Part shown: positions 1 to 64,000 of the stretch, piece after piece | How positions within the stretch are numbered: the stretch's first letter is position 1 | How the letters are laid out: every line of letters starts with the position of its first letter | Assembly: GCA_964501275.1 (NCBI GenBank) | Contig: CAZCSP010000010.1 | Coordinates: 28,798 to 92,797, forward strand | Reading direction: 5' to 3' | From: an uncultured Fimbriimonadaceae bacterium | GTDB lineage: Bacteria > Armatimonadota > Fimbriimonadia > Fimbriimonadales > Fimbriimonadaceae | DNA: 64,000 bases | Made by a program: the position numbers and the translations under genes | The notes under the pieces: model-generated | What the model saw: the letters and a program-made list of their open reading frames with translations, nothing else | Told to the model about the DNA's origin: nothing | Databases searched by the model: none

Positions 1-651
1 GGCAAGGCAGTCCTCGGCGAACTTGAGATTGGGAGGCGGCGCGTCCAATTCCGCCGTCCTCGCCAGCCCCCATAGAACCTCCGCCGTGGTCTGATAGCAG
101 TCCCGATAGCTCATCGCCTCAGACATGGACACATAGCCGCCCGCGATGGGCGATAGCCAGGGTTCCGCTTCCCTCACCTTCTCGCCCGTGGAAACGCATG
201 CATCAAAGGGAGGGAGGTACCCACTCTCCTCCATCAGCTTCAACTCCGCCCACACCAACGCCACGATGGGCTTCGCGTGGGATTCGATGGCTTTCAACGA
301 ACCGACCAACAGATCGAACGCGCTCTCCATCGGCTCCCCCCAAGGGAGGATCGCTGCATAAAGCTCGATCAGGGCCAGGGCCATGCCGAGACGCTCGTAG
401 TCGGTGCGCAGACCACGAAATGAGTGGAGAGGCTGGGCCTGGGTCACAAACTGGTTGACCTTCCCCTTTGCCAAAGTCATGGTCGCCATAGTCAGAGGAT
501 CGGATGAGCCCGCCAACCGAGAAGCCGCCTTCTTCGCCCCCTTCGCCACCACATCGACCTTGCCAAGCTCCTTGGTCAACAAAGTCAACCGCCGATCACT
601 CTCCCCCGAATCTCGACGGCGAAGAACGATCGCGGCGACGGTGGTTTCCAT
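1..651 (-). CDS. recO: DNA repair protein RecO (3' end cut by window edge)
   Basis: Own translation of the minus strand from ATG at 651-649: METTVAAIVLRRRDSGESDRRLTLLTKELGKVDVVAKGAKKAASRLAGSSDPLT... It stays open to position 1 (217 codons). The N-terminal pattern is typical of the RecO OB-fold. It is absent from the ORF track because no stop lies in the window. Confidence 0.8.
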   Translation of the reverse strand, partial: METTVAAIVLRRRDSGESDRRLTLLTKELGKVDVVAKGAKKAASRLAGSSDPLTMATMTLAKGKVNQFVTQAQPLHSFRGLRTDYERLGMALALIELYAAILPWGEPMESAFDLLVGSLKAIESHAKPIVALVWAELKLMEESGYLPPFDACVSTGEKVREAEPWLSPIAGGYVSMSEAMSYRDCYQTTAEVLWGLARTAELDAPPPNLKFAEDCLA

Positions 652-661
652 GAGGGTATTC

Positions 662-726
662 GGCGTTTGGCTTTGGGTTTTGGGTGTTTGACTTATCGGC
701 CCAATCCGACCAATCTGCCAAACGCC
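662..726. repeat. Intergenic GT-rich word block with perfect 10-bp inverted repeat (GGCGTTTGGC 662-671 / GCCAAACGCC 717-726)
   Basis: Read directly. Lies between the recO start and the stop of the upstream 258-aa gene. Contains GGTTTTGGGTGTTTG-type words and GACTTATCGG/CCAATCCGACCAATC words. Confidence 0.7.
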
Positions 727-753
727 CAATACCTAAAGTCTATCGCCATACGC

Positions 754-1530
754 CTACTGCCCCAATATCCCCTGCTTCAAGAACTCGATCCACACGAAGT
801 ACATACGATCGATGAGAAGTGTGAAGCGCATCATAACCGTGGAGCCAAAGATCGCGCCGAAGCCGATCATCAGCAGCCAGCGGCCGCTGGTGGTCATCGT
901 CTTCATGACCTTGCCCTTGATCTCGAAGCTAAACAGGAAGTAGCTCAGGACGCAGAGGAGGGTGAAGACATAGACGATATTGGTCAACGCTTCGGTCGGA
1001 TAGACATTGGCATTGATTCTCGCCGTCTCCGCCGCAATCTGCGCCAGTTGGTCGGGCGCCATTCCATCCACCGCTGTTGGCGTGGAAGGCACAAAGAAGG
1101 ACTCGGTTGAGGTCGGCAAAATCGGCTTCATCGAGTCGCGCATCTGCGGTCCGTACCGGTTGAACCACACCTGGATCTGTTGCCCCGACCACATGCCAAG
1201 GATAATCCCGATAGGAATCCGGCTCAGCCAGTTGTGCTTCTTGCTGAAGACAAAATAGCCCAGCAGACCGATGGGGATCAACAGAACGAACGCCCAATAT
1301 CCGTGGGTCGCAGGATCGCCGTTGGTGGCTGCGCTCCCCACCACTTTGTCCCACCACTTCTCTTTGAGCGTTTCGGTCCAAAGGATGACCAGAGCCCAGC
1401 CAGAGGCCAAGCCCAGGAAGATATGTTCGAAGAACCGATAGAAGCGGTTCTCCTTAAAGAGAACCGAATACAAGCCGATCGTCGCCAGAACGCCAATCGC
1501 AAGTTTGAGCTTAATGTAGTTAGGATCCAC
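754..1530 (-). CDS. Polytopic membrane protein, unknown function (operon gene 6 of 6)
   Basis: 258-aa ORF. Its GTG start abuts the TAA of the upstream gene (1531-1533). Several hydrophobic helices are visible (LAIGVLATIGLYSVLF, IFLGLASGWALVILW, WAFVLLIPIGLLGYFVF, IVYVFTLLCVLSYFLF, LLMIGFGAIFGSTVMM). No recognised motif. Confidence 0.75.
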   Translation of the reverse strand: MDPNYIKLKLAIGVLATIGLYSVLFKENRFYRFFEHIFLGLASGWALVILWTETLKEKWWDKVVGSAATNGDPATHGYWAFVLLIPIGLLGYFVFSKKHNWLSRIPIGIILGMWSGQQIQVWFNRYGPQMRDSMKPILPTSTESFFVPSTPTAVDGMAPDQLAQIAAETARINANVYPTEALTNIVYVFTLLCVLSYFLFSFEIKGKVMKTMTTSGRWLLMIGFGAIFGSTVMMRFTLLIDRMYFVWIEFLKQGILGQ

Positions 1531-2451
1531 TTACTTGGCCTTCCTTCGAGTCAAGAATGTGCCGACGTTGCCCACCGTCACCGCGATGATCAGCAACAGC
1601 AGACAGGCATGGAGAGTGGGATAGTACCGAGACCCATTTCCCACGTTGTTGTCGCCGGGGAAGCCGGGAACAACGCCCCACTTTGACTTCATCTCCGCGG
1701 TGATGCCGTCCTCCATGAGCTGCTCCATGTCGTAAACCCCTTTCAACCCAACCGCCAAACCCTTGATCTGTCCAGACGAGTAGTAAGGCATCGATTCGGG
1801 ACCCATAACGCCGGTCACCATCATCGCCAAGTCCACACCTTTGCCGTAGATTCGCTCGATTGTGATGTTCGAGGTTTTGGAGGCCGTGATGACCATCATC
1901 AGCTTGAAGTCCGATACCTTCTGGATGTTTTGGAGCACAGGCGATTGGAACACGTCGCGCTTGGTTCCTTCCGGTGTATTCTCCGTTCGACCCGAGAATG
2001 CGGACCGCACGTTGTTCGCGATCGCGTTGGCGCAGGCCTCGGCGTTGGGGAAGAATCCAACCGTCACCCAGTCGTTCCATCGGTCATACGTCTTCTGCCC
2101 TTTTGCACGACGTTCCTGATTGAGTATGCCGATCGCATCGCGGGCCACCTGAGGCGCTTGAGGATCGCCAGATGAGTACAGCGCCATTTTGATGTTCCGA
2201 CGCATCAGAATCTTCACAAGCGCGTCGAAACTCCCGCCGCTCTCCCCACGCGTGGACTTCGTCCAGTCGGATGCCACCAGGATGGTAGAGCCCTCGGGGA
2301 TGCTCATCAACGTGCCATAGAGGTCGATGGCTGGTTCAATCGGCTTATTGGGAACCTTGATCGTCACAAACAGCGGAACTGATGCAAAGACGAGCAGGAT
2401 CACAAACAGCGCCCAACGGGGAATGGACATCAGTTTTTCGCCAAAACTCAT
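1531..2451 (-). CDS. Bitopic membrane protein with large central soluble domain, unknown function (operon gene 5 of 6)
   Basis: 306-aa ORF. Its ATG overlaps the upstream stop as TAATG at 2451. It has an N-terminal helix (WALFVILLVFASVPLFV) and a C-terminal helix (LHACLLLLIIAVTVGNVGTFL) flanking about 250 aa. No recognised motif. Confidence 0.8.
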   Translation of the reverse strand: MSFGEKLMSIPRWALFVILLVFASVPLFVTIKVPNKPIEPAIDLYGTLMSIPEGSTILVASDWTKSTRGESGGSFDALVKILMRRNIKMALYSSGDPQAPQVARDAIGILNQERRAKGQKTYDRWNDWVTVGFFPNAEACANAIANNVRSAFSGRTENTPEGTKRDVFQSPVLQNIQKVSDFKLMMVITASKTSNITIERIYGKGVDLAMMVTGVMGPESMPYYSSGQIKGLAVGLKGVYDMEQLMEDGITAEMKSKWGVVPGFPGDNNVGNGSRYYPTLHACLLLLIIAVTVGNVGTFLTRRKAK

Positions 2452-3377
2452 TACGATTTACCTCCGACGCCACCCTTCTCAAGGCTAAGCCAAATGCGAA
2501 GTCCCATTGCCAGGGCTCCAATTCCCACTCCAAAGTCGATACCGCGTATGGCGGCGCCCTGGACCGTGTCGCGAAGCCACTTGGATATCTCCGTCAACTT
2601 CAAGTTGTGCATGAAGCTATCGGGGTTGTTGCGGATCGCTCCGTCGATCGCCCCGTTCCACAAGTATTCGACAGCGCCCATCAAGCTCAGGATCACGACC
2701 AGCGCCGTCACCAGCAGGATGGTCGCTTCAATCGACCGCACTCGAAACGCTCGATAAGCTGCGGAGAGGATATAGAAGGCGATAATCGAGAACATCGCCG
2801 CGTCCATGTTCTGCAACAGGCCATCGAACATCATGTCCTTGGCGCTGTTCACAAAGGTCCAATTTGACGGGTCCTCAAGGAGGATGCCCGCCTCGCCCTG
2901 TCGAATGATCCAGTCCCAGTAGCCGATAACGGTCATCAGCACCATGCTGGCCAACAGCACAACGCTGAACGCCCAGTCCCTCTGCGACTTGGCGATCCGG
3001 CGAAGGTGAACCCTCAACAGCGAGTAGATGCCCAAACCAAGCAAGAGGCCGGAAAGAACAGAGGAGAGGTCGGTGACGATGCCAAAAGCGTCGTCGATAT
3101 AGAACGAGACAGACTCCACGAAGTCGCGAGGCAGTTCGCCTGGCTGCCTGTCCACCGGCCTCGGCCAGAAGAAATAGAGAACATAGAAAAGGCCCGAGAT
3201 GAACGTGGAGAACATCACGATCGGTCGCCGTGCCTGGCTTGGGGCCTTCATCAGAAGAAAAACCATCGCCGCGCCCGCCAGTAGCGCCAAGATGATCTTC
3301 GTCCAAAGGCCAACGCTTCCGTTCTCTCCGTTCCAGAAGTTCAGGGTTGGCTCAACTTGTAAGAGAAGATTGCCCAT
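2451..3377 (-). CDS. Polytopic membrane protein, unknown function (operon gene 4 of 6)
   Basis: 308-aa ORF. Its ATG overlaps the upstream stop as TAATG at 3377. It carries multiple hydrophobic helices. No recognised motif. Confidence 0.8.
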   Translation of the reverse strand: MGNLLLQVEPTLNFWNGENGSVGLWTKIILALLAGAAMVFLLMKAPSQARRPIVMFSTFISGLFYVLYFFWPRPVDRQPGELPRDFVESVSFYIDDAFGIVTDLSSVLSGLLLGLGIYSLLRVHLRRIAKSQRDWAFSVVLLASMVLMTVIGYWDWIIRQGEAGILLEDPSNWTFVNSAKDMMFDGLLQNMDAAMFSIIAFYILSAAYRAFRVRSIEATILLVTALVVILSLMGAVEYLWNGAIDGAIRNNPDSFMHNLKLTEISKWLRDTVQGAAIRGIDFGVGIGALAMGLRIWLSLEKGGVGGKS

Positions 3378-4351
3378 TAGCCACCTTCTCCTTCAGTAGG
3401 CGGTGCCGCTGATTTGAAATCAGGGTCCTTTTCGCGTTCGACCTTCAAGTCGGGGTCGGTCTGCTTGCTAAAGAGTTTGCTCATATAGGTGTCGCCCAAG
3501 CCCATCGGCCTAGGTTGATCCAGCGTCTGTAACTTGGCCGCTTTCTTCTCTTCGCTAATCGTCTTGTGCTCAAAGGGGCCAAGCTCCACCGTATTCGCCA
3601 CCAGCCCAATGAACATCGTGGCCGCCACCGCCAGTTTGCACCAATCCTGGCCCACCAGCGACCCTACCAGAACCGGCTGTCGAGTCAGGTAGGCGCTGGC
3701 CGCATAGAACTCGTCTCCGATGAGAACATAGTCGCAAGCGGCAATAAAGAACGGCGTCTGGGTGGACTCCGTAGAGCTTGCGATCTGGATCGCACCGATG
3801 GAGTTTGCCGTCTCGGCAAAGATCAGCGACTCGGCGTAGAACTCGCCCATAAAGAACGTCGCCGCCGCCTGTTCGCGCAGAATCAAACCCGAAACGCCCG
3901 CCGCAAACGCGAACTGCCTGTCCGAGATGTACCGCACGGAATCGGGATCGAATTTGTCGGCAAGGCCCTCTTGGTTATAGACATCCCGAATCACCTCTTG
4001 GCCAACAGTAAATATCGGGGCGCTGTAGCAGCAGATCAGGATCGGGTTGGAGAATCGCGCCGCGATTCGGCTGACATAGGAGAAGATGTTCAACGCCTGA
4101 ACGACGATGGCGTTGACGCTGTCGCTCAGTCCCGGAACCATCAGAACCGGGCGTCCCATCTCCGTTGCACGGCCCACCGCTTCGTCGATCGCGTTCAAGC
4201 CCGCGATCCTCCGAATGAACAGGTCCTTCGCGCCTCCCGCCCGCTTGATGTTCAGCAGGATGAAGATGCATAGGAGAAGAGTAAACGCCGGATTGACCCA
4301 CCCGGTGTCCAGATACTGGTCTCCCCTCCAAGAAGACACTTGACTTAGCAT
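3377..4351 (-). CDS. Membrane protein, unknown function (operon gene 3 of 6)
   Basis: 324-aa ORF with a 7-nt overlap (ATGCTAA) with the upstream gene. It has an N-terminal helix, then a region reading RRIAGLNAIDEAVGRATEMGRPVLMVPGLSD, further hydrophobic segments, and a charged Lys/Glu/Pro-rich tail. I vaguely associate it with an uncharacterised DUF family but cannot verify this. Confidence 0.8.
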   Translation of the reverse strand: MLSQVSSWRGDQYLDTGWVNPAFTLLLCIFILLNIKRAGGAKDLFIRRIAGLNAIDEAVGRATEMGRPVLMVPGLSDSVNAIVVQALNIFSYVSRIAARFSNPILICCYSAPIFTVGQEVIRDVYNQEGLADKFDPDSVRYISDRQFAFAAGVSGLILREQAAATFFMGEFYAESLIFAETANSIGAIQIASSTESTQTPFFIAACDYVLIGDEFYAASAYLTRQPVLVGSLVGQDWCKLAVAATMFIGLVANTVELGPFEHKTISEEKKAAKLQTLDQPRPMGLGDTYMSKLFSKQTDPDLKVEREKDPDFKSAAPPTEGEGG

Positions 4352-4656
4352 GAGGCTTCCTCCGCCGGAGCCGGCTTCGCGCGACCCCTCTCAATACGAT
4401 CTAACAATCTATCCACATTTTCTCGCTTGGCAAACAGCCGACTGTAGTCGTTCACAAAATCGAATCCCAGGAATGGGGTGATGAAGGGCGCAAAGGTGAT
4501 TGCGCTCTGGCTGGTGAGGAACGCCAGAGGCTTATGCGACTCCAAGAACATGAGCGCGGGCGCCGTCAGCTTCCGCCGCTCGATCTCGCTCGCCGCCTTC
4601 TCGATCAGCGCCTCCTCCTCCTCCGGGGTCAGTTCATCCTTCCAAAAATCGGACAT
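4345..4656 (-). CDS. Small membrane-associated protein, unknown function (operon gene 2 of 6)
   Basis: The ORF track gives 4345..4668 with a TTG start. The ATG at 4656 (MSDFWKDELTPEEEEAL...) is preceded by a GGGGGTGG Shine-Dalgarno-like run. It overlaps the upstream stop (4634) by 23 nt. There is a hydrophobic stretch PLAFLTSQSAITFAPFITPFLGF. Confidence 0.7.
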   Translation of the reverse strand: MSDFWKDELTPEEEEALIEKAASEIERRKLTAPALMFLESHKPLAFLTSQSAITFAPFITPFLGFDFVNDYSRLFAKRENVDRLLDRIERGRAKPAPAEEASC

Positions 4657-5080
4657 CGCCACCCCCAAATCTACGAACCGCCTCGATGATCTGCGCCCGG
4701 TTGTCTTCGTTCACTTTCAAAACAACGCCTCGAAACGCATCCATTCGACTTCCCCCGTCTTCCAACGGCGACACCTTTACTTCGTTTTCGCCGATCACAA
4801 TCCTTTTCACGTCTTCCCAACCGATCTTGCTGATCGAGAGCCCCGTCCGAGAAGTCGCTCCCTGAGCGTCTACTTTGTACGAAGACCCTACCCAAAATTC
4901 AACCGTTGACCCAAGGATGATAGCAAACCCGACGAATCCTAGCAATGGCTGACCGTAGATAAACACCCCGAACGCCATCGCAACCAACGCAATTGCAAAG
5001 ATTACGTATCTCTTTGCAGGCGCCTTTTCATAAGGACGCACCGACCACGAGATCGATTCATCGTTCTTATCGCCAGTCAT
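4634..5080 (-). CDS. Two-helix membrane protein with C-terminal soluble domain, unknown function (operon gene 1 of 6)
   Basis: The ORF track gives 4634..5083 (TTG), and an ATG sits at 5080. It overlaps the prs stop codon (5067-5069) by 14 nt. Helices are VIFAIALVAMAFGVFIYG and LLGFVGFAIILGSTVEFWV. Confidence 0.75.
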   Translation of the reverse strand: MTGDKNDESISWSVRPYEKAPAKRYVIFAIALVAMAFGVFIYGQPLLGFVGFAIILGSTVEFWVGSSYKVDAQGATSRTGLSISKIGWEDVKRIVIGENEVKVSPLEDGGSRMDAFRGVVLKVNEDNRAQIIEAVRRFGGGDVRFLEG

Positions 5081-6074
5081 CAAACAACGAACTCACAGAC
5101 AGGTTTTGGTGGATGCGGGCGATGGCTTCTCCGACCAGCGGAGCCGACTCCAGCACCGTCAATTTCTCGAACTGCTTCTCCGGGCCAAGCGGAATCGTGT
5201 CCAGAGTGACCACCTCTTTGATCGGGCTTTCCTGGAGCCGCTGAGCCGCGCCGTCGCTGAAGACCGCGTGGGTGCAGGTCGCCATCACTTCCTTGGCCCC
5301 CCGATCCAACAGCGCGATCGCCCCATTCACCAGCGACCCGCCCGTATCGATCATATCGTCGATGAAGATGCAGGTCTTATCCTTGAAGTCGCCGACGATC
5401 TCCACGACCTCCACCACATTCGGACGGGGACGCCGCTTGGCGATGACCACAAAGCTGGTCCGCAGCATCTCCGCCAACGCCTTGGCGCGGCCTACCCCGG
5501 CGACGTCCGGGCTCACGATCACCACGTCCTCCCGATCCCGATACCCCTGCTCGATCAGGTAGTCGCCGATAATCGGGCGACCGTAGAGGTGGTCCACTGG
5601 GCAGTTGAAGAAGCCCTGGATCTGGTCGGCATGGAGGTCCAGCGCCACGACTCGCTGGGCGCCCGCCATGGTGATCATATCCGCCACTAAACGCGCCGTG
5701 ATCGGCTCACGAGGCTTGACCTTTTTGTCCTGCCGGGCGTAGCCGTAGTAGGGCATCACGACCGTGATCTTGCTAGCAGACGCCCGACGGAAGGCATCCA
5801 GCATGATCATCAACTCCATCAGATTGTCGTTGGTGGGAGCGCAGGTGGGTTGGATGATGTAGACATCATTCCCCCGGGCGCTTTCGTCCACCATCACCTG
5901 GATTTCGCCATCGGCGAAATGCTTGCAGGTGATCGAACCCAACTTGATCCCTAGATGCGCCGCCACACGCTCTGCCAACGCCCGATTGGCATTGCCCGTG
6001 AAAAGCTTCATGCCCCGTAGGTTTCGCGTTGCGATCACCTTTCCCTCTTCTTGTTCCGCCACTGTGCTGCCCAT
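5067..6074 (-). CDS. prs: Ribose-phosphate pyrophosphokinase (PRPP synthase)
   Basis: MKLFTGNANRALAERVAAHLGIKLG...DGEIQVMVDESARGNDVYIIQPTC...VMPYYGYARQDKK...DLHADQIQGFF...IDDMIDTGGS are canonical Prs motifs. The ATG at 6074 has a GAGGTTAAGGA Shine-Dalgarno sequence. An alternative start is at 6011. Confidence 0.95.
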   Translation of the reverse strand: MGSTVAEQEEGKVIATRNLRGMKLFTGNANRALAERVAAHLGIKLGSITCKHFADGEIQVMVDESARGNDVYIIQPTCAPTNDNLMELMIMLDAFRRASASKITVVMPYYGYARQDKKVKPREPITARLVADMITMAGAQRVVALDLHADQIQGFFNCPVDHLYGRPIIGDYLIEQGYRDREDVVIVSPDVAGVGRAKALAEMLRTSFVVIAKRRPRPNVVEVVEIVGDFKDKTCIFIDDMIDTGGSLVNGAIALLDRGAKEVMATCTHAVFSDGAAQRLQESPIKEVVTLDTIPLGPEKQFEKLTVLESAPLVGEAIARIHQNLSVSSLFDDWR

Positions 6075-7417
6075 TGTTCCTTAACCTCAGTCCGACTCCG
6101 GCCGATAACCAACGCTTCCGAGGGATAGTCGCCACTGCTGACCACGCTCCCCGCCGCGACAAACGAACCATCCCCAATTTTGATCGGGGCCACCAACGTG
6201 CTATTTGATCCGATAAAGGCATCCCGCCCAATCTGGGTGCGGGACTTGTTGAATCCGTCGTAGTTGCAGGTGATGGTCCCGGCCCCGATATTGGTGTTCT
6301 CGCCGATGATCGCATCGCCAATGTAAGTCAAGTGGCTGGCCTTCACTCCGGTCTCGAGCGTGGCGTTCTTCGTCTCCACAAAGTTCCCCACCTTCACATC
6401 GGGGAAAAGCTCGCTCCCTGGGCGGATATGGGCGAACGGGCCGACTTTGGCGGTGTCGTGGAGCTTGGCCTCTTTCAGGTAGCTCACATAGACCATGACC
6501 TGATCCCCGATCTGGCAATCCTCGATCCGGGTGAACGGCCCGATGCGGCACCCCTTTCCTACCGAGGTCTTCCCCACGATCATGGTGTTGGGTTCCAGCG
6601 TGGTGTCCACGCCGATCTCGACTTCCGCGCCCAGATAAGTTGTGCCGGGATCCATGATCGTAACACCAGATTCGGCATGGCGGCGCAAAATCCTTTCGCG
6701 CATTTTCCGATCCGCCTCGGCAAGTTGCCAGCGGTCGTTGACGCCCACCAGAATGTCGGGATCGTCGAACGTCATCGCATCCGCCGCCCCTTGCTCCGCA
6801 ACCATCGCGACCACGTCGGTCAAATAGAACTCGCCCTGAGCGTTGTCGTTCTTCAGCTTGGGCAGGCAGTCGAGGAGGGTGGGCCCGTCGATGCAGTAGA
6901 TGGAGGAGTTGACCTCGCGGATCGCTTTCTCTTCGGGAGTCGCATCCTTCTCCTCCACGATCCGCTGAACGCCACTTCCATTCCGCACGATCCGCCCATA
7001 ACCTTTGGGGTTCTCAACGTTCGAACTGGCGATCAGACACTTGGTGGTTTTGGAACCTCCGTGGATGAGATCGGAGAACATCTCGCTGGAGACCAAGGGC
7101 GTATCCCCCGCCGCGACCACAATCTTCCCCTGGAAGCCTTCGAGCAGAGGAGCCGCCATCTGAGCCGCGTGGCCCGTGCCGTGCTGTTCGCGTTGCCAGG
7201 CGTACTCATAGGCGTCGCCCAAACGTTGCTGAACCAGTTCCCCGCCGTGCCCGACGACGATTACGATGCGGTCCACTCCCGCCCCCCGCAAAGCCCGCGC
7301 CACGTGCTCCACCATCGGAAGCCCACAGACCTCGTGCAAGCCCTTCGGGATGTCCGACTTCATCCGGGTGCCTTTTCCGGCGGCAAGGATGATTCCGGCA
7401 ACAGCTTGAGTGGACAT
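6035..7417 (-). CDS. glmU: Bifunctional UDP-N-acetylglucosamine pyrophosphorylase / glucosamine-1-phosphate N-acetyltransferase
   Basis: MSTQAVAGIILAAGKGTRMKS (LAAGKGTRM motif), plus C-terminal hexapeptide repeats (IGENTNIGAGTITCNYDG...). The ORF track extends to a TTG at 7486, but the ATG at 7417 fits the family N-terminus. Confidence 0.95.
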   Translation of the reverse strand: MSTQAVAGIILAAGKGTRMKSDIPKGLHEVCGLPMVEHVARALRGAGVDRIVIVVGHGGELVQQRLGDAYEYAWQREQHGTGHAAQMAAPLLEGFQGKIVVAAGDTPLVSSEMFSDLIHGGSKTTKCLIASSNVENPKGYGRIVRNGSGVQRIVEEKDATPEEKAIREVNSSIYCIDGPTLLDCLPKLKNDNAQGEFYLTDVVAMVAEQGAADAMTFDDPDILVGVNDRWQLAEADRKMRERILRRHAESGVTIMDPGTTYLGAEVEIGVDTTLEPNTMIVGKTSVGKGCRIGPFTRIEDCQIGDQVMVYVSYLKEAKLHDTAKVGPFAHIRPGSELFPDVKVGNFVETKNATLETGVKASHLTYIGDAIIGENTNIGAGTITCNYDGFNKSRTQIGRDAFIGSNSTLVAPIKIGDGSFVAAGSVVSSGDYPSEALVIGRSRTEVKEQWAAQWRNKKRER

Positions 7418-7504
7418 AGATTTGTTAAGGACCGGAAACCGGGCGGGGTGATCGGAGGTTAAGATTTTGCCTTTTTTCCCCCGCAAAGCGCAAGGTGGGG
7501 AGAT

Positions 7505-7600
7505 GGCATTCGGCGTTAGGTGCTAGGTGTTAGGCATCGGGGAGCCGACTTGCTTACTCAACCCCCAACACCCAATACCCAATGCCCAACACCAAATGCC
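7505..7600. repeat. Imperfect long inverted repeat built of 7-nt words (TTAGGTG-type arm 7505-7543, CCCAACA-type arm 7562-7600)
   Basis: Read directly, in the glmU/upp divergent intergenic region. About two thirds of arm positions are complementary, and most mismatches are transitions. The same word family occurs at 32411-32522. Confidence 0.7.
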
Positions 7601-7627
7601 GTCACCCCGTCTGAGCCAAAATACGCT

Positions 7628-8248
7628 ATGCCGCTCCACGTCATCGATCATCCCCTCGCCCAACACCTACTCACCGGCCTTCGCGACAAATCCACCCAGC
7701 CCGAGACGTTCCGCCGCCTAAGTTGGAACCTCACCAAGATGCTGGTCTTGGAAGCGACCAAAGGGATTGCGTCGGAAGAGCGCTCGATCGTCACCCCGAT
7801 CAAAACCACTGCCGGGCGTATTCTCAGCGAAGGCCTCGCCGTCGTCCCCGTCCTCCGCGCTGGGCTTGGGATGTTGGAGCCGGTGGTGCAGCTTTTCCCC
7901 GATGTGGCGGTGGGCTACATCGGCTTGGAGAGAAACGAGAGCACCGCCATCGCGCGCAGCTACTACTCCAAACTCCCCGACCTCTCCCACCGGTACACCC
8001 TCTGCGTTGATCCCATGCTCGCCACCGGAGGCTCCGCCGCCCAAGCCGTCTCCCTCATCAAGGCCCACGGAGCAAAGAAGGTCGTCATGGTCTGCGTCGT
8101 CGCCGCCCCCGAAGGCGTAGCCAAGCTTGAGTCCGCCCACCCCGAAATCGAAATCTTCACCGCCGCGTTGGATGAAGGCCTAAACGAAAAATTCTACATC
8201 GTCCCCGGCCTGGGCGATTACGGGGACAGGCTGTACGGCACCTTTTAG
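7628..8248 (+). CDS. upp: Uracil phosphoribosyltransferase
   Basis: MPLHVIDHPLAQHLLTGLRDKST...VPVLRAGLGM...DPMLATGGSA...YIVPGLGDYGDRLYGT are canonical Upp motifs. The ATG at 7628 was verified. The ORF-track start at 7520 would translate the heptad repeat (PTPNTQCPTPN) and is rejected. Confidence 0.95.
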   Translation: MPLHVIDHPLAQHLLTGLRDKSTQPETFRRLSWNLTKMLVLEATKGIASEERSIVTPIKTTAGRILSEGLAVVPVLRAGLGMLEPVVQLFPDVAVGYIGLERNESTAIARSYYSKLPDLSHRYTLCVDPMLATGGSAAQAVSLIKAHGAKKVVMVCVVAAPEGVAKLESAHPEIEIFTAALDEGLNEKFYIVPGLGDYGDRLYGTF

Positions 8249-8251
8249 AGT

Positions 8252-8272
8252 GCGGCAATTTATTGCCGCTTT
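8252..8272 (+). terminator. Hairpin GCGGCAAT-TT-ATTGCCGC followed by TTT, 4 nt after the upp stop
   Basis: Read directly. The stem is short and the T-run is weak. An inverted twin (CGGCAATAAATTGCCG, 8309-8324) is preceded by AAAAA, so it looks like a minus-strand terminator. Confidence 0.45.
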
Positions 8273-8431
8273 CACTGGCCGATTCATCGGCCTGCAAAGC
8301 CTGAAAAACGGCAATAAATTGCCGCACCCTGAAAGGAGCGCAACTTTTGCGCGTCAGAGAGTAGAGCGAACTCGTCTCCTTTCTTGACGACACCTGTGCA
8401 TAGTCTATAGAATGGCGTCACGGGGCGGCCC

Positions 8432-8920
8432 TTGATGGCTTTCCTGTATCTGGGAGGAAAGGAATTGCAACCTGAAACGAATTCTGGAGATTTTGTCGCC
8501 GATAAGGTGATCGCGATTTTGGTCATGATAGGCGGGGCTTGCGGAGCCTGCGGCGGCTTGGGGATGGCTGGGTTTTCCGGTCTTATCGGTGCCCTTGGCG
8601 CGGCTGGTACAGCCGGTGGCGGGGGAGCAGATGCCGCGGCGGTTGCCGGGTTTGGCGCCCTCGGAACTGTGCTCGGTATTGCCTACATTGCTTTGGGAAT
8701 CGTTGCCTTCATAGGAGCCCTAGGAATGTTCAAAGCATTGCGCAAAGGCTTTAACCAGGTCATGATCGTCATGGCCATCCTTGCCATAGTGAGTCTGGTA
8801 ACGATCTTCACGTTCAACAACGTCACTGGCGGAGTCGGAAGCGCAGTATTCTACAGTGCCTTTGCCTACTACTGCTGGGGCAGGATGAACGGCAAGATTG
8901 GTCCTGCCAACCTTGCGTAG
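8432..8920 (+). CDS. Gly/Ala-rich small membrane protein, unknown function
   Basis: 162-aa ORF with hydrophobic helices and a GGACGACGGLGMAGFSGLIGALGAAGTAGGGG low-complexity region. No recognised motif. Confidence 0.6.
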   Translation: MMAFLYLGGKELQPETNSGDFVADKVIAILVMIGGACGACGGLGMAGFSGLIGALGAAGTAGGGGADAAAVAGFGALGTVLGIAYIALGIVAFIGALGMFKALRKGFNQVMIVMAILAIVSLVTIFTFNNVTGGVGSAVFYSAFAYYCWGRMNGKIGPANLA

Positions 8921-8945
8921 CCAATCCGCTTCATAATTCCTGGCG

Positions 8946-9596
8946 ATGTCCATCGCCAGGAACCTTGCCCAAATCCAAGCCCGCATCGCCCAAGCCTGCG
9001 AGAGCGTGAACCGGGATTCTGCCGACGTCACCCTTATCGCGGTCTCCAAGACTTTCTCCACCGACGACATCAAGCAAGCCTACGACGCCGGGCATCGCCA
9101 CTTTGGCGAGAGCCGTCTGCAGGAAGCTCAGCCGAAGATCGAGGCCTTGCCCATCGACATTGTCTGGCACTTCATCGGTCATCTGCAATCCAACAAAGCC
9201 AAGAAGGTTGCCCAGCTTTTCGAGGTCGTCCACACCCTCGACAGCGAATCCCAGCTCACAGAAATCACCAAGGCGGGACGCCCGATCGAGGGTTTCATCG
9301 AAGTGAATATTGCGAACGAACCGCAAAAAGCAGGTATTTCGCCCGAATCGCTTGACGAATTCGCCCAAACCGTACTAAGCTATTCCCAGGTTCATTTAAC
9401 AGGGCTGATGGCAATTGGCCCCACGGTGATCGATTCGGAGCTATCGCGGCCATTCTTCCGCCAGCTTCGGAACCACGCTCACCGCTTGGGAGTCCAAAAG
9501 CTGAGCATGGGAATGAGCCAAGACTTTGATGTGGCGATCCAGGAAGGAGCCACCCACATCAGGGTAGGAAGCGCGATCTTCGGATCTCGCGATTAG
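8946..9596 (+). CDS. yggS: YggS-family pyridoxal-phosphate homeostasis protein
   Basis: LIAVSKTFS (PLP lysine), HFGESRLQEA, WHFIGHLQSNKAKK, LMAIGP, SMGMSQDFDVAIQEGATHIRVGSAIFG. Confidence 0.9.
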   Translation: MSIARNLAQIQARIAQACESVNRDSADVTLIAVSKTFSTDDIKQAYDAGHRHFGESRLQEAQPKIEALPIDIVWHFIGHLQSNKAKKVAQLFEVVHTLDSESQLTEITKAGRPIEGFIEVNIANEPQKAGISPESLDEFAQTVLSYSQVHLTGLMAIGPTVIDSELSRPFFRQLRNHAHRLGVQKLSMGMSQDFDVAIQEGATHIRVGSAIFGSRD

Positions 9597-9605
9597 AAGG
9601 AGAAA

Positions 9606-10031
9606 TTGATCATGGAAGAGTTGGTTCTCCAGGAAAAGCCTGGACTATTTTCGCGACTTGCGGGCATGTTGCATCGTCGAGAAGACGACGAGTATGAAGA
9701 GGAGTCCACCGTAGGCTCCACCCCCGAGCACCGCGCATTCACCCTTAAGTCGGCTGCCCGATACACCGTGACCGTGCGACGCCAGATCGTGTCGTTCGAG
9801 GATGCGATGTCGGCGGCCAACGGCCTCAAGTGCGGCGAGCAACAGATTCTCAACCTGGCCACCACTGAGTCCGCCCTGCGCCAAAAGATCGTGGACTTCA
9901 TGTGCGGCGTCAACTACGCCCAAGAAGGCACATGGGAAGAGATCGGCGAGAACATCTACCTCGTCGTCCCCGCCAACGCCTACGTAGAAGTAGCCCCCGC
10001 CACGCCGAGGATGCAAGCTAGTCGGAACTAA
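9606..10031 (+). CDS. sepF: Cell division protein SepF
   Basis: 141 aa with the C-terminal SepF core (VTVRRQIVSFEDAMSAANGLKCGEQQILNL...IVDFMCGVNYAQEGTWEEIGENIYLVVP). It sits immediately downstream of yggS, as in the ylmE-ylmF arrangement. Confidence 0.85.
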   Translation: MIMEELVLQEKPGLFSRLAGMLHRREDDEYEEESTVGSTPEHRAFTLKSAARYTVTVRRQIVSFEDAMSAANGLKCGEQQILNLATTESALRQKIVDFMCGVNYAQEGTWEEIGENIYLVVPANAYVEVAPATPRMQASRN

Positions 10032-10038
10032 CGCAACT

Positions 10039-10078
10039 AATAGGACCTATTTGACTTATAAGTCCTATAGGTCCTATT
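10039..10078. repeat. Nested AT-rich palindromes: AATAGGACCTAT / ATAGGTCCTATT (12 bp perfect) enclosing GACTTATAAGTC (self-complementary)
   Basis: Read directly, between convergent sepF and hicA. The same TAGGTCC/TATAAGTCC words recur at 60501-60540. Confidence 0.75.
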
Positions 10079-10101
10079 GAAATACTCCAAGTGGGATCAA
10101 A

Positions 10102-10323
10102 TCAAAGAAGCCCAACGAACTCATCAACCGTCAGGCCAGCATCGCGGATGATCCGTCGCAAAGTGCCCTTTGGCAACTCTACATGACGGGGAATGGCAAT
10201 CGTGGCAAACGATCCTTCCCTTGTCAGAATCATGTGGCTACCCGCCTGCCTCCGAAAAACCCATCCATTGCGTTCCAAGGCTCTGCGAGTTTGGTCGCCA
10301 CTCACTACGGGAAGCTTGTTCAC
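10102..10323 (-). CDS. hicA: HicA-family mRNA interferase toxin
   Basis: 73 aa: VSGDQTRRALERNGWVFRRQAGSHMILTREG...IAIPRHVELPKGTLRRIIRDAGLT. This is the classic YcfA/HicA pattern (GSH, P-x-H, gtlr-I). Confidence 0.85.
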   Translation of the reverse strand: MNKLPVVSGDQTRRALERNGWVFRRQAGSHMILTREGSFATIAIPRHVELPKGTLRRIIRDAGLTVDEFVGLL

Positions 10324-10526
10324 GCCGCAACTTCAATCGAAACGGTCTCAAAATCGAGCGGCATCCCCAGTTCCTTGCGAACCGCAAGGCAACCCTCAAT
10401 GGCCTCTCGGACATTAGCGATCGCTTCTTCCTTCGTTCTGCCATCACTGCCACAGCCCGGAATCGCCGGAACCTCTGCGATCCAGATTCGATCCTCGTCC
10501 TGATAGAGCCTCACATCAAATCTCAT
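10320..10526 (-). CDS. hicB: HicB-family antitoxin (short, no DNA-binding domain)
   Basis: 68 aa: YQDEDRIWIAEVPAIPGCGSDGRTKEEAIANVREAIEGCL (UPF0150/HicB fold signature). It has a 4-nt overlap with hicA. Confidence 0.8.
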   Translation of the reverse strand: MRFDVRLYQDEDRIWIAEVPAIPGCGSDGRTKEEAIANVREAIEGCLAVRKELGMPLDFETVSIEVAA

Positions 10527-10550
10527 ATCAGCATTATAACGAATGGCCCT

Positions 10551-11312
10551 TTACAGCAAGCCAGCGCGGTCCAACGTGTCGTCCTTCAACTTCTCAAAGG
10601 CGATCTCCGCCAACTTCTCCAAGTTGACGACGTCTTCTCGGTTGTAGGCAATCAGCTTTTCTAAGGCATTGTCATCCCGATTGCGCTGAAACCTTTGCCA
10701 AAGCAGAATCGCGTCATAGCCATTCAGTCCCTCAAGATCGTCCCCACGAGAAATCCCAATCTCCTTCTCGATCTTCTTCAGCCCACCCCTGATTCCAACT
10801 CGGCGAAGGGTCGGACACAAATCCAAGTGAATCTGGTCGAACTTCAAACCCGGAAACCGCTTCTGAAGCATCGGCAGGTCGAACCCCGAGCCGAAGAACG
10901 TGACGATCATGCTGTAGTTGGAGATAATGTCCCGGAAGTTCTCCAGGTTATCGCCCTTCACCAGGCACTGGAAGTCCGTGCCGTCATAGAGCCCGACCAT
11001 CGTCACCGACGACCCACTCTGTCCGCCGTCAGTTTCGATGTCCAGATAAACGCACGAGGAACGGAAGTCGTTGAAGGCCCTCCATGACTCCTTCAGCCCA
11101 AGCCCTCGCGTAAAGAACTGATGCCTGCCCTCATCCAGGGCTTTGATGCTGGAGTTAACCTGGCGACGAAACGATTCCTTGTCCGCCGACCCGATCTTGA
11201 ACCGCTTCAGGTCCTCCAAATAGTGCGACCACGAGTTGCAGCCTTGCTTCCAAAGCGAGGCCTCTGTCTCGTGGCCGATTCCAGGAATATGGATAAAGGT
11301 TTGGCGAAGCAA
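10551..11312 (-). CDS. RNase H-like (YprB-type) 3'-5' exonuclease domain protein
   Basis: IPGIGHETEASLW (HhH-like N-terminus), VYLDIETDG, IVTFFGSGFDLPML and AYNREDVVNL give a DEDD-like exonuclease signature. Confidence 0.75.
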   Translation of the reverse strand: MLRQTFIHIPGIGHETEASLWKQGCNSWSHYLEDLKRFKIGSADKESFRRQVNSSIKALDEGRHQFFTRGLGLKESWRAFNDFRSSCVYLDIETDGGQSGSSVTMVGLYDGTDFQCLVKGDNLENFRDIISNYSMIVTFFGSGFDLPMLQKRFPGLKFDQIHLDLCPTLRRVGIRGGLKKIEKEIGISRGDDLEGLNGYDAILLWQRFQRNRDDNALEKLIAYNREDVVNLEKLAEIAFEKLKDDTLDRAGLL

Positions 11313-11936
11313 CTAGCCTTGGCCGCCAGTCTTGGCCTTACCCTTCTCGAATTCGTCGCGTGTCTTCACCGAGTCAGGCTGCGGTCCAAACTTTTGCTCG
11401 GGAACGCCGAAGCCGGTGCCGTAGTTGCCCCAATACTTCTTATCCTTGGGGTCGAACCAGTAATAGCCGGTTTCCAGGTCCTTGTCGAACTCGCCGTAAA
11501 GCCGTACATAGCCGTTGCCACTGAACTTGGCCTTGAGGTTTCGGCCAAACCACTGCACCGACCGGAAGCTTCCCTTGATGGTCAGTCGCCCCGTGCCGAA
11601 CCAAACCTCTTTGCCGCGCTCTCTGTTATTGTATTCACGCCGTACGTTCCCTTCCGGCACAACGGTTCCCTTCAACTCGCTGACGAGAACGCTGCCCGTG
11701 AAAGAAAAGGACAGGTCACCGCTGGGCAATACATCGCCCCGAGGCATGATCCTGAAGCTGCCCACATTGGTCTCGAACCAGAGATCGTCCCGCTCCGATG
11801 AAACCTTCATTTTTGTGTAGTCTGGTTTCTGATACTCCGTCGGCGACTGGGCAAAGACGAAGACGGCGCCAACGGCAACACATGCCATGGCTATGACCCC
11901 ATTTCTAAGGGCTTTTGAACGAGAGGGTGATTGCAT
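11313..11936 (-). CDS. Secreted protein, unknown function
   Basis: 207-aa ORF with a signal-peptide-like N-terminus (VIAMACVAVGAVFVFAQSP). It starts immediately after the next gene's stop. No recognised motif. Confidence 0.65.
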   Translation of the reverse strand: MQSPSRSKALRNGVIAMACVAVGAVFVFAQSPTEYQKPDYTKMKVSSERDDLWFETNVGSFRIMPRGDVLPSGDLSFSFTGSVLVSELKGTVVPEGNVRREYNNRERGKEVWFGTGRLTIKGSFRSVQWFGRNLKAKFSGNGYVRLYGEFDKDLETGYYWFDPKDKKYWGNYGTGFGVPEQKFGPQPDSVKTRDEFEKGKAKTGGQG

Positions 11937-12007
11937 CGTGGTAAGTTTATCTCACAGAGGATATCTGTCGCGAATATCGCGGCGTAAGAAACGTTGACTG
12001 ATCTGAC

Positions 12008-12394
12008 ATGAACATCCGATTTCGCCCCATTTTCACGGTTCTCGTCGTCGTTGCGGCGATCGTTGGCGTTTCTGTTGCATTCATTGCTAACGCCAGCCCC
12101 TACGTTTCAGTTTCCGAAGCTCGCAAAACCGGTGCCACAAACGTCCACTTGAAGGGCGACTTGGTGAAAACCAGCATTCGCAACGACTTGCAGGCCAGGG
12201 CTCTGAGGTTTGAGCTGAAGGATAAGACCGGCGAAACAATGTCGGTGGTCTACACGGGAACTCCGCCCCAAGACTTGGCGTTAGCTACCGAAGTGGTGGC
12301 CATCGGCTCGGTCAAAGATGGCGAGTTTCACTCGAACAAATTACTGATTAAATGCCCATCCAAGTACGAGGGCGAGGACAAGGCGAAGCTCTAG
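12008..12394 (+). CDS. ccmE: Cytochrome c maturation haem chaperone CcmE, CxxxY variant
   Basis: 128 aa with an N-terminal anchor helix and an OB-fold-like body. The C-terminal motif is LLIKCPSKYEG, that is C-P-S-K-Y where canonical CcmE has H-x-x-x-Y. It is directly followed by ccmF. Confidence 0.85.
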   Translation: MNIRFRPIFTVLVVVAAIVGVSVAFIANASPYVSVSEARKTGATNVHLKGDLVKTSIRNDLQARALRFELKDKTGETMSVVYTGTPPQDLALATEVVAIGSVKDGEFHSNKLLIKCPSKYEGEDKAKL

Positions 12395-12395
12395 C

Positions 12396-14777
12396 GTGGA
12401 AAATCAACTCCCCCCAATGCCCGATGCCCCCGCCTGGGGAATGGCTTTGGGGCCCCTTGGCAAAGGACTCATTTTCGCCGCCGTCGCGTTCTTCATCATC
12501 TCGACCATCGGTTGGGCCACGAAGCGAGGCGCGCTTGGCAAGGTTGGCTTTTGGCTGGGCAGCCTTAGCCTGTTTGGCGCCTTCGGCTGCCTGGCGGCGC
12601 TCTTTTTGGGCAACCAGTTCCAATACGAGTACATCTTCAGCCACAGCGAAGCGATCTTGGCCACCAAGTACAAGATCGCAGCAATCTGGTCGGGCCAACA
12701 GGGGTCGTTCCTTCTTTGGGCCGTGTGTTCCGCGATCTTTGGGTTGCTGGTCGCTCCCCGGACAGGCCAATACCGTCGCTGGTTCACCATCCCCTACGCT
12801 CTGTTCCTGGGATGTCTCGGCGCGATTCTGGCCTACGAAACGCCGTTCAACCTGATCCCTGAGATCGCCGCCATGCCCAAGGCGGTTGTTCCCCCCACTG
12901 GCACCGGCCTCACCCCCGCCCTGCAAAACTACTGGGTCATTATCCATCCGCCGACCATCTTCCTTGGCTTCGGCTCACTCACCGTCCTCTTCTGCTGGTC
13001 CATCGCCGCCATGCTGGAGCGCAATCCGCTCGACTGGGCCAAGATGGTCCGCCCTTGGGCGATCCTCTCCACCGCCATCCTCGGCCTCGGCCTCATCATG
13101 GGCGGCTTCTGGGCCTATGAGACCCTCGGTTGGGGCGGCTTCTGGGCATGGGACCCAGTGGAGAACGTCAGCTTCGTCCCCTGGGTGCTGGGAATCGGCT
13201 TGATCCACGGCCTCATTATCCAGATCACTCGCGGGCGCTACATCGGAGCCAATCTCATCCTCGCTGGACTCCCCTTTATCGCCTTTGTCTACGGCACCTT
13301 CCTCACTCGATCCGGCTTCCTTGGCGACTCCAGCGTCCATAGCTTCGCCCAAATGCAAAGAGGCGCGTTGTGGATTCTCGTCGGCTTGGGCCTGGTTTCG
13401 CTGGTCTCCTTTTTCGGCATCTACATCGCCCGAGGCCAAAGACTCTCCAGCGAATTCTCGGCGGGTCATGCTCCCAGCGGCTTGAATCGAGAAGGGCTTT
13501 ACAACTCGGGCATCTTGCTCATCAGCGCCATCGGCGCCGCCACCGCCATCGGCATGAGCATGCCGTTTCTCTCATCGCAATTCGCGAAGAGAAATGTTGC
13601 CATCGAGGAATGGCTATACCACCAGGTCCTGGGTTGGGTCTACATCCCAACAATGATCCTGATCGGCCTCGTTCCCTTCGTCGGTTGGCGCACCATGACG
13701 GCAAAGGCTCTCCTCAATCGCACGCTGAACATCTTCACCATCAGCATCGGCCTCTCTGGATTCTGCCTCCTGTTTTTTCGCCATCCGGAATGGGGCATCG
13801 GTGCCGACCTGACGAAGACCACGACGATTGCGGGCGCGATCGAGATTCCAACCGTTTTCTGGGTTACCTTCCTTGTTTTCCTCTCCATCTTTGCTTTCAC
13901 TGCCAACGTTTGGAGGATCGTCGAAACATTCCGTAAATCCCCCATGTCGATCGGAGGTTTTGTATCCCACATCGGCCTCGCCGTCTTCATGGCGGGCATG
14001 ATTGTTTCGCGAGGATTGGAGCATAAAGTTCAGATTCAAATCCAGCGCTCCCGTCCGGCCCAGGGCCTGGGCTACACCGTCGCGCTGAAGGCCGATCCCA
14101 ACCCGGAAAACCTCTTCAATCGGGACAACAAAGTGGAGTTCGATGTGCAGGGACCTGATGGGAAGTTCGTGGCGCGGCCAGGGCTCTACTACACCGACTC
14201 GAGTGATGGCCCAAGGCCAATGGTCTGGCCACATATCCAGCGGTTCGGGACCCACGACGTATACTTCACCCTCCTTCCCCCCTCCATGAACTATTGGAAG
14301 GAGCCTGTCATGCTGAAGCCGGGTGAGTCGAAGACGGATTTGGACGTCAAACTCACCTACCACGGCTACGATGTAGACGGAGAACCTGGCTCCGCCGGAA
14401 CCCGATTCATCGGCAAGGTCACCGTCGAGTATCAGCACGAGAAGTTCGATGTAAAACCAGTCTTTGCGATCGGAGCAGATCCCGATATGCCCGTAGCGGG
14501 TGAGTTTCGCGTCCTCATGACCCGCATTGATGCTGCCACGGGCGGCGCTGAGTTCCAACTCTACTTCGCTGAGGCTCTCTACCCAATCGAGTTGTATCAC
14601 AAGCCCATGACCGGTCTGGTTTGGGCGGGCGCAGGTATCCTCACGCTCGGTGGTTTGATGGCCGCGTTCTACCGACGGCCGCGAACTCCCAAGGGCCCCG
14701 AACCGCTCGACTTAGAGCCTGCCCCGGAGCCCGAAACCGAACCGGTTAAAGAAGATGCGCCTGCTCCAGTTGCTTAA
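12396..14777 (+). CDS. ccmF: Cytochrome c-type biogenesis protein CcmF (haem lyase component), long form
   Basis: 793 aa and polytopic. WWD motif WGGFWAWDPVENVSFVPW. The GTG start is 1 nt after the ccmE stop. It has a ~200-aa C-terminal periplasmic-looking extension plus a final helix and a Pro/Glu-rich tail. Confidence 0.92.
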   Translation: MENQLPPMPDAPAWGMALGPLGKGLIFAAVAFFIISTIGWATKRGALGKVGFWLGSLSLFGAFGCLAALFLGNQFQYEYIFSHSEAILATKYKIAAIWSGQQGSFLLWAVCSAIFGLLVAPRTGQYRRWFTIPYALFLGCLGAILAYETPFNLIPEIAAMPKAVVPPTGTGLTPALQNYWVIIHPPTIFLGFGSLTVLFCWSIAAMLERNPLDWAKMVRPWAILSTAILGLGLIMGGFWAYETLGWGGFWAWDPVENVSFVPWVLGIGLIHGLIIQITRGRYIGANLILAGLPFIAFVYGTFLTRSGFLGDSSVHSFAQMQRGALWILVGLGLVSLVSFFGIYIARGQRLSSEFSAGHAPSGLNREGLYNSGILLISAIGAATAIGMSMPFLSSQFAKRNVAIEEWLYHQVLGWVYIPTMILIGLVPFVGWRTMTAKALLNRTLNIFTISIGLSGFCLLFFRHPEWGIGADLTKTTTIAGAIEIPTVFWVTFLVFLSIFAFTANVWRIVETFRKSPMSIGGFVSHIGLAVFMAGMIVSRGLEHKVQIQIQRSRPAQGLGYTVALKADPNPENLFNRDNKVEFDVQGPDGKFVARPGLYYTDSSDGPRPMVWPHIQRFGTHDVYFTLLPPSMNYWKEPVMLKPGESKTDLDVKLTYHGYDVDGEPGSAGTRFIGKVTVEYQHEKFDVKPVFAIGADPDMPVAGEFRVLMTRIDAATGGAEFQLYFAEALYPIELYHKPMTGLVWAGAGILTLGGLMAAFYRRPRTPKGPEPLDLEPAPEPETEPVKEDAPAPVA

Positions 14778-15117
14778 ATCCAAGCTCCATCACGCCCACG
14801 TGACCTACGCCAACCCCGACTACGTCGGCAGCATCGAGATCGACGGCGATCTGATGAAGCACGTCGGTATCCAGGACGGCGAGATGGTCCAAATCTGGGC
14901 CGTAGACCACGGAGCCAGGCTCAATACCTACGCCTTCGCCGGTCCCAAAGGGGTTGTCGGCCTCAACGGAGGAGCCGCCCGTTTTTTTAACACTGGCGAC
15001 CGCCTCATCATCTGCGCCTTCACCTGGACTGACGAAGAGGTCACCCCCAAGATCGTCCTCCTGGACGAGAACAACGAAATCGTCCGCGACATGACGCCGT
15101 ACTCCGTGACCGGTTAA
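14755..15117 (+). CDS. panD: Aspartate 1-decarboxylase
   Basis: LKSKLHHAHVTYANPDYVGSIEID (self-processing G-S site) and VGLNGGAARFFNTGDRLII. It overlaps the ccmF 3' end by 23 nt. Confidence 0.93.
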   Translation: MRLLQLLKSKLHHAHVTYANPDYVGSIEIDGDLMKHVGIQDGEMVQIWAVDHGARLNTYAFAGPKGVVGLNGGAARFFNTGDRLIICAFTWTDEEVTPKIVLLDENNEIVRDMTPYSVTG

Positions 15118-15149
15118 CGCCCTTCGTACCCCTCAGGTAACGTCCTCCT

Positions 15150-15683
15150 ATGACGCGAATCGAGGCTTACAGGCGAGATGCAGAGTATGCGTTCAGCGAG
15201 CTCCAAAAGGCACTGGACGGGTTATCCGAGGGACATGCTTGGGCGGTTCTGCCCCCGGCGGCGGAAGACTATCTTCACACCGATGGCTCGATTCAGGGCG
15301 TGGTCTTGCATGTGGCTTCGGGCAAATGGGTGTATGGCAGCATCAGCTTTCGCAACACCGAGATTCGCTGGCGGGACGCGGCGGAGCAAATCGAAGCCTT
15401 TGAGCCATCCTGGGCAGGGGCGCTCGACTACCTGAAACGGGGTCATGAATACTGGATGGCCAGTTGGGCGTCGCTCACTGAGGAGGACTTGGACCGGGAG
15501 GTGCCGACCAACTACGCCACCGACCTGCCCGCTTGGCGCATGATTCAGATCATGAACCACCACGACTCCTATCATGCCGGACAAGTGGCCACTATGCGGT
15601 ATACCACCACGTCGACCATGAAGCCGCCAACTTCCTACGCAGAGGATATTCGCAAGTACTGCGCAGACTCAAAGCACTGGTGA
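15150..15683 (+). CDS. DinB-superfamily (four-helix, metal-binding) protein
   Basis: 177 aa with His-containing helices (VLHVASGKW, IMNHHDSYHAGQV) typical of DinB/YfiT-like proteins. Confidence 0.7.
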   Translation: MTRIEAYRRDAEYAFSELQKALDGLSEGHAWAVLPPAAEDYLHTDGSIQGVVLHVASGKWVYGSISFRNTEIRWRDAAEQIEAFEPSWAGALDYLKRGHEYWMASWASLTEEDLDREVPTNYATDLPAWRMIQIMNHHDSYHAGQVATMRYTTTSTMKPPTSYAEDIRKYCADSKHW

Positions 15684-15686
15684 CGA

Positions 15687-16499
15687 CTACGGAATCGCCC
15701 AGCGCCCCACGATCTTCCGCTGTCGGGCATCCCACTCCACCAACGCCGCATCCGGCTTGAGGTTGGCGGCAGAGCCGCCGACGGTGATGTAGTGGTTGCC
15801 TTCCGGATGGCGGGTGGGACCGTCTTTTTTGAAGGTTCCGTTTTTCGTATTCCGGTAAGCCAAGCGTGTGACGGACTCGACTTTGCCCAATGGCGTCACA
15901 TTCCCGGTGTCCCAGGTAACGGCAAAGCCATCCTTCACCGGCTTTCCGTCGGGACCGATGAATGGGTGGGGGTTGAAAGAGTCTTGAGCGCCCGAGCTGA
16001 ACGTCTCGGCGAGGAGGATCGCGGTCTCGGGGTTGGGGACGGAGCTGATCGACAGACCGCTCATTGGCATGTACATCCCGTAGGAGACAGGCATCAGCTT
16101 TCCGGTCTCGCTGTCATGGTCCAGATAGCACTCATCGGGGCTCGCCTTGGGACAGACGAAACTCTCAGCAGACTTCATGTAAGGGCGGACCAGGTAAGCC
16201 CAGGTGTAGATTCCGCCGTCTTGTTCGACATACGGCGTGATCCCATCTGCCGTCACGAATACCGGAGGCAAGCGGTCGTTGTTCTCAGCCGCATAGAGGC
16301 TGATCGCTTTGGCCAGGGCTTGGATGTTCCGCTTGCACACGAACGCATTTCGGTTCTCCAGGAGCACAAAATAGACCGGGCTGAGGACGACCGCCAAAAT
16401 CACGATGGCGATGGCGACGACCTTCACATCCTTTCGAGAAACGTAGCTGCTCTTTGGCTGTTCGTCGGTTCGTTCGAGATCCTGCGGGGCTTGGCTCAC
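15687..16499 (-). CDS. Membrane-anchored pseudopilin-like protein (H-X9-DG-like C-terminus)
   Basis: One N-terminal helix is followed by CKRNIQALAKAISLYAAENNDRLPP, as in DUF1559/type-II-pseudopilin-like proteins. The C-terminal RHPEGNHYITVGGSA resembles the H-X9-DG motif. There is no canonical prepilin cleavage motif. Confidence 0.55.
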   Translation of the reverse strand: MSQAPQDLERTDEQPKSSYVSRKDVKVVAIAIVILAVVLSPVYFVLLENRNAFVCKRNIQALAKAISLYAAENNDRLPPVFVTADGITPYVEQDGGIYTWAYLVRPYMKSAESFVCPKASPDECYLDHDSETGKLMPVSYGMYMPMSGLSISSVPNPETAILLAETFSSGAQDSFNPHPFIGPDGKPVKDGFAVTWDTGNVTPLGKVESVTRLAYRNTKNGTFKKDGPTRHPEGNHYITVGGSAANLKPDAALVEWDARQRKIVGRWAIP

Positions 16500-16549
16500 T
16501 TGAATTCCTTTCCAAACTCAACCCGACAAGGCGGGCTCAGAGTTCCTGC

Positions 16550-17851
16550 CTACTCAGGCTGGGGCTCCGGGACGTTCGGGAAGACGACTCGGAAGGTAGA
16601 GCCGACGCCCAGTTCGCTGTCGATTTCGACGGCAGCGTCGTGGGTCGTGGCAAGCTCCAGCACAATCTTGGTGCCCCAGCCCGATCCGCCGCCCTTGTCC
16701 CATTGGCTCCGCGCCGTGCCCTTCAGGATGCGCTCGGCAGTTTGGGGGGGCATTCCGGGGCCGGTGTCTTGGACTTCAACCACGTGCTTATCGTCTCGGA
16801 AGAAATAGCGGACCGTGACTTCGCCGAGGATCACATCCTCATCGTTCGCCTCGACCTGGGCGCGCCAGTCGTCGGGGATGGTCTCCTTGACCGCTTTGAT
16901 CGCGTTGCCCACCAGGTTCTGGACGATTCGGAACAGGTAAAGCTCGTCGTGCCAGAGCGCGGGCGCGTCCTCTTGGATTTCGTAGCGCAAGGCCACATGG
17001 TTCTTGCGCCCGTCGCTCTCCAGGTAAGCGGCGCTGGTCTGGATGGTCTCGGCCAAGGGGGCAACGATCTTGTTGGGACGCAACGATCGGCCCGCCGAGA
17101 GGTCGCTGATGAGGCGCGAGTAACCCACGATCCGGTCCACCGACTTCTGGATGTCGGTAAACATCCCGTCCAAGGTCTCGACGTACATCGGCACCGACTC
17201 GTCTACTTCGGTGTCCTTCAAGTGGTCCTTGAGGCCTGCCATCGCGAGTTCGGAAAAGCTGAGGTTGGCATACAAGCTGGCGGCGAGGTTGCCGATGTCG
17301 TGGCTCACCTTGCCCATTCCCAACAGGCTGGAGGAGCGCGATTCTTCCTCGATCAGTCTAGAGTTGATGTAGGCCATCGCGGAGACCGCCGCGACCGTCT
17401 CCAGAACCGCGGCGTCGTTCTCGTTGAATGAGCCCTCGTTCTTATTAAGAAGCTGGACCACGCCTATGGGGGTCTCGTCCTCCATTTGGAGGGGAACGGC
17501 GATCATGTTCTTCAGGACCACGCCCGTCGCCTGCTCGAAGTCGCTCAGGTCGGGTTTGGGCGGGAACTCCTTGATGACGGTCTTGCTGCTTTGAAAAGCC
17601 TGCCCGGCTACGCCGTAGTCTTCAGGAATGTCCTTGGTGGGGAGCCGATCCGCCACGTCCTCGGGCAGCACGTGCTGGAACCGAAGCCGACGGGTGGCTG
17701 GTTCGTGCACATAGATCGTTCCGCCCGAAGCTCCCACCGCCTCAACGCACAACTGCAACACTTCCTTGAGCAACAGGTCGAACTGTCCGGTACTGGCGAG
17801 CTTCTTGGTGGCAAGCTTAACGGCCTGGATGAGCCGTGCATTGGTATCCAT
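16550..17851 (-). CDS. GAF-domain sensor histidine kinase (orphan)
   Basis: N-terminal GAF-like region, H-box VSHDIGNLAASL, N-box VQNLVGNAIKA, G-boxes VQDTGPGMP and GSGWGTKIV. No response regulator is adjacent. Confidence 0.9.
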   Translation of the reverse strand: MDTNARLIQAVKLATKKLASTGQFDLLLKEVLQLCVEAVGASGGTIYVHEPATRRLRFQHVLPEDVADRLPTKDIPEDYGVAGQAFQSSKTVIKEFPPKPDLSDFEQATGVVLKNMIAVPLQMEDETPIGVVQLLNKNEGSFNENDAAVLETVAAVSAMAYINSRLIEEESRSSSLLGMGKVSHDIGNLAASLYANLSFSELAMAGLKDHLKDTEVDESVPMYVETLDGMFTDIQKSVDRIVGYSRLISDLSAGRSLRPNKIVAPLAETIQTSAAYLESDGRKNHVALRYEIQEDAPALWHDELYLFRIVQNLVGNAIKAVKETIPDDWRAQVEANDEDVILGEVTVRYFFRDDKHVVEVQDTGPGMPPQTAERILKGTARSQWDKGGGSGWGTKIVLELATTHDAAVEIDSELGVGSTFRVVFPNVPEPQPE

Positions 17852-17863
17852 TCGGCGGCTATT

Positions 17864-19186
17864 TTACTTGACTTCGGTCGGTAGAGAGGAGCGTTCGGCA
17901 AGAATCTCTCGCCACCTTTGCAATCGCTTGCCGATTTCGACCTCGTTTCCGCGCTTGGTTGGGCGGTAGTAAGCGCGTTCGCCGAGGGACTCGGGCAGAT
18001 TCCTCTGCTCCACCACCGCCTCCTCAAAGTCGTGGGCGTAGCGATAGCCTTCGCCGTATCCCTGCTCCTTCATCAGCTTGGTGGGGGCGTTCCGCAGGTG
18101 GATGGGAACGGGGTCGTTCCGAGTCTGTTTTACATCCTGGCTGGCCTCTCCGAACGCTTTGTAGACCGCGTTGCTCTTGGGCGCGGTGGCCGTGTAGACC
18201 GCGCACTGCGCTAGAGCCAAGGCGCCTTCGGGCATTCCGATGAAGTGGAGGGCCTGTTGTGCAGCCATCGCCTGTTGCAGGGCGTTGGGGTCGGCCAAGC
18301 CCACATCCTCCACCGCCATTCTCACCAGCCGCCGGGCCAGATACATCGGGTCTTCCCCTCCCTCCAGCATCCTGGCTAGCCAATAAAGCGTGGCGTTCGG
18401 ATCGCTTCCCCGCACCGACTTGTGGAGCGCGGAGATGATGTCGTAGTGCATCTCGCCGCCCTTGTCATAGAGCATCGCCCGCTGTTGAATCGCCGACTCC
18501 ACATCCTTCAGCGTCACATGCCCATCCACACTGGCGGCAACGCTGAGTTCCAGCATATTGAGGGCCGACCGCGCATCGCCGTTGGAGAGGTTCACCCAGG
18601 CGTCGATGGCTTCGGCGTCGATCTGCGCGTTGGTGTACTGCGCCTCAATGGCCCGCCGCAAGACCTCCCGAATCTCCTCGTCGGTGAGGGGATTCAGGAT
18701 GAAGACGCGGGAGCGGGAGAGGAGGGCGGAGTTCACCTCGAAGGACGGGTTCTCGGTGGTCGCGCCGATCAGGGTAATGGTCCCATTCTCCACCACGGGC
18801 AGGATGGCGTCCTGTTGGGCTTTGTTGAAGCGGTGGATTTCGTCGATGAAGAGGATGGTTTTGTGGCCTGACTGCTTCCTCAGCCGCGCCTCTTCCACCA
18901 CCTTTCGGATGTCGGCGACTCCCGCCGACACCGCGCTCAGGCGGGCGAAGTGGGCTTTGGTCACCCCGGCGATAATCTCCGCCAGGGTGGTCTTCCCCAC
19001 TCCCGGAGGTCCCCAGAGGATGATTGAGCGAAGCTGGTCCGCCTCCGCCGCCCGACGAAACGCCGCGTCTGGGGCGGTGAGATGGACTTGGCCGATGATG
19101 TCGTCGAAAGTCAGCGGCCTCAGCCGGGCCGCCAAGGGAGCGCCTTCGTCAATTGGGGAGGCTTCGCCAAAAAGGGATGGCTCCAT
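17864..19186 (-). CDS. rarA: Replication-associated recombination protein A (MgsA/RarA AAA+ ATPase)
   Basis: LRPLTFDDIIGQ, GPPGVGKTTLAEII, ILFIDEIHRFNKAQQD, the C-terminal DPNATLYWLARML and YRYAHD. Confidence 0.93.
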   Translation of the reverse strand: MEPSLFGEASPIDEGAPLAARLRPLTFDDIIGQVHLTAPDAAFRRAAEADQLRSIILWGPPGVGKTTLAEIIAGVTKAHFARLSAVSAGVADIRKVVEEARLRKQSGHKTILFIDEIHRFNKAQQDAILPVVENGTITLIGATTENPSFEVNSALLSRSRVFILNPLTDEEIREVLRRAIEAQYTNAQIDAEAIDAWVNLSNGDARSALNMLELSVAASVDGHVTLKDVESAIQQRAMLYDKGGEMHYDIISALHKSVRGSDPNATLYWLARMLEGGEDPMYLARRLVRMAVEDVGLADPNALQQAMAAQQALHFIGMPEGALALAQCAVYTATAPKSNAVYKAFGEASQDVKQTRNDPVPIHLRNAPTKLMKEQGYGEGYRYAHDFEEAVVEQRNLPESLGERAYYRPTKRGNEVEIGKRLQRWREILAERSSLPTEVK

Positions 19187-19192
19187 AGGAAT

Positions 19193-20179
19193 CTATACGC
19201 CCTTCTCGGCCCGCCAGGCGGGACTCAAGAACTTGCTCATGTAGTTCCGCACATTGTCGGGCAGGATCACCACAATCCGCTCCCCGCCTTTGCACTCCTT
19301 CGCAATCTCCAAAACCCCTTGCATCGCCGAGCCACTGGACCCGCCAACCAACATCCCCTCTTCCCGAATCAGCCGCAGGGCCAGTTCAAAGGAGGTCTTA
19401 TCGTTGGTTTTGATATAGCGATCCACCAGCGATTGGTCCAAAACGTCGGGGATGAAGTCGTAGCCGATGCCCTCCACCAGATAAGGCCCGCCCGGCTCCC
19501 CGCCGCCGATGATCGACCCCTCCGGGTCAACGCCGACGATCTGGCAGGTCGGAATCTCCTCCTTGAACCGCCTCGCGACCCCCGCAAGGGTCCCCCCCGT
19601 CCCGACGCTGGCGACGAAGTAGTCGATCCGCCCGTCGGTCTGCTCGATGAGTTCCCGAGCGGTGGTCTCGTAGTGGGCGCGAGGGTTGTCGGGGTTGCCG
19701 AATTGATCGAGGATATGCGAATTGGGAATCTCCTTTCTTAGCTTCTCGGCGACCCCAAAGTTGGATTCCGGCGAGTCGTGGGCGGCTTCGGTAGGAGTCC
19801 GCACAATTTCCGCCCCTAGCGCCTCCATCATCAACTGCTTCTCTGCACTCATCTTCTCGGGCATAGTAATGATGAGCCGATACCCCCGAATCGCCGCCGC
19901 CATCGCCAGCCCGATCCCGGTATTCCCGCTGGTAGGCTCGATCAGAGTGTCGCCCGGCTTGATGCGCCCTTCCCTTTCCGCCTGCTCCACCATAAACCAC
20001 CCAATCCGGTCCTTCACCGATCCGCCCGGGTTCAGGAACTCGCACTTGGCCAGGATTTCAACGTCGAACTCCTTACCGATGGAGTTCAAACGAACCAACG
20101 GCGTATTCCCGATCGCGGCAAGGATGTTTGGCAGGATGTCCATGCCGCTAGTGTAACCCCCTGGGATCGCCGAATTCAT
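19193..20179 (-). CDS. PLP-dependent cysteine synthase / cystathionine beta-synthase family enzyme (no CBS pair)
   Basis: [22 protein letters not shown] (PLP lysine), [18 protein letters not shown]. The start is uncertain (20179 or the ATG at 20143, MDILPN...). Confidence 0.9.
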
Positions 20180-20259
20180 TCGGCGAGCAGGTTTGGAGGA
20201 GTTGCAGATGTGTATCGCGACGCCAGACCCCGCCCGCTACAGACCAAAAAGTCCTTCCC

Positions 20260-20371
20260 CCTTGATGGGGGAGGGATTTAGGGTGGGGGTGAGGCTGGCA
20301 GAGCGCTTGGGTGTCCAGGTGCAGATAGTCGGCAGGCGTCACCCCTATCCCAAACCCTTTCCCCATCAAGG
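20260..20371. repeat. Inverted repeat, 33-nt arms (20260-20292 / 20339-20371), 27/33 complementary, all mismatches A/G
   Basis: Read directly: CCTTGATGGGGGAGGGATTTAGGGTGGGGGTGA versus TCACCCCTATCCCAAACCCTTTCCCCATCAAGG. Lies in the divergent region between the cysteine-synthase-like gene and the CDO-like gene. Confidence 0.8.
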
Positions 20372-20419
20372 AGAAAGGGCCTTTTGCCAGCCGCCTACAG
20401 ATATACTTGGAGAAGGTCA

Positions 20420-21004
20420 ATGACGACCAGGAGAAACCCTATGCCTACCGATCTCGCCACTAAATCCGAACTCATCCAACTCCTCGACGAAGCCGTCAAG
20501 ACCCAGGAAATGAAGGGGTGCTGTATGGCGGTGAAGGACGCCTTGGAGCATGTGGTGCATTCGGGCAAGGAGTTTGTGGAGGAGGAGCTGTTGCGCCCGT
20601 CCCCCACCGGCTACGCCCGCCGACTCCTTCACCTGGACCCCGAGGGTCGGTACTCGGCGCTGGTGATGGTCTGGGACAAAGGCCAAGGCACCGCCCTGCA
20701 CGACCACGCCGGGATGTGGTGCGTGGAGTGCGTGTATCGGGGCAAGATTTTGGTGACTTCTTACTCGGTGGATAAGGGAGAAGGCGACAACTACTGGTTC
20801 AGCAAAGAGGCAGAGATTGTGGCGGGAGTCGGAGAGGCCGGAGCCCTAATCCCCCCCTTCGACCACCACACCATCGAGAATCCTTATGACGAGAAGGCCG
20901 TGACTATCCACGTCTACGGCGGCGAGATGACTTGGGCGGATTGCTTCCTGCCGGAAAGCGACCACTACGTGCGGACTCGAAAAGAGCTGAGCTACACAGA
21001 GTAG
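20420..21004 (+). CDS. Cysteine dioxygenase type I-like cupin protein
   Basis: ALVMVWDKGQGTALHDHAGMWCVECVYRGKI...HHTIENP is a cupin His triad pattern like bacterial CDO homologues. The ATG at 20420 has a GGAGAAGG Shine-Dalgarno sequence. Alternative starts are at 20441 and 20384. Confidence 0.72.
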   Translation: MTTRRNPMPTDLATKSELIQLLDEAVKTQEMKGCCMAVKDALEHVVHSGKEFVEEELLRPSPTGYARRLLHLDPEGRYSALVMVWDKGQGTALHDHAGMWCVECVYRGKILVTSYSVDKGEGDNYWFSKEAEIVAGVGEAGALIPPFDHHTIENPYDEKAVTIHVYGGEMTWADCFLPESDHYVRTRKELSYTE

Positions 21005-21045
21005 CCGCGCACTTGTAGCCAAAGCTCCCCCTCCTCGTTTAAACC

Positions 21046-21543
21046 CTACACTCGTTCCGCGGACAGAATTCTGTCGATTAGCGTGTATAGCTTTGCCCTT
21101 GCCGCCTTACCTACTGCATTGCCGAACCGGTAAGTTGCTGGTGGGCGCCACACGTGCGGGTTTCCGGTCCCCCACGGATACTCGCAGTTGGGCGCGTTCG
21201 GGCCTGCGACCGACGGGTTCAGGAGTTCTACACGGCGCATACTTGCTTCCAAGCCTCTCAAGACCCGGCTAACTTCGCGACGGCTTGCTGTACGACCCAT
21301 CAAAGTCTTGCGCAAGCGTGGATCATTAACGATTTGCGCACTCAATACCCTAAAGCTGTTGTGGACTGCATGGTGACCCCAAAGTGACTGTCCCTGTTTT
21401 CTTCCATAGCCCTTGATGAGTTTCTCACCGCACATCTGTAAATGCAGGACGATCTGGCATATCTCCGCCTCATTCTGCTCAAGGATCAAGGCGGTACGTA
21501 AGTCGCTTCTGGCCTGCTTGAACCAGGCGCGATCTGGTCTCAA
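21046..21543 (-). CDS. Hypothetical protein, possibly HEPN-like helical domain
   Basis: 165-aa ORF. The N-terminus WFKQARSDLRTALILEQ...CGEKLIKGYG resembles HEPN helices, but no clean R-x4-6-H motif was seen. It has a 4-nt overlap with the upstream 125-aa ORF. Confidence 0.5.
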   Translation of the reverse strand: MRPDRAWFKQARSDLRTALILEQNEAEICQIVLHLQMCGEKLIKGYGRKQGQSLWGHHAVHNSFRVLSAQIVNDPRLRKTLMGRTASRREVSRVLRGLEASMRRVELLNPSVAGPNAPNCEYPWGTGNPHVWRPPATYRFGNAVGKAARAKLYTLIDRILSAERV

Positions 21544-21917
21544 CTCGCCTTGCGCCTACGTATGCGTTCCACAGGAATCGCGCTTTCCCATGTGCCCCAC
21601 TCCGGTGGCGGATTTAGTCTCTCCGGACCTGTCAGATCGGTTACCGCGATTTGCATGGTGTGGTGGAGACCTTCCTGAGGGTCAGGCGAAAATTGAATCG
21701 GAACGATGGCATCCTCTGGAAACCACAATTTGTCAACGTGTATGACCCGAATCTCCTTGCCGGAAACGTCGGGAAAGATGAAGCTCTGTACAATGGAAGG
21801 CACTTCAGAGTGATTGAGCTTGATCAAATGCCGCGCCTCCATCTCCAAGTTTTCCAACGTCATCTTGCGCATAGCAGAATTATGGCATGGGGCATGGACC
21901 ACCCTCTTCCCGCGCAA
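21540..21917 (-). CDS. Hypothetical protein (partner of 21046..21543)
   Basis: 125-aa ORF. Internal ATGs at 21872/21863 (MRKMTLENLE...) may be the real start. No recognised motif. Confidence 0.45.
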   Translation of the reverse strand: MRGKRVVHAPCHNSAMRKMTLENLEMEARHLIKLNHSEVPSIVQSFIFPDVSGKEIRVIHVDKLWFPEDAIVPIQFSPDPQEGLHHTMQIAVTDLTGPERLNPPPEWGTWESAIPVERIRRRKAS

Positions 21918-21957
21918 AACGAGGAGGGGGCTTTTCGCACTCGGCTAAACTGCACCC

Positions 21958-23160
21958 ATGCCGGAGTTTGAGACGCAGGTCATTCATGCAGGAATCGAGC
22001 CAGATGAGGCTACGGGCGCGGTGATGACGCCCATCTACCAGACCAGCACCTATGCCCAATCCAGCCCTGGCGAGCATAAAGGCTACGAGTACAGCCGCAC
22101 CGACAACCCGACCCGGACCGTCCTCCAAACCCAACTTGCCGCCTTGGAGCAAGGGGACAAGGCGCTTGTGTTTTCCAGCGGACTCGCCGCCACCGACTGT
22201 GTTCTCAACCTCTTCCAAACCGGCGACCATGTGATCGCGGGGGATGACCTCTATGGAGGCACCTATCGCCTGTTCGAGAAAGTTGCCACCTATCGCGGAT
22301 TGGAGTTCGACTTTGTGGACCTCACCGACGAAGCAAAGCTTCGCGAGAAGATCAACCCCAACACCAAGCTCATCTGGTTTGAGACCCCCACCAACCCGAT
22401 GCTCAACCTGTTCGACATCGCGAAGATCGCCGCCATCGCCAAGGAGCATGGGATCCTGACGGTGGTGGACAACACCTTCATGTCCCCCTACTTCCAAAAC
22501 CCACTTGCCCTCGGTGCCGACATCGTAATGCACTCGATGACGAAGTATATCAATGGCCACTCGGACGTGGTGATGGGGTGCCTGGTGATGCGGGACCGGA
22601 ATCTCAAGGCCCCCCGCAAAACCTGGAGCGACCCCAACTTCTCGGCCCCCAAGACCCTCTACGCCCGGCTCAAATTCCTCCAGAATGCGGTCGGCGCGAC
22701 TCCCGGTCCGTTCGACTGCTGGCTGGTTCTGCGCGGGATCAAGACGTTGGCGGTGCGGATGGAAAGGCACGCCCAGAACGCCTGGCAGATCGCCCAGTTC
22801 CTGGAGAGGCATCCCAAGGTCGAGCGAGTGGTCTATCCCGGCCTCCCGTCGCACCCGGGGCATGAGTTGGCGAAGCGGCAGATGCGGGGCTTTGGGGGCA
22901 TGGTGACCTTCTTTACCAAGGGCGGTCTGGCGGAAGCCCGCACCTTCTTGGAAAACCTGGAGGTTTTCACTTTGGCGGAGTCATTGGGAGGCGTCGAGAG
23001 CCTCATCGAGCACCCCGCCATCATGACCCACGCCTCGATTCCGCCGGAGTTGAGGAAAGAGATCGGCATCCACGACAACCTGGTCCGCATGAGTTGCGGG
23101 ATCGAGCACGCCGACGACTTGATCCGAGACTTGGACTCAGCCCTGGCCAAGCTTCCCTAG
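21958..23160 (+). CDS. Cystathionine gamma-lyase/gamma-synthase family PLP enzyme
   Basis: TQVIHAGIEPDEATGAVMTPIYQTSTY, YSRTDNPTR, HSMTKYINGHSD (PLP lysine), ESLGGVESLIEHPA. Confidence 0.93.
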   Translation: MPEFETQVIHAGIEPDEATGAVMTPIYQTSTYAQSSPGEHKGYEYSRTDNPTRTVLQTQLAALEQGDKALVFSSGLAATDCVLNLFQTGDHVIAGDDLYGGTYRLFEKVATYRGLEFDFVDLTDEAKLREKINPNTKLIWFETPTNPMLNLFDIAKIAAIAKEHGILTVVDNTFMSPYFQNPLALGADIVMHSMTKYINGHSDVVMGCLVMRDRNLKAPRKTWSDPNFSAPKTLYARLKFLQNAVGATPGPFDCWLVLRGIKTLAVRMERHAQNAWQIAQFLERHPKVERVVYPGLPSHPGHELAKRQMRGFGGMVTFFTKGGLAEARTFLENLEVFTLAESLGGVESLIEHPAIMTHASIPPELRKEIGIHDNLVRMSCGIEHADDLIRDLDSALAKLP

Positions 23161-23203
23161 CCTGGATTGTCGGGGCTGTTACGTGGTGTTTGTTGCCTTG
23201 CAA

Positions 23204-23272
23204 CTCTTTGCGGGCTTTGCGCCTTTGCGAGAACTATTTGAACTCACGCAAAGACGCAAAGAGCGCAAAGAG
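23204..23272. repeat. Hairpin of CTTTGCG heptads (arms 23204-23232 / 23243-23272, ~25/29 complementary, 11-nt loop)
   Basis: Read directly. It starts 44 nt after the stop of the cystathionine lyase gene. There is no T-run. Confidence 0.75.
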
Positions 23273-23375
23273 CCGCGAAGGACTGGGCGGCGGACACACA
23301 ATGCGATAACCCCGAGCCACCCAAGGGCAACGGCCATCACCTCTGTCAAACCCAAGTTATCGAAATTGAGGAGCA

Positions 23376-23463
23376 TCCTTCGGTGGCCCTCTGTGTTTTT
23401 CGGTGGTTCTTTCAATAGGCGAAGACCGAAACCACCAAGGGCCGCAGAGGACCGCCGAAGGAC
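23376..23463. repeat. Second imperfect inverted repeat (TCCTTCGGTGGCCCTCTG / CAGAGGACCGCCGAAGGA, 16/18)
   Basis: Read directly, in the same 360-nt intergenic region. Confidence 0.6.
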
Positions 23464-23519
23464 GGTCGGCTGCCCTGAATGGGTAAAGCAGCAGGCAGAG
23501 GCTAAGCTACACTAAGCCA

Positions 23520-24476
23520 ATGCGACTAGTGACGCCCCTTCGGCGCGCGGTGATGCGGGGGGTTTATTCCCGACGGCTGAACTCCCGATGGGGGAAGGTT
23601 TTGGCGGGGTTGGATGTTTGGCCTTTGGATGCCGCCCGGCTGGATGGGAGCGGGAACCTGACTTGGGGCGGACTGGGCACCTCGATCACGGAGCCGACGC
23701 CCGCTGCCCTGACGATGATCGAAAACCACCGGGTCTGCGGCGACTTGGGGACTCGGGCGGGGGCTAAGTTCGATATCCGCCAAGACCACATCGCCATCGA
23801 GGTCGGCGGGGTAAAGGGAGTCGCACGGAACCGGGCGGACCTTCAGGTTTTTCATGAGATATTCGTCGAGCGGTTCTACAGCTTCGAGTACCCCGGCTCG
23901 TTCTTCGTGATCGACGTGGGCGCGAACCTTGGCCTGGCTTCCCTCTTCTTCGCCTCCGAGTACCAGGCGGAAGTCGTGGCTTATGAGTTGGTGCCGAGCA
24001 CGGTGCAGATGGCCCAAGAAAACCTGAATCTCAACCCCAAGCTATCCTCCCGAATCCGCTTGGAAGCGGTCGGTCTGGCGGACAAAGACGCCGAGATCGA
24101 GATCGAAGTAGACGCCGCGATCCGGTCCAGCAATTCGCTCTATGAAACGAACCTGACTGAAACCCGTACTAAGGAAACTGTGCAGGTTATCGACGCCGGT
24201 CCCGCCATCCAAGCTGCCATCGAGCAAGCCGCCGGTCGAACCTTGGTACTGAAGTTGGATGCAGAGGGCGCCGAGTATGAAATATTCGAGCGGATGCAGG
24301 CGCTTGGGCTGCTATCCAAGGTGGATGTGCTGTTCCTGGAGTGGCATGAGCGAACGGGCAAAGACCCGGCGACCCTGCGGGACATGCTTCGCCAAGCAGG
24401 ATTCATCTGGACCGAACGCCAGCATACGGAAGCCCCGGTTGGGCTCATCAACGGGTTCAATAAATCACGTTGCTAA
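23520..24476 (+). CDS. FkbM-family SAM-dependent methyltransferase
   Basis: FFVIDVGANLGLASLFFA (motif I) and LKLDAEGAEYEIF are typical of the FkbM family. Confidence 0.72.
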   Translation: MRLVTPLRRAVMRGVYSRRLNSRWGKVLAGLDVWPLDAARLDGSGNLTWGGLGTSITEPTPAALTMIENHRVCGDLGTRAGAKFDIRQDHIAIEVGGVKGVARNRADLQVFHEIFVERFYSFEYPGSFFVIDVGANLGLASLFFASEYQAEVVAYELVPSTVQMAQENLNLNPKLSSRIRLEAVGLADKDAEIEIEVDAAIRSSNSLYETNLTETRTKETVQVIDAGPAIQAAIEQAAGRTLVLKLDAEGAEYEIFERMQALGLLSKVDVLFLEWHERTGKDPATLRDMLRQAGFIWTERQHTEAPVGLINGFNKSRC

Positions 24477-24487
24477 CACATTATTTG

Positions 24488-24678
24488 TAGTACGGCGTCA
24501 TGGTGAGCGAGAGTGGCCCGAGCGTTTTGTTGCTCAGAGTGTTCTATGCCGCGGAGTCGAACCACCCCACGCGGTTGTAAAGTGGGATGAATTGACGGGC
24601 AGGTGAGGTCCTTCGACTCGCGACCAGCAAACGGCGAAGCTACAGACTCCTTCTGGCTCGCTCAGGATGACGCCGTCC
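24488..24678 (+). repeat. ~190-bp palindromic MITE-like element, copy 1
   Basis: Terminal inverted repeats are ACGGCGTCATGGTGAGCGAG...CTCGCTCAGGATGACGCCGT. An internal inverted repeat runs around GAGTCGAACCACC / GGTGAGGTCCTTCGACTC. The other copies are at 35972-36163 (reverse) and 58672-58863. Confidence 0.85.
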
Positions 24679-24700
24679 TCGCGATGTTTGCTACAACCTC

Positions 24701-25909
24701 TTAAGGTACGAGCCGGAAAGACTTAAACCCAACCACGATATCCCGCTTGCGATAAGTGCGAGCAACGGGCACGGCCTTCTCAGCCAAAGCGCCCTTCCCC
24801 GTCGTGATCACCACGCCTCCGGCCTGAGGCAAAACCTGCCACCAGTCGCCGCTCTTCTTCAGGATCTGCGCCTGAGTCACCTTTCCGGTGCCGACGGGAA
24901 TCCAGATCGGTTTGTCCTTGAGATAGGGCGGGATCGCCAGGGTGATCCTGGGCATCTCTTGGGTCGCTCTTAAGAGCGAGTCCGGGTAGTCCGCCGCGTT
25001 TTGCGAGCCCATGATCTGCATCGATCTTGTCACCACCGAGGCGGGGAAAATCGTGTCGGCGTAGAGGACCAAACCGATGTAGGCATCCATCCCCGGCTTG
25101 CCCTTGTCGGCGAGTTGGGCCGTACTTGGCGCGGATGAAGCCGTCTTGACCACCAATGAGTCCACATTGGCTTTCACCCAGGCTTCCAAGTCGGCCAGTT
25201 TCGCGCCCATCACATCGTCCGGGCCGATCACGCCTCGCTTCATCTGGTCGCGCAGAATCCGCATGAAGAACTTCTCGCCGAGATAGCCGTTGGCCCAGTG
25301 CTCGGGCGAAGTGTAGCCTCCAACCGCGGGAAGAACCGCATGGCCATACTCATGCGCCACCTCGCGAACCATCTCGATCGGCTTACTGAAACTGCGCACG
25401 TCGTAGATGTAGATCGTGCTGACCGACACCGACTGGTTGTTGACGATCTCCTCGCCCTTCAGATGCTCGCCGCCCGCCTCTCCGCCGAAGCATACATAGA
25501 AGTCGATGATGCCCTTATTGTATTTGTCAGGGTGGCGGATTCGGTACTTGTTGTAGAGCACGTCCCACATCCGAATCCCCTGCCGGGCGATGAGGACGGT
25601 GTAGTCGTAGTCCCGTTTCTTGAGTTGGCTAAAGACGCGAAATCGAATCCTGCCCTGGCGTTCTCCCGTCTTCGGATCGGAGACCGCGTCGTCGTCCGGA
25701 CCAAAAGCGCTGGCGATCCAATCGAATTGCCACTGAATGGGCGGATCGTCGCCGAATAGTTTGGGCGAGAACTTGGGCGGGTCGAGGGGAACCTCTCGGA
25801 TGTAGACCGAGAGACGAGGCGGCTTGCCCCCTGGCTCCACCATATGCATCCACCGTGCGGCTGGGTCCTGCCCCGCCACCATCATCGTAGCCGCCAATAA
25901 ACTCAACAT
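24701..25909 (-). CDS. Secreted protein with HExxH motif (putative zinc metallopeptidase)
   Basis: 402-aa ORF with a hydrophobic N-terminus and the motif VREVAHEYGHAVLP. Nothing else was recognised. Confidence 0.55.
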   Translation of the reverse strand: MLSLLAATMMVAGQDPAARWMHMVEPGGKPPRLSVYIREVPLDPPKFSPKLFGDDPPIQWQFDWIASAFGPDDDAVSDPKTGERQGRIRFRVFSQLKKRDYDYTVLIARQGIRMWDVLYNKYRIRHPDKYNKGIIDFYVCFGGEAGGEHLKGEEIVNNQSVSVSTIYIYDVRSFSKPIEMVREVAHEYGHAVLPAVGGYTSPEHWANGYLGEKFFMRILRDQMKRGVIGPDDVMGAKLADLEAWVKANVDSLVVKTASSAPSTAQLADKGKPGMDAYIGLVLYADTIFPASVVTRSMQIMGSQNAADYPDSLLRATQEMPRITLAIPPYLKDKPIWIPVGTGKVTQAQILKKSGDWWQVLPQAGGVVITTGKGALAEKAVPVARTYRKRDIVVGFKSFRLVP

Positions 25910-25912
25910 AAG

Positions 25913-26848
25913 TTAGTGTCCCAGGTGCTCTAGATACCGCTCCGCGTCGATCGCCGCCATACAGCCCGTACCCGCCGCCGTCACCGCCTGCCGATACACG
26001 CTGTCCGCCACGTCTCCCGCGGCAAACACGCCCTCGACGTTCGTCTTGGTACTTCCCGGCAAGGTTTGGATATAGCCCACGTCGTCCATATCGATCATCC
26101 CTTTTACCAGGTCGCTGTTGGGCTTGTGCCCGATGGCGACGAAAACGCCGTTGATCGGCATCTCCGTCTTTTGGTCCGTGGCCAGGTTGTGCAGCCTGAC
26201 TCCCGTCACCTTCTTGACTGGCTCGGTGTCTCCCAGAATTTCGTCCACCACCGTGTTCCAGATCACCTGAATCTTGGGGTTGTTGAGCACGCGATCCTGC
26301 ATGATCTTGCTCGCCCGGAACTCATCGCGCCGATGCACCACATAAACACGACTGCAATGGCGGGTCAGGTAGTTCGCCTCCTCCATCGCCGTGTCTCCGC
26401 CGCCCACGATGATCACCTCTTTGCCCCGGAAGAAGAATCCGTCGCAGGTGGCGCAGGCGCTGACGCCGAAGCCGCCAAAGGTGATCTCGCTCTCCAGCCC
26501 AATCCACTTCGCGCTGGCCCCGGTGGCCAGGATAAGGGCGTGGGTCTCGTGGACATCTTCGCCGACGTAGACCTTGAACGGGCGAGAGGTCAGGTCCAGC
26601 CGGGTCACCTCTTTATGCTCCACCCGCGCCCCAAACCGCTCGGCCTGCTTCTTGAAAAGCTCCATCATCTCCGGCCCCATGATCCCATCGGGATAGCCCG
26701 GATAGTTCTCCACGTCTGTGGTAATCATAAGCTGGCCTCCAGGTTGGAGACCGGCGAAAACGAGAGGCTGAAGGTCTGCGCGAGCGTTGTAGAGGGCCGC
26801 CGTATACCCTGCCGGCCCCGAGCCGACGATGATCACTTTTTCTGGCAT
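25913..26848 (-). CDS. trxB: Thioredoxin-disulfide reductase
   Basis: VIIVGSGPAGYTAALY, redox-active CATCDG, GGGDTAMEEA, FAAGDV. Confidence 0.95.
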   Translation of the reverse strand: MPEKVIIVGSGPAGYTAALYNARADLQPLVFAGLQPGGQLMITTDVENYPGYPDGIMGPEMMELFKKQAERFGARVEHKEVTRLDLTSRPFKVYVGEDVHETHALILATGASAKWIGLESEITFGGFGVSACATCDGFFFRGKEVIIVGGGDTAMEEANYLTRHCSRVYVVHRRDEFRASKIMQDRVLNNPKIQVIWNTVVDEILGDTEPVKKVTGVRLHNLATDQKTEMPINGVFVAIGHKPNSDLVKGMIDMDDVGYIQTLPGSTKTNVEGVFAAGDVADSVYRQAVTAAGTGCMAAIDAERYLEHLGH

Positions 26849-26952
26849 GGTTGTTGGTTGATTGCTAGGAGAAGATTACCCGCGAGATAGAACGGGCCTG
26901 GGCTTCAACAAATGCAGTTTCTTTCCATCAGGGGTAACCTCCAACCAGGTAA

Positions 26953-27147
26953 ATGAAGCTCAGCGACCTGCGAAAACACCTGCACCAACATAACTGTCTG
27001 TTGGCTAGAGACACGGGCGGGCATTCGATCTACAAGAACACGGCCAACGGCAAGTCGGCGGCAGTGCCAAGGCATACAGAAATAGCGTGGGGCACCGTTA
27101 AAGGAATCTGCGAGCGGTTGGAAATTCCTAAACCCAGCGGGCGCTAA
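26953..27147 (+). CDS. hicA: HicA-family toxin (second copy)
   Basis: 64 aa: LRKHLHQHNCLLARDTGGHSIYKNTANGKSAAVPRHTEIAWGTVKGICERLEIP fits the HicA pattern. Confidence 0.75.
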   Translation: MKLSDLRKHLHQHNCLLARDTGGHSIYKNTANGKSAAVPRHTEIAWGTVKGICERLEIPKPSGR

Positions 27148-27365
27148 CTTGCCAGTCGAACGGTTTCGATGTTCCCCGGCTCTGCAACTTGGGCTTTGGC
27201 TTCGTCTCTCCTAAACTCCAGCAACTCGTTGAGGGCATCAAGCACATTCGCCTTCGCTTCCTCCTTCGTCCGGCCCTGAGAGATTGCCCCCGGAACCTCC
27301 GCGACCTCGGACACCCACCACCCGTCGTCGCTCCATTCATATACGATTGTCCAAGTTCCACTCAT
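27144..27365 (-). CDS. hicB: HicB-family antitoxin (second copy, short form)
   Basis: The ATG at 27365 was verified. MSGTWTIVYEWSDDGWWVSEVAEVPGAISQGRTKEEAKANVLDALNELL is a paralogue-like match to 10320..10526 (EVPxxPG..GRTKEEAxANV). It is convergent with hicA, with a 4-nt 3' overlap. Confidence 0.75.
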   Translation of the reverse strand: MSGTWTIVYEWSDDGWWVSEVAEVPGAISQGRTKEEAKANVLDALNELLEFRRDEAKAQVAEPGNIETVRLAS

Positions 27366-27557
27366 GATCGCAACCTGCTCTAAGGATACTATACGTGTTT
27401 TCTCCCGACCAACGATCTGACCCACCTGACAGATCAGTCGGATCAGGCAGATAGGTCAGGCCACGCCGCTCCCCCAACGCCCCAACACCGAAAAGCCGCA
27501 AAACCGTCTCTGCCCGCACCATTCCCCGCCCCTCGCTCGTCTTGAATACCCGAGAGA

Positions 27558-27836
27558 ATGTCTGAGAATCAAACGCCTGAGCCGGTGAGTGTGTATGCCG
27601 TCATCATGACCATGGTGGATACCATGGCTACCATCGCTTGGTCCAAGCTGGGCCTGCAACCCGACCTGGCCACGGGCCGGATCGAGAAGGACATGGAGCA
27701 GGCCAAAGTCGCCATCGACCTCACCACCCATCTCGCAAGCTTCATCGAGCCTCAACTGGACGAGGACGACAAGCGGCGGGTCCACGGGCTGGTGCGCGAT
27801 CTCAGGATGAACTACGTAGAGAAATCCAAGGAATGA
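27558..27836 (+). CDS. DUF1844-like small acidic protein
   Basis: 92 aa. VYAVIMTMVDTMATIAWSKLGLQPDLATGRIEKDMEQAKVAIDLTTHL matches my recollection of DUF1844. Confidence 0.65.
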   Translation: MSENQTPEPVSVYAVIMTMVDTMATIAWSKLGLQPDLATGRIEKDMEQAKVAIDLTTHLASFIEPQLDEDDKRRVHGLVRDLRMNYVEKSKE

Positions 27837-28306
27837 GCATGGAAAGGACGCAAGGAAGAGTTGTCAGGGTGCCCTCGTTGGCCAACCGTCTGAAAATGGC
27901 GGTTCTGGACCGTCGGGAGACGAGCCAATGGGCCAAGGAACAGGCAGTCGGCCCCACGGTGCAGGAGCGACAGCTTGCCCTTATCCACTTCTACCAAGAG
28001 TATGAGACCCTGGTGGAAACCCTCTGCGACGCCGCCCAGTACGGCCCTACGTCCTTCCTGGAGAAAGCCTATCTGTCGGTTCGCGAATGGATGCAGGAGA
28101 ACTATCCCCAAGTAGGCCGATATGCGGTGGCATACCTGCAGTTCGAGGTGGACGACCGGGGCGATGCGTTCGAAGCCCTGTTCTCTTCCCCCGACCTCGC
28201 GACGTTCTTGCAGACGGATGACGGTAACATGATCTCGCGAATCATGCGCACGCGGGAGGCCTTGAACCGATACGGGGATCACCTGCGCCAGCTTGCCGCC
28301 GCATAG
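27833..28306 (+). CDS. Hypothetical protein
   Basis: The ATG at 27833 overlaps the preceding stop (ATGA). 157 aa. The upstream part of track ORF 27638.. is Arg/Gly/His-rich and overlaps the DUF1844 gene, so it is rejected. Confidence 0.55.
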   Translation: MSMERTQGRVVRVPSLANRLKMAVLDRRETSQWAKEQAVGPTVQERQLALIHFYQEYETLVETLCDAAQYGPTSFLEKAYLSVREWMQENYPQVGRYAVAYLQFEVDDRGDAFEALFSSPDLATFLQTDDGNMISRIMRTREALNRYGDHLRQLAAA

Positions 28307-28309
28307 TCC

Positions 28310-29254
28310 ATGCGCCAAACCTTTCATCACGCGAATTTCGAAGCTCTCGCCGAGGCATGGAACGAGTACTACTCGGAGCCTTTCCGCATCGACGCCCAGC
28401 TTTTAGAGCAGAACACGGTGAAGTCGCCGGTTTTCGACTGGGGCGTTTCCCAGATCGAGACGGACGCCGCTGGTCGAGTGCTTGGCTTTGTGGCCTTCAA
28501 GCGATCCGCCGCCGGACTCTTCAAGGGCCCCTCCATCGACCAGGCCCACCTCTCCGCCATCGCCTACTCCGACCCCAAGGTTGCCGTCGAACTGATGGCG
28601 GAAGCAAAGCGCATCCTTCGCAATCGAGGCGTCAACCGCATCCACTTCGGCAGCGACTCCCGCCACTTCTGGCCCGGCTGTCCGATCGAGTGCGGGGGCA
28701 TCTGCGGGTTTTTGATGGTGGAGGGGTTTGAGGACCAAGACGAGGTTTTCGATCTGGAACGCAACCTGTCGGACTATGTGCCGCCCCGCCCCCTGCCCAT
28801 CGGCTTTGAGTACCGAACCTTGGCCAGCGACGACGATGTGGTGGCGCTACGGGTCTTCTTGGAAAACGAATTCCCAGGCCGCTGGCGGCACGATGTCTTG
28901 GACAAGGTGAGAACCGAAGGCGACCCCAGTTGCGTTTTAGCGGCGTTCGAGGGCTCGAACGTCGTCGGCTTCGCCCTGATTCAGGACTCCAACTGCAAAC
29001 TCCCCATCGGAGGCGCAGTGTGGCGAAACTCGCTGGGCGGCAAGTGGGGCTCCTTGGGGCCGATTGGGGTTTCCGCAGAAAAGAGAGGCGTCGGCCTAGG
29101 CCACGCCGTACTAAGCACCGCCCTGCTAGAACTGAAAAACCGAGGAGTCCAACGATGCATCATCGACTGGACGACGTTGGACAAGTTCTACAACGAACAC
29201 GGCTTCGAAATTACGCGGCGCTACAAGCCCTCTAGTTTGCGGTTGGGAGATTAA
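28310..29254 (+). CDS. GNAT-family N-acetyltransferase (two-domain)
   Basis: 314 aa with the C-terminal acetyl-CoA motif IGVSAEKRGVGLGHAVLSTALLELKNRG. Confidence 0.78.
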   Translation: MRQTFHHANFEALAEAWNEYYSEPFRIDAQLLEQNTVKSPVFDWGVSQIETDAAGRVLGFVAFKRSAAGLFKGPSIDQAHLSAIAYSDPKVAVELMAEAKRILRNRGVNRIHFGSDSRHFWPGCPIECGGICGFLMVEGFEDQDEVFDLERNLSDYVPPRPLPIGFEYRTLASDDDVVALRVFLENEFPGRWRHDVLDKVRTEGDPSCVLAAFEGSNVVGFALIQDSNCKLPIGGAVWRNSLGGKWGSLGPIGVSAEKRGVGLGHAVLSTALLELKNRGVQRCIIDWTTLDKFYNEHGFEITRRYKPSSLRLGD

Positions 29255-29341
29255 AGACTCCCCCTCCTCTTTTTCCGCGGCCACAGGCTTGTCACTTATC
29301 CTGCTCGAATCGCGAGAAGAGGAGGAAGGGGCCTCCGGACT

Positions 29342-29377
29342 CCCCCTCCTCCAAGTGGTTCGTCTTGGAGGAGGGGG
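29342..29377. repeat. Perfect 14-bp hairpin CCCCCTCCTCCAAG-TGGTTCGT-CTTGGAGGAGGGGG
   Basis: Read directly. It lies inside a 500-nt non-coding stretch (29255-29752) that also contains three GCTTGTAG words and several short palindromes. Confidence 0.8.
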
Positions 29378-29752
29378 GCGGGGGGAGGAGGTTTCGCTTG
29401 TAGTTGCCCCAAGGCTTGTAGCCCTATGCCAGCGCTGAAACCATCCCAGTCGATCCGCCTCAAGGCACAAAGACACCAAGGAGCGACACCGCCCGCCGTA
29501 GCCTGGACGTCCACGTCCGGGTCTCCGTGCCTTGGACCTCCAGGTCCGAGGACCTTGCAGTCGCCGCAAAGCTTGTAGACGGCGGCAAAAATGCATCCGC
29601 CCCCTACACCGAACCGGTACGGGCAAACACACGCTACTTCGTCTCCGAAGAGAGTTCTCTACCGATTTACTGGTAGCGATTATCCGAATGATCCACCCCC
29701 AGGAGGAGGTACAACCCAACCAGGTGGTGGTATTGGAGGAGGAACCGGTTAG

Positions 29753-30538
29753 ATGCTCGCAATACTTGCTCTCTTAACGGCTGTAACAAGCCCTCAGGTC
29801 CCCGCCAATTGGAATGATGACCTTGTTCGGCCTCCTTGGGTCACGACCAGTTGGGACGATGACGATCCGCTGAAGAACGCCTGGAGACCGTACGCCGCAA
29901 TCCTGAAAAAGCATCCCGGGTATGCCACTAAAACAGGACTCCCGGAGAAGGCGAGGCAACTGGTCGCAGAACTGGACAACGGTCCGATCACCGAGCAGCG
30001 CTTGTATCGGGCCGCCGCCGTCTATACGGTGGCCCGTGCCCTCGAATGGGACTTCGACTATGATCCATTGGCGAGTAAAGCCTATGGGAAACTCTCGCTG
30101 GCGTGGATGAAGTACGACAAGCCAACCGTCTCCATGGAATTTTGTCGAATGGGCTTCGCCCTCTGCTCGATGCGCATGGAGTTCGACGCGGGAGATATGC
30201 CTCAGCTTCTCGTTCGTCGACACCCCAATGATCGCCTAGTCATCCGAGGAATGGTTGGGTACGTGCGCAGGAGACCGACGGACCCCAAGGTGATCACGTG
30301 GACCTTGGACTTAGCCAAAAAGTTACCTACTTTGGCAGATCGACGTCCGCAAGACTTCATTACCGTACACTTGGCCCATGGTGCCAACTTCTGGAAATCG
30401 AAGAGTGTGAATGATGCGATCGGATCAAGGGATGCTCTTCGCAAGGCCGTCAAATTGGTACCGCCCGACTTTGCCAAGAGGATCCAAGCGGAACTGGATG
30501 TAGTGGAACGATACGTTAAGAGACACAGCACACCGTGA
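29753..30538 (+). CDS. Secreted protein, unknown function
   Basis: 261-aa ORF. A GGAGGAGG Shine-Dalgarno sequence lies about 10 nt upstream. The N-terminus is signal-like (MLAILALLTAVTSPQVPA). Confidence 0.6.
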   Translation: MLAILALLTAVTSPQVPANWNDDLVRPPWVTTSWDDDDPLKNAWRPYAAILKKHPGYATKTGLPEKARQLVAELDNGPITEQRLYRAAAVYTVARALEWDFDYDPLASKAYGKLSLAWMKYDKPTVSMEFCRMGFALCSMRMEFDAGDMPQLLVRRHPNDRLVIRGMVGYVRRRPTDPKVITWTLDLAKKLPTLADRRPQDFITVHLAHGANFWKSKSVNDAIGSRDALRKAVKLVPPDFAKRIQAELDVVERYVKRHSTP

Positions 30539-30625
30539 TGTGTGCGAAGAAAATTCTGCCATGAGTGAAGGTCGAGGCTGCTACACACGAATTGCAGTTA
30601 TAAGCAGACCTCTCTAAACTCCAAC

Positions 30626-31600
30626 CTACACCCTCTCCGGCACAACCACGCGACCCGTCTTTGCGCTCTCCATCGCCGCCAAGGCAATACTCACTGCCAT
30701 GGCCCCGTCATAACCCGACACCGCCACGTCCGTCCCATTCTTCACCGCATCGACGAAGCCCCGCAGTTGCTTGTAGTAAGGATCATCGGTAGCCGAGATC
30801 GCGCCGTCGGCGAAAGTCTTTCCTCCCTCCACCGTCGTCTTCAAAGCCACGTTTTGACGAGAGTCGTGCTGGATCAGGCCGTTGCTTCCAGCGACTTCAA
30901 ACGTCGTCCGAAATCCACTGGGGTCCATCCAAGTCGCCTCGACGTGGGCCACCGCTCCGCTTGCAAAAGTCAGAGTGGTCAAGGCGTAGTCCGGCCCGCT
31001 GCCCGCCGCAATCCCCACCGATCGGGAGTAGAGGTGCTTCACTTCGCCGAGGGTCCAGCGGAGCCAATCGAAGTCGTGGACCGCCAAGTCCAGCAAGACG
31101 CCGCCGGAGCGGTGATGGTCTTGGAACCAACCTCTGGACCCTACCGGGGCCAAGCCTCCGCGCCGAGTTCGCGCCGCCGCTGGAGTGCCGATCTTCCCCG
31201 CCTTCACCAGCCGATGCCCCGTGGCGAAGTCGGCAAAGAACCGCACCACTTGGCCCACCGCCAGCGGCACATTGGCATCACCCGCCGCACCGATCAGCTT
31301 TCTACAATCCTCCAAAGTCCGGGCCAATGGCTTTTCGATAAACACCGCCCGCCCCGCCGCAATCGCCTTCAAACCTGCTTCCGTATGCAGGTCGGTCGGG
31401 AGGCAGACATCTACCACATCGCACTGAGAGATCACCGCTTCTACAGAATCCAGCGGCGTGGCCGACCACTGCTTGGAAAAGCCTTCGCTCTTCTCGGGAA
31501 GGGGCTCGAAGAAGTGGAGGTCCACATCCGACATCTTTTGATACTGCCTCGCGTGAACGTTGCCCATACCGCCTGCGCCAAGGATGCCAACTTTGACCAT
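30626..31600 (-). CDS. Gfo/Idh/MocA-family NAD(P)-dependent oxidoreductase
   Basis: MVKVGILGAGGMGNVHARQY (Rossmann fold), FIEKPLA, and the C-terminal alpha/beta domain. Confidence 0.88.
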   Translation of the reverse strand: MVKVGILGAGGMGNVHARQYQKMSDVDLHFFEPLPEKSEGFSKQWSATPLDSVEAVISQCDVVDVCLPTDLHTEAGLKAIAAGRAVFIEKPLARTLEDCRKLIGAAGDANVPLAVGQVVRFFADFATGHRLVKAGKIGTPAAARTRRGGLAPVGSRGWFQDHHRSGGVLLDLAVHDFDWLRWTLGEVKHLYSRSVGIAAGSGPDYALTTLTFASGAVAHVEATWMDPSGFRTTFEVAGSNGLIQHDSRQNVALKTTVEGGKTFADGAISATDDPYYKQLRGFVDAVKNGTDVAVSGYDGAMAVSIALAAMESAKTGRVVVPERV

Positions 31601-31609
31601 CTAGCCTGA

Positions 31610-32248
31610 TTATAGCCAGACGCACAGGCCCGTCGCTTCGGCTATATCTTTGATGGGAAACCCATTGGGGTCGTTCTTCCGCTCTGGAGAGATGGCGGCG
31701 TGAGTCGTGATGAACTTGAGGTTCGGGAACCGGGCCTTGAGCCGTGTCGCGATAAGAATGGCGGTCTCGATCTGGGCTTTAGTAAACGGGTCGATGCCGT
31801 TATTGAGGTTCACCAGGCTGATGCCGATGGAGTATTCGTTGACCCCTGATCCCTGGGGTCCGGTGGATTGCCCGGCATGGAAGGCGACGTTCGTGGGGGC
31901 AACGCACTGAATGGCGGTTCCGTCTTTGTCGACGAGATAGTGATAGCTGAACCCGCGCTCCCTCAGAATCGACAGAGAGCTTTTCAGAGTTGGCTCGACG
32001 GTAGCGTGGAAGACGACCGTATCCACCACCGTAGTCGGCTTGCGCAGGCGAAACTCCAGAGCGGGGCTGAGATACTCGATGGCGAAACTTTTACCCGGCT
32101 TTGGGCAAAGGATTCTTTCCGTAATCCGAAAGCTCCACCGCCATCTCGACCACCGCGTGGTCGTGAACCACCGGATCGCCGCCGGCTTCGGTAGCGCCGC
32201 ACTGCTCACACATGAGGTGGGCGCACTCTTCTTGAAGAGATCGACCAC
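31610..32248 (-). CDS. N-acetylmuramoyl-L-alanine amidase (Amidase_2/AmpD-like)
   Basis: VVFHATVEP...YHYLVDKDGTAIQCV...AFHAGQS...NEYSIGISL...HAAISPERKNDPNGFP. The first ~50 codons of the ATG-defined ORF are Trp/Arg-rich and look non-native, so the true start is probably further downstream (for example a GTG near 32040). Confidence 0.8.
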   Translation of the reverse strand: MVDLFKKSAPTSCVSSAALPKPAAIRWFTTTRWSRWRWSFRITERILCPKPGKSFAIEYLSPALEFRLRKPTTVVDTVVFHATVEPTLKSSLSILRERGFSYHYLVDKDGTAIQCVAPTNVAFHAGQSTGPQGSGVNEYSIGISLVNLNNGIDPFTKAQIETAILIATRLKARFPNLKFITTHAAISPERKNDPNGFPIKDIAEATGLCVWL

Positions 32249-32282
32249 AACGAAGACACCTAGTTTCGCAAACCCTCAGCAA
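32091..32282 (-). CDS. Possible small zinc-ribbon protein (CxxC...CxxC)
   Basis: 63-aa ORF MLRVCETRCLRCGRSLQEECAHLMCEQCGATE... in another frame over the doubtful 5' end of the amidase ORF. It is either a real small gene or evidence of a frameshift. Confidence 0.3.
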   Translation of the reverse strand: MLRVCETRCLRCGRSLQEECAHLMCEQCGATEAGGDPVVHDHAVVEMAVELSDYGKNPLPKAG

Positions 32283-32410
32283 ATCCTAAACCCCATTCGC
32301 TCGCATTCGAAGGGACGATGCAAGCCTAGTAAAAGTATCGGGCAACTAACCCGGTTTAATTAGCAGGTTTGACGTTAAATCTCAAGAGTGGTTCCCGGAG
32401 AGGGCGTAGC

Positions 32411-32522
32411 GGTGTTGGGCGTGAGGCGTTAGGTGTTAGGCATTGGGTGCTGGTTCATGGCTACCGCCAAACCCAAAACCAAAAACCCAAAGCCTAACGC
32501 CCAATACCCAGCACCCAAAGCC
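32411..32522. repeat. GT-rich heptad block (32411-32453) followed by its CA-rich complement (32467-32522)
   Basis: Read directly: GGTGTTGGGCGTGAGGCGTTAGGTGTTAGGCATTGGGTGCTGG ... CCAAACCCAAAACCAAAAACCCAAAGCCTAACGCCCAATACCCAGCACCCAAAGCC. It is the same word family as 7505-7600. Confidence 0.7.
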
Positions 32523-32553
32523 GAGAGCCTTACGAAGTAAACTCACCCTTCGC

Positions 32554-34599
32554 ATGAAGTTCCCCATCTCGATACTCCGCGACTACGTTCAGACCGAATT
32601 GACTGCCGAACAAGTAGGCGACCTGCTGACCATGGCGGGGTTTGAGTTGGAGGGCATCGAGGAGGTCGATGGCGATGATGTGTTGGACATCAAGGTCGTC
32701 AGCAACCGGGGCGACGGGTTGAGCGTGTTCGGACTCGCACGAGAGGTCTTGGCGAAGGATGCCAACAGCAAGCCGACCGAACTCTATGAACAATCCAAGG
32801 CCGGATTCCCGAACGCCCAACACCCAACGCCGATCACCATCCCCCCAGCCTCCGCCACCATCGAATCCCCAGAGTGTCTCCGCTTCGCTTGCCGCGCTTA
32901 CGACAACGTAGACGCCACTGCCCAGAGTCCGGATTGGATGCAGAAGCGGCTTGCCCAGGCCGGAATGCGCCCCATCTCCATCCTTGTAGACCTGACCAAC
33001 TACGTGATGCTGGAACTCGGCCAACCACTCCATGCCTTCGACCGAGACAAGCTCACAGAACAGCGCATCGTCGTCCGCCACGCCCGACCGGGAGAGAAAC
33101 TGACCACCCTCAACGGAGTCGAGCATGAACTAGATGGCCAGATGATGATCTGCGACGCCGCCAAGCCCGTTGGGGTCCCCGGAGTGATGGGCGGCCTGGA
33201 GACTGAGGTCACCGACGACACCACCCGCCTCCTGCTGGAGTCGGCGAATTTCAAAAACACCACCGTCCGCAAGACCCGCAAACAGCTTGGGCTGAACACC
33301 GAGGCCAGCTACCGGTTCGAGCGAAGCGTGGACCCGGATGGAGTGGTCCGGGCCATCGAGCGCTTCACCCAACTTCTCACCCAATCCCTCCCGCTTGTGG
33401 CCTTCTCCAATATCGTCGACCTCTACCCCGGCAAACAAACCCGCGAACCGATCCAAATGAGACTCGAACGCGCCAACCGACTCCTGGGAATGACCGTCAC
33501 TCCAGAAGAAGCCACCCGCTACCTGTCCAACCTAGGATTCGAAATCACAAGCCACAGTCCACAAGCCACATATCACATCATCCCACCCAGCTGGCGACCT
33601 GACATCGTGCGCGAGGAAGACCTGATCGAAGAACTGGGCCGAGTTCACGGATACGAGAAGATTCCCGAAGAGCTTCCGATTGGGCATACCCCGGTTGGAG
33701 GAACCCACGGACCGCTGTTCAAACTCGACCTAATCCGCGATGCCCTGGTGCGAGCGGGATTCATACAGATCGTCAGCCACTCTCTCCGAGACAAGCATCC
33801 GCTAGACAATGAAGGCGGCCACGTCGGTCCCAAGAACCCCGCATCGCCTGAGATGTCTGTCCTGCGAAACTCGTTGCTTCCCTGCCTCGCCGATGCAGCG
33901 GTTAGAAATGGCGGGAAAGACCTTCACCTGTTCGAGATGGGGGCGGCGTTCTTCCCCGGAAAAGAGAAAGTTGAGGAGAAAAAACTGCTCGGCATACTCA
34001 GCGTTGGCGCGTTGCAGCCTTTCTCGTGGCAGAAAAGCGATGCGGGGCAGGCCAGTTTCTACAGTCTGAAGGGCGCTTTGGAAAACGCGCTTCGCCAAGC
34101 CAATATCGAGTTTGAGGTGAAAGCTTCCGATGAGCCTGATCCTCGACTCCATCCGACCCGGGATGCATACATCCATGTCGGCGGCAAGCTGGCGGGCTTT
34201 ATAGCCCAAATCCATCCGAACATAGTGGAAAATCTAGACCTGCCAGCCGAGACATATCTGGCGGAGATCGATCTGGCAAAGCTGACCAATGAGGCCGAAA
34301 TCTCCTATCGACCCATCAGCCGCAACCCGGCGGTTCGGCGGGACATCAGCTTCGAGATCGCCAAGTCCACGCCGTTCGCCAAGGTCGACGACGCTTTGAT
34401 TGAAGCCTGTGGAGAAGTCTTGGAGCGGCATTGGTTGTTCGACGTCTATGAAGGCAAGGGAATCGGAGAGGGCAACCACTCTTTGAGCGTCGCCCTGCAA
34501 CTTCGCAAACAAGGCGAGAACTTCACCGACGAGGAAGCGAACCAGGTGCGGGAGAGGGCCGTGGCGGCGCTTGCCTCGCTGGGGGCGAAACCGCGATAA
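32554..34599 (+). CDS. pheT: Phenylalanine--tRNA ligase beta subunit, short form lacking the OB-fold tRNA-binding (B2) domain
   Basis: The ATG at 32554 was verified: MKFPISILRDYVQTELTAEQVGDLLTMAGFELEGIEEV, then directly VLDIKVVSNRGDGLSVFGLAREV (B3). B5 reads SWRPDIVREEDLIEELGRVHGYE. The C-terminal FDX-ACB reads RDISFEI...LFDVYEG...SLSVAL. 681 aa. The ORF-track start at 32443 translates the heptad repeat. Confidence 0.93.
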   Translation: MKFPISILRDYVQTELTAEQVGDLLTMAGFELEGIEEVDGDDVLDIKVVSNRGDGLSVFGLAREVLAKDANSKPTELYEQSKAGFPNAQHPTPITIPPASATIESPECLRFACRAYDNVDATAQSPDWMQKRLAQAGMRPISILVDLTNYVMLELGQPLHAFDRDKLTEQRIVVRHARPGEKLTTLNGVEHELDGQMMICDAAKPVGVPGVMGGLETEVTDDTTRLLLESANFKNTTVRKTRKQLGLNTEASYRFERSVDPDGVVRAIERFTQLLTQSLPLVAFSNIVDLYPGKQTREPIQMRLERANRLLGMTVTPEEATRYLSNLGFEITSHSPQATYHIIPPSWRPDIVREEDLIEELGRVHGYEKIPEELPIGHTPVGGTHGPLFKLDLIRDALVRAGFIQIVSHSLRDKHPLDNEGGHVGPKNPASPEMSVLRNSLLPCLADAAVRNGGKDLHLFEMGAAFFPGKEKVEEKKLLGILSVGALQPFSWQKSDAGQASFYSLKGALENALRQANIEFEVKASDEPDPRLHPTRDAYIHVGGKLAGFIAQIHPNIVENLDLPAETYLAEIDLAKLTNEAEISYRPISRNPAVRRDISFEIAKSTPFAKVDDALIEACGEVLERHWLFDVYEGKGIGEGNHSLSVALQLRKQGENFTDEEANQVRERAVAALASLGAKPR

Positions 34600-35929
34600 C
34601 GCATAGCTCCCAGGTTCCCCAAGCCAACACCGCCACAAACAGCGACCGCAACGCCATCGGCCAGTAGTGGTAGTGGTCGAACTGGTTCAGCCAGGCCATC
34701 GGCAGATAGGCAAAGAACGAGAGCGCCAGCCCGGTGAGCGCCAGCCTCCAGTGGCGGAAGGCAGCGAGGAGTCCCGCCACATTGCTGTACGCCTCCCAGA
34801 AAATCGCATAGGTGCGAGGCAGAATCCACACGCTCATGTCGAACGTCTTTGCGAGCATGTAAAGCGACTGGAACGACGGCAGCGCATAGGCGAAGATCGA
34901 GAAGTATACGCCGGGACCGGTGCGAAACTGCTGTAGCTGGTAACCCGAACTGCCCTCTGGCAAGAATGCCTTGCGCGCAAGGTAGTACAAGACCAATAAC
35001 CCCCAAAAGACAACCTGCCAGGACCAGCGAACTCGGTATCGTTGAAGTCGTAGGGATACCGCCACGCCCAGCAAGGCCGTTGGCAACATCACCGCCTGCT
35101 CATAGCTCCCAAACGCCAAAGCCCCCGCCAAAACTGCCACCACCGCCCAAACCCACGGCCATCGCGCTCGAGAGTCGGTCAGGATCGAGCTTCGAGTCCC
35201 CGCTGGCTCGTCCAGCGCGGTCGGCTTGGGCTCCTCGCGTATGGCTGAAATGCGCTCGTACCGGGCATAGGCCGCCATCGCGGCCAGACAGAAGATCGTC
35301 ATCGTCGAAGCCGTGCGGCCGGGTATCCAGCCGATCATTCGGAAGTGCAGGGGCACAACGCCATCGAGTTCAGACAGCAAAAACGTGAACGCTCCCATCG
35401 CCGGGAGCCATCGCCACACCTTGAACCCATGTCGAAACAACCCTAATAAGGCGACGACCCAAATGAGATGCCCAAGCCAAGGCAACGCCCAGCCCAGACC
35501 GTTCCAATGCCACAGCCCAAAGAGCGCGGTCGAGGCGATGGTGAGGGGGATGCTGTCGGTCAGCTCCCTCATCAGCCATGCCAGCAGGAAGACGCACAGA
35601 CAACAGATCAGGGCATTGGTCAGCCCATAGCCCCAAGCCGTGTTCCCATAAAGGGCGTTGTCTATCTCAAAAGGCAAAGTGGAGACGGGCCGATAGAAGT
35701 GATTCATCAGCGGCCAGTCGTGGGTGAACCAGTAAAACGGGTCCTGTCGCTCGCGGATGATCTGGAGAAGGAAGTCGGTGTCTGTATCCTCCAACATCAG
35801 CGGACTGATTCCGCGCAAGAGCAGGATGGGCAGACAAGAAAGAACCGCCACCACCCACATCAGCCCCCATCGCTTCATGGGGGAGATTATGGCGCGGGCA
35901 TTGGTCACGTTGCGTATCGCGCACCCCAA
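34523..35929 (-). CDS. Polytopic membrane protein, GT-C/PMT-like glycosyltransferase candidate
   Basis: 468 aa with more than 10 hydrophobic helices. The N-terminal pattern DTDFLLQI...HFYRPVSTLPFEIDNALYGNTAWGYGLTNALI resembles PMT_2/TMTC-like proteins. Its 3' end overlaps the pheT 3' end by 77 nt. Confidence 0.55.
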   Translation of the reverse strand: MGCAIRNVTNARAIISPMKRWGLMWVVAVLSCLPILLLRGISPLMLEDTDTDFLLQIIRERQDPFYWFTHDWPLMNHFYRPVSTLPFEIDNALYGNTAWGYGLTNALICCLCVFLLAWLMRELTDSIPLTIASTALFGLWHWNGLGWALPWLGHLIWVVALLGLFRHGFKVWRWLPAMGAFTFLLSELDGVVPLHFRMIGWIPGRTASTMTIFCLAAMAAYARYERISAIREEPKPTALDEPAGTRSSILTDSRARWPWVWAVVAVLAGALAFGSYEQAVMLPTALLGVAVSLRLQRYRVRWSWQVVFWGLLVLYYLARKAFLPEGSSGYQLQQFRTGPGVYFSIFAYALPSFQSLYMLAKTFDMSVWILPRTYAIFWEAYSNVAGLLAAFRHWRLALTGLALSFFAYLPMAWLNQFDHYHYWPMALRSLFVAVLAWGTWELCVIAVSPPARQAPPRPSPAPGSLPRR

Positions 35930-35971
35930 CCTGGAGCCCTCGGAGCTTGCGTGTAGATTCCCCCTGACTTT

Positions 35972-36163
35972 AGTACGGCGTCATCCTGAGCGAGCCAGAA
36001 GGAGTCTGTAGCTTCGCCGTTTGCTGGTCGCGAGTCGAAGGACCTCACCTGTCTGTAGTCTCATCCCAACCTACAACTCGGTGAGGTGGTTCGACTTCGC
36101 GGCATAGAACGCTCTACAACAACAAAACACTCGGGCCGCTCTCGCTCACCATGACGCCGTACT
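35972..36163 (-). repeat. ~190-bp palindromic MITE-like element, copy 2 (reverse orientation)
   Basis: 35974-36049 is the exact reverse complement of 24601-24676 (76/76, checked base by base). The remainder is roughly 80-85% similar by eye. Confidence 0.88.
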
Positions 36164-36236
36164 ACAAGCTTGAATTTACATACAGGCTCTAAGGGGAGTC
36201 ACGAAAGAAAACCCTCCCTACTTCCCTTACTCCCTC

Positions 36237-37256
36237 TCAGAACCTTACAACTCGCAAGCCTGCATTCACGATCTTGTCCACCGAGGGGAGAACGTGAAGC
36301 TCCAGCGGCTTCGCCCAGGGGACGGGGGTGTCCATGCGGGTGACTCGCAGGGGTGGGGCATCCAGGTACTCAAACCCAATGTCGCTGATCCGGGCCACGA
36401 TCTCTCCGGCAAAGCCGCAGGTCATCGGGGCTTCGTTGACGACTACCACCCGGTTCGTCTTCGCGAGCGAGGCGATGATCGTATCCTCGTCCAGCGGAAC
36501 CAGCGAGCGGATGTCGATCACCTCTGCCGAAATCCCTTCCTCCGCCAACTTATCCGCCGCGTCCAGGCAGTGGTAGACGTTCTGTCCGTAGGAAACGAAC
36601 GTCAAATCCTTCCCTTCCCGCCGAATCGCCGCCTTGCCGAATGGCACAGTGTAGTCGTCGATCGGCAGCTCCTCTTCGATCTTGCGCTCGCGATAGAGCT
36701 GCTTGATCTCATAGAACAGGACCGGGTTGCCGTCGCGGAGGGCGGTCTTCATCATGCCCTTCGCGTCATAGGGCGTCGAGGGGCAGACGACCTTCAAGCC
36801 CGGAGAGTGGGCAAACCAGGCCTCGTTCATCTGGCTGTGATAGAGTGCGCCACCACCATAGGCTCCCGCTGGACCGCGAACCACCACGGGCAGGTTCACG
36901 TCGCCTGCGGTTCGGTAGTGGTAGGTCGCCATCATGTTGACGATCTGATCGAAGCCGCAGGAGATGAAGTCGATAAACTGCATCTCGACCATGCAGGTCT
37001 TACCGTTCAGGGCCGCGCCGATCGCCGTGCCGACAATCGCCGCCTCCGAGATCGGCATATCCAGAACCCGATTCGCGCCAAATTCTTTTTGCAAGCCATC
37101 AGTGATGGTAAACGCACCGCCGAGGATGCCGATGTCCTCACCCATGCAGATCATGTCCGGATTGCGGGACATCTCTTCATAAATCGCCTCTCTAAGGGCG
37201 GTCAAATAGTTCTTCTTAAGCGCGATAGGCGCTTCGGTTACGGTCGCTGCTGCCAT
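36237..37256 (-). CDS. 2-oxoacid (pyruvate/branched-chain) dehydrogenase E1 component beta subunit
   Basis: LREAIYEEMSRNPDMICMGEDIG...GAFTITDGL...RVLDMPISEAAIVGTAIGAA and the C-terminal transketolase-like domain. It overlaps the alpha-subunit gene by 1 nt. Confidence 0.93.
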   Translation of the reverse strand: MAAATVTEAPIALKKNYLTALREAIYEEMSRNPDMICMGEDIGILGGAFTITDGLQKEFGANRVLDMPISEAAIVGTAIGAALNGKTCMVEMQFIDFISCGFDQIVNMMATYHYRTAGDVNLPVVVRGPAGAYGGGALYHSQMNEAWFAHSPGLKVVCPSTPYDAKGMMKTALRDGNPVLFYEIKQLYRERKIEEELPIDDYTVPFGKAAIRREGKDLTFVSYGQNVYHCLDAADKLAEEGISAEVIDIRSLVPLDEDTIIASLAKTNRVVVVNEAPMTCGFAGEIVARISDIGFEYLDAPPLRVTRMDTPVPWAKPLELHVLPSVDKIVNAGLRVVRF

Positions 37257-38386
37257 TAGTTTTCCTTAAACACCCACATCGCGCCTTCCTCGGCATCGGG
37301 AGCTGGCGACTTCATGGCGTACTCCACGCCTCGCTTCAGATAGGCCACCACTTCCGGTGGAAAGTCCTCGTCGCTCGCCTCGGCGGCATGTTTCCCTTCC
37401 GCCTGGTAGGCGGTCGCGGCATCCCCGGTCAGGTAGCCAAGCTCAACCAGCTTCCGGCGGCAGACCGCAATCGGATCGCGCTCCCGGCCCTTCTCGACCT
37501 CCTTGGGATCGCGGTACTTGGCGGCCCGGTCGTCGTCGTGGTCGCCGTGGCCATAGGCGCGGAAAGTCTTGCACTCGATGATGCTCGGCCCATTTCCCGC
37601 CCTGGCGTACTCCACGGCCTGCATCACCTTGTCGTAGACATCGAACACATCCTGCCCGTCAGCGATCAGCCCCGGAATCCCGTAACCATCCGCCCGGCGG
37701 GCAAAGTCGGGGAGCGGATACTCCAGGTGGGTCGGAGTTCCGTACGCCCACTGGTTGTTCTCGATTACCGTAATCACTGGAAGCTTGTGAACCGCGGCGA
37801 AGTTGATCGCCTCGTGGAAAACGCCCTGAGCGGTGGAGCCTTCGCCGTTGAATGTGACCGCAACCGCGTTCCCCCCATTCAGCCGATCCGCCAAGACAAC
37901 GCCTGCGGCGGTGGGGATCGTGCCCGCCAGCATCGAGGTGGAGTGGATGATGTGCTTCGACTTCTTGCCGATGTGCGACCAGTTGTCCCGAGCCCGCCCC
38001 GGAGAGCCCACCTTGCCCCAAACCTGGCAGCAGACCTCTTCGATGGTCATCCCCATCCGGTCGTCGTTATCCCAACCGGCGCGGATATCCTTCAGAAAGA
38101 AGGCGGGCATATCGCGGTGGATCGGGCTGATCCAGTCCTGTGGCTGGAGCCCAAAGAGCGAGCCCACCAGGATCGCTTCCTGGTTGTGGGAGGAGTAGAG
38201 AGTGCCGGTAAGACGGCCACGGCGCTTCTCCTTGATCAAGCGGACATCGAAGTAGCGAGCTAGATATAGCTGCCGGAAAAGCTCAAGACATTCGTCTTTG
38301 GAAAGTTTCGACGACGGACGAGCCTGGACATTCTTGTCCACAGTTTTTGGCTTATCGGCCGTTGCCGAACCTGAGGTGGAACTCAA
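37256..38386 (-). CDS. 2-oxoacid dehydrogenase E1 component alpha subunit (TPP-dependent)
   Basis: LYLARYFD...SSHNQEAILVG...GEGSTAQGVFHEAINFAAVHKLPVI...ENNQWAY...YGHGDHDD. Confidence 0.93.
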   Translation of the reverse strand: MSSTSGSATADKPKTVDKNVQARPSSKLSKDECLELFRQLYLARYFDVRLIKEKRRGRLTGTLYSSHNQEAILVGSLFGLQPQDWISPIHRDMPAFFLKDIRAGWDNDDRMGMTIEEVCCQVWGKVGSPGRARDNWSHIGKKSKHIIHSTSMLAGTIPTAAGVVLADRLNGGNAVAVTFNGEGSTAQGVFHEAINFAAVHKLPVITVIENNQWAYGTPTHLEYPLPDFARRADGYGIPGLIADGQDVFDVYDKVMQAVEYARAGNGPSIIECKTFRAYGHGDHDDDRAAKYRDPKEVEKGRERDPIAVCRRKLVELGYLTGDAATAYQAEGKHAAEASDEDFPPEVVAYLKRGVEYAMKSPAPDAEEGAMWVFKEN

Positions 38387-38493
38387 AATAAGATCTCCGA
38401 AGTGGTAGTGAAGTTGGTAAATGTTACCTTACACCCACCACCTAAACGTCGGCTTAAAGGAAGGATTCCAGCAGGGCTGGGGATTAGGGACCA

Positions 38494-38669
38494 GGGGAGA
38501 AGGGAATCTACGGGAAGGAGGCCGTGACGGCGTGAGGAGGTGAAGGAGCTAAGGAATGTAGGCAATCAGGGAATCGAGGGAAGAAAGCAATGTTGAGAGG
38601 TCGGCTCTCCATTTCCTCACTTTTTTCACGCCGTCACGCCCTCCTTTCCGTAGATTCCCTCCACTCCCC
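38494..38669. repeat. Long inverted repeat: core arms 38502-38535 / 38626-38659, 32/34 complementary, ~90-nt spacer
   Basis: Read directly: GGGAATCTACGGGAAGGAGGCCGTGACGGCGTGA versus TCACGCCGTCACGCCCTCCTTTCCGTAGATTCCC. Flanking GGGGAG/CTCCCC words extend the arms. Lies in a divergent promoter region. Confidence 0.85.
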
Positions 38670-38747
38670 TCATTCCCTCCCTTGCGATACACTGTATTTG
38701 AGTCAATCTGGCGGGATTGGACCGTCGTTTGCTTGGAGTTGCGTGTA

Positions 38748-39635
38748 ATGAGAGGATTTGCATTGAAATGGGCGGGTCTGACCGCCGTGTTTTCGGTTGT
38801 TGTTGTCGCCCAAGCCGCGGGCCGGTCCGAGTATCTGATGCCGGAGATCAAAGAGATCGTGCGGGTCAGCACGCCTTCGGGATCCGGAACAGGCACCATC
38901 TATAGCAAGGCGATCATCGGTGGTACCCCTTGGGTCAGCGTCATCACCGCCGAGCACGTCGTACCCAACAACAATGTCACCATGCGGTTTGGAGCATCGG
39001 GCGGAACGGCCTATTCTGCCGACCCGACCAAGATTTTCCGAGGAGGCCATACCGGCAACCTGGATATCGCCGTCGCCTGGTTCGCCCTCGACTTGGCCAC
39101 CTACAACACCCTGACCCCCAAGACCCTGATGCTGGCCCCAGGGGCGGGCGCAACCTTCTCCGACTTGGGCCGGGGCAACACCGGCTCCGAGAAGTGGGTG
39201 GGAGGCCAGTGGGTTGGCTACAATAACGCCGGAACCTTTGGCACCCTCCGTTTTGCCAACAACTCGATTCGGACCATCAGTTCGACCAGCATGGACTGGA
39301 GCAACTCCGATCCTCGCACAGGGGGCGCGGTCTCGGGTGAGGGCCCTTCCTGGTCAGGCGACAGCGGCTCCGCCTACTTTGCCTCCGCCGCCACCAACGT
39401 CTCAACCAGCCTTGGTGCCTTCTCGGTCTTCACCGACGGCATCATCGGCATCCACGCCTGGGGCGAACGGAATCCCGACGGCTCGAAGGACTGGGGATTC
39501 CTCTCCGGTGGCACCCCGATGTCCCAGCCCGTCATGGATTGGGCGAACTCCGTCGCCGCCGTCCCCGAGCCCGCCACCCTTGCCGCGCTGGGCCTCGGCG
39601 CATTGGCCCTGATGAGAAGAAAGCGCCGGGTCTGA
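38748..39635 (+). CDS. Trypsin-like serine protease domain protein with PEP-CTERM sorting signal
   Basis: The ATG at 38748 was verified. Signal peptide MRGFALKWAGLTAVFSVVVVAQA. His region VITAEHVV and Ser region WSGDSGSAYF. The C-terminus VPEPATLAALGLGALALMRRKRRV is a PEP-CTERM motif plus helix plus basic tail. Confidence 0.8.
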   Translation: MRGFALKWAGLTAVFSVVVVAQAAGRSEYLMPEIKEIVRVSTPSGSGTGTIYSKAIIGGTPWVSVITAEHVVPNNNVTMRFGASGGTAYSADPTKIFRGGHTGNLDIAVAWFALDLATYNTLTPKTLMLAPGAGATFSDLGRGNTGSEKWVGGQWVGYNNAGTFGTLRFANNSIRTISSTSMDWSNSDPRTGGAVSGEGPSWSGDSGSAYFASAATNVSTSLGAFSVFTDGIIGIHAWGERNPDGSKDWGFLSGGTPMSQPVMDWANSVAAVPEPATLAALGLGALALMRRKRRV

Positions 39636-39670
39636 GCAAACCAAGACCCTCCTAAAACCCCTTTCGGCCC

Positions 39671-40084
39671 ATGATAGAAGTCGTGGGTCGATTTGGTTTG
39701 CAGGCTTTGGATATCGGGTTTTGGGTATTCCACACAGGTTTGGTGGTCTTCAACCTCGTCGGCTGGATTTGGCCCAAGACCCGCCGCTGGCACCTGGCGA
39801 CCGTCCTCGCCACCGCCGCCTCCTGGTTCATCATGGGCATCTGGAATGGGCTGGGCTACTGCCTCTGCACCGACTGGCATTTCCAAGTCCGCCAGCAGCT
39901 CGGCTACCAGGACGACTCCCCCACCTACATCCACCTGCTCATCAAAACGCTGACCGGTGCGGATTTGAACCAAAGCCTGGTGGAAACCGGCACCGCCGTC
40001 GGCTTCGTTTTTGCCCTGGTGATGAGCCTTGCCACCAACTTCGCTCTCCGCAAGAAAACCCCAACTGAACGGAACCTCGCGTAG
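39671..40084 (+). CDS. Small four-helix membrane protein (DUF2784-like)
   Basis: 137 aa with hydrophobic helices and a central GLGYCLCTDWH motif resembling the CPLT motif I associate with DUF2784. Confidence 0.5.
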   Translation: MIEVVGRFGLQALDIGFWVFHTGLVVFNLVGWIWPKTRRWHLATVLATAASWFIMGIWNGLGYCLCTDWHFQVRQQLGYQDDSPTYIHLLIKTLTGADLNQSLVETGTAVGFVFALVMSLATNFALRKKTPTERNLA

Positions 40085-40125
40085 AATTCGTTACTACTAG
40101 AGAGAAGGACTTGAAAAACTCGCGA

Positions 40126-40258
40126 TCCGAGCCCTCTTGAGGGGGTTGGGGGTGGCTCCCAGTTCTCCGCTTGTAAGGTTTGATCCACCGGGGCTTGGGC
40201 TCATTGGATACCCACAGGGAACCTAGCCATACCCCCACCCCCCTCAAGGGGGCTCGGA
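40126..40258. repeat. Inverted repeat TCCGAGCCCTCTTGAGGGGGTTGGGGGTGGCT / AGCCATACCCCCACCCCCCTCAAGGGGGCTCGGA with ~66-nt spacer
   Basis: Read directly. It shares the CCC(C)TTGAGGGGG core with 57547-57580 and resembles 20260-20371. Confidence 0.8.
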
Positions 40259-40285
40259 CCTAGAACAAGTTGGAGGGAATTTATC

Positions 40286-41050
40286 ATGAGTCAACGCATC
40301 ATCACGTCCGCCCTGGTTTTGGGCACCTTGGCGGCTTTCAGCTCCGCCGCGATCGTCACTAAGAAGGTGGAGTACAAGCAAGGGGACACCGTTTTGGAAG
40401 GCTTCCTGGCCTACGACGACTCCAAGACCGGCCCCCTGCCTGGGGTGCTCATCATCCATGATTGGGACGGCGTCAACGGCTATGAGGAGACCCGCGCCAA
40501 GATGTTGGCCGAGATGGGCTATGTGGCCTTTGCCGCCGATATCTATGGCAAGGACTCGCGCCCCAAGAGCCAGCAGGAGTCAGGGCAGTTTGCCGGCAAG
40601 TATCGAGCCGACAACGCCCTCTTTCGCGCCCGCCTGCAGGCTGGTCTGGATGAGCTGAAGAAGCAGACTCAGGTGGACAAGGCCAAGACCGCCGCGATTG
40701 GCTACTGCTTTGGCGGAGGCGGAGTTCTGGAATTAGCACGGAGCGGAGCCGAGGTCACGGGAGTCGTCAGCTTCCACGGCAGTCTCGCCACGCCCAGCCC
40801 GGCCAAAGAGGGTGGAGTCAAGGCCAAGGTGATGACCATCCACGCCGCCCAAGACCCTGGCGTCCCCACCGAGCAGTTCGTGGGCTATCTGAATGAGATG
40901 CGCGACGCCAAAGTGGATCACCAAACCGTCGTCTACAACCTCAACGTCCACGCCTTCACCGTGATCGGCGGGAGCCAATACAACGCCGACGCGGATCGAA
41001 GAAGCTGGGCCGCGATGAAGCAGTTCTTCAGCGAGATATTTGGGAGCTGA
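40286..41050 (+). CDS. Dienelactone hydrolase family protein (secreted)
   Basis: Signal peptide, then GVLIIHDWDGV, nucleophile elbow GYCFGGGG, FHG, and IHAAQDP. Confidence 0.85.
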   Translation: MSQRIITSALVLGTLAAFSSAAIVTKKVEYKQGDTVLEGFLAYDDSKTGPLPGVLIIHDWDGVNGYEETRAKMLAEMGYVAFAADIYGKDSRPKSQQESGQFAGKYRADNALFRARLQAGLDELKKQTQVDKAKTAAIGYCFGGGGVLELARSGAEVTGVVSFHGSLATPSPAKEGGVKAKVMTIHAAQDPGVPTEQFVGYLNEMRDAKVDHQTVVYNLNVHAFTVIGGSQYNADADRRSWAAMKQFFSEIFGS

Positions 41051-41188
41051 GTGTGGAATGTGGCCTGTGGCCTGTGGTTTGTTTCTGACTAATCTGACCT
41101 ATCGGACCGATCCGACTGATAAGTCAGATTAGTCTGATTGGTCAGATTGAGGTCAACCCACCACAAAGCCACAGGCCACAAGCCACAC
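41051..41188. repeat. Nested hairpin: outer GTGGCCT-heptad arms (41051-41075 / 41164-41188; 19 of the first 21 positions pair) and inner perfect 12-bp repeat (41087-41098 / 41123-41134)
   Basis: Read directly. It fills the whole gap between two convergent genes. Confidence 0.85.
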
Positions 41189-41192
41189 TCCC

Positions 41193-41834
41193 TTACTCCC
41201 TCTTCCCTACCTCGACTCGGATGAACTCAGGAAGGTATGAGGGCGTGCAGTTCTTGGGAACGCGTTCATCCTTGTAAAGTCCCAACGCTTCCCCAAGCTG
41301 GATACATCGGGACCGGAATTCACGTTCGTGAACGCCGATTTGGCCGGCGCAGAAATTCATCGCCCACTGGACTCCGGGTTCGGCGTCCGCCATTTTCTCC
41401 TCAAGGGAATCGAGCAAGCTTGCACTGTTGCCAGGAGGGGTCTGCCCGACCCAGCGCAAGCGGGCTTGGTGGTACCAGAACAACCGCCGGTGAATGGGGC
41501 AAGGGTGATCTTCCCAACGGGTCATCAGGGAGATGAGCTTCTTATCCTTGGTGAACTGGTTGGCCAGTAGCCAGTCGGTCAGTTGATCCCGCTCCCGAGC
41601 GTCATGCCGAAGCATCTCCTCTGCGAGTTGATCGACTAACTTCTCGGAGAGGAGCTTTTTGTCGAAGATGAGCGTAGCGAGAAGACGCGGGTTGAACTCG
41701 CCCGTCGACCAAAGCTCCAGTGCCAAGTCGTGGTCCACCTTGATCTCGCTTGCGCGCTTCTTGATATCGCCGAGCTTCGGACTACCGGTCGTGAACTCGG
41801 CCACAAGCTTCTCTGCTCTTTCTGACAAAGGCAC
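41193..41834 (-). CDS. DNA alkylation repair (AlkD-like HEAT-repeat) protein
   Basis: 213 aa. LALELWSTGEFNPRLLATLIFDKK...DWLLANQF...RRLFWYHQARLRW fits the DNA_alkylation family pattern. Confidence 0.78.
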   Translation of the reverse strand: MPLSERAEKLVAEFTTGSPKLGDIKKRASEIKVDHDLALELWSTGEFNPRLLATLIFDKKLLSEKLVDQLAEEMLRHDARERDQLTDWLLANQFTKDKKLISLMTRWEDHPCPIHRRLFWYHQARLRWVGQTPPGNSASLLDSLEEKMADAEPGVQWAMNFCAGQIGVHEREFRSRCIQLGEALGLYKDERVPKNCTPSYLPEFIRVEVGKRE

Positions 41835-41845
41835 CTTCTACCTCC

Positions 41846-43246
41846 CTACCTCGGCTGGCTCAGACTCTTGTCCTCTAAGTAGTCCTTCCGATACTTCAAC
41901 GCCTCGACGATCTCCCGCTCGTGCTTGGCAAAATCGGCGAATCGGGTGAGTTTCTTCTCCAGAGCGACCTTCTGCAGGGTGGGAACGAGGGGACCATAGG
42001 AGCCGGTGTTCACTTTCCGGTCCATCAGGGTTGCCATTCCCGCTTCGCTTTTAACGAAGTCTCGAATTTTCCCAACCAAGCTGACGCCCGCCACACCGAT
42101 GTCCACCGTATCGTCGGCCGGATAGTATTGCGACTTCGCGGTCCGAATCTGCGCCGCGCAGAAGGCTTGGCTCTTCAGCCCCGCCCGCTGGAACGCCGCG
42201 ATCAGTCGCTTATCCTCGATGATCCGCCGATTGGCCTCTGCCCCGACGCCCTCAAACCCCGTCTGCCAGTTCATCGCCACCAGGAAGCCGCTCGGCGTGA
42301 CGTCCAGCCCGAACTTGCGGAAGTCGTTCTGAAAGCCCTGAGGATCAGCCGTCTTGTAGTTTAAAAGCAGTTGCCCCAGCGACCCCGCGCCATCCCGGAG
42401 CGATGCAAACTGGATGAACCCGACCGAGACGAAGCCGGTGTCGTAGGTGTTCACCGAGTCGAACCCGCCCTCCAGGATCGAGACCGCCTTCATTACCCTT
42501 GACTCGCTATCGCTGACATCCGCCAGTTTGATCAGATCGTCCAGCTCTTTGGCCGGCAGCGAACTCACTCGCCGACCCGCCGAAATGGTGCCTCGCTCAA
42601 ACCGATAATAGGGGTAGCGGGCGCGCATCTTGGTGTTGTCCTGATACACCAGCTCGGTGCCATCGTCGAACTTGACTCGATGCTCCATCGGCACCACCGC
42701 CTCGGCAAAGAGTGGCGGGTCTCCGGGCGGAGGGTTCTGCACCTGAGTTCCGGCAACCGTGGTCGAATAGGGTTGTTGGATAAAGGCGAGCATGTCCTCC
42801 GGCATCGGTCCGGGATAGGGCGGCTCTTGGGTTGGGACCGTTGTATCGACCGCTGTCGGAACCGCGCCCACCACCATCGCGTTCGCCGCCAAGGCCACCT
42901 GTCCCGCCTGCCACCGCTCATAGTCGAACTTCGCCCCGATCCAGGCATCCCAGGCCTTGTCCCGCTCCTCGTTGCCGGTGATATCGCTGGTCGGCTTCAT
43001 CGCCACGCCCCGAGCCCGGTTGAAAGTCCAAAGCCAAGTGGAGCCCGCCACCGTCAGCCGAACCTGCCACAGCCCCGCCGCCTTGTAATTCTTGGGAGGG
43101 GCGACGGAATAGCGTCCAGGGGTGGACCAATACTTGACCACCGCCGCCTTCTCCTCGGCAGAAAACTGAGGCGGAGCCTGAATAGCCCCCGCAATGGCCG
43201 TGATTGCAAGTGAAGTAGCCAGCATCATGCAAGTCCTCGCGCCCAT
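41846..43246 (-). CDS. Secreted protein, unknown function
   Basis: 466-aa ORF with a signal peptide (MLATSLAITAIAGAIQAP). The central SILEGGFDSVNTYDTGFVSVGFIQFA weakly recalls cell-wall hydrolase EGG motifs, which is not enough for a call. Confidence 0.6.
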   Translation of the reverse strand: MGARTCMMLATSLAITAIAGAIQAPPQFSAEEKAAVVKYWSTPGRYSVAPPKNYKAAGLWQVRLTVAGSTWLWTFNRARGVAMKPTSDITGNEERDKAWDAWIGAKFDYERWQAGQVALAANAMVVGAVPTAVDTTVPTQEPPYPGPMPEDMLAFIQQPYSTTVAGTQVQNPPPGDPPLFAEAVVPMEHRVKFDDGTELVYQDNTKMRARYPYYRFERGTISAGRRVSSLPAKELDDLIKLADVSDSESRVMKAVSILEGGFDSVNTYDTGFVSVGFIQFASLRDGAGSLGQLLLNYKTADPQGFQNDFRKFGLDVTPSGFLVAMNWQTGFEGVGAEANRRIIEDKRLIAAFQRAGLKSQAFCAAQIRTAKSQYYPADDTVDIGVAGVSLVGKIRDFVKSEAGMATLMDRKVNTGSYGPLVPTLQKVALEKKLTRFADFAKHEREIVEALKYRKDYLEDKSLSQPR

Positions 43247-43295
43247 CCATGGCGCACTCCTTCATGTTATCTCAAATTAACTTAAAAACCACCCC

Positions 43296-43745
43296 CTAAA
43301 ATCCCACCCAGCGACGATACGCCTCCGTCCAGTCTTTGGCCAAGGCCGCTTGAGCCTCCTCCAGCCGGATTGCTCCCTCCCGCACCAGCTTTCTCAGCCG
43401 AGCCTCCAGGGCCAGTTTTCGCTTGGGAGGCCAGTCCGACTGGTAGGCGTGGGGCCAGAGATTCCGCAGATCGTTGGACCCGCCCAGGCTCAGCGGGATC
43501 AGGTGGTCGATGTTGAACCCGGCCCGCTCCTTGGGCGCGATGCCGTACCGCCGATAGACCTTCTCCTTGGTTCTCTGATTCACCTCTCGCGATTGTTGCG
43601 AATAGCCAGGTTGGTCCAAGTCGGTCCAGGACAGCATCACGATGGAGCCGGGGGTGAGCGCGGGGTTGGGGAGGGACGTTGTGGGTTCCTCGGTTTTAGG
43701 TTCGGTGGGGGAGCAGGTTCCGATCAAGGTGACGATGTCTTTCAA
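43296..43745 (-). CDS. HNH endonuclease-motif protein
   Basis: GFNIDHLIPLSLGGSNDLRNLWPH is an HNH signature. The N-terminal ~35 codons are encoded by a hairpin repeat (PKTEEP), so the true start is uncertain. Confidence 0.68.
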   Translation of the reverse strand: MKDIVTLIGTCSPTEPKTEEPTTSLPNPALTPGSIVMLSWTDLDQPGYSQQSREVNQRTKEKVYRRYGIAPKERAGFNIDHLIPLSLGGSNDLRNLWPHAYQSDWPPKRKLALEARLRKLVREGAIRLEEAQAALAKDWTEAYRRWVGF

Positions 43746-43789
43746 CTCGCCTCTCCAACCAAAAACCTAAAACCTGCAACCGAGGAACC
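43684..43789. repeat. Hairpin element A: GGTTCCTCGGTTTTAGGTT (43684-43702) ... AACCTAAAACCTGCAACCGAGGAACC (43764-43789)
   Basis: Read directly. It spans the annotated start of the HNH gene. The same 19-mer and the same right arm (1 difference) occur at 46938-47003. Confidence 0.8.
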
Positions 43790-43797
43790 GCCTACCC

Positions 43798-44208
43798 TTA
43801 CCCATCCGGGCATGGGAGCGCGAGTTGGGGTGGGAGGATACCGAGGTGGGATTGCATCACTATGTGGAACATCCGCTGGGCCTCGGGGCGGCTGAGCTTG
43901 GGGAGTTCGGCTCGGGAGACCTGCTCTCCCGCCTGCAACCGCTCTCCCACCGCGCAGACCTCGTCCACCTTGGCCCAGAACTGGCGATCCTCCTCCCCCG
44001 GCTTCCACCGGTCCAACGGCAACGCGCCGTAGGCCAAGGCATACAGGCCCACCAAAGCCTGCATCGCGTTCTCCATGGTGAAGTCCATCGGCTGGGCGCG
44101 ATAGACCTCCTCGGGCTGGATTTTGGCAAGCTCCTCATAATCCACCCGCGCCCTCTTGCAGACGCACGGGCCAGGACACGGCAAACCGGACTCAGGACAA
44201 ATCGACAT
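43798..44208 (-). CDS. Hypothetical protein
   Basis: The ATG at 44208 was verified (MSICPESGLPCPGPCVCKRA...). The ORF-track extension to 44316 runs through GCACTTC heptads and is rejected. Confidence 0.5.
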   Translation of the reverse strand: MSICPESGLPCPGPCVCKRARVDYEELAKIQPEEVYRAQPMDFTMENAMQALVGLYALAYGALPLDRWKPGEEDRQFWAKVDEVCAVGERLQAGEQVSRAELPKLSRPEAQRMFHIVMQSHLGILPPQLALPCPDG

Positions 44209-44409
44209 AGAAACAGACACCTCTCTGGGTTTGGGTATCAGGCAGCTCGAAGATGTGGCTTGCGAGATGTGGAATGTGGGCGTGGGGATAGAGACGACGC
44301 ACTTCGCACTTCGCACTTAGAAATCCCCCGCCCCATCAGCCGTATCGTGCGCCTGTATCTATAAAGGCGTCGAGAAGCGATTTTGTCAACCTAGAATTTT
44401 GAGTTTCTG

Positions 44410-44898
44410 CTATTCGCTTTCAGTTGGTTGGTTGATCCGAATGAGAGGCATTATGATTGGTGGAATCTCCATCCTTACGCTAAGATTCTGTACAAGCTCA
44501 CGAGCATACGGTGTAACTACAAGCTTCAGAGCACCTTCTTTGAAAGCTTCAAAAAAACCAGGGGACACCTTGTCGCTGGTTGTGAAATCTGTCTGGAATG
44601 CAAAATCAAACTCAAGGGTAGGCACGCCTTTTTCGTTTGAGAATTCTAGCCTGTAGTGATTTACAACCATGAGGACGAATCCTCCCTCGATAGAGGCATG
44701 GTTATATGGGCAATTTATCTCTAGACGCGGCACCAGAGATTCCGCCTCATGAAATGCTCCGCGGTCAAGGAACCTACAATGACTCTCCAAAAGAGCAACG
44801 CTGACCAATTCCAATTTGGCAAGCGTGGCGGCATATTCCTTGGGGGATATTGCTTCGCTGACCGGCTTTGACTTCTTCTTTGTAGGACTTTTTGCCAT
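44410..44898 (-). CDS. SecB-like chaperone (third gene of tripartite TA module)
   Basis: The ATG at 44898 lies 1 nt after the hicB stop. EFDFAFQTDFTT...LKLVVTPYARELVQNLSVRMEIPPIIMPLIRIN parallels the SecB C-terminal signature (FPYARE...FPxLxLxPxNF) and the M. tuberculosis SecB-like chaperone pattern (LYPYIREYV...LPPLTL). Confidence 0.7.
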   Translation of the reverse strand: MAKSPTKKKSKPVSEAISPKEYAATLAKLELVSVALLESHCRFLDRGAFHEAESLVPRLEINCPYNHASIEGGFVLMVVNHYRLEFSNEKGVPTLEFDFAFQTDFTTSDKVSPGFFEAFKEGALKLVVTPYARELVQNLSVRMEIPPIIMPLIRINQPTESE

Positions 44899-44899
44899 A

Positions 44900-45412
44900 T
44901 TAGACAAGCGCTGGTTGTTGGATCCGGATGGGTTGGACAGGGACTTCAGCGATAAAGGGGCTTCCAGGCGCCCTTGTCCAATTAATTTGAAAGTGATGGT
45001 TTACCTTGAGATTGATCATTCGCGAGCTGATTGGGGTCAGATCACAGTGTTTCTGTTCAGCACCCCACGCCAGAATGCTCACAACCAAGGTGTTCAGTGA
45101 AACCCCTTCATCCCCTGAAAGCATATGCAACTTCCAGTGGAGACTTTTTGGCATTCTAACTGTCATCTTCCCACTATACGAGAGCCACTCTGGTGGATCT
45201 TCAGGCTCCGGTACTTCTTTTCCAGCTTCTCGTAGCAACTCAAGGAGGGCATCCCCGTTCTTGTAAAGGTTGCTTAGTGCTTGCGCCGGGGTTGAGCCAG
45301 TGCCAATGGCGCTACGTCCAAACTCTTTGAAGACAGCCTCATAGGTTAGGTCTCCATCCTCAATCTCGGGACGCACCAGTGCTGTGTACTTATTGGACTC
45401 TTTCATTTTCAT
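44900..45412 (-). CDS. hicB: HicB-family antitoxin with RHH domain and ~50-aa C-terminal extension
   Basis: The N-terminal HicB fold is followed by YSGKMTVRMPKSLHWKLHMLSGDEGVSLNTLVVSILA (HicB C-terminal RHH signature). About 50 further residues follow (KHCDLTPISSRMINLKVNHHFQINWTRAPGSPFIAEVPVQPIRIQQPALV). Confidence 0.8.
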   Translation of the reverse strand: MKMKESNKYTALVRPEIEDGDLTYEAVFKEFGRSAIGTGSTPAQALSNLYKNGDALLELLREAGKEVPEPEDPPEWLSYSGKMTVRMPKSLHWKLHMLSGDEGVSLNTLVVSILAWGAEQKHCDLTPISSRMINLKVNHHFQINWTRAPGSPFIAEVPVQPIRIQQPALV

Positions 45413-45735
45413 TCCTTCTCTTCAATCTCAGGTTCAGCGTGATCCTGCTCTACCTCATCGTGTTCCGATACCCACTTGATGGCTTCAACAATATCCCTTA
45501 CGGTTGAGGAACTCAAGTTAGGGCTTTTGCCCTTTCCGTGGGGTTTCGTGACTTGGATGAATCCGCCGACAAATTTAGGGTGGTCTGTGAGTAACTCATG
45601 GCTCCAGTGGTTTGTGTGCGTCTTCTTAGACGACACAAAGCCATAATGGAGCAGTAACGTCTCGGCGTCGCTGTAGGTAGCGTCTTTCTTGCTCGGGTTG
45701 GCGCGCCATTGCGCAAGGATTTTCTCGCAACTCAT
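45409..45735 (-). CDS. hicA: HicA-like toxin (long form)
   Basis: 108 aa. YSDAETLLLHYGFVSSKKTHTNHWSHEL...IQVTKPHGKGKSPNLSSSTVRDIVEAI follows the HicA layout (G-F, His, P-H-G, vr-i). ATGA overlap with hicB. Confidence 0.6.
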   Translation of the reverse strand: MSCEKILAQWRANPSKKDATYSDAETLLLHYGFVSSKKTHTNHWSHELLTDHPKFVGGFIQVTKPHGKGKSPNLSSSTVRDIVEAIKWVSEHDEVEQDHAEPEIEEKE

Positions 45736-46078
45736 TGAAGTTCAACATGCCACTGCATATGGTGGCATATTTTCCTCCATTCTGCAATACGTAGACTGAT
45801 CTTGACCAAAACACAGCAATCTTACCTCAGAACTTTTTGGCATCCAAAAGCTTTCATGCGCTCAACATCCTTGGTGTGGACTTGCCAAACAATCCAAAAC
45901 GGCATTCTAAAACCTGCTACGTTTAGGCATATATCGTGGGGTTTGCCCTCGAAAGTGTTGTTGATCGCTGGTTATCCATGATTCGAACATCTAGGTTGGC
46001 CCAGACTAGGCCCTGTCACTAGGACCGCAGACGATGTCTACAGAGCCACCCCAACCAATTCACTTGCAATCTGATCAA

Positions 46079-46104
46079 GATCAGCCATAGAGGTATGGCT
46101 GATC
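46079..46104 (-). terminator. Perfect 10-bp hairpin GATCAGCCAT-AGAGGT-ATGGCTGATC downstream of the Prim-Pol/helicase gene
   Basis: Read directly, about 40 nt after the stop at 46142. The T-run on the minus strand is only weak. Confidence 0.4.
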
Positions 46105-46141
46105 AAACAAACCCACACTCTGTGATTGATCACCCAAATTC

Positions 46142-48064
46142 CTAAGGGTGGGCACGATCACCACCGCTCGAGAACAAACCTGCTTGGGTGAGGCGGTATT
46201 GCTTACGACCATTGACACGATCCCCAATCTCGACCAACCCCTCCAAAACCAACTCGCGCACATATCGGCGAACGGAGCTATAGGGAATCCCCGCATCCGA
46301 CGCAAGGCTCTCTGCATCCCGAGGGCCTTGTGTAAGCTTCCTTAGAATCACCTGCCTCGGACTATCTGGCGAGACCTCCCCTGCCGTCACCCCCTCTCCG
46401 TGCACCACCAACTCAAAATCCGTCACCGACGACGACCTTACGATCCAGTTTTGGTTGGCAAAGGTGCCTCGGCCTCGGCACTTCAGGGTGATCAGGCGGC
46501 CTCCTCCTCGCTCGTCTTTGGAGTCCATCAGGATGTCCATGGAGGCCGCCGCTAGAATCTGGTTGGAGTCGGCCATGCGCTCTCGGGTGAGGCCTGCGCC
46601 GACGTTTTTCGTGAGGTGGTGGATGACGATGGCGGTGCATCCCTCCTCGTTGCACAGCTCCTTCAGCCCCTCCAAAACCCCTCGCGCCGAGCGTCCGTCC
46701 GACAGGCTCTCCGCCGAGTTGGCCCCGTAGAGAGGGTCGATGACGATGAGCTTGGCGTGGTGCTTGCGCACGTTGTGGCGAAGCAGGGCCAGGCCGTCGG
46801 GCGTGTCGATCATGGGCCGGTCGTGGGTCACCAACAGGCGCGGCGAAGGCGTCCCATGCATCCGAATCATCATCGCCCGCTCCGCCCTGGACTCCTCGAA
46901 ACAGCACCAGAGGACCGAAGAGGGTTCTGGGTTGCTCGGTTCCTCGGTTTTAGGTTGGCGCGTCCCTTCAACCGAGGAACCTAAAACCGGGCAACCGAGG
47001 AACTCCTTCCCCTCCGCCACGGCAACCGCCAGGGCCGTCAGGAAACAGCTTTTCCCGGCCTTGCTGGTTCCGCCCAGGATCACCAGGTACCCGGCGGGGA
47101 GGAAGCCTTCCACAATCCACTCCGTCTCGGCATCCTGCTCCTCCAGATACTCGGGCGCGGCCACAAAGGCGGCGTCGTACCGGACCTTCTCGGCCTCGGG
47201 ATCGGGCAACACCGCCACCACCGACGACTTGCCGATAGGCGTTCGAATCTCTCTCTCAATCAACATCTCTTTCTCCGGAAGGGCATTCGCCCAAATGGCA
47301 AGCTGGCCCACCTCGTATCGGGGTAGCGGAGGCTGGCACTGGGTCTGGTTCAGGGCAAACAGGCACTGGGCCAAAGCCTCGCCCCGCACCTCGGCGCGAT
47401 GCAGTAACAGAGCCTGCCGCATCAAGTGTTCGTGCCGGGAGCCTGGGGGAATTGCTTGAGTGCTTGATTGCTCGATGGCTAGATTCTCTTTCTCTCCATT
47501 CGAGCAATCCCGCATTCCAGCAATCAAGCAGTTCCGAGCAACCCCAAGCTCCTCCAAACTCCTCGTCGGCACCACGTCCCCAGGCTCCGTCACCCACTCT
47601 CGCACCATGCCGCTGGGATGAATGGTCGGCGGGACCACCACCAGCTTTCCCTCCGAAATCAGGTCGCCCGCGACTTGCCCGCCGTCCTTCAGCCAAAACT
47701 TCCCGCTCCTTTCCACCGTCTCCGTCCGAAAGAACACATGCCTTCCCCGCGCCGACTTGGCGGTGGGCAGTTCCCTTGCCGACTCCGGGTTGGCTGCCGC
47801 CCACGCCTCATAAGCCTCCAGGTCGTCGAAGTCCAGGCAGACCAGGTTCCCGCTAACCGCTCCACACACCACCGCCAAGCCCTGATCCTCCAACTCCCAT
47901 CGCGCCGCCTCCTCCTCCGAGGCCCTCCTTCCCTGATACACCTTCCAGTTCAAGTCGGGGAACTTCTGCCGATGAGGCACCGGCACCACCGACCAACCAC
48001 GTCGCAAATACAGTAGACAATTGTATACCATACATATATACATTTTCAGAACGCCTCTTGTCAA
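46142..48064 (-). CDS. Bifunctional Prim-Pol primase domain / RepA-like P-loop ATPase / C-terminal winged-HTH protein
   Basis: N-terminus: LRRGWSVVPVPHRQKFPDLNWKVYQ...LAVVCGAVSGNLVCLDFDD...GRHVFF...VVVPPTIHPSG (Prim-Pol). Middle: Walker A LGGTSKAGKS, Walker B LIVIDPLY, IVIHHLTKN. C-terminus: LASDAGIPYSSVRRYVRELVLEGLVE (wHTH). Confidence 0.85.
   Translation of the reverse strand: MTRGVLKMYICMVYNCLLYLRRGWSVVPVPHRQKFPDLNWKVYQGRRASEEEAARWELEDQGLAVVCGAVSGNLVCLDFDDLEAYEAWAAANPESARELPTAKSARGRHVFFRTETVERSGKFWLKDGGQVAGDLISEGKLVVVPPTIHPSGMVREWVTEPGDVVPTRSLEELGVARNCLIAGMRDCSNGEKENLAIEQSSTQAIPPGSRHEHLMRQALLLHRAEVRGEALAQCLFALNQTQCQPPLPRYEVGQLAIWANALPEKEMLIEREIRTPIGKSSVVAVLPDPEAEKVRYDAAFVAAPEYLEEQDAETEWIVEGFLPAGYLVILGGTSKAGKSCFLTALAVAVAEGKEFLGCPVLGSSVEGTRQPKTEEPSNPEPSSVLWCCFEESRAERAMMIRMHGTPSPRLLVTHDRPMIDTPDGLALLRHNVRKHHAKLIVIDPLYGANSAESLSDGRSARGVLEGLKELCNEEGCTAIVIHHLTKNVGAGLTRERMADSNQILAAASMDILMDSKDERGGGRLITLKCRGRGTFANQNWIVRSSSVTDFELVVHGEGVTAGEVSPDSPRQVILRKLTQGPRDAESLASDAGIPYSSVRRYVRELVLEGLVEIGDRVNGRKQYRLTQAGLFSSGGDRAHP
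46938..47003. repeat. Hairpin element B inside the Prim-Pol/helicase ORF: GGTTCCTCGGTTTTAGGTT (46938-46956) ... AACCTAAAACCGGGCAACCGAGGAAC (46978-47003)
   Basis: Read directly. It is translated in frame as ...GSSVEGTRQPKTEEPSNPEP... just after the Walker A helix. The 19-mer is identical to 43684-43702. Confidence 0.8.
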
Positions 48065-48171
48065 CCACCGTTTTCACTTTTCCCCGCTCCCCGCGTCAAA
48101 AAAGCCCGCCCGGAGCTAAACAAACTCCAAAAACCCTTGGCATCTGCCGAAAACTGTGCTAGGATAAAAAC

Positions 48172-48282
48172 GTGGAGAAGAACACGCCACCAGACAGTTT
48201 CGGAGCGGGCCTGCGGCCGTCGCTTGGTCTTGGGTCCGCTCTTCTCGTCGTGATTAGCATTCTTATTCTCGGGCTTACCTAG
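48172..48282 (+). CDS. ilv leader peptide (36 codons, Leu/Val/Ile-rich C-terminus)
   Basis: Own reading. AGGA at 48161-48164, GTG at 48172, TAG at 48280-48282. Peptide: VEKNTPPDSFGAGLRPSLGLGSALLVVISILILGLT. 10 of the last 13 codons are L/V/I. It is too short for the ORF track. Confidence 0.6.
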   Translation: MEKNTPPDSFGAGLRPSLGLGSALLVVISILILGLT

Positions 48283-48341
48283 CCGAGAAGGTGTGCTAAC
48301 CAGGCAAGCCCTCTCGGAAAGAAGTCCGGGAGGGCTTTTTT
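48268..48341 (+). promoter_or_regulatory. Four-segment transcription attenuator upstream of ilvB
   Basis: Segment 1 is 48268-48275, segment 2 is 48281-48291, segment 3 is 48306-48317 and segment 4 is 48326-48337. The 1:2 pairing is 7 bp with one bulge. The 2:3 pairing is 8/9 (CCGAGAAGG with CCCTCTCGG). The 3:4 pairing is the terminator. Confidence 0.6.
48306..48341 (+). terminator. Rho-independent terminator (attenuator 3:4 hairpin): AAGCCCTCTCGG-AAAGAAGT-CCGGGAGGGCTT + T-run
   Basis: Read directly: a 12-bp stem with one mismatch, an 8-nt loop, and six T at 48336-48341. Confidence 0.7.
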
Positions 48342-48420
48342 ACTTGGGGTTTGCTCTGACAATGTAACTTGGAAGGGCGACGACAGCGCAGTCGGAACCT
48401 GGCAGTCCCACCGTTGGGAC

Positions 48421-50139
48421 GTGGCAACAGGAGGAATGATCGACGTGCGTTCTGGCGCAAGAATAGTAATGGAAGCTCTCGTTCGCGAGGGCGTGGACAC
48501 CATCTTCGGATACCCCGGAGGCGTGGTGCTCCCGCTCTACGACGAGATGCTGAATTGGCCCCAGGTGAAACACATCCTGGTTCGACATGAGCAGGGAGCC
48601 GCCCACATGGCCGACGGTTATGCAAGAGTGACCAACGGCGTGGGAGTCTGCCTCGCCACCAGCGGCCCCGGCGCAACCAACCTGGTGACCGGCATCGCCA
48701 ACGCCATGATGGACTCCATCCCGATGGTCGCCATCACCGGCAACGTGAACTCCTGGGCCATCGGCAAGGATGCGTTTCAAGAGACCGACATCCAGGGCAT
48801 CACCATCCCCATCACCAAGCACAACTACCTGGTGACCAACGTGGACGACCTCCCCGGCGTCTTGGCGGAGGCGTTCTATCTGGCCAACACCGGTCGCAAG
48901 GGGCCCGTCCTGGTCGATATCCCGAAGGACGTGTTCATCGCCCAGACCGACGTTCCCTTCCCCGATAAGGTGGAGCGGCGCGGCTACTCCATCCCCGGCG
49001 CACCGCCCGAGTCCCAAGTGGAAGAGGTGGTGAAGTTGATTGCGGAAGCCGAGCGTCCGGTTATCATCGCGGGCCAGGGCGTCCTCGCCTCGGGCTCCTC
49101 GGACCTGCTTCGGGAGCTTGCGGAGAAGGCCCACATCCCGCTCATCAACTCTCTCCTCGGCCTGGGATGCTTCCCCCGAACCCACGAACTCTCCCTCGGC
49201 ATGATGGGCATGCACGGCGAGGCGGCGGCGACCATGGCGGTGCAAGAGGCCGACCTGGTCATGGGCATCGGCATCCGGTTCGATGACCGCCTGACCGGCG
49301 ACACCAAGACCTTCGCGCCCAAGGCCAAGATCGTCCACTTCGACCTGGACCCCAGCGAAGTCGGCAAGACCGTCAACCCGATCGCCTGGGTAGTCGGCGA
49401 CCTCAAGCTGGCCCTGGAATCCCTGGTCCCCAAGGTAGAGCCCAAGCGGCATGAAGCCTGGGTGAGCCAGGTCAAGGATTGGCAAACCCGCTACCCGCTC
49501 CACGTCCCCGAGGGCAAGTTCCTCTCAAGAACCGTCCTCCGTGCTCTGAACGAGCACACCCAAGGCACCGCCATCGTCGCCACCGACGTCGGCCAGCATC
49601 AGATGTGGACGGCCCAGTTCTACAAGATCACGGAGCCCTACAACTGGATTTCCAGCGGAGGCCTCGGCACCATGGGCTTCGGCTACCCGGCGGCCCTGGG
49701 AGCCAAATGCGCCCGACCCGATGACGAGGTCTGGGCGGTGGTCGGCGATGGCGGCTTCCAGATGACTCTCCAGGAGCTCCAGACGGCGGTGGAATACGGC
49801 ATCAACGTCAAAATCTGCCTCCTCAACAACGGCTATCTGGGCATGGTCCGCCAGTGGCAGGAGCTGTTCTACGACAACCGCTACAGCCACGTCGCGATGG
49901 GCTCTCCCGACTACGGCAAGCTCGCCGACGCCTACGGGGTCAAGTTCTTCCGATGCTCGCGCAATGAAGACTTGGAGCAAACCCTCCGGGAAGCCAGGGA
50001 GCACAACGGCCCGGTCCTCTGCGAGTTCGTGGTGGAGATGGAGGAGAACGTCTACCCAATGGTCCCCGCCGGTACCAACAACAGCAACGTCATCATGGAC
50101 CCCGATCTGCCGAAGGCCACGGCGGGAGCAACCAAATGA
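48421..50139 (+). CDS. ilvB: Acetolactate synthase large (catalytic) subunit
   Basis: GARIVMEALVREGVDTIFGYPGGVVLPLYD, ATSGPGATNLVTGIANA, the TPP motif VVGDGGFQMTLQEL...NNGYLGMVRQWQ. The start is uncertain (GTG 48421, ATG 48436 or GTG 48445; GGAGG at 48430-48434). Confidence 0.95.
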   Translation: MATGGMIDVRSGARIVMEALVREGVDTIFGYPGGVVLPLYDEMLNWPQVKHILVRHEQGAAHMADGYARVTNGVGVCLATSGPGATNLVTGIANAMMDSIPMVAITGNVNSWAIGKDAFQETDIQGITIPITKHNYLVTNVDDLPGVLAEAFYLANTGRKGPVLVDIPKDVFIAQTDVPFPDKVERRGYSIPGAPPESQVEEVVKLIAEAERPVIIAGQGVLASGSSDLLRELAEKAHIPLINSLLGLGCFPRTHELSLGMMGMHGEAAATMAVQEADLVMGIGIRFDDRLTGDTKTFAPKAKIVHFDLDPSEVGKTVNPIAWVVGDLKLALESLVPKVEPKRHEAWVSQVKDWQTRYPLHVPEGKFLSRTVLRALNEHTQGTAIVATDVGQHQMWTAQFYKITEPYNWISSGGLGTMGFGYPAALGAKCARPDDEVWAVVGDGGFQMTLQELQTAVEYGINVKICLLNNGYLGMVRQWQELFYDNRYSHVAMGSPDYGKLADAYGVKFFRCSRNEDLEQTLREAREHNGPVLCEFVVEMEENVYPMVPAGTNNSNVIMDPDLPKATAGATK

Positions 50140-50624
50140 GCCAACTCCACACCGTCACCGCCCTCGTCCAGAATGAAGCGGGCACCATCAACCGCCTGGT
50201 CTCGATGTTCCGGCGAAGGGGCATCTCGCTGGCGTCCTTCAACGCCGGAGACTGCGAGCAGGAAGGCTACTCCCGCCTGACCCTCGTCGTCCAAGGCGAC
50301 CAGACCCTGCTCCACCAAACGCTCAAGCAGTTGGAGAAGCTGATCGACGTGGTCGAGGTGGAGGACTTGGAAACCAACCACGGCCTCTCCCGAGAACTCG
50401 CCCTGATCCGCGTCGACTGCACCGAAGAGGACCGAATCCCGATTTACAATCTGGTAAACGAGTTCTACGCCAAGACCCCCCGCGCCACCGCGACGAGCGT
50501 CTTCGTGGAGTACACCGGGGCGGTAGCCGAGGTAGAAAGACTCATCGCGGCCCTCACTCCGTTCGGAATAGGAGAAATCGTCCGCACCGGCACCGTCGCC
50601 ATCGGCACCCACACCGGAGGCTGA
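50136..50624 (+). CDS. ilvN: Acetolactate synthase small (regulatory) subunit
   Basis: HTVTALVQNEAGTINRLVSMFRRRGISLASF (ACT domain). ATGA overlap with ilvB. Confidence 0.93.
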   Translation: MSQLHTVTALVQNEAGTINRLVSMFRRRGISLASFNAGDCEQEGYSRLTLVVQGDQTLLHQTLKQLEKLIDVVEVEDLETNHGLSRELALIRVDCTEEDRIPIYNLVNEFYAKTPRATATSVFVEYTGAVAEVERLIAALTPFGIGEIVRTGTVAIGTHTGG

Positions 50625-50628
50625 TACC

Positions 50629-50654
50629 GCTCCCGGCACTCGCAAGCCGGGAGC
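50629..50654 (+). terminator. Perfect 9-bp GC-rich hairpin GCTCCCGGC-ACTCGCAA-GCCGGGAGC just after the ilvN stop (no T-run)
   Basis: Read directly. The lack of a U-tract makes terminator function uncertain. Confidence 0.35.
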
Positions 50655-50769
50655 AGCATCGCAAGTAAAGGAGAAGCTGCGTTAGGCTAAAGACGGACCT
50701 GCCATACTCCTTAACCGTGGGGTTGAGGGCCATCGTTACATCCATTCTCGGTCAACCTTATCGCACAGT

Positions 50770-51882
50770 ATGACAAGTAAACCTATCACTCTTATCTTGG
50801 CTAGCTCCGGCGTCGGAGGCACTGAGGAGGCGACTCGCCTACTCGCGACCGGATTGTCCCGCCGGAACCACCCTCTTCATCTGGTGGCAGTCGCGGAGAA
50901 AGTACACTCTTATCTCGATTCCAACGGAAACCAAGCGGTCCTGCTTCCCAATCTGCAAAGCGATGGATTCAAACCATCGCAGGTCCTTCGAATCGCAAAG
51001 GATTTCCGGGCCTATCGACATTCCCTCGTCAATATCCAACATCCAAACTTTGATTTTTCTCTTAGTTTGATCCTCGGGATGAGACTCGGCGGAATCCGTT
51101 CCGCGATCTACACTCTTCACCATCCCTTGGTCGGACGGCCGTCCACCGCAAAGGCCACACGCCCTCTCCTAAGAAGAAGCGATACGGTCCTGGTCACCAC
51201 CGAACCAAACAAAGAAACGCTTTCAAGGTACGGACATAGTGGCAAAGCTCAAGTGAAAGTGTGTCGATTAGCAGTTGAAGACCCTAATCCAATAACAAAA
51301 TCTGCCGCCCGACGCGAACTAGGAATTCCAGAAGATGGTTTGGTGGTGAGCTGCCAGGCGAGGTTTACCAAGCCAAAACGGATTCCCCTTGTTGTAGACG
51401 CTTTTAAACTGGCGACCAAAGACATGCCGCAGTCAATGCTCGTCATTGGCGGCACCGGTCCCGAATTCGAATCCGTAAAAGCCTACGCCGAGGAGCAGTT
51501 GGGAGACAAGGTCCGATTGCTGGGGTGGGTCGAAGATAAATCGCATCTCCACGCCGCATGTGACGCCTTCGTACTCCTTTCCGATCTGGAAGGTTTTGGG
51601 ATGGTTTACATGGAAGCGGCTTCCTACGGAGCGCCAAGTATTGGGTGTCTTGGGGGAGGGATTTCCGACGCCATTGTGGACGGGGAAACCGGTTACTTGG
51701 TACCTGTCGAAGCCCCCGTCAAGCAGGCAGCCGGTCGGCTGAGGGAAATGCTCACGAACGCGGATACCTGTCGGCGACTGGGAGAAAACGCAAAGGCGCG
51801 TTATCAATCGGAGTTCACCATCGATGAAATGACCAATCGGTACCTGAATTTATGCGAAGAACATTTAAAAGGAAGCCGTTAA
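50770..51882 (+). CDS. GT4-family (GT-B) glycosyltransferase
   Basis: N-terminal SSGVGGTEEATRLLA. C-terminal EGFGMVYMEAASYGAPSIG...DAIVDGETGYLV is an E-x7-E-type GT4 signature. G+C is visibly lower than in the flanking ilv genes. Confidence 0.85.
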   Translation: MTSKPITLILASSGVGGTEEATRLLATGLSRRNHPLHLVAVAEKVHSYLDSNGNQAVLLPNLQSDGFKPSQVLRIAKDFRAYRHSLVNIQHPNFDFSLSLILGMRLGGIRSAIYTLHHPLVGRPSTAKATRPLLRRSDTVLVTTEPNKETLSRYGHSGKAQVKVCRLAVEDPNPITKSAARRELGIPEDGLVVSCQARFTKPKRIPLVVDAFKLATKDMPQSMLVIGGTGPEFESVKAYAEEQLGDKVRLLGWVEDKSHLHAACDAFVLLSDLEGFGMVYMEAASYGAPSIGCLGGGISDAIVDGETGYLVPVEAPVKQAAGRLREMLTNADTCRRLGENAKARYQSEFTIDEMTNRYLNLCEEHLKGSR

Positions 51883-51936
51883 AAGGATAAGCCGCATCAC
51901 CTGTATTTGAGACTTGTACGAATAACCAAAACTATT

Positions 51937-52935
51937 ATGGCAACCATCTACTACGAGAAAGATATCGACACTTCCGCTTTCAAATCCATGAAAGTGGCCA
52001 TCATCGGCTACGGCTCCCAGGGCCATGCCCATGCGCTCAACTTGAAGGACAGCGGCATCGACGTCCGAGTCGCCCTCCACCCCGAGAGCAAGAGCAAGGC
52101 CAAGGCCGAGCAGGACGGGCTGGAAGTTTTGACCGTCCCCGAGGCCACGAAGTGGGCTGACGTGCTGATGTTCTGCACCCCCGACGTTCCCATGGCGGAC
52201 ATCTACAAAGAAGGCGTCGCGCCCAATCTCCGAGCTGGCCAGACCCTCCTCTTCGCCCACGGTCTGAACATCCACTACAAGCTCATCGATCCCCCAGCCG
52301 ACGTGAACATTGCCATGGTCGCCCCCAAAGGCCCCGGCCACCGGCTTCGCGCCGAGTTTGTGGCGGGAGCCGGAATGCCTGCGTTGGTTGCCGTCCAGCA
52401 GGACGCCACCGGCAACGCCAAGCAGATCGCCCTCGCCTACGCTTGGGGCATCGGGAGTGCCAAGGCGGGCATCCTGGAGACCACCTTCAAAGAGGAGACG
52501 GAGACCGACCTCTTCGGCGAGCAGGTCGTCCTCTGCGGCGGCCTCAGCGCCCTCATCAAAGCCGGGTTTGAGACCTTGGTGGAGGCGGGCTACCAACCGG
52601 AAGCCGCCTACTTCGAGTGCCTGCACGAAACCAAACTTATCGTAGACTTGCTGTATGAGGGTGGCCTGAACTACATGCGGTACTCCATCTCCGACACCGC
52701 CGAGTGGGGCGACTATGTGACCGGCCCCAAGATCATCACCGACGAGACCAAGAAAGCCATGCGCCAGGTCCTCTCCGATATCCAGGACGGCACTTTCACC
52801 AGGGAGTGGATCGCCGAGAACAAAGAGGGTGGCCGCAAGCGCCTCGAAGCCTATCGCGCCGCCGACCGGGACAGCCAACTGGAAACCGTCGGCAAAGAGC
52901 TGCGCGGCATGATGCCGTTCATCAAAGCCAAGTAG
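51937..52935 (+). CDS. ilvC: Ketol-acid reductoisomerase (class I)
   Basis: The ATG at 51937 was verified. [11 protein letters not shown]...[41 protein letters not shown]. Confidence 0.95.
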
Positions 52936-52936
52936 C

Positions 52937-53722
52937 ATGACGCCCCTCGTCGATCTGCAAAACGTAACCGTAGTGCGGGATGGCAACCCCATCCTGCGCA
53001 ACCTGACTTTGCAGATCGGCCAAGGCCAGCACACCGCTATCCTCGGCCCCAACGGCAGCGGCAAGAGCACCCTCCTCCGGGTCCTCTCCCATGAGCTCTA
53101 TCCTTACGCCGGACAAGGATCGGCCATGATCGACGGGCAGCAACGCTGGGAGGTCCAGGCTCTGCGCAAGGTTCTGGGCATGGTGTCGGCGGACGTTTCC
53201 GAGAAGTCTCTGGGCAACCCAACCGCTCTGGAAATGGCCGTCTCCGGAATTCTGGGAACCTTCGGGGTCGTCGCAGGCTACTCAGTATCGGCATCGATGA
53301 AAGAAGCCGCATGGGAAGCCTTGGCGTTAATGGAAGCGGCCCACCTCGCCGACCGATCCTTCGTCACATTGTCTACAGGAGAGGCTCGCCGGGTCCTGAT
53401 TGCCCGGGCGCTGTCGGTCAAGCCCAAGGGCTTGGTTTTGGACGAACCCACCAGCGGCCTAGACATGAAGTCGTTAGGTGACCTTACGGTAACATTAGGC
53501 AATCTAACAAAGTCTGGGACCACCCTCATCCTCGTCACCCACCACATCGAGGAAGTCTTGCCAGAGATCCTCCAAGTGGCGATGATGAAAAAAGGGGGGT
53601 TGGTTGCCTTGGGAGATCGACAAGACCTCATGACTCCCGCCCGCATCGCCGACCTCTACCAGGTCCCACAAGAGTACGCTGCTTCCCGACTGGCGAGGGC
53701 AAAGGAGCGCTGCCTGGCATGA
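52937..53722 (+). CDS. ABC transporter ATP-binding protein (no cognate permease adjacent)
   Basis: Walker A GPNGSGKST, signature LSTGEARRV, Walker B LVLDEPTSGLD, H-loop LVTHH. It starts 1 nt after the ilvC stop. Confidence 0.9.
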   Translation: MTPLVDLQNVTVVRDGNPILRNLTLQIGQGQHTAILGPNGSGKSTLLRVLSHELYPYAGQGSAMIDGQQRWEVQALRKVLGMVSADVSEKSLGNPTALEMAVSGILGTFGVVAGYSVSASMKEAAWEALALMEAAHLADRSFVTLSTGEARRVLIARALSVKPKGLVLDEPTSGLDMKSLGDLTVTLGNLTKSGTTLILVTHHIEEVLPEILQVAMMKKGGLVALGDRQDLMTPARIADLYQVPQEYAASRLARAKERCLA

Positions 53723-54651
53723 TCTTGGCTTGGCTGTCCATTGGGAACCTGACCCTTCTGAGTTTGGTGTTCATTTTGGGAACCTGGGTGGCGGAGAGTT
53801 ACCCTTTCTCCACCTTCATCGCCTATGCCCCTCCCTCCCCCTGGCTGATCCCCAGTCTGATCCTGGTTCTCTGTAGCCTGGCCAAGCGCAACCGCTCCTG
53901 GCTCAAGCTAAACGGGGCGGTCCTTCTCCTCTTCGGCTGGGTTCTATTGGGGATCAAGATCCCCTTCGGGGCCGACCGGTCCGGCCCTGACGGATCCTTC
54001 ACCCTCATGACCTTCAACATGATGGGAGGAAGAGGCGGATTGGATCGCGTACTGGAGATCGTGCACGAAAGGCAGCCGGATGTTGTTTGCTTGCAAGAGG
54101 TCAGCGGTCTTGGGCCTTCGGGATTGGAGAACAGCCGAATTCCCGGCTATCATGTCCTGAGCCATGGCGGGGTGGCGATTGCCTCTAAGGAAAAGCCGAT
54201 CCGTAGCGAGGCAGTGCTCCTCATTCCCAACCATCCCGGCGCACTAGAAGCCGAGTTCGCCAACGGGCTCCGGGTGGTGGCTGTGCATCTTTCTTCGTAC
54301 AAGCTGGACGACATCAAGGCCAAGGGCATTCCAGTCCGTCTGCAACAGGTCTCGAAAATGCACGAGATGGAGGTCGATATGCTGACCAACCGGTACCGGG
54401 GTCGCCCAAAAGTGGTTATCGCCGGAGACTTCAACTGTCCCCCGCGAGGCCACATCTATTCCCGAATGAGACGCCATTTCACCGACGCCTTCGCAACGGC
54501 AGGTTGGCTCACTGGCTACACTTGGCCTTCCAAGTTTCCCGTTCAGCGCATCGACTACGCTTTCACCACCGACTTAAAAGTGCAGTCCGCCCGCACCATC
54601 TCTTCATCGGTTTCGGACCATCTTCCCGTCATCTTTAGATTCAAGCTATAA
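53719..54651 (+). CDS. Membrane-anchored endonuclease/exonuclease/phosphatase (EEP) family protein
   Basis: Three N-terminal helices, then [21 protein letters not shown], and [14 protein letters not shown] overlap with the ABC gene. ilvD starts 2 nt after its stop. Confidence 0.8.
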
Positions 54652-54653
54652 CT

Positions 54654-56324
54654 ATGTTCGACCCCAAACACAAATCCAGAACCATCTCCGAAAGCCCCGA
54701 CAAGACCGCCAACCGCGCGATGCTCCGCGCCATGGGCATGACCGACCAGGACATGCTCCAGCCTTGGGTTGGGGTTGCAACGGTCTGGAGCGAGGCCACT
54801 CCCTGCAACGTGAACCTGGACGTTCAGGGGTTGAAGGTAGCGGAGGAGATTAAGCGCCACGGAGTGAGCCCCCGCCGCTTCAACACCATCTCGGTGAGCG
54901 ACGGCATCGGAATGGGGCACGAGGGGATGAAGGCTTCGCTGATCTCCCGCGAGGTCATCGCCGACTCGGTAGAACTGATGATCCGGGCTCACTGCTACGA
55001 CGGTTTGGTCGGGATTGCGGGTTGCGACAAGAGCCTCCCTGGGATGCTGATGGCGATGGCCCGCCTGGACGTCCCTAGCGTCTTCCTCTACGGCGGCACC
55101 ATCATGCCCGGCCAGTACAAGGGCAAGGACGTGACCATCCAGGACGCCTTCGAGGCCGCCGGAGCCTTTGCCGCCGGCAAGATCACCGCCGAGGAGCTTC
55201 ACGACATCGAGTGCGCGGTTTGCCCAGGAGCCGGAGCCTGTGGAGGCCAATACACCGCTAACACCATGGCCTGCGTGGCGGAGGCCTTAGGGATGGCTCT
55301 GCCAGGTTCCAGCGGCCCTCCGGCGGAGGCTCCCGAACGTGAGGCGGTTTTGGCCCAAGTAGGTGAGGCGATCACTAAGGCCCTCAAAAGTGGCATCAAG
55401 CCCAGCGACATCCTCACCCGCCAAGCCCTGGAGAACGCTATCGCCATCGGCGCAGCCACCGGCGGTTCCACCAACATCGCCCTCCACATCCCCGCCATCG
55501 CCTACGAACTTGGAATCGAGATCACCCTGGACGACGTGGAGCGGGTCGCCAAACGCACGCCAACGCTGGCAGATTTGAGACCGGGCGGCCGTTTCGTCAT
55601 GCTTGACCTTTTCAAAGTCGGCGGCGTTCCGGCGGTCCTCAAGGCAATGCTGGATGCGGGCTGCCTGCACGGCGACTGTCTGACCATCAACGGCAAGACC
55701 ATGGCGGAGAACCTTGCCGACGTCGTGATTCCCGAAGGCCAAGAAGTCGTCCGTACCATGGCCAACCCCGTCGCCCCCACCGGCGGCCTCGCCATCGTTC
55801 GCGGCAACCTGGCCCCTGAGGGCGGAGTCATCAAGACGGCGGGCGTCACGAAGCTCATCCACACCGGCCCCGCCCGAGTTTTCGACTGCGAGGAAGACAC
55901 GATGGCGGCGGTCCAGCGCAGGGAGATCAAGGCAGGAGATGTTGTAGTCATCCGGTATGAGGGGCCAAAGGGCGGTCCGGGGATGCGAGAGATGTTGGGC
56001 GTCACCGCCGCCATCGTCGGCCAGGGCTTGGGCTACGACGTCGCCCTCCTCACCGATGGCCGCTTTTCAGGAGCCACTCGAGGCCTCATGGTTGGCCACG
56101 TCTGTCCCGAAGCCATGGACGGCGGCCCCATCGCCCTGGTTCGGGATGGAGACACCGTGACCGTGGATGCCGAAAACGGCGTCCTCAAAGTCCATGTCTC
56201 GGACGAAGAGCTATCGCAGAGAAGGCAAAGCTGGAAACCGATTGAGCCTCGGTATGAGAAGGGCGCATTGGCGAAGTACGCACGGTCGGTGGGTCCGGCG
56301 AGTCGGGGTGCGGTGACTCACTAA
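54654..56324 (+). CDS. ilvD: Dihydroxy-acid dehydratase
   Basis: [61 protein letters not shown]. Confidence 0.95.
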
Positions 56325-56350
56325 AAAGTCCACAACCCCCGGTTAAAACG

Positions 56351-57460
56351 CTATCCGGTCTTCACCGCCGCCATCTGCTCCACAAACTCGCTGAAGTAGG
56401 GCCGTGAATCCCAGGGGCCGGGCGCGGCTTCGGGGTGGTATTGGATAGATGCGGCCTGTAACTCAGGTACGCGAATCCCTTCTACCGTGCCGTCGTTCAG
56501 GTTGATCTGGGTCACTTCGGCGCCCGTTCGCTCTAGTGACTCGGGATCGACGGCGTAGCCGTGGTTTTGGGAGGTGATGGTCACCTTCCCGGTAAGGAGG
56601 TCTTTCACCGGGTGGTTGGAGCCTCGGTGCCCGAACTTCAGTTTGAAGGTCTCCCCGCCGATGGCGTGGCACAGAAGCTGGTTGCCCAGGCAGATGCCGA
56701 ACAGCGGCTTCTTGCCAAGCAGTCCCTTCACCGTCTCGATCACCGGACCCAGCCGCGCCGGATCGCCGGGGCCAGGGGAGAGGAGGATGCCGTCGGGACG
56801 ATAAGATAGGACCTCTTCTGCCGAGGTCGTGGCGGGAAGGACGATGGAGCGGCACCCGGCTACCGAGAATCGGCGGAGGATATTGAACTTAAGGCCGCAG
56901 TCGAGGACCGCCAGCGTGTGCTTGTAAGGCCCCATCGGCTCGCTGATCGGCTCCTTCCCCGTGACTCCCCAGGCATAGGGCGCGCGGGCGCTGACGCTGA
57001 AAACGAAGTCCTGCTCGTCGTAGCCTGCCGACTGCTTGATCGCCTCAAATCCCTGGTCGGGATCGTCGGCAATTGCGCCCATCGTGACCCCGCCCGAGCG
57101 AATCTTCTTGGTGATGGCCCGAGTATCCAGCCCCTGAATCGCCACGGTTCCCCGCTCTTCCAGAAGCTGGTGGAGCGACTTGGTGGCTCGCCAGTTACTA
57201 GGAACCTCGCAGGCTTCACGGACGATGAGGCCGGTGGGCTGGATACGGTCGGACTCAAAATCGTCTTCGTTGATCCCGTAATTGCCGATCAGCGGGTAGG
57301 TGAGAAGGACGATCTGGCCCGCGTAGGAGGGATCGGTAAGAATCTCCTGGTACCCGGTCATCCCGGTGTTGAAGACGACTTCGCCAGTAGTGACGCCCCG
57401 AGCGCCGAGCGCAAGTCCTTGGTAGATGGTGCCGTCGCTAAGGACGAGATAGCGTTTCAA
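56351..57460 (-). CDS. carA: Carbamoyl-phosphate synthase small (glutaminase) subunit
   Basis: LVLSDGTIYQGLALGA, EILTDPSYAGQI, GICLGNQL (catalytic Cys), QNHGYAV, QYHPEA. Confidence 0.95.
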   Translation of the reverse strand: MKRYLVLSDGTIYQGLALGARGVTTGEVVFNTGMTGYQEILTDPSYAGQIVLLTYPLIGNYGINEDDFESDRIQPTGLIVREACEVPSNWRATKSLHQLLEERGTVAIQGLDTRAITKKIRSGGVTMGAIADDPDQGFEAIKQSAGYDEQDFVFSVSARAPYAWGVTGKEPISEPMGPYKHTLAVLDCGLKFNILRRFSVAGCRSIVLPATTSAEEVLSYRPDGILLSPGPGDPARLGPVIETVKGLLGKKPLFGICLGNQLLCHAIGGETFKLKFGHRGSNHPVKDLLTGKVTITSQNHGYAVDPESLERTGAEVTQINLNDGTVEGIRVPELQAASIQYHPEAAPGPWDSRPYFSEFVEQMAAVKTG

Positions 57461-57546
57461 GCTAAGGGGAGAGTGTACCAGGGCGGAGGCTGGAGGGGGG
57501 AGGGCGGAAGTCGGAAGTCGGAAATTGGAGAGAGACTTGCAAAAGT

Positions 57547-57580
57547 CGCAGTTCTAGCCCCCTTGAGGGGGCTAGAACTG
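57547..57580 (-). terminator. Perfect 15-bp hairpin GCAGTTCTAGCCCCC-TTGA-GGGGGCTAGAACTGC, followed on the minus strand by GACTTTTGC
   Basis: Read directly. It begins 9 nt downstream of the stop (57589) of the 336-aa gene and lies upstream of carA. Confidence 0.7.
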
Positions 57581-57588
57581 CAACAAAC

Positions 57589-58599
57589 CTAGTCCAGCCT
57601 CCTGAACTCCACCTTCCGCCTCACCTTCGCCTGCCCTAAGTCCAGGTTCCGGTTCCAGTCCATTCGGTCCAGAAAGGAGTATTGGCCTCTCTCGTACTGG
57701 ATCATGTCGAAGTGGTAGGCGACGAAAACGCCTTCGGTTTGGCCGAAGTAGCGGGACGGCTCATGGAATCCGGCGGCGCGTACGATGTCGGTGGGGACCC
57801 AGCCCAGGTCATCTGTCCAAAACTCGACAATCACATCCGCCGTCTCCTCATGTAACCGCGTATCCGAAACGAAGTTCTCCTGGTCCTTGAACTGCCGCAA
57901 GGGCATCGAGACGACGTAGCGAGCGGGAACTTCCTGGCTTCGCAGGATCGCCAAGTAGAGGGTGGCAAGGCCCAGCGTATTCGACTTCTTGGCGGCGATC
58001 ACGCTCAAAGGAGTCAACCCCTCGGCTTCGTCATCGTATCGGAATACAGTGGCAATCTCTTTGAAAACTCGCCAGGCGAATTTGAGGTCGGATTCGCCGG
58101 CGGCCTTGGCCAACTTCTCCTCTCGCAGCCAATCTTTGAAGGCGCTTTCTCCCAAATCGAGCCAGGGGTGGTTGGCGGTATAGTGATTCTTTAGGTTTCC
58201 TAACGGAAACGGCTTTTCGGACGAAAATCCTTCGGTTACCTTACGTTTATAGAGGGTCACCTCATAAATCGCTTGCGCAGTGACCGGTCGGGAGGTCGGG
58301 TGGGAAAATTGGACCGACATATAGCTCTGCCCTAGACCTCCCTTCTCCTTAAGATACGCCGTCCGCAGCGCGGTCTCGGTGGGGATGTAGAAGCTTGCCT
58401 TATGGACGGTTTGGGCATCGTAGGTGGGGAGCATCGGCGCCAAGACCCACCACTTCTCGGGCGCGGTATTGAAGTTGGTCAGAGTCTCGGTCAGCATGAC
58501 TTCCACCTTATAGGACTTCTCCCGGGCAATATGCAACGGACCATCGAGCTTGGGATCGTCAGGGGGTGCAAGAATCAGGAGACACAGGATGGAAAGCAC
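57589..58599 (-). CDS. Secreted transglutaminase-like domain protein, apparently lacking catalytic Cys/His
   Basis: LGLATLYLAILRSQEVPARYVVS and VEFWTDDLGWVPTDI align by eye with the transglutaminase-core pattern (G-x-C...GIPARyv...HaW-E...GW-x-D). N-T-L sits where G-x-C is expected, and no His is present. Confidence 0.5.
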   Translation of the reverse strand: MLSILCLLILAPPDDPKLDGPLHIAREKSYKVEVMLTETLTNFNTAPEKWWVLAPMLPTYDAQTVHKASFYIPTETALRTAYLKEKGGLGQSYMSVQFSHPTSRPVTAQAIYEVTLYKRKVTEGFSSEKPFPLGNLKNHYTANHPWLDLGESAFKDWLREEKLAKAAGESDLKFAWRVFKEIATVFRYDDEAEGLTPLSVIAAKKSNTLGLATLYLAILRSQEVPARYVVSMPLRQFKDQENFVSDTRLHEETADVIVEFWTDDLGWVPTDIVRAAGFHEPSRYFGQTEGVFVAYHFDMIQYERGQYSFLDRMDWNRNLDLGQAKVRRKVEFRRLD

Positions 58600-58671
58600 G
58601 GGTTTATTTTACGACGGGTTTTAAGGGAATGAGGGAAAGGGGGAGGTCTTTTCATCATTCAACTGAAACTT

Positions 58672-58863
58672 GTACACGGCGTCATGGTGAGCGAGAGCGG
58701 CCCGAGTGTTTTGTTAGACAGAGTGTTCTATGCCGCGAAGTCGAACCACCTCACCCGGTTGTAGTTAGGAAATGAATCTACAAGTGGGTGAGGTCCTTCG
58801 ACTCGCGACAAGCAATTGGCCCAACAGGAAGCTTGTTCTGGCTCGCTCAGGATGACGCCGTCC
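58672..58863 (+). repeat. ~190-bp palindromic MITE-like element, copy 3
   Basis: It has the same termini (ACGGCGTCATGGTGAGCGAGAG...CTGGCTCGCTCAGGATGACGCCGT) and the same internal GAAGTCGAACCACC / GGTGAGGTCCTTCGACTCGCGA. Its central ~35 nt differ from copies 1 and 2. Confidence 0.85.
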
Positions 58864-58898
58864 TGCAAGTAAGCAATTGTGAAAAGACCTCGGGGAAT

Positions 58899-59026
58899 GA
58901 CAAATGACGAACGACGAATAACAAACGATTGGGAGACTGGCTAGATGGCACCAGCGGTTTGACCCGCTAGCTAGAGCCATGTAGTTTCGTAGTTAGTCGT
59001 TTGCTATTCGTCGTTTGTCGTTAGTC
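58899..59026. repeat. Inverted repeat of GACGAAC-type heptads: arms 58899-58928 / 58997-59026, 26/30 complementary, 68-nt spacer
   Basis: Read directly, just downstream of the flgE stop. Confidence 0.8.
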
Positions 59027-59042
59027 GTTAGTCGTTACCTGC

Positions 59043-60296
59043 CTACCGCTTCATATTGATGAGATCCTGGAGCATTTCATCGACCGTGGTGACCACCTTG
59101 GTGTTGGCTTGGAAGCCGCGTTGGGTGATGATCAGGTCGGTGAACTCGTTTCCGATGTCGATGTTCGACTGCTCCAGGAAGCCGGAGTTAACGGAGCCTC
59201 GGCCTCCGCTTCGGGGGGTGCCGACAACCGCGACGCCCGAGTTATCGGTGGCTCGCCATAGGTTGCTTCCGGTGCGCTCCAGACCGTTCGCGTTCGGGAA
59301 GATTGCGAGGGAGATCTGGCCTAGTGGGCGGGTCAAGCCGTTGGTGTAGAGACCGGTGACGATGCCGTCGGTTCCAACTGAGAAGCTCGAAAGCGAACCA
59401 GGGGCAAAGCCGTTTTGGCTGGAAGCGTTCACCTGCATCTCGGTGGCAAGCTGGCTGATGGAGCCCAGTTCCAGGGAGATCGGGAACGCGGGAACGCCCG
59501 TTGATGCCGGAGGCGTGACGGTGATGCTTCCGGGGCTGCCAGATGTTAGCTGGCCATTGGCCGGGTTGAAGACAAGCGTTCCGCCTCCCGTCACCACGTC
59601 GCCATTCACTCCCGAAACCGCCCAGGACCATTCGTTGGGAGTGGCCGTTTCGGTCAGGGTCAGAGTGAGGTCGTGCTGGCCACCCAGAGAGTCGTAGACG
59701 CGCACGATAGCCTCCGTGCTCTGAAGGCCAGGCTCGTCGAAGACTCGCATATCCAGATTGCCCGCCCAGTTGATCGATGTTGTCTGCTGCACGGCGGTTC
59801 GGGCGCCGATGGGGATTCGAAGACTGGAGGTGGGACCAACCGGCTGGTTGGTGTTGATGATGCCGGTTGCGGGGTCAGCAGTCCAACCCATCATCCGCTC
59901 GCCGGTTGCTCGGTGGACCAAGTCGCCGTTGGCGTCGAGGTCGAACGCGCCGTCTCGGGTGTAGGCCACTCGGTCGCCGTTGCTAACCATGAAAAAGCCG
60001 TTGCCCTGGATCGAGAAGTCGGTGGGCCGGTTGGTGGCGTTGAGCGAACCCTGCTCATTGTTCACGTCGGTACCGGCGATCAAGACGCCAAGGCCGAACT
60101 GAATCGCATTGGTTCCCCCCATGCCGGCCGACGGTCGGCTGGCGCCGCGCAGAGTCTGGGCGATCATGTCCTGAAACGTTACACGGGAGCCCTTGTAGGC
60201 GGTGGTGTTGACGTTGGCGAGGTTGTTACCGATGACGTTCATGCGCGTCTGCTGCGCTTTGATGCTGGCAACGCCAGCGAGTAGTGCTTGTAGCAT
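59043..60296 (-). CDS. flgE: Flagellar hook protein FlgE
   Basis: N-terminal MNVIGNNLANVNTTAYKGSRVTFQD. C-terminal GFLEQSNIDIGNEFTDLIITQRGFQANTKVVTT. These are the conserved rod/hook terminal segments. Confidence 0.93.
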   Translation of the reverse strand: MLQALLAGVASIKAQQTRMNVIGNNLANVNTTAYKGSRVTFQDMIAQTLRGASRPSAGMGGTNAIQFGLGVLIAGTDVNNEQGSLNATNRPTDFSIQGNGFFMVSNGDRVAYTRDGAFDLDANGDLVHRATGERMMGWTADPATGIINTNQPVGPTSSLRIPIGARTAVQQTTSINWAGNLDMRVFDEPGLQSTEAIVRVYDSLGGQHDLTLTLTETATPNEWSWAVSGVNGDVVTGGGTLVFNPANGQLTSGSPGSITVTPPASTGVPAFPISLELGSISQLATEMQVNASSQNGFAPGSLSSFSVGTDGIVTGLYTNGLTRPLGQISLAIFPNANGLERTGSNLWRATDNSGVAVVGTPRSGGRGSVNSGFLEQSNIDIGNEFTDLIITQRGFQANTKVVTTVDEMLQDLINMKR

Positions 60297-60500
60297 GTTT
60301 TTTCCTTCCGATGGTGTTTGGTTTTTGGCTTTCGGTCGTCGGCGTTGGGTTATCGGTTTTTGGCGATTGGTTTTGCCTTTCGATTTCCGTCTTCCAATTT
60401 CCGGTTGTGGGAAGGAGCCTGGGCCGCTTCTGGGCCTTTGGCGAACATTCGGGGAGTGCCCGATCCTGCTCTGTTCCCTTCCCTGTTTTTCAGTCAGTTG

Positions 60501-60540
60501 AATAGGTCGTATAGGTCTTATAAGTCCGATAGGTCCTATG
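60501..60540. repeat. TAGGTC/TATAAGTCC word block (AATAGGTCGTATAGGTCTTATAAGTCCGATAGGTCCTATG)
   Basis: Read directly. It uses the same words as 10039-10078. It lies in the 266-nt gap between the small flagellar operon gene and flgE, together with GGTTTTTGG-type words at 60310-60400. Confidence 0.7.
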
Positions 60541-60561
60541 AGTCGTTTCAGTGCGGACGAT

Positions 60562-60933
60562 TTACACGATAATCGCGCTGTCGATGTTGGTGAACACGTT
60601 CTCCTTGAGGTGCTGCTGATCCACGGCGGTGATGACCGTTCGGTTCTTGATGCTCACCACGAGGGCGGCATTGTCGACCAGAACGAGCGATTCCTTGGCT
60701 CCCTTCGCGGCGGCCTTTTCGACCCCGTCCAGGACCCGATTCCACTCGGCTTGGCCCAGTTCGATGTTTCGACTCTGGAGCCTGGTCTGGGCGTGGCCGC
60801 TGACTTTCAGGCGATCTTGGAGGATCGCGGCGAAGTCGGGGCCGCCTTCGACCTTGCCCGGCTGAACCGGCTTGGTCGTTGGCTGTCCGATCAGGAGATC
60901 GTGGATTCGGCTGTTTTGAATTCGACTGTCCAT
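60562..60933 (-). CDS. Small flagellar operon protein of unknown function (family I recall as TIGR02530, 'flg_new')
   Basis: The ATG at 60933 was verified, 4 nt after the flgD stop. FAAILQDRLKVSGHAQTRLQSRNIEL...VEKAAAKGAKESLVLVDNAALVVSIKNRTVITAV...NVFTNIDSAIIV. Its position between flgD and flgE matches many Firmicutes. Confidence 0.7.
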   Translation of the reverse strand: MDSRIQNSRIHDLLIGQPTTKPVQPGKVEGGPDFAAILQDRLKVSGHAQTRLQSRNIELGQAEWNRVLDGVEKAAAKGAKESLVLVDNAALVVSIKNRTVITAVDQQHLKENVFTNIDSAIIV

Positions 60934-60937
60934 TTCG

Positions 60938-61354
60938 TTACTCTTTGATCGAGTGGATGGCGGGGACTTGAATCTCCACCAATCCGCCGTCGGCCTCAAT
61001 GACGCCCAGGTAGTACTGGCCGTTCTTCACCACCATCGAGGTGATGCGGCCCTCCACCATCTCGTTGTATCCGGTGCCAGTTTCCGACATCGGCCTCACG
61101 GCGACGACGGTCTTGCCGATCAGGCTGGTGATCTGCGTGACCTCCAGGTTCTTATTGATCGTGTCCATGCCCTGGACTTGACCCAACTGGGCCATCTGGG
61201 CAAAGAAGTCTCGGTCGTTCATGGGCTCCAGCGGGTTCTGATTCTCCATCTGAACCGCGAGGAGCCGGAGGAACTGGTTCATGTCCAAGCTCTGTTTGGG
61301 CTTGGCGGGCGCGTTCCCCCAGTACTGGTCGGCAGTGATGTTTCCTACATCCAT
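60938..61354 (-). CDS. flgD: Flagellar hook assembly (capping) protein FlgD
   Basis: The ATG at 61354 has an AGGAGA Shine-Dalgarno sequence. SLDMNQFLRLLAVQMENQNPLEPMNDRDFFAQMAQLGQVQG is the FlgD N-terminal signature. Confidence 0.88.
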   Translation of the reverse strand: MDVGNITADQYWGNAPAKPKQSLDMNQFLRLLAVQMENQNPLEPMNDRDFFAQMAQLGQVQGMDTINKNLEVTQITSLIGKTVVAVRPMSETGTGYNEMVEGRITSMVVKNGQYYLGVIEADGGLVEIQVPAIHSIKE

Positions 61355-61365
61355 AACGTTTCTCC

Positions 61366-62961
61366 TTAGGCGGCCAGATCGACGGCCTGTCCGCGTCGCA
61401 CCCAAGCTCGAACGTCCGCCTTGGGCTGGTTGAAAGAGCGCTCGCCCTGACCCTGATGGCCCTGCGATTGCCCCTGATTCTGCTGTTGACTGGGCTGTTG
61501 CCAGCCTCGGCTAGATTCCTGCTGCGTGGCGTTGCCGCTCTGCTGGCTCACGGTGACGGACTGAAGCTGGAAGCCTCGGGAGTCCATCGCCTCGATCAGC
61601 CGAGTCCGGTTTTGATCCAGAGCCTCGCTGACTCGTGAGTCGCTGGCGGTGATCTCGGTATCCACCATGCGCCCGACCGACTTGACCATCACGGTGATGG
61701 AGCCAAGGTGTTCCGGGTTCAAGTGGATGACGACGCCGTTCCGAGGCCGTGCGGCGGCAAGCATGTGCAGTTTGTCGGTCACCTGCTTCATGACCAACTC
61801 TGCCTCCTGCGGTTGGAGTCGGGGCGAAGTTGGGCGGGCGACATCCTGAGCCGAAGCGACCTGGGTCGATGCCGAAAGCGTGGTCGCGGGTTCGGTATCG
61901 ATCAGGGCGTCCTTTATGCCAAACAGCTTCCCCTTGCTCACCTCGGTTCGGTGGTCAGGATCAAAGCGCTTGGGCATCCCGTTCCCTTTCGACGGTTCGC
62001 CGCCAAGATCCGACTTGCTGGTTTTGAATCCCTTTTCTGCCGCAGCGGCCGTAAGAACGTCGGGCTTGGCAGAGTCGGTGGGTTTGAAGGGTCGAGGCTC
62101 CGGGTTATCCGGGAACGGCCTCGCTCCTGCGGGATTGGGTTGTGGCGTGGGCTCTTTACCCACATTCGTTCTGGTCCCCGGTTTCCATGGCTTTTCCAAC
62201 CAGAGTTCGGGGTTGACAGGCGACGTCGGCTCGGGGACGACGGTGGCCTCATCATTCGCATGGGCGGCCTGAAGTCGGTCAAGTGGGACCACGACTCGCT
62301 TGACAGCGATCGGGTTGAGGCCCTTCAATATCCCTTTATCGAAGGTTTGAATATCCTCGCCGGCGATCGCCGGAGCGGTCGAATGATGGGGAATCTTTTT
62401 GGATACGCCAGATGGCCTGACGCCCGTGAGTGGCTCCGGTGGTTTCGATTGCGGTCTGGCAACGCCGTCCCGCGGCTCGCCCTGGTCTACGGGAAAGCTG
62501 AGGATCGTCTCCCTAACGGATGGTTGCACCCGTTCGCCATTCACCGCTGGCGCAGGGCAGTCAGGCACAAGGGGAGGCTCTTCGAAGAAATAGCATCCCA
62601 TTTGGCCGACGAGCCACTTCATGGCATCGTCGACGGGTTCGCCTTTGTCTGCCCCAAACTCGACGCGCTCGGATTGGATCGGAGCCTTCCAGAAGGGTTG
62701 CGGGAGATCGATGTCGATCTCGACTTTCGGAAGCGGGTGGAAGTCCAGTTCTTGAGGCTGAGCATTCGGCTCGGCGACCTCGACTCCTTCCACCACTGAC
62801 AACATGTCGGGTGGCGGTTCGGGGCCGGGTGGGGCCCCTGGCGGGATAACTCCCTGGTTCTCTGCTTGCTTGATGGCGGCTTCGAATCCGGGCTGGGCAG
62901 TTGTTTGACCAGTTTGTTCGACGGGCGCGCCAAAGGCAAGGCTTAGTGCGGATATGTCCAT
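61366..62961 (-). CDS. fliK: Flagellar hook-length control protein FliK
   Basis: 531 aa with a Pro-rich low-complexity centre and the C-terminal Flg_hook domain (VVIHLNPEHLGSITVMVKSVGRMVDTEITASDSRVSEALDQNRTRLIEAMDSRGFQL). Confidence 0.85.
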   Translation of the reverse strand: MDISALSLAFGAPVEQTGQTTAQPGFEAAIKQAENQGVIPPGAPPGPEPPPDMLSVVEGVEVAEPNAQPQELDFHPLPKVEIDIDLPQPFWKAPIQSERVEFGADKGEPVDDAMKWLVGQMGCYFFEEPPLVPDCPAPAVNGERVQPSVRETILSFPVDQGEPRDGVARPQSKPPEPLTGVRPSGVSKKIPHHSTAPAIAGEDIQTFDKGILKGLNPIAVKRVVVPLDRLQAAHANDEATVVPEPTSPVNPELWLEKPWKPGTRTNVGKEPTPQPNPAGARPFPDNPEPRPFKPTDSAKPDVLTAAAAEKGFKTSKSDLGGEPSKGNGMPKRFDPDHRTEVSKGKLFGIKDALIDTEPATTLSASTQVASAQDVARPTSPRLQPQEAELVMKQVTDKLHMLAAARPRNGVVIHLNPEHLGSITVMVKSVGRMVDTEITASDSRVSEALDQNRTRLIEAMDSRGFQLQSVTVSQQSGNATQQESSRGWQQPSQQQNQGQSQGHQGQGERSFNQPKADVRAWVRRGQAVDLAA

Positions 62962-63176
62962 TTCACTCCCGGCTGGGTTCAGCCAATAGACATCTTTGGT
63001 TCGCGGGGCTGGTATTTATAGGGGCGAGTTGGGAAATGTTGTTTGTGGCTTGGGCGATCGGGGGTTGCCTTCGCCTTAGAACTACGCGCTGCATCCTTTC
63101 ACCACCAAGAAACAAAGGGCGCTAAGGGATTTCAATCTCTACCCTTGCTTGGATTCCGGGGGCGGACGTCGCCTCG

Positions 63177-63608
63177 TCAGCCGACATCCGCAGGATCAAC
63201 CACCGTAACCCCAATCTTCTTCCAGGCTAGATCTCCCGATATAAACAGATCGCAATGAGCAAGGATGCCTGTCGCCAAGTGAATCGCATCAGGGGTCTTG
63301 AGGCTAGGGTGTTGGGCTCGGAGGTCGATGGCCTTCTCCAGTACAGCATCGCTGATAGGCTCAATGATTTTGTGGGATGAGGGCGTGAGAAACGTTCGAA
63401 AGATGCTTTCGGCAACTTGGTCGTTATTCCTGCGCGGGTGAATGAGGGCTTCAAGCAGAGTGAGCCGACTGCTCACAACCGTAAATTCCAGATTGTCGAG
63501 GGGGATGAGCATGCCAGCCTTCAGGTTGGCGTAGTGAGGCACGCCTTCCAACGCGTAAATGACAGTGCTCACATCCAGATACACTCGATGTCCCTTGAGA
63601 CTTACCAT
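63177..63608 (-). CDS. vapC: PIN-domain toxin VapC
   Basis: VYLDVSTVIYALEG (first Asp), LTLLEALI (Glu), DAIHLATG (Asp), ISGD (Asp). 143 aa. Confidence 0.8.
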   Translation of the reverse strand: MVSLKGHRVYLDVSTVIYALEGVPHYANLKAGMLIPLDNLEFTVVSSRLTLLEALIHPRRNNDQVAESIFRTFLTPSSHKIIEPISDAVLEKAIDLRAQHPSLKTPDAIHLATGILAHCDLFISGDLAWKKIGVTVVDPADVG

Positions 63609-63844
63609 TCGGCCCGCAACTCAGCCAGGTACTGATCAACCGCTTCCTTTGATCCATGGGCTCCTGGTCCCTTTATGCTTCCAAAGAGCGAAGCGTTGGA
63701 AGCGGAAGGTGATTCAGGGGATAAAACGAACCGCTCCAAGCCAGCTTGGATAATGCGGTCGATTGCTTCTCGCTGGCTGATCTTCTGGATACGGGCGACC
63801 TCTTCAATCTCCCGCTCCCACCGATGGGGAATATCTAGGCCCAT
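63602..63844 (-). CDS. vapB: Putative VapB-type antitoxin
   Basis: 80-aa ORF overlapping vapC by 7 nt. N-terminal IEEVARIQKISQREAIDRIIQAGLE is RHH/CopG-like. Confidence 0.55.
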   Translation of the reverse strand: MGLDIPHRWEREIEEVARIQKISQREAIDRIIQAGLERFVLSPESPSASNASLFGSIKGPGAHGSKEAVDQYLAELRAEW

Positions 63845-63898
63845 TTGTATCGTTTCCTCTTCTAGATATTATGCCTTGGATGCTCGTAGGCGCAGGGT

Positions 63899-64000
63899 TT
63901 AGGGCTTCCTTTTTGCTCCGTGCTTCTTAAGAAAGTCCACGAGGTCTTGGTCCTTTCGATTCGCCGCGATATCGAGGGGATAGCCGAGGCTGGTCGTTGA
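63899..64000 (-). CDS. 3' end of an ankyrin-repeat-like protein (partial)
   Basis: Own translation of the minus strand: ...STTSLGYPLDIAANRKDQDLVDFLKKHGAKRKP* (TAA at 63901-63899). The pattern G-x-x-PL-x-x-A...LV-x-x-L-x-x-HGA resembles an ankyrin repeat. Confidence 0.4.
   Translation of the reverse strand, partial: STTSLGYPLDIAANRKDQDLVDFLKKHGAKRKP

Follow-up and report, generated by a model that had tools for sequence, protein, structure and literature searches.

The window analysed here, a 64,000-nt stretch of a Fimbriimonadaceae contig, carries a compact run of four genes, g3 to g6, whose products we infer from conserved synteny to make up a four-subunit complex of the inner membrane that is widely conserved and uncharacterised. 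The order and strand of g3-g4-g5-g6 were kept in 74 of 87 occurrences, drawn from 80 genomes besides the window and about a dozen phyla, and the exceptions were mostly contig ends. Because this gene order is conserved so widely, yet no member resembles a protein of known function, the cassette looks like an undescribed membrane machine.

In the window, the cassette follows glmU, prs, and two smaller genes, g1 and g2 (Table 1). The sequence-only reading had described six same-strand ORFs after glmU-prs, and their lengths were as claimed; we add that all six lie on the minus strand. The junctions that it had listed were also present: an overlap of 14 nt between the prs stop and the g1 ATG (5067-5080), one of 23 nt between g1 and g2 (4634-4656), an ATGCTAA overlap between g2 and g3, TAATG overlaps at both g3/g4 and g4/g5, and the TAA of g5 abutting the GTG of g6. 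At its other end prs overlaps the glmU stop by 40 nt, so that the run from glmU to g6 has no gaps between genes. The public gene call for glmU (442 aa, start at 7363) is shorter than the longest ORF and matched the Pfam families NTP_transferase and Hexapep (L001). We found GGAG-type Shine-Dalgarno motifs upstream of g3 to g6, a second, independent gene prediction gave all six products as well, and the exact sequences of all six were present in a public protein collection. Stoichiometric co-synthesis of the products is plausible, judging from the translational overlaps.

Table 1. Genes of the glmU-prs-g1-g6 run, in coordinates of the window
Feature	Coordinates	Strand	Basis
glmU (context, outside the system)	6035..7486	-	longest ORF, TTG start 7486
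prs, ribose-phosphate pyrophosphokinase (context)	5067..6074	-	Pribosyltran_N and Pribosyl_synth
g1, 148 aa, ATG start, accessory	4634..5080	-	hydropathy, positive-inside counts
g2, 103 aa, ATG start, accessory	4345..4656	-	hydropathy, alignment
g3, 324 aa, signature subunit (Pfam DUF6754)	3377..4351	-	PF20539, AlphaFold2 model
g4, 308 aa, polytopic subunit	2451..3377	-	alignment, hydropathy, positive-inside counts
g5, 306 aa, helix-domain-helix	1531..2451	-	AlphaFold2 model, positive-inside counts
g6, 258 aa, GTG start, polytopic subunit	754..1530	-	alignment, hydropathy, positive-inside counts

We defined the DUF6754 cassette operationally as a DUF6754 gene followed by homologues of g4, g5, and g6, in this order and on the same strand, with short or no gaps, and the window contains such a cassette. 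Across loci, the median intergenic gaps between g3, g4, g5, and g6 were 3, -1, and -4 nt. A g4 homologue adjoined g3 in 80 of 81 loci, g5 was present in 78 and g6 in 73, and the loci without g6 were mostly contig ends. The DUF6754 family, and apparently the cassette with it, was found in at least 600 bacterial species-level genomes, mostly of uncultured phyla; the 80 genomes surveyed for gene order include members of Armatimonadota, WOR-3, Zixibacteria, Latescibacterota, Eisenbacteria, Stahlbacteria, Coatesbacteria, Poribacteria, and Ignavibacteriales. Scattered homologues, which the sequence-only reading had named as an outcome that would count against it, were thus clearly contradicted, since g3 to g6 remain neighbours in a fixed order in about a dozen phyla. 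Its picture of a uniform six-gene unit gave way to a four-gene core, g3 to g6, joined by the g1-g2 pair in about half of the loci. Since homologues of all six genes are conserved and g3 to g6 are syntenic across phyla, the six-gene arrangement goes beyond chance.

The signature subunit g3 matched Pfam PF20539 (DUF6754) with E = 2e-91 and 306.2 bits (cut-off 27) over model positions 13-250 of 257, and its relatives in other phyla matched equally well. This curated family for g3 corrects the sequence-only reading; the other five products have no Pfam or NCBIfam family. The Pfam entry is that of a domain of unknown function and covers g3 alone of the six, and the literature that we searched contained no mention of DUF6754. 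The family comprises 1993 clusters at 50% identity; cross-phylum identity of g3 is 39-52%, with 41 invariant residues among 92 sequences. The predicted topology places the N-terminus outside, followed by TM1 (17-36), a cytoplasmic domain, TM2 (~238-258), and a periplasmic tail of ~65 aa. In an AlphaFold2 model of moderate confidence (pLDDT 71, pTM 0.53), the very highly conserved cytoplasmic domain is predicted to be Rossmann-like and is flanked by helices, the same kind of layout as in g5. The top Foldseek matches of this model in the PDB were of the HUP class, a class of nucleotide-binding Rossmann-like folds, and included NAD synthetase, the class I tRNA synthetases TyrRS and TrpRS, and USP, none of them significant (E >= 0.04, TM-score ~0.3, for a model of pLDDT 71). 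HUP membership is judged by the fold together with a nucleotide-binding loop after strand 1 (SGGxDS, HIGH, or the USP motif G-x2-G-x9-G-S/T); in the g3 alignment this loop, read by eye, is P-G-L-S-D, none of the canonical motifs, and inspection of the alignments by eye found no canonical P-loop, PP-loop, or HIGH motif. Among 150 family representatives, 129 carry N-terminal extensions of 30 to >400 aa, and a signal-like hydrophobic start was seen in 96 of the 108 with a Met start and an extension of at least 60 aa. NCBI names for these extensions are FN3, with one PQQ-like beta-propeller, and one C-terminal CBM6 match was weak and sub-threshold. Armatimonadota g3 has only a short tail and no ectodomain, whereas other phyla show variable signal-peptide ectodomains.

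For g5, the earlier description of a helix at each end of a domain of about 250 aa was borne out by a confident AlphaFold2 model (pLDDT 93.7, pTM 0.90). The protein is predicted to have both termini inside, with helices at 13-31 and 282-300 enclosing a periplasmic domain of ~250 aa, which is doubly wound alpha/beta and Rossmann-like in the model. When this model was compared with the PDB by Foldseek, no fold matched above a TM-score of 0.33, and a VWA domain appeared at rank 32 (E = 0.02). From hydropathy and positive-inside counts, the conserved core of g4 is predicted to consist of six transmembrane helices with both termini inside; Armatimonadota have an additional, N-terminal seventh helix. 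An invariant motif, S-A-x-x-R-x-F-x-x-R-x-x-E, lies in the cytoplasmic turn that connects TM4 with TM5, and 9 of 38 g4 homologues gave a weak TMD0_ABC match below the cut-off. In g6, six helices are predicted with both termini outside, and the last is glycine-rich and conserved (G-x-x-F-G-x-T-V-M-x-R). Positive-inside counts over the alignments thus predict opposite orientations for g3 and g5 and for g4 and g6. In the predicted arrangement, each face of the inner membrane carries a conserved Rossmann-like domain, that of g3 in the cytoplasm and that of g5 in the periplasm, and g4 and g6 join the two.

Two small accessory proteins are encoded by g1 and g2, which have homologues in 38 and 44 of 80 related loci, respectively. 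Hydropathy agreed with the two-helix anchor proposed for g1, whose predicted topology, consistent with positive-inside counts, is an N-terminus inside, a transmembrane hairpin (25-43 and 46-64), and a cytoplasmic domain of ~80 aa. Sub-threshold matches to bPH_6 or YcxB came from 5 of 36 g1 homologues (best E = 0.007, in 4 of the 36), and g1 of the window gave none. Membrane-anchored bacterial PH-domain proteins (bPH, YcxB) share with g1 the N-terminal hairpin and the ~80-aa domain, but every match to these families is below threshold; by these sequence matches, the g1 domain may be PH-like. The earlier claim that every product has obvious hydrophobic helices stood for five of six; by hydropathy, g2 has no segment at the threshold for a transmembrane helix, only a moderately hydrophobic conserved stretch. 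Its conserved segment P-A-x-x-F-L-E-x-x-K-P-L precedes a charged helix at the C-terminus. In other phyla the pair is located elsewhere, often beside a GlmL/MutL-type ATPase, and in FCB-group phyla (Fibrobacterota-Chlorobiota-Bacteroidota) g2 lies after g6 or adjoins that ATPase. Flanking genes of the cassette in Zixibacteria, Coatesbacteria, and others are a g2-like gene and those for an ASKHA ATPase of the GlmL/MutL family and for a protein of 377 aa; this protein, encoded just upstream of g3 in some FCB-group loci, weakly matched NqrA_N/RnfC_N barrel-sandwich domains at E = 1e-3 to 1e-2, below the Pfam cut-offs. These arrangements are compatible with the ATPase and the 377-aa protein acting as a cytoplasmic energising or regulating module; neither is present in the window.

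We compared g1 to g6 with Pfam, NCBIfam, PADLOC, and PDB sequence profiles, and the g3 and g5 models with the PDB by Foldseek. Apart from g3 and DUF6754 there was no significant match, and no member matched a characterised complex or transporter in Pfam or NCBIfam, which upheld the proposal of an undescribed multi-subunit membrane system. ABC transporters, including type VII/MacB-like and GldAFG systems, were rejected, as the six proteins gave no ABC_tran, FtsX, MacB_PCD, or ABC-2 match. By analogy, the cassette may resemble mechanotransmission-type machines, namely the type VII ABC systems MacB, LolCDE, and FtsEX and GldF/GldG of the gliding ABC system, in combining polytopic subunits, a helix-flanked periplasmic domain, and a cytoplasmic alpha/beta domain, a design that works outside the membrane rather than transporting a solute across it. 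Unlike these systems, it has no ABC ATPase and no Walker or ABC signature, its cytoplasmic domain is itself anchored by two helices, and the g5 fold has no PDB match. Na+-NQR and Rnf likewise consist of several membrane subunits and have, on either face, alpha/beta domains anchored by a single helix, but the cassette has no flavin or iron-sulfur motifs; no Nqr or Rnf subunit was matched by any of the six proteins, and the NqrA_N-like protein is absent from the window. Wzz/Wzc co-polymerases and GldG-like or BatA-like proteins share the g5 layout, but no such structure was returned by Foldseek and there was no Pfam match. The ion-driven 5:2 motors (MotAB, ExbBD, TolQR, GldLM, ZorAB) were also rejected, with no MotA_ExbB or ExbD match in Pfam, NCBIfam, or PADLOC and with different topologies.

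We tentatively favour, with low confidence, a reading in which the cassette is a transmembrane coupling machine linking one side of the membrane to the other. A ligand in the cytoplasm, most likely a nucleotide or phospho-compound, would bind the g3 beta-sheet at its conserved C-terminal edge, and the resulting change would be relayed through the helix bundle of g4 (6-7 TM helices, C-terminus inside) and g6 (6 TM helices, both termini outside), which would form the membrane core. The periplasmic g5 domain, together with the outward g3 ends, which in other phyla are predicted to carry FN3, beta-propeller, or carbohydrate-binding modules, would in turn hold, move, or otherwise act on an envelope component or a macromolecule. 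The translational overlaps would serve the joint making of the subunits. A more specific version, which we regard as quite unlikely, takes g3+g4 and g5+g6 as oppositely oriented halves, each a two-helix-anchored Rossmann-like domain with a six-helix subunit. They would build an inverted, pseudo-symmetric hetero-tetramer of a previously unseen class, coupling a cytoplasmic ligand or nucleotide site to periplasmic or cell-surface work and energised in some lineages by the GlmL-type actin-fold ATPase. If true, such a machine would be ancient, common to Armatimonadota, FCB-group candidate phyla, and Poribacteria.

The cassette might instead be a solute transporter, an explanation that we consider unlikely but worth keeping in view, in which g4 and g6 would form a two-subunit permease, g5 a tethered periplasmic substrate-binding or gating domain, and g3 a cytoplasmic regulatory domain; its logic would resemble that of TRAP or TTT transporters or of a permease with a USP-type regulator. 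In agreement with it are the two conserved 6-TM subunits, whose helices are glycine-rich and which have conserved charged residues where they meet the membrane boundaries, as well as the membrane-anchored periplasmic alpha/beta domain of g5 and the weak HUP/USP-like fold matches of g3 and g5. However, no transporter family of Pfam or NCBIfam resembled either the single proteins or 37-38 members of each family, the g5 model found no counterpart among the many periplasmic binding-protein folds of the PDB, a search of g4 and g6 found no internal repeat, and large, variable FN3, propeller, or CBM ectodomains would be unusual for a solute permease. Both g4 and g6 may represent a divergent version of a known transporter fold, the Foldseek comparison having covered the g3 and g5 models. 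The variable g3 ectodomains, set against a highly conserved cytoplasmic module, follow the usual design of bacterial receptors, and a signalling complex would have them sense an external cue that the invariant DUF6754 domain relays, with g4 to g6 as co-receptor or scaffold. In four WOR-3 loci, a PATAN (DUF4388) protein and two roadblock-like ORFs (as judged by eye) come directly after g6; such parts are typical of small-GTPase polarity modules. We consider a receptor improbable, since there is no known output or transmitter domain and no partner regulator shared across phyla, Armatimonadota g3 has no ectodomain, and three more strictly co-conserved membrane subunits exceed what a receptor usually needs.

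The gapless run in the window, a layout that recurs in related genomes, suggested an envelope-biogenesis machine tied to UDP-GlcNAc supply. Its substrate would be a polymer containing GlcNAc, to be flipped, polymerised, or anchored, and this role would explain co-transcription with glmU and prs. The glmU-prs adjacency is confined to 13 loci of Fimbriimonadales- and Chthonomonas-type Armatimonadota; loci of Capsulimonadaceae, Armatimonas, and Armatimonadales lack it, and in all other phyla prs does not adjoin the cassette. Because the adjacency is limited to these 13 loci, the envelope role that the sequence-only reading had drawn from it is weak. Moreover, glmU-prs is itself a common housekeeping pair, as in gcaD-prs-ctc of Bacillus subtilis, and the placement of the cassette behind it is a lineage-specific accident of operon layout. 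Sporadic neighbours fit an envelope role: purF in L044 and L045, a SIS protein of the PGI type in L079, and, close to five loci outside Armatimonadota, glmU-like nucleotidyltransferases. The frequent FN3 ectodomains and the single weak, sub-threshold CBM6 match fit it as well, but the locus survey found no neighbour outside the cassette that is conserved across phyla. With no signature of a glycosyltransferase, flippase, Wzy/Wzx/WaaL, or polysaccharide co-polymerase in Pfam, NCBIfam, or Foldseek, we think this explanation very doubtful. Finally, we give almost no credence to unrelated genes packed in a compact genome or to a mobile or defence island. Genes in the window are often tightly packed, and glmU and prs overlap as well, but the order and adjacency of g3 to g6 are kept across phyla; none of the six proteins matched PADLOC, a tblastn search of 72,556 plasmids and 50,697 phages gave no match to g3, and GC content across the whole window (0.55-0.61) is ordinary.

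These findings define g4, g5, and g6 as obligate partners of DUF6754 that lie outside every Pfam and NCBIfam family and for which we found no structure or paper, and we propose that g3 to g6 be named and modelled as one unit in annotation. A four-subunit inner-membrane complex that is inherited strictly as a set and has conserved domains on both faces would likely serve a basic cell-envelope, transport, or surface function in phyla, such as Armatimonadota, WOR-3, Zixibacteria, Latescibacterota, and Eisenbacteria, that are known almost entirely from metagenomes. Judging from MAG loci assigned to Armatimonas, Chthonomonas, Fimbriimonas, and Capsulimonadaceae, cultured Armatimonadota appear to carry a minimal version of the cassette, and its function would therefore be accessible to experiment.

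Six open reading frames, g1 to g6, lie downstream of glmU and prs on the minus strand. Their lengths and order agreed with the sequence-only reading, as did every junction: prs and g1 overlapped by 14 nt, g1 and g2 by 23 nt, and g2 and g3 as ATGCTAA, TAATG occurred at both g3/g4 and g4/g5, and the TAA of g5 directly abutted the GTG of g6. GGAG-type ribosome-binding motifs were present ahead of g3–g6. Gene calls in a publicly available assembly of this sequence were identical to g1–g6, and the exact products of all six were present in a collection of 15 billion proteins.

Features of the glmU–prs region and the six downstream ORFs (window numbering)
Feature	Position	Strand	Product	Remark
glmU	6035-7486	-		public gene call begins at 7363
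prs	5067-6074	-		
g1	4634-5080	-	148 aa	
g2	4345-4656	-	103 aa	
g3	3377-4351	-	324 aa	
g4	2451-3377	-	308 aa	
g5	1531-2451	-	306 aa	
g6	754-1530	-	258 aa	GTG start

Taken from its annotated ATG, prs shares 40 nt with glmU (6035–6074, minus strand); in-frame alternative starts of prs are GTG at codons 5 and 13 and ATG at codon 22. On the same strand, recO begins ~100 nt beyond the end of g6; its 5′ portion occupies window 1–651 and the rest lies outside the window, and eight related loci of Armatimonadota likewise have recO after g6. The g6–recO gap yielded no terminator-like site, and promoter, terminator, and Rfam scans of window 1–9000 returned nothing above chance. Upstream of glmU and divergent lies upp, encoding UPRTase (7628–8248, plus strand), beyond which follow a Gly/Ala-rich putative membrane ORF of 162 aa (8432–8920, plus strand) and a 216-aa ORF (8946–9596, plus strand) that, from reading its sequence, may be of the YggS-type PLP-binding kind.

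Profile-HMM comparison with Pfam and NCBIfam, proposed for all six proteins, yielded a curated family for g3, the Pfam family DUF6754 (E = 2e-91), and left the other five unmatched. NCBIfam and PADLOC returned no match for any of g1–g6. With PADLOC matches at 0/6, no tblastn match to g3 among 72,556 plasmids and 50,697 phages, and an unremarkable GC content (0.55–0.61 across the window), a defense or mobile-element reading was rejected. One-by-one Pfam scans of 36–39 diverse homologues of g1, g4, g5, and g6 produced no recurrent or consistent match, and PDB sequence-profile searches with diverse alignments of g1–g6 gave nothing under E = 0.3. Foldseek searches of the PDB with the g5 and g3 models retrieved only generic Rossmann-type matches (TM-score ≤ 0.36). 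DUF6754, PF20539, and PF13941 were unmentioned in the literature searched, a broader query on Armatimonadetes returned nothing relevant, and close homologues were named Armatimonadota or Fimbriimonadaceae. Judged by these profiles, g3 is formally a DUF6754 member, and the remaining proteins fit no existing family.

An exhaustive HMMER scan resolved the g3 family into 1993 clusters at 50% identity (643 with E < 1e-30), and scanning one genome per GTDB species found g3 in at least 600 species. We compared synteny in the 80 best loci of these species together with the window's own contig, 81 loci in all. The 80 best loci came from Armatimonadota (Fimbriimonadales, Chthonomonas, Capsulimonadaceae, and Armatimonas) and from WOR-3, Stahlbacteria, Zixibacteria, Eisenbacteria, Latescibacterota, Coatesbacteria, Edwardsbacteria, Poribacteria, Ignavibacteriales, and Vulcanimicrobiota. 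Plain phmmer searches of every ORF in these loci, with the window proteins as queries, recovered g3 in 81/81 loci, g4 in 80/81, g5 in 78/81, and g6 in 73/81, and the accessory genes g1 and g2 in 39/81 and 45/81, respectively. The synteny sought by the sequence-only reading was found for g3–g6: across phyla, the one-strand order g3-g4-g5-g6 was kept in 74 of 87 g3 occurrences, with median gaps of 3, −1, and −4 nt. The exceptions traced to contig ends or to split ORFs, apart from a single g3 that is truly orphaned. Clustering of the remaining neighbor ORFs in the 81 loci found none conserved across phyla. From this fixed order and the lack of cross-phylum neighbors, it follows that four genes make up a self-contained cassette, accompanied facultatively by the g1–g2 pair, so that the six-gene unit originally described is revised to four plus two, g1 and g2 no longer counting as constant members. 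The loci show four membrane proteins co-inherited in fixed order from overlapping or abutting genes.

Two cassettes per genome were found at L029, L037, L042, L073, and L082 (loci of relatives, each with its own coordinates). The orphan, a WOR-3 DUF6754 gene without g4–g6 (L028:9686–11359), is the sole true synteny exception; the ORF after it looks methyltransferase-like.

Hydropathy analysis of g3 gave two helices, and its AlphaFold2 model (pLDDT 71, pTM 0.53) has a Rossmann-like alpha/beta domain between them, with a beta-hairpin within the Armatimonadota-specific tail; the top Foldseek matches of this pLDDT 71 model were HUP-class proteins (a nucleotide-binding Rossmann-like fold class) and non-significant. 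Identity across phyla was 39–52%, and 41 residues were invariant among 92 sequences, including G-R-x-x-E-x-G, Q-F, R-E, A-E-x-L-x-x-A-E, I-Q, Q-x-P-F-F, C-D, G-x-E-x-x-A-A-S-A, and D-x-x-K; read from the model secondary structure and the alignments, they cluster in loops after strands. Among the invariant residues are R61, E64, E174, Q189, C206, D207, and E214, and the soluble domain spans residues ~40–235. In 129 of 150 representatives the N-terminus was extended, by between 30 and more than 400 aa, and a signal-like hydrophobic start occurred in 96 of the 108 with a Met start and an extension of at least 60 aa. Homologues of the Fibrobacterota-Chlorobiota-Bacteroidota group (~390 aa) run signal peptide, FN3-like domain, helix, DUF6754, helix. 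One homologue carries a PQQ-type beta-propeller, and in one the region that follows the second helix matches CBM6 weakly, below threshold. Lys plus Arg flanking helix 1 came to 4.45 just after it versus 0.92 before. Together, the signal-like extensions, the added modules, and this asymmetry place both termini of g3, by prediction, outside and its conserved domain in the cytoplasm.

Among representatives P0241–P0390, DUF6754 proteins ranged from ~240 to 1272 aa, and six had C-terminal extensions of more than 100 aa. An N-terminal ectodomain of at least 400 aa without Pfam or PDB match was present in 41 of 150 representatives, and for two particularly long homologues, of 1066 and 1272 aa, searching the PDB returned no match to their ectodomains.

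For g5, hydropathy indicated two helices, and a confident model (pLDDT 93.7, pTM 0.90) confirmed one helix at each end of a soluble domain, here a doubly wound alpha/beta domain; against the PDB, Foldseek found nothing above TM-score 0.33 for it. Arg/Lys values were 2.41 and 3.74 at the termini versus 1.36 and 1.15 facing the domain, which places the g5 domain, by prediction, in the periplasm. Hydropathy gave g4 about seven helices; its family core has six predicted helices with N- and C-termini inside and an invariant motif, S-A-x-x-R-x-F-x-x-R-x-x-E, at a predicted cytoplasmic turn; in Armatimonadota an extra N-terminal helix precedes this core and the periplasmic loops are longer. About six helices were predicted for g6, its N- and C-termini lying outside, together with a loop on the periplasmic side that is long and variable. 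From these predicted sides, the cassette would consist of two oppositely oriented pairs, g3 versus g5 and g4 versus g6. Comparisons by hhalign of g3 with g5 and of g4 with g6 were non-significant, with no sign of paralogy, as were those of the N- and C-halves within g4 and within g6, leaving topology as the sole basis of the inverted-pair idea.

The claim that g1 is a two-helix anchor plus a small domain held: from an inside N-terminus, a transmembrane hairpin leads to a small predicted cytoplasmic domain, for which homologue scans gave sub-threshold bacterial PH-domain matches only. Hydrophobic helices had been ascribed to every product; this was right for g1 and g3–g6 and fails for g2, because no g2 segment exceeded the transmembrane threshold. 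In Zixibacteria, Coatesbacteria, Vulcanimicrobiota, and several MAGs, g1-/g2-like genes adjoin those for a GlmL/MutL-family (PF13941) actin-fold ATPase of ~600 aa and a 377-aa protein with weak NqrA_N/RnfC_N barrel-sandwich matches, often between two cassette copies; both genes are absent from the 64-kb window. A twelve-gene supercluster of Zixibacteria (L082:10001–21157; also L042, L037, and L063) comprises a first cassette (a DUF6754 gene with its three partners), then a g2-like gene, an ASKHA ATPase of the GlmL/MutL family (~604 aa), DUF6134, a 378-aa protein weakly matching NqrA_N/RnfC_N, and a second complete cassette. At four WOR-3 loci (L039:9364–11435, L047, L060, and L041), g6 is followed directly, with gaps of 0–3 nt, by a DUF4388 (PATAN) gene and two ~200-aa ORFs without Pfam match that, by reading, look roadblock/LC7-like. 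These genes may form a cassette-linked polarity or small-GTPase-type regulatory module.

glmU and prs are a common housekeeping pair, and neighbor ORF clustering found them upstream of the cassette only in 13 Fimbriimonadales-/Chthonomonas-type loci; the link is therefore lineage-specific. A functional tie to glmU-prs as a general property was rejected on this ground, the envelope role hinted at through co-transcription is left unsupported, and a GlcNAc-linked envelope machine is quite improbable. In unrelated phyla, the cassette has the gene of a PRPP-using or -making enzyme immediately upstream, possibly by coincidence: purF in WOR-3 and Latescibacterota (L044:619–2055 and L045:3245–4693), with prs as the Armatimonadota counterpart. 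A receptor complex is improbable, and a plain solute transporter is somewhat unlikely. We tentatively favor, as one possibility, a coupling or mechanotransmission machine, because the g3 cytoplasmic domain is very highly conserved, its invariant residues cluster in post-strand loops, its ectodomains vary, and ATPase neighbors occur in other phyla.

The products of g1–g6 do not qualify as ABC transporters, including MacB and GldFG types, Nqr or Rnf complexes, 5:2 ion-driven motors, polysaccharide co-polymerases, GldG-like or BatA-like proteins, or defense systems. Four-gene synteny and the lack of a characterized match considerably strengthen the view that this is an undescribed membrane system. 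We rate the cassette as a putative new kind of system, g4 and g6 having been compared by sequence only, so that their folds could reveal a distant known kind. Conserved alpha/beta domains are predicted to lie on the two faces of the inner membrane, with two polytopic subunits joining them, and the outward-facing ends of g3 are predicted to serve as a platform for variable extracytoplasmic modules. The g3–g6 products would then form one complex that couples events across the membrane, with a macromolecule of the periplasm or cell surface as its possible target.

What the first reader, a model, noticed from the sequence alone, without database searches (positions are those of the whole stretch)
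44410..45735. Tripartite HicA - HicB(with C-terminal extension) - SecB-like chaperone module (TAC-type)
Seen: three overlapping or abutting minus-strand genes sit in a markedly AT-richer cassette.
1. A 108-aa HicA-like protein.
2. A 170-aa HicB with the YSGKMTVRMPKSLHWKLHML..GVSLNTLV ribbon-helix-helix signature, followed by ~50 extra C-terminal residues rich in aromatic and hydrophobic positions (…INLKVNHHFQINWTRAPGSPFIAEVPVQPIRI…).
3. A 162-aa protein whose C-terminal half (EFDFAFQTDF...VVTPYARELVQNLSVRMEIPPIIMPLIRIN) mirrors the SecB signature.

The hicA/hicB junction is ATGA. The chaperone ATG lies 1 nt after the hicB stop.

Established: toxin-antitoxin-chaperone (TAC) systems, exemplified by M. 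tuberculosis HigB1-HigA1-SecB-like, use a SecB-like chaperone. It binds a C-terminal chaperone-addiction extension of the antitoxin. HicAB-based versions have been reported but are rare and little studied.

Inference: this is a HicAB-type TAC in a phylum where, as far as I know, none has been examined.
Basis: partly seen in the sequence, partly recalled or inferred. Interest (0 to 1): 0.7.

Follow-up and report, generated by a model that had tools for sequence, protein, structure and literature searches.

The report
HicAB-type toxin–antitoxin–chaperone (TAC) module
This is an intact three-gene toxin–antitoxin–chaperone cassette of an already known type, here with an unusually divergent toxin and sitting in a probable Armatimonadota genome, so it is a solid but ordinary new example.

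Summary
Three tightly coupled minus-strand genes (45735-45409, 45412-44900, 44898-44410) lie in a stretch of 46-50% GC flanked by 58-65% GC.

- **Gene 2** is a HicB antitoxin. It matches the Pfam HicB ribbon-helix-helix (RHH) model at E 5e-9, and hhalign gives 99.2% probability against two-component HicBs. It has about 47 extra C-terminal residues that two-component HicBs lack.
- **Gene 3** is SecB-like. Its family profile hits Rv1957 at E 7e-9. The AlphaFold model (pLDDT 93.7) best matches the M. tuberculosis TAC chaperone 5mtw (E 4e-9), then SecB.
- **Gene 1** matches no curated model. Its synteny-derived family aligns to HicA by hhalign (94%, E 1.4e-7; unrelated controls 0.1-0.4%). An invariant His40 falls on the catalytic GSH histidine.

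The same three-gene order recurs in every related metagenomic locus that has upstream DNA. A 19-nt palindrome before the toxin start is conserved in four loci and is probably the HicB operator.

HicAB-type TACs were catalogued in 2012 and validated experimentally in 2016 (Methylomonas methanica). This is therefore a new member of a known kind. Toxicity, chaperone dependence and any phage-defence role are inferred, not shown.

The parts
45409..45735 (-). Toxin gene, 108 aa: a divergent HicA-like protein. The putative catalytic His40 codon is at 45616-45618. The C-terminus is acidic.
   Evidence: - ORF listed.
- No Pfam, NCBIfam or PADLOC hit. PHROG 'toxin' at E 0.016.
- Only itself found in the 5.8-billion-cluster word-index search.
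- Five syntenic relatives at 22-38% identity, with D18, E25 and H40 invariant.
- Two of these relatives hit the N-terminal half of Pfam HicA_toxin below threshold, E 1e-3 and 0.012.
- hhalign against the HicA reference set: Prob 94%, E 1.4e-7, 77 columns, H40 aligned on the GSH histidine. Controls gave 0.1% and 0.4%.
- Single-sequence AF2 model, pLDDT 78, order alpha-alpha-beta-beta-(short alpha)-beta-alpha.
- Top BFVD hits are 'Toxin' and 'HICA protein', E about 1e-3, TM 0.54-0.68.
44900..45412 (-). Antitoxin gene, 170 aa: HicB. It has an N-terminal toxin-binding domain (about residues 5-75), a ribbon-helix-helix domain and a C-terminal tail.
   Evidence: - Pfam HicB PF05534, E 5e-9, 36.4 bits against a cutoff of 21, residues 78-114.
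- hhalign to five two-component plasmid HicBs: Prob 99.2%, E 2e-19, residues 5-123.
- ATGA overlap with the toxin gene.
45071..45181 (-). [quoted passage not shown]
   Evidence: Pfam PF05534 match. S80, G81, R86, H92, S105 and N107 are invariant across 14 HicBs.
44903..45043 (-). C-terminal extension of HicB (residues 124-170). This is the candidate chaperone-addiction (ChAD) region. It contains the alternating hydrophobic/aromatic stretch INLKVNHHFQINW.
   Evidence: - In alignment A8, all 10 chaperone-linked HicBs continue 40-70 residues past the RHH domain. Four two-component HicBs stop 0-12 residues after it.
- The hhalign match to two-component HicBs ends at residue 123.
- The role as a ChAD is inferred from PMC5105189 and PMC6377645.
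44410..44898 (-). SecB-like TAC chaperone gene, 162 aa. Its ATG lies 1 nt after the hicB stop.
   Evidence: - phmmer's only PDB hit is Rv1957, E 0.15. PADLOC PD-T4-9_C, E 0.0038.
- 278 relatives in the full HMMER search.
- Family profile against PDB: Rv1957 7e-9; H. influenzae SecB 1e-4 over the full length; E. coli SecB 3e-4.
- 35 of 82 relatives hit Pfam SecB.
- AF2 pLDDT 93.7, pTM 0.82.
- Foldseek top hits are 5mtw chains (E 4e-9, TM 0.67/0.77), then SecB 1fx3, 1ozb and 1qyn.
45747..45768 (-). Palindrome ATGCCACCATATGCAGTGGCAT, 12-33 nt upstream of the toxin ATG. It is the probable HicB operator for autoregulation.
   Evidence: - Inverted repeat found.
- The core TGCCACCATATNNNGTGGC is unique in the window, with 0.01 expected.
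- The same core sits just upstream of the toxin gene in L006, L007/L008 and L010, although the proteins are only 29-46% identical.
- Binding by HicB is inferred.

Best explanation
This is a tripartite type II toxin-antitoxin-chaperone (TAC) operon of the HicAB class.

**Shown**
- Three translationally coupled genes encode a HicA-like small protein with an invariant histidine at the HicA catalytic position.
- The second gene encodes a HicB antitoxin with an N-terminal toxin-binding domain, an RHH domain and a 47-residue tail.
- The third gene encodes a SecB-fold protein closest to the M. tuberculosis TAC chaperone.
- The trio is conserved as a unit in unrelated metagenomic contexts.
- A palindrome before the toxin gene is conserved across these loci.

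**Inferred**
- The toxin is a ribosome-independent RNase.
- HicB neutralises it through its N-terminal domain and represses the operon by binding the palindrome through its RHH dimer.
- The HicB tail makes the antitoxin aggregation- or protease-prone unless it is held, in extended form, by the SecB-like tetramer.
- Anything that titrates or depletes the chaperone therefore frees the toxin and arrests growth. Examples are unfolded client proteins or a phage structural protein that mimics the tail.
- The low GC and the neighbouring PrimPol-helicase gene suggest horizontal arrival on a mobile element. That would fit an addiction or defence role.
For: - **Anatomy:**
- **HicB:**
- **Tail specific to chaperone-linked HicBs:**
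- **SecB-like identity by profile and by fold:**
- **HicA-like toxin:**, with negative controls in 105 and 106.
- **Synteny:** HicB precedes the chaperone homologue in L006, L007/8, L010, L093, L094, L095/6, L097/8 and L099. A 94-112 aa toxin-family gene precedes HicB wherever the contig reaches that far.
- **L004:** it carries a Pfam-positive HicA, an extended HicB and a Pfam-SecB protein.
- **Conserved operator:**
- **Literature:**
  - HicB-RHH antitoxins form one of three canonical TAC classes, and most TACs lie in compositionally alien regions (PMC3581621).
  - The M. methanica HicAB-SecB operon is a bona fide TAC whose ChAD is HicB residues 119-159 (PMC5105189).
  - ChAD binds SecB-TA in an extended conformation (PMC6377645).
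  - TAC chaperones sense phage proteins (10.1101/2024.02.24.581848; PMC11618068).
Against: - No experiment exists here. Toxicity, neutralisation, chaperone dependence and operator binding are all inferred.
- The toxin itself matches no curated HicA model.
- Its family profile finds no HicA in the PDB by HMM.
- Its single-sequence model gives no significant PDB Foldseek hit. E. coli HicA 6hpb ranks 44th (E 7.2, TM 0.59 on the target length).
- The window's chaperone does not itself reach Pfam SecB.
- The tail shares no sequence similarity with characterised ChADs. This is expected, because ChADs are not conserved, but it means the tail's role rests on position and composition only.
- No integrase, tRNA or clear element boundary was found.
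Confidence: 0.8

Rival explanations
1. The antitoxin and chaperone are as described, but gene 1 is not a HicA-type RNase. It would be a different small toxin, in fold or activity, that has been recruited in front of a HicB-SecB pair. Antitoxin domains are known to be re-paired promiscuously with toxins.
For: - No curated HicA model recognises it.
- HMM profiles of the family do not reach HicA structures in the PDB.
- PDB Foldseek gives nothing significant.
- It carries a roughly 12-residue insertion between strands 2 and 3 relative to HicA.
- Toxin-antitoxin re-pairing is documented (PMC10440598, abstract seen).
Against: - hhalign gives 94% and E 1.4e-7 over 77 of about 87 HicA columns, with the invariant His on the GSH His. 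Unrelated controls give 0.1-0.4%.
- Two relatives hit Pfam HicA_toxin at E 1e-3 and 0.012.
- The predicted secondary-structure order matches the HicA double-stranded-RNA-binding-like fold.
- The best BFVD structural hits are named Toxin and HICA.
Confidence: 0.1
2. The locus is an ordinary two-component HicAB. The third gene would be a general, export-type or solitary SecB chaperone that merely lies downstream, and the HicB tail would be irrelevant.
For: - The protein has the SecB fold, and the family profile also matches the export SecBs of H. influenzae and E. coli.
- The SecA-binding acidic cluster was not evaluated.
Against: - The start codon lies 1 nt after the hicB stop.
- Every homologue with upstream DNA sits directly after an extended HicB, in otherwise unrelated neighbourhoods.
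- The best sequence and fold matches are to the TAC chaperone Rv1957, not to export SecB.
- The HicB extension co-occurs with the chaperone and is missing from two-component HicBs.
- The gene shares the low GC of the cassette, not that of the host.
Confidence: 0.04
3. The cassette is an inactive remnant. It would have been acquired horizontally and no longer be expressed or toxic, with intact ORFs but no function.
For: - It lies beside what looks like a fragmentary mobile element. There is a PrimPol-helicase gene but no integrase, tRNA or att sites.
- No strong consensus promoter or Shine-Dalgarno sequence was found for the toxin gene.
- No close relatives exist to test purifying selection.
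Against: - All three ORFs are full length, with family-invariant residues intact: H40 in the toxin, the RHH signature in HicB, and R133, P130, P146 and P151 in the chaperone.
- The gene overlaps are preserved.
- The operator palindrome is intact and identical in core to that of distant relatives.
Confidence: 0.06

Closest known systems
Mmet-TAC of Methylomonas methanica MC09 (HicA Metme_2813, HicB Metme_2812, SecB-TA); Bordes et al. 2016, PMC5105189
   Same: - The architecture is the same: hicA, then hicB with a C-terminal extension, then a SecB-like gene.
- The antitoxin is a HicB with an RHH domain.
- The Mmet ChAD was mapped to HicB residues 119-159, the same position and about the same length as residues 124-170 here.
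- The system was shown to be chaperone-dependent in E. coli.
   Different: - No sequence of the Mmet proteins was available here, so identity could not be measured.
- The toxin here belongs to a clade that the Pfam HicA model does not detect.
- The host is a probable Armatimonadota member rather than a gammaproteobacterium.
- Nothing has been tested experimentally here.
M. tuberculosis TAC HigB1-HigA1-Rv1957 (PDB 5mtw); PMC6377645, PMC3581621
   Same: - Rv1957 is the best sequence and fold match of the third gene.
- The operon logic is the same: a C-terminal antitoxin extension held by a SecB-like tetramer.
   Different: - The toxin-antitoxin pair is HigBA (RelE-fold toxin, HTH antitoxin), not HicAB.
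- The chaperones are only about 20% identical.
- The ChAD sequences are unrelated.
Two-component HicAB systems (E. coli HicAB, PDB 6hpb; plasmid HicABs in L100-L103 and L117)
   Same: - The HicB N-terminal domain and RHH domain are homologous (hhalign 99.2%).
- The toxin is homologous at profile level, with a conserved catalytic histidine.
- The toxin gene comes first and overlaps the antitoxin gene.
   Different: - Two-component HicBs end 0-12 residues after the RHH domain and have no third gene.
- The toxin here is longer, at 108 aa against 58-86 aa. It has an insertion between strands 2 and 3 and an acidic tail.
Anti-phage TACs: E. coli HigBAC and CmdTAC (PD-T4-9); 10.1101/2024.02.24.581848, PMC11618068
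   Same: - They have a SecB-like third gene. The window's chaperone hits the PADLOC PD-T4-9_C model weakly (E 0.0038).
- They have mobile-element context.
- They are modular, combining a toxin-antitoxin 'warhead' with a chaperone 'sensor'.
   Different: - Their toxins are different: HigB, and the CmdT ADP-ribosyltransferase.
- Defence and its triggers (lambda gpV, capsid protein) were shown experimentally there. Here a defence role is only an inference.

Membership tests
TAC (toxin-antitoxin-chaperone) systems | A tricistronic operon in the order toxin, antitoxin, chaperone, with tight coupling | tested here: met
   There is a 4-nt ATGA overlap and then a 1-nt gap, all on the minus strand. The same order is seen in L006, L007, L010, L095, L097 and L004.
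TAC (toxin-antitoxin-chaperone) systems | The third gene encodes a SecB-fold protein | tested here: met
   AF2 pLDDT is 93.7. Foldseek to 5mtw gives E 4e-9 and TM 0.67/0.77, followed by SecB structures. The family profile hits Rv1957 at 7e-9 and SecB at 1e-4.
TAC (toxin-antitoxin-chaperone) systems | The antitoxin carries a C-terminal extension (ChAD) that two-component homologues lack | tested here: met
   There are 47 residues beyond the RHH domain. All 10 chaperone-linked HicBs are extended, and none of 4 two-component HicBs is. The hhalign match ends at residue 123.
TAC (toxin-antitoxin-chaperone) systems | The chaperone binds the extension and is required for toxin neutralisation | not testable with these tools
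   This needs co-expression assays, binding assays or multimer structure prediction. None was available.
HicA toxin (Pfam PF07927) | Recognised by the curated family model above threshold | tested here: not met
   The window protein has no hit in Pfam or NCBIfam. Relatives in L006 and L007 reach only E 1e-3 and 0.012 (19.6 and 16.1 bits against a cutoff of 27), and only on the N-terminal half.
HicA toxin (Pfam PF07927) | Homology to HicA at profile level, with the catalytic histidine conserved | tested here: met
   hhalign of A6 against A7 gives Prob 94%, E 1.4e-7 over 77 columns, with invariant H40 aligned to the GSH histidine. Controls give 0.1% and 0.4%. In the reference set A7, two members are Pfam-positive (L004, L102) and three are named 'toxin HicA' by RefSeq only.
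HicA toxin (Pfam PF07927) | A double-stranded-RNA-binding-like alpha-beta-beta-beta-alpha fold | tested here: inconclusive
   - The single-sequence AF2 model (pLDDT 78) has the right order of elements.
- PDB Foldseek is not significant; 6hpb HicA ranks 44th at E 7.2.
- The BFVD top hits 'Toxin' and 'HICA protein' reach E 1.2e-3 and 1.7e-3, TM 0.54-0.68.
HicA toxin (Pfam PF07927) | Ribosome-independent RNase activity and toxicity | not testable with these tools
   This requires experiment.
HicB antitoxin, RHH type (Pfam PF05534) | A C-terminal ribbon-helix-helix domain matching the curated model | tested here: met
   E 5e-9, 36.4 bits against a cutoff of 21, residues 78-114.
HicB antitoxin, RHH type (Pfam PF05534) | An N-terminal HicA-binding domain homologous to that of two-component HicBs | tested here: met
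   hhalign gives 99.2% and E 2e-19 from residue 5 to 123 against five plasmid HicBs. Relatives P0155 and P0156 carry PF15919.
SecB export chaperone (Pfam PF02556) | Recognised by the curated SecB model | tested here: not met
   The window protein has no Pfam hit. Of its 82 aligned relatives, 35 hit SecB at E<=0.01. It is therefore filed as SecB-like (the TAC branch), not as export SecB.
SecB export chaperone (Pfam PF02556) | An acidic SecA-binding surface and a role in export | not tested
   Residue-level mapping on the model was not possible with the tools at hand.

The most novel reading that the evidence does not exclude
The window's toxin and its syntenic relatives may form a distinct HicA-like clade. 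Three observations define it.
- It is invisible to current curated models.
- So far it is found only inside TAC operons.
- It carries its own conserved operator (TGCCACCATAT-N3-GTGGC).

In this reading the cassette is a mobile anti-phage module whose SecB-like chaperone senses a phage protein, in an Armatimonadota lineage where no defence or TA system has been studied.
Probability: 0.3. Interest if true: 0.45.

Novelty: new member of a known kind. Interest (0 to 1): 0.3.

Why it matters
**What it adds**
- It gives a well-documented HicAB-type TAC from an almost unstudied phylum.
- It shows that curated HicA and SecB models miss a whole clade of such systems, so genome surveys of TACs and HicAB undercount them.
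- The conserved operator and the set of paired HicB tails and chaperones give ready material for studying how ChAD-chaperone specificity evolves.
- If the defence reading holds, the chaperone is a candidate phage sensor.

**What it does not add**
- It opens no new mechanism. The class was catalogued in 2012 and validated in 2016.

Tried and rejected
- **Word-index protein searches.** Searches with the chaperone and with the toxin found only the proteins themselves. Relatives of the chaperone came only from the full HMMER scan. Relatives of the toxin came only through synteny.
- **The search for related loci, HicB alignment.** It found nothing in 185,579 species-representative genomes. In the JGI metagenomes it found only the contig already known.
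- **Toxin profiles against the PDB.** Only spurious hits came back: a His-tag region of YehR, and FcpA. The canonical HicA of L004 also found no PDB chain by phmmer.
- **Structure prediction for the toxin.** PDB Foldseek on that model was not significant.
- **Operator pattern in viral contigs.** There were 13 exact matches, roughly the number expected by chance. None lies near a related ORF by hmmsearch, so they were rejected.
- **Mobile-element boundaries.**
  - The window holds no tRNA.
  - The nearest genome (L012) shares the region from ilvB onwards but nothing upstream of it.
  - No flanking att-like direct repeats were found beyond a small hairpin element.
  - Rfam gave only a chance miRNA-like hit on that hairpin.
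- **Methylomonas plasmid HicA hit (H4).** I checked it as a possible relative of the validated Mmet-TAC. It is a two-component HicAB.
- **Supplement of PMC5105189.** It holds no sequences.
Full report
**1. Observation**

The ORF list and the minus-strand sequence show three consecutive genes:
- 45735-45409, 108 aa;
- 45412-44900, 170 aa;
- 44898-44410, 162 aa from the ATG. NCBI's own product P0001 is also 162 aa.

Genes 1 and 2 overlap by ATGA. The gene 2 stop TAA is followed by one base and then the ATG of gene 3. GC falls to 0.455-0.50 between 44200 and 46200, against 0.57-0.65 on either side. Three Logan contigs from separate sequencing runs are 100% identical to the window over this region. 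The sequence is therefore not an assembly accident.

**2. Antitoxin**

- Gene 2 matches Pfam HicB (ribbon-helix-helix, RHH) above threshold: E 5e-9, 36.4 bits against a cutoff of 21, residues 78-114.
- Its few database relatives carry PF05534 together with the HicB N-terminal families PF15919 and PF15970.
- A profile of the four closest HicBs aligns to five two-component plasmid HicBs with 99.2% probability (E 2e-19), from residue 5 to residue 123. The N-terminal toxin-binding domain and the RHH domain are therefore both HicB.
- The match stops at residue 123.
- In a 14-sequence alignment, all ten HicBs that precede a SecB-like gene run on for 40-70 residues after the RHH domain. The four two-component HicBs end 0-12 residues after it.
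- The tails are poorly conserved. They share a short stretch of alternating hydrophobic or aromatic residues. In the window this is INLKVNHHFQINW; in relatives it is LVINAF, FTVQF and MQLNVI.
- This fits what is known of ChAD elements. They are variable in sequence and rich in aromatics, and they bind the chaperone in an extended conformation (PMC5105189, PMC6377645).

**3. Chaperone**

- Gene 3 has no Pfam, NCBIfam or word-index relatives.
- Its only PDB hit by phmmer is the M. tuberculosis TAC chaperone Rv1957 (E 0.15). It also weakly hits the third component of the defence system PD-T4-9 in PADLOC (E 0.0038).
- A full HMMER scan of 1.84 billion representatives found 278 relatives. The best non-self hit is 36% identical.
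- A profile of 82 of these hits Rv1957 at 7e-9. It also hits H. influenzae SecB at 1e-4 over essentially the whole length, and E. coli SecB at 3e-4.
- 35 of the 82 relatives individually hit Pfam SecB.
- The AlphaFold model built on that alignment is confident (pLDDT 93.7, pTM 0.82).
- Its best Foldseek matches are the four chains of 5mtw (E 4e-9 to 1e-7, TM 0.67/0.77), followed by SecB structures.
- The third gene is therefore SecB-like and closest to the TAC branch.

**4. Toxin**

This is the weakest assignment.
- Gene 1 matches no curated model. It has a single marginal PHROG 'toxin' hit. It is alone in the word-index search.
- I recovered relatives through synteny. The genes upstream of HicB in L006, L007, L010, L095 and L097 encode 94-112 aa proteins that are 22-38% identical to it, with D18, E25 and H40 invariant.
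- Two of these relatives hit the N-terminal half of Pfam HicA_toxin below threshold (E 1e-3 and 0.012).
- I built a reference HicA set from five sequences. One is the Pfam-positive HicA of L004. The other four are plasmid genes annotated as HicA toxin in RefSeq, and one of those (L102) is also Pfam-positive.
- hhalign between the two alignments gives 94% probability and E 1.4e-7 over 77 columns. H40 lands on the histidine of the HicA GSH motif.
- The same toxin profile against two unrelated alignments gives 0.1% and 0.4%.
- A single-sequence AlphaFold model (pLDDT 78) has the order helix-helix-strand-strand-(short helix)-strand-helix expected for a long HicA.
- That model finds nothing significant in the PDB. 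E. coli HicA ranks 44th, with TM 0.59 on the target length.
- Its top matches among predicted viral structures are proteins named 'Toxin' and 'HICA protein' (E 1.2e-3 and 1.7e-3, TM 0.54-0.68).
- I conclude that it is a divergent HicA-like protein. It works like a HicA with fair confidence, but it is not a member by the curated model.

**5. Conservation of the unit**

- Every chaperone homologue for which upstream DNA exists is directly preceded by a HicB-RHH gene. These loci are L006, L007/8, L010, L093, L094, L095/6, L097/8 and L099.
- The genes beyond the trio differ from locus to locus. Examples are an IS1-like transposase, a DUF4412 protein and a phage adaptor.
- The three genes therefore travel as a module.
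- A more distant HicB relative, L004 on a 378-kb contig, is flanked by a canonical HicA and a Pfam-SecB protein.

**6. Operator**

- A palindrome, ATGCCACCATATGCAGTGGCAT, lies at 45768-45747, 12-33 nt before the toxin ATG.
- Its core, TGCCACCATATNNNGTGGC, is unique in the window, where 0.01 matches are expected.
- The same core recurs at the same position in L006, L007/8 and L010, whose proteins are only 29-46% identical to the window's.
- This is best explained as the binding site of the HicB RHH dimer. Autoregulation through palindromic operators is established for RHH antitoxins, but the assignment here is inferred.

**7. Context and host**

- Immediately upstream lies a 640-aa Prim-Pol + AAA_25 + winged-helix protein, typical of mobile-element replicases.
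- Downstream lie a 172-aa orphan ORF and a weak HNH-like ORF.
- I found no integrase, tRNA or att repeats.
- IlvB next door is 76% identical to that of an uncultured Armatimonadetes MAG, and the next best hit is 55%. Synteny with that MAG continues through the downstream genes at 64-80% identity. The host is therefore probably Armatimonadota.
- The genome itself is not in the species-representative collection.

**8. Mechanism**

- Shown: the three families, their coupling, the chaperone-linked tail and the conserved palindrome.
- Inferred by analogy with Mtb-TAC and Mmet-TAC (PMC5105189, PMC6377645) are these steps:
  - The HicA-like RNase is neutralised by HicB.
  - HicB needs the SecB-like tetramer bound to its tail in order to fold and to escape degradation.
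  - The complex represses its own promoter.
  - Loss or titration of the chaperone releases the toxin.
- More speculative is a defence role, suggested by the anti-phage TACs (10.1101/2024.02.24.581848, PMC11618068). The chaperone would act as a sensor for a phage protein that competes with the tail.

**9. Novelty**

- TACs with HicB-RHH antitoxins were catalogued in 2012 (PMC3581621). That survey also noted their patchy distribution and frequent location in compositionally alien regions, as seen here.
- One such system was validated in 2016 (PMC5105189).
- This is therefore a new member of a known kind.
- What is mildly new:
  - the toxin clade escapes curated models;
  - the operator is conserved across distant loci;
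  - the host phylum has no TAC literature in the library.
- Interest 0.3.

Noticed in passing
window 45742-45778 (minus strand): A strong Shine-Dalgarno-like GGAGGA (45778-45773) is followed 4 nt later by an ATG. This opens an 8-codon mini-ORF (MPPYAVAC*) that spans the operator palindrome and stops 6 nt before the toxin ATG. The toxin ATG has no obvious Shine-Dalgarno sequence of its own. L010 has a similar GTG-started 9-codon mini-ORF across its palindrome; L007 does not. The mini-ORF could be a by-product of the palindrome or a translational-coupling leader.
   Followed up: partly
window 43684-43789 and 46938-46996: Two copies of a small hairpin element flank the cassette about 3.25 kb apart.
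- Its arms match GGTTCCTCGGTTTTAGGTT with 0-2 mismatches.
- These four arm matches are the only ones in the window, where 0.01 are expected.
- Copy B lies in frame inside the PrimPol-AAA_25 ORF and encodes ..PKTEEP...
- Copy A lies in the dubious N-terminus of the 43296-43745 ORF and also encodes ..PKTEEP...
- This looks like a MITE- or REP-like palindromic element that tolerates in-frame insertion.
- The weak Rfam mir-3910 hit at 46932-47002 is just this hairpin.
   Followed up: partly
window 46142-48064 (minus strand): A 640-aa protein carries Prim-Pol (E 7.5e-20), PriCT-1, AAA_25 (E 5.8e-26) and a C-terminal winged-helix domain. This is a mobile-element or plasmid-type primase-helicase. Its GC is host-like (0.60-0.64), unlike that of the TAC cassette. 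No integrase or tRNA lies nearby.
   Followed up: partly
window 46079-46104: A perfect 11-bp inverted repeat, GATCAGCCATA/TATGGCTGATC, with a 4-nt loop lies just after the PrimPol-helicase stop codon. It may be a terminator or a protein-binding site that separates that gene from the TAC promoter region.
   Followed up: no
window 43296-43745 and 43798-44316 (minus strand): Downstream of the TAC lie a 172-aa ORF with no family hit and a 149-aa ORF with sub-threshold HNH matches (HNH_5, E 1.8e-4). Neither is found next to the TAC in related loci, so they are not part of the module.
   Followed up: partly
window 50770-51882 (plus strand) against L012:3566-3622: A GT4 glycosyltransferase gene is present in the window between two blocks that are nearly adjacent in the closest Armatimonadetes MAG. 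The flanking window coordinates are about 50603 and 51928. This appears to be an insertion into the conserved gene cluster downstream of ilvB.
   Followed up: no
L004:3737-5142 (JGI 3300018910, 378-kb contig): A second HicAB-type TAC that is easier to recognise: a Pfam-positive HicA (86 aa), a HicB of 186 aa with a long tail, and a 189-aa protein hitting Pfam SecB (E 3.6e-5). It has a different palindrome upstream (GGTTCCATATGGTATC).
   Followed up: partly
L009:163-2552: The chaperone homologue P0006 lies on a contig that also carries an SU10_adaptor (phage head-tail adaptor) gene. This hints that some members of the family are phage- or prophage-borne.
   Followed up: no
L100, L101, L103 (plasmid HicA genes): Three RefSeq proteins annotated 'toxin HicA' have no Pfam HicA_toxin hit at E<=0.01. 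The Pfam model therefore misses long-form HicAs more generally, not only the window's clade.
   Followed up: partly
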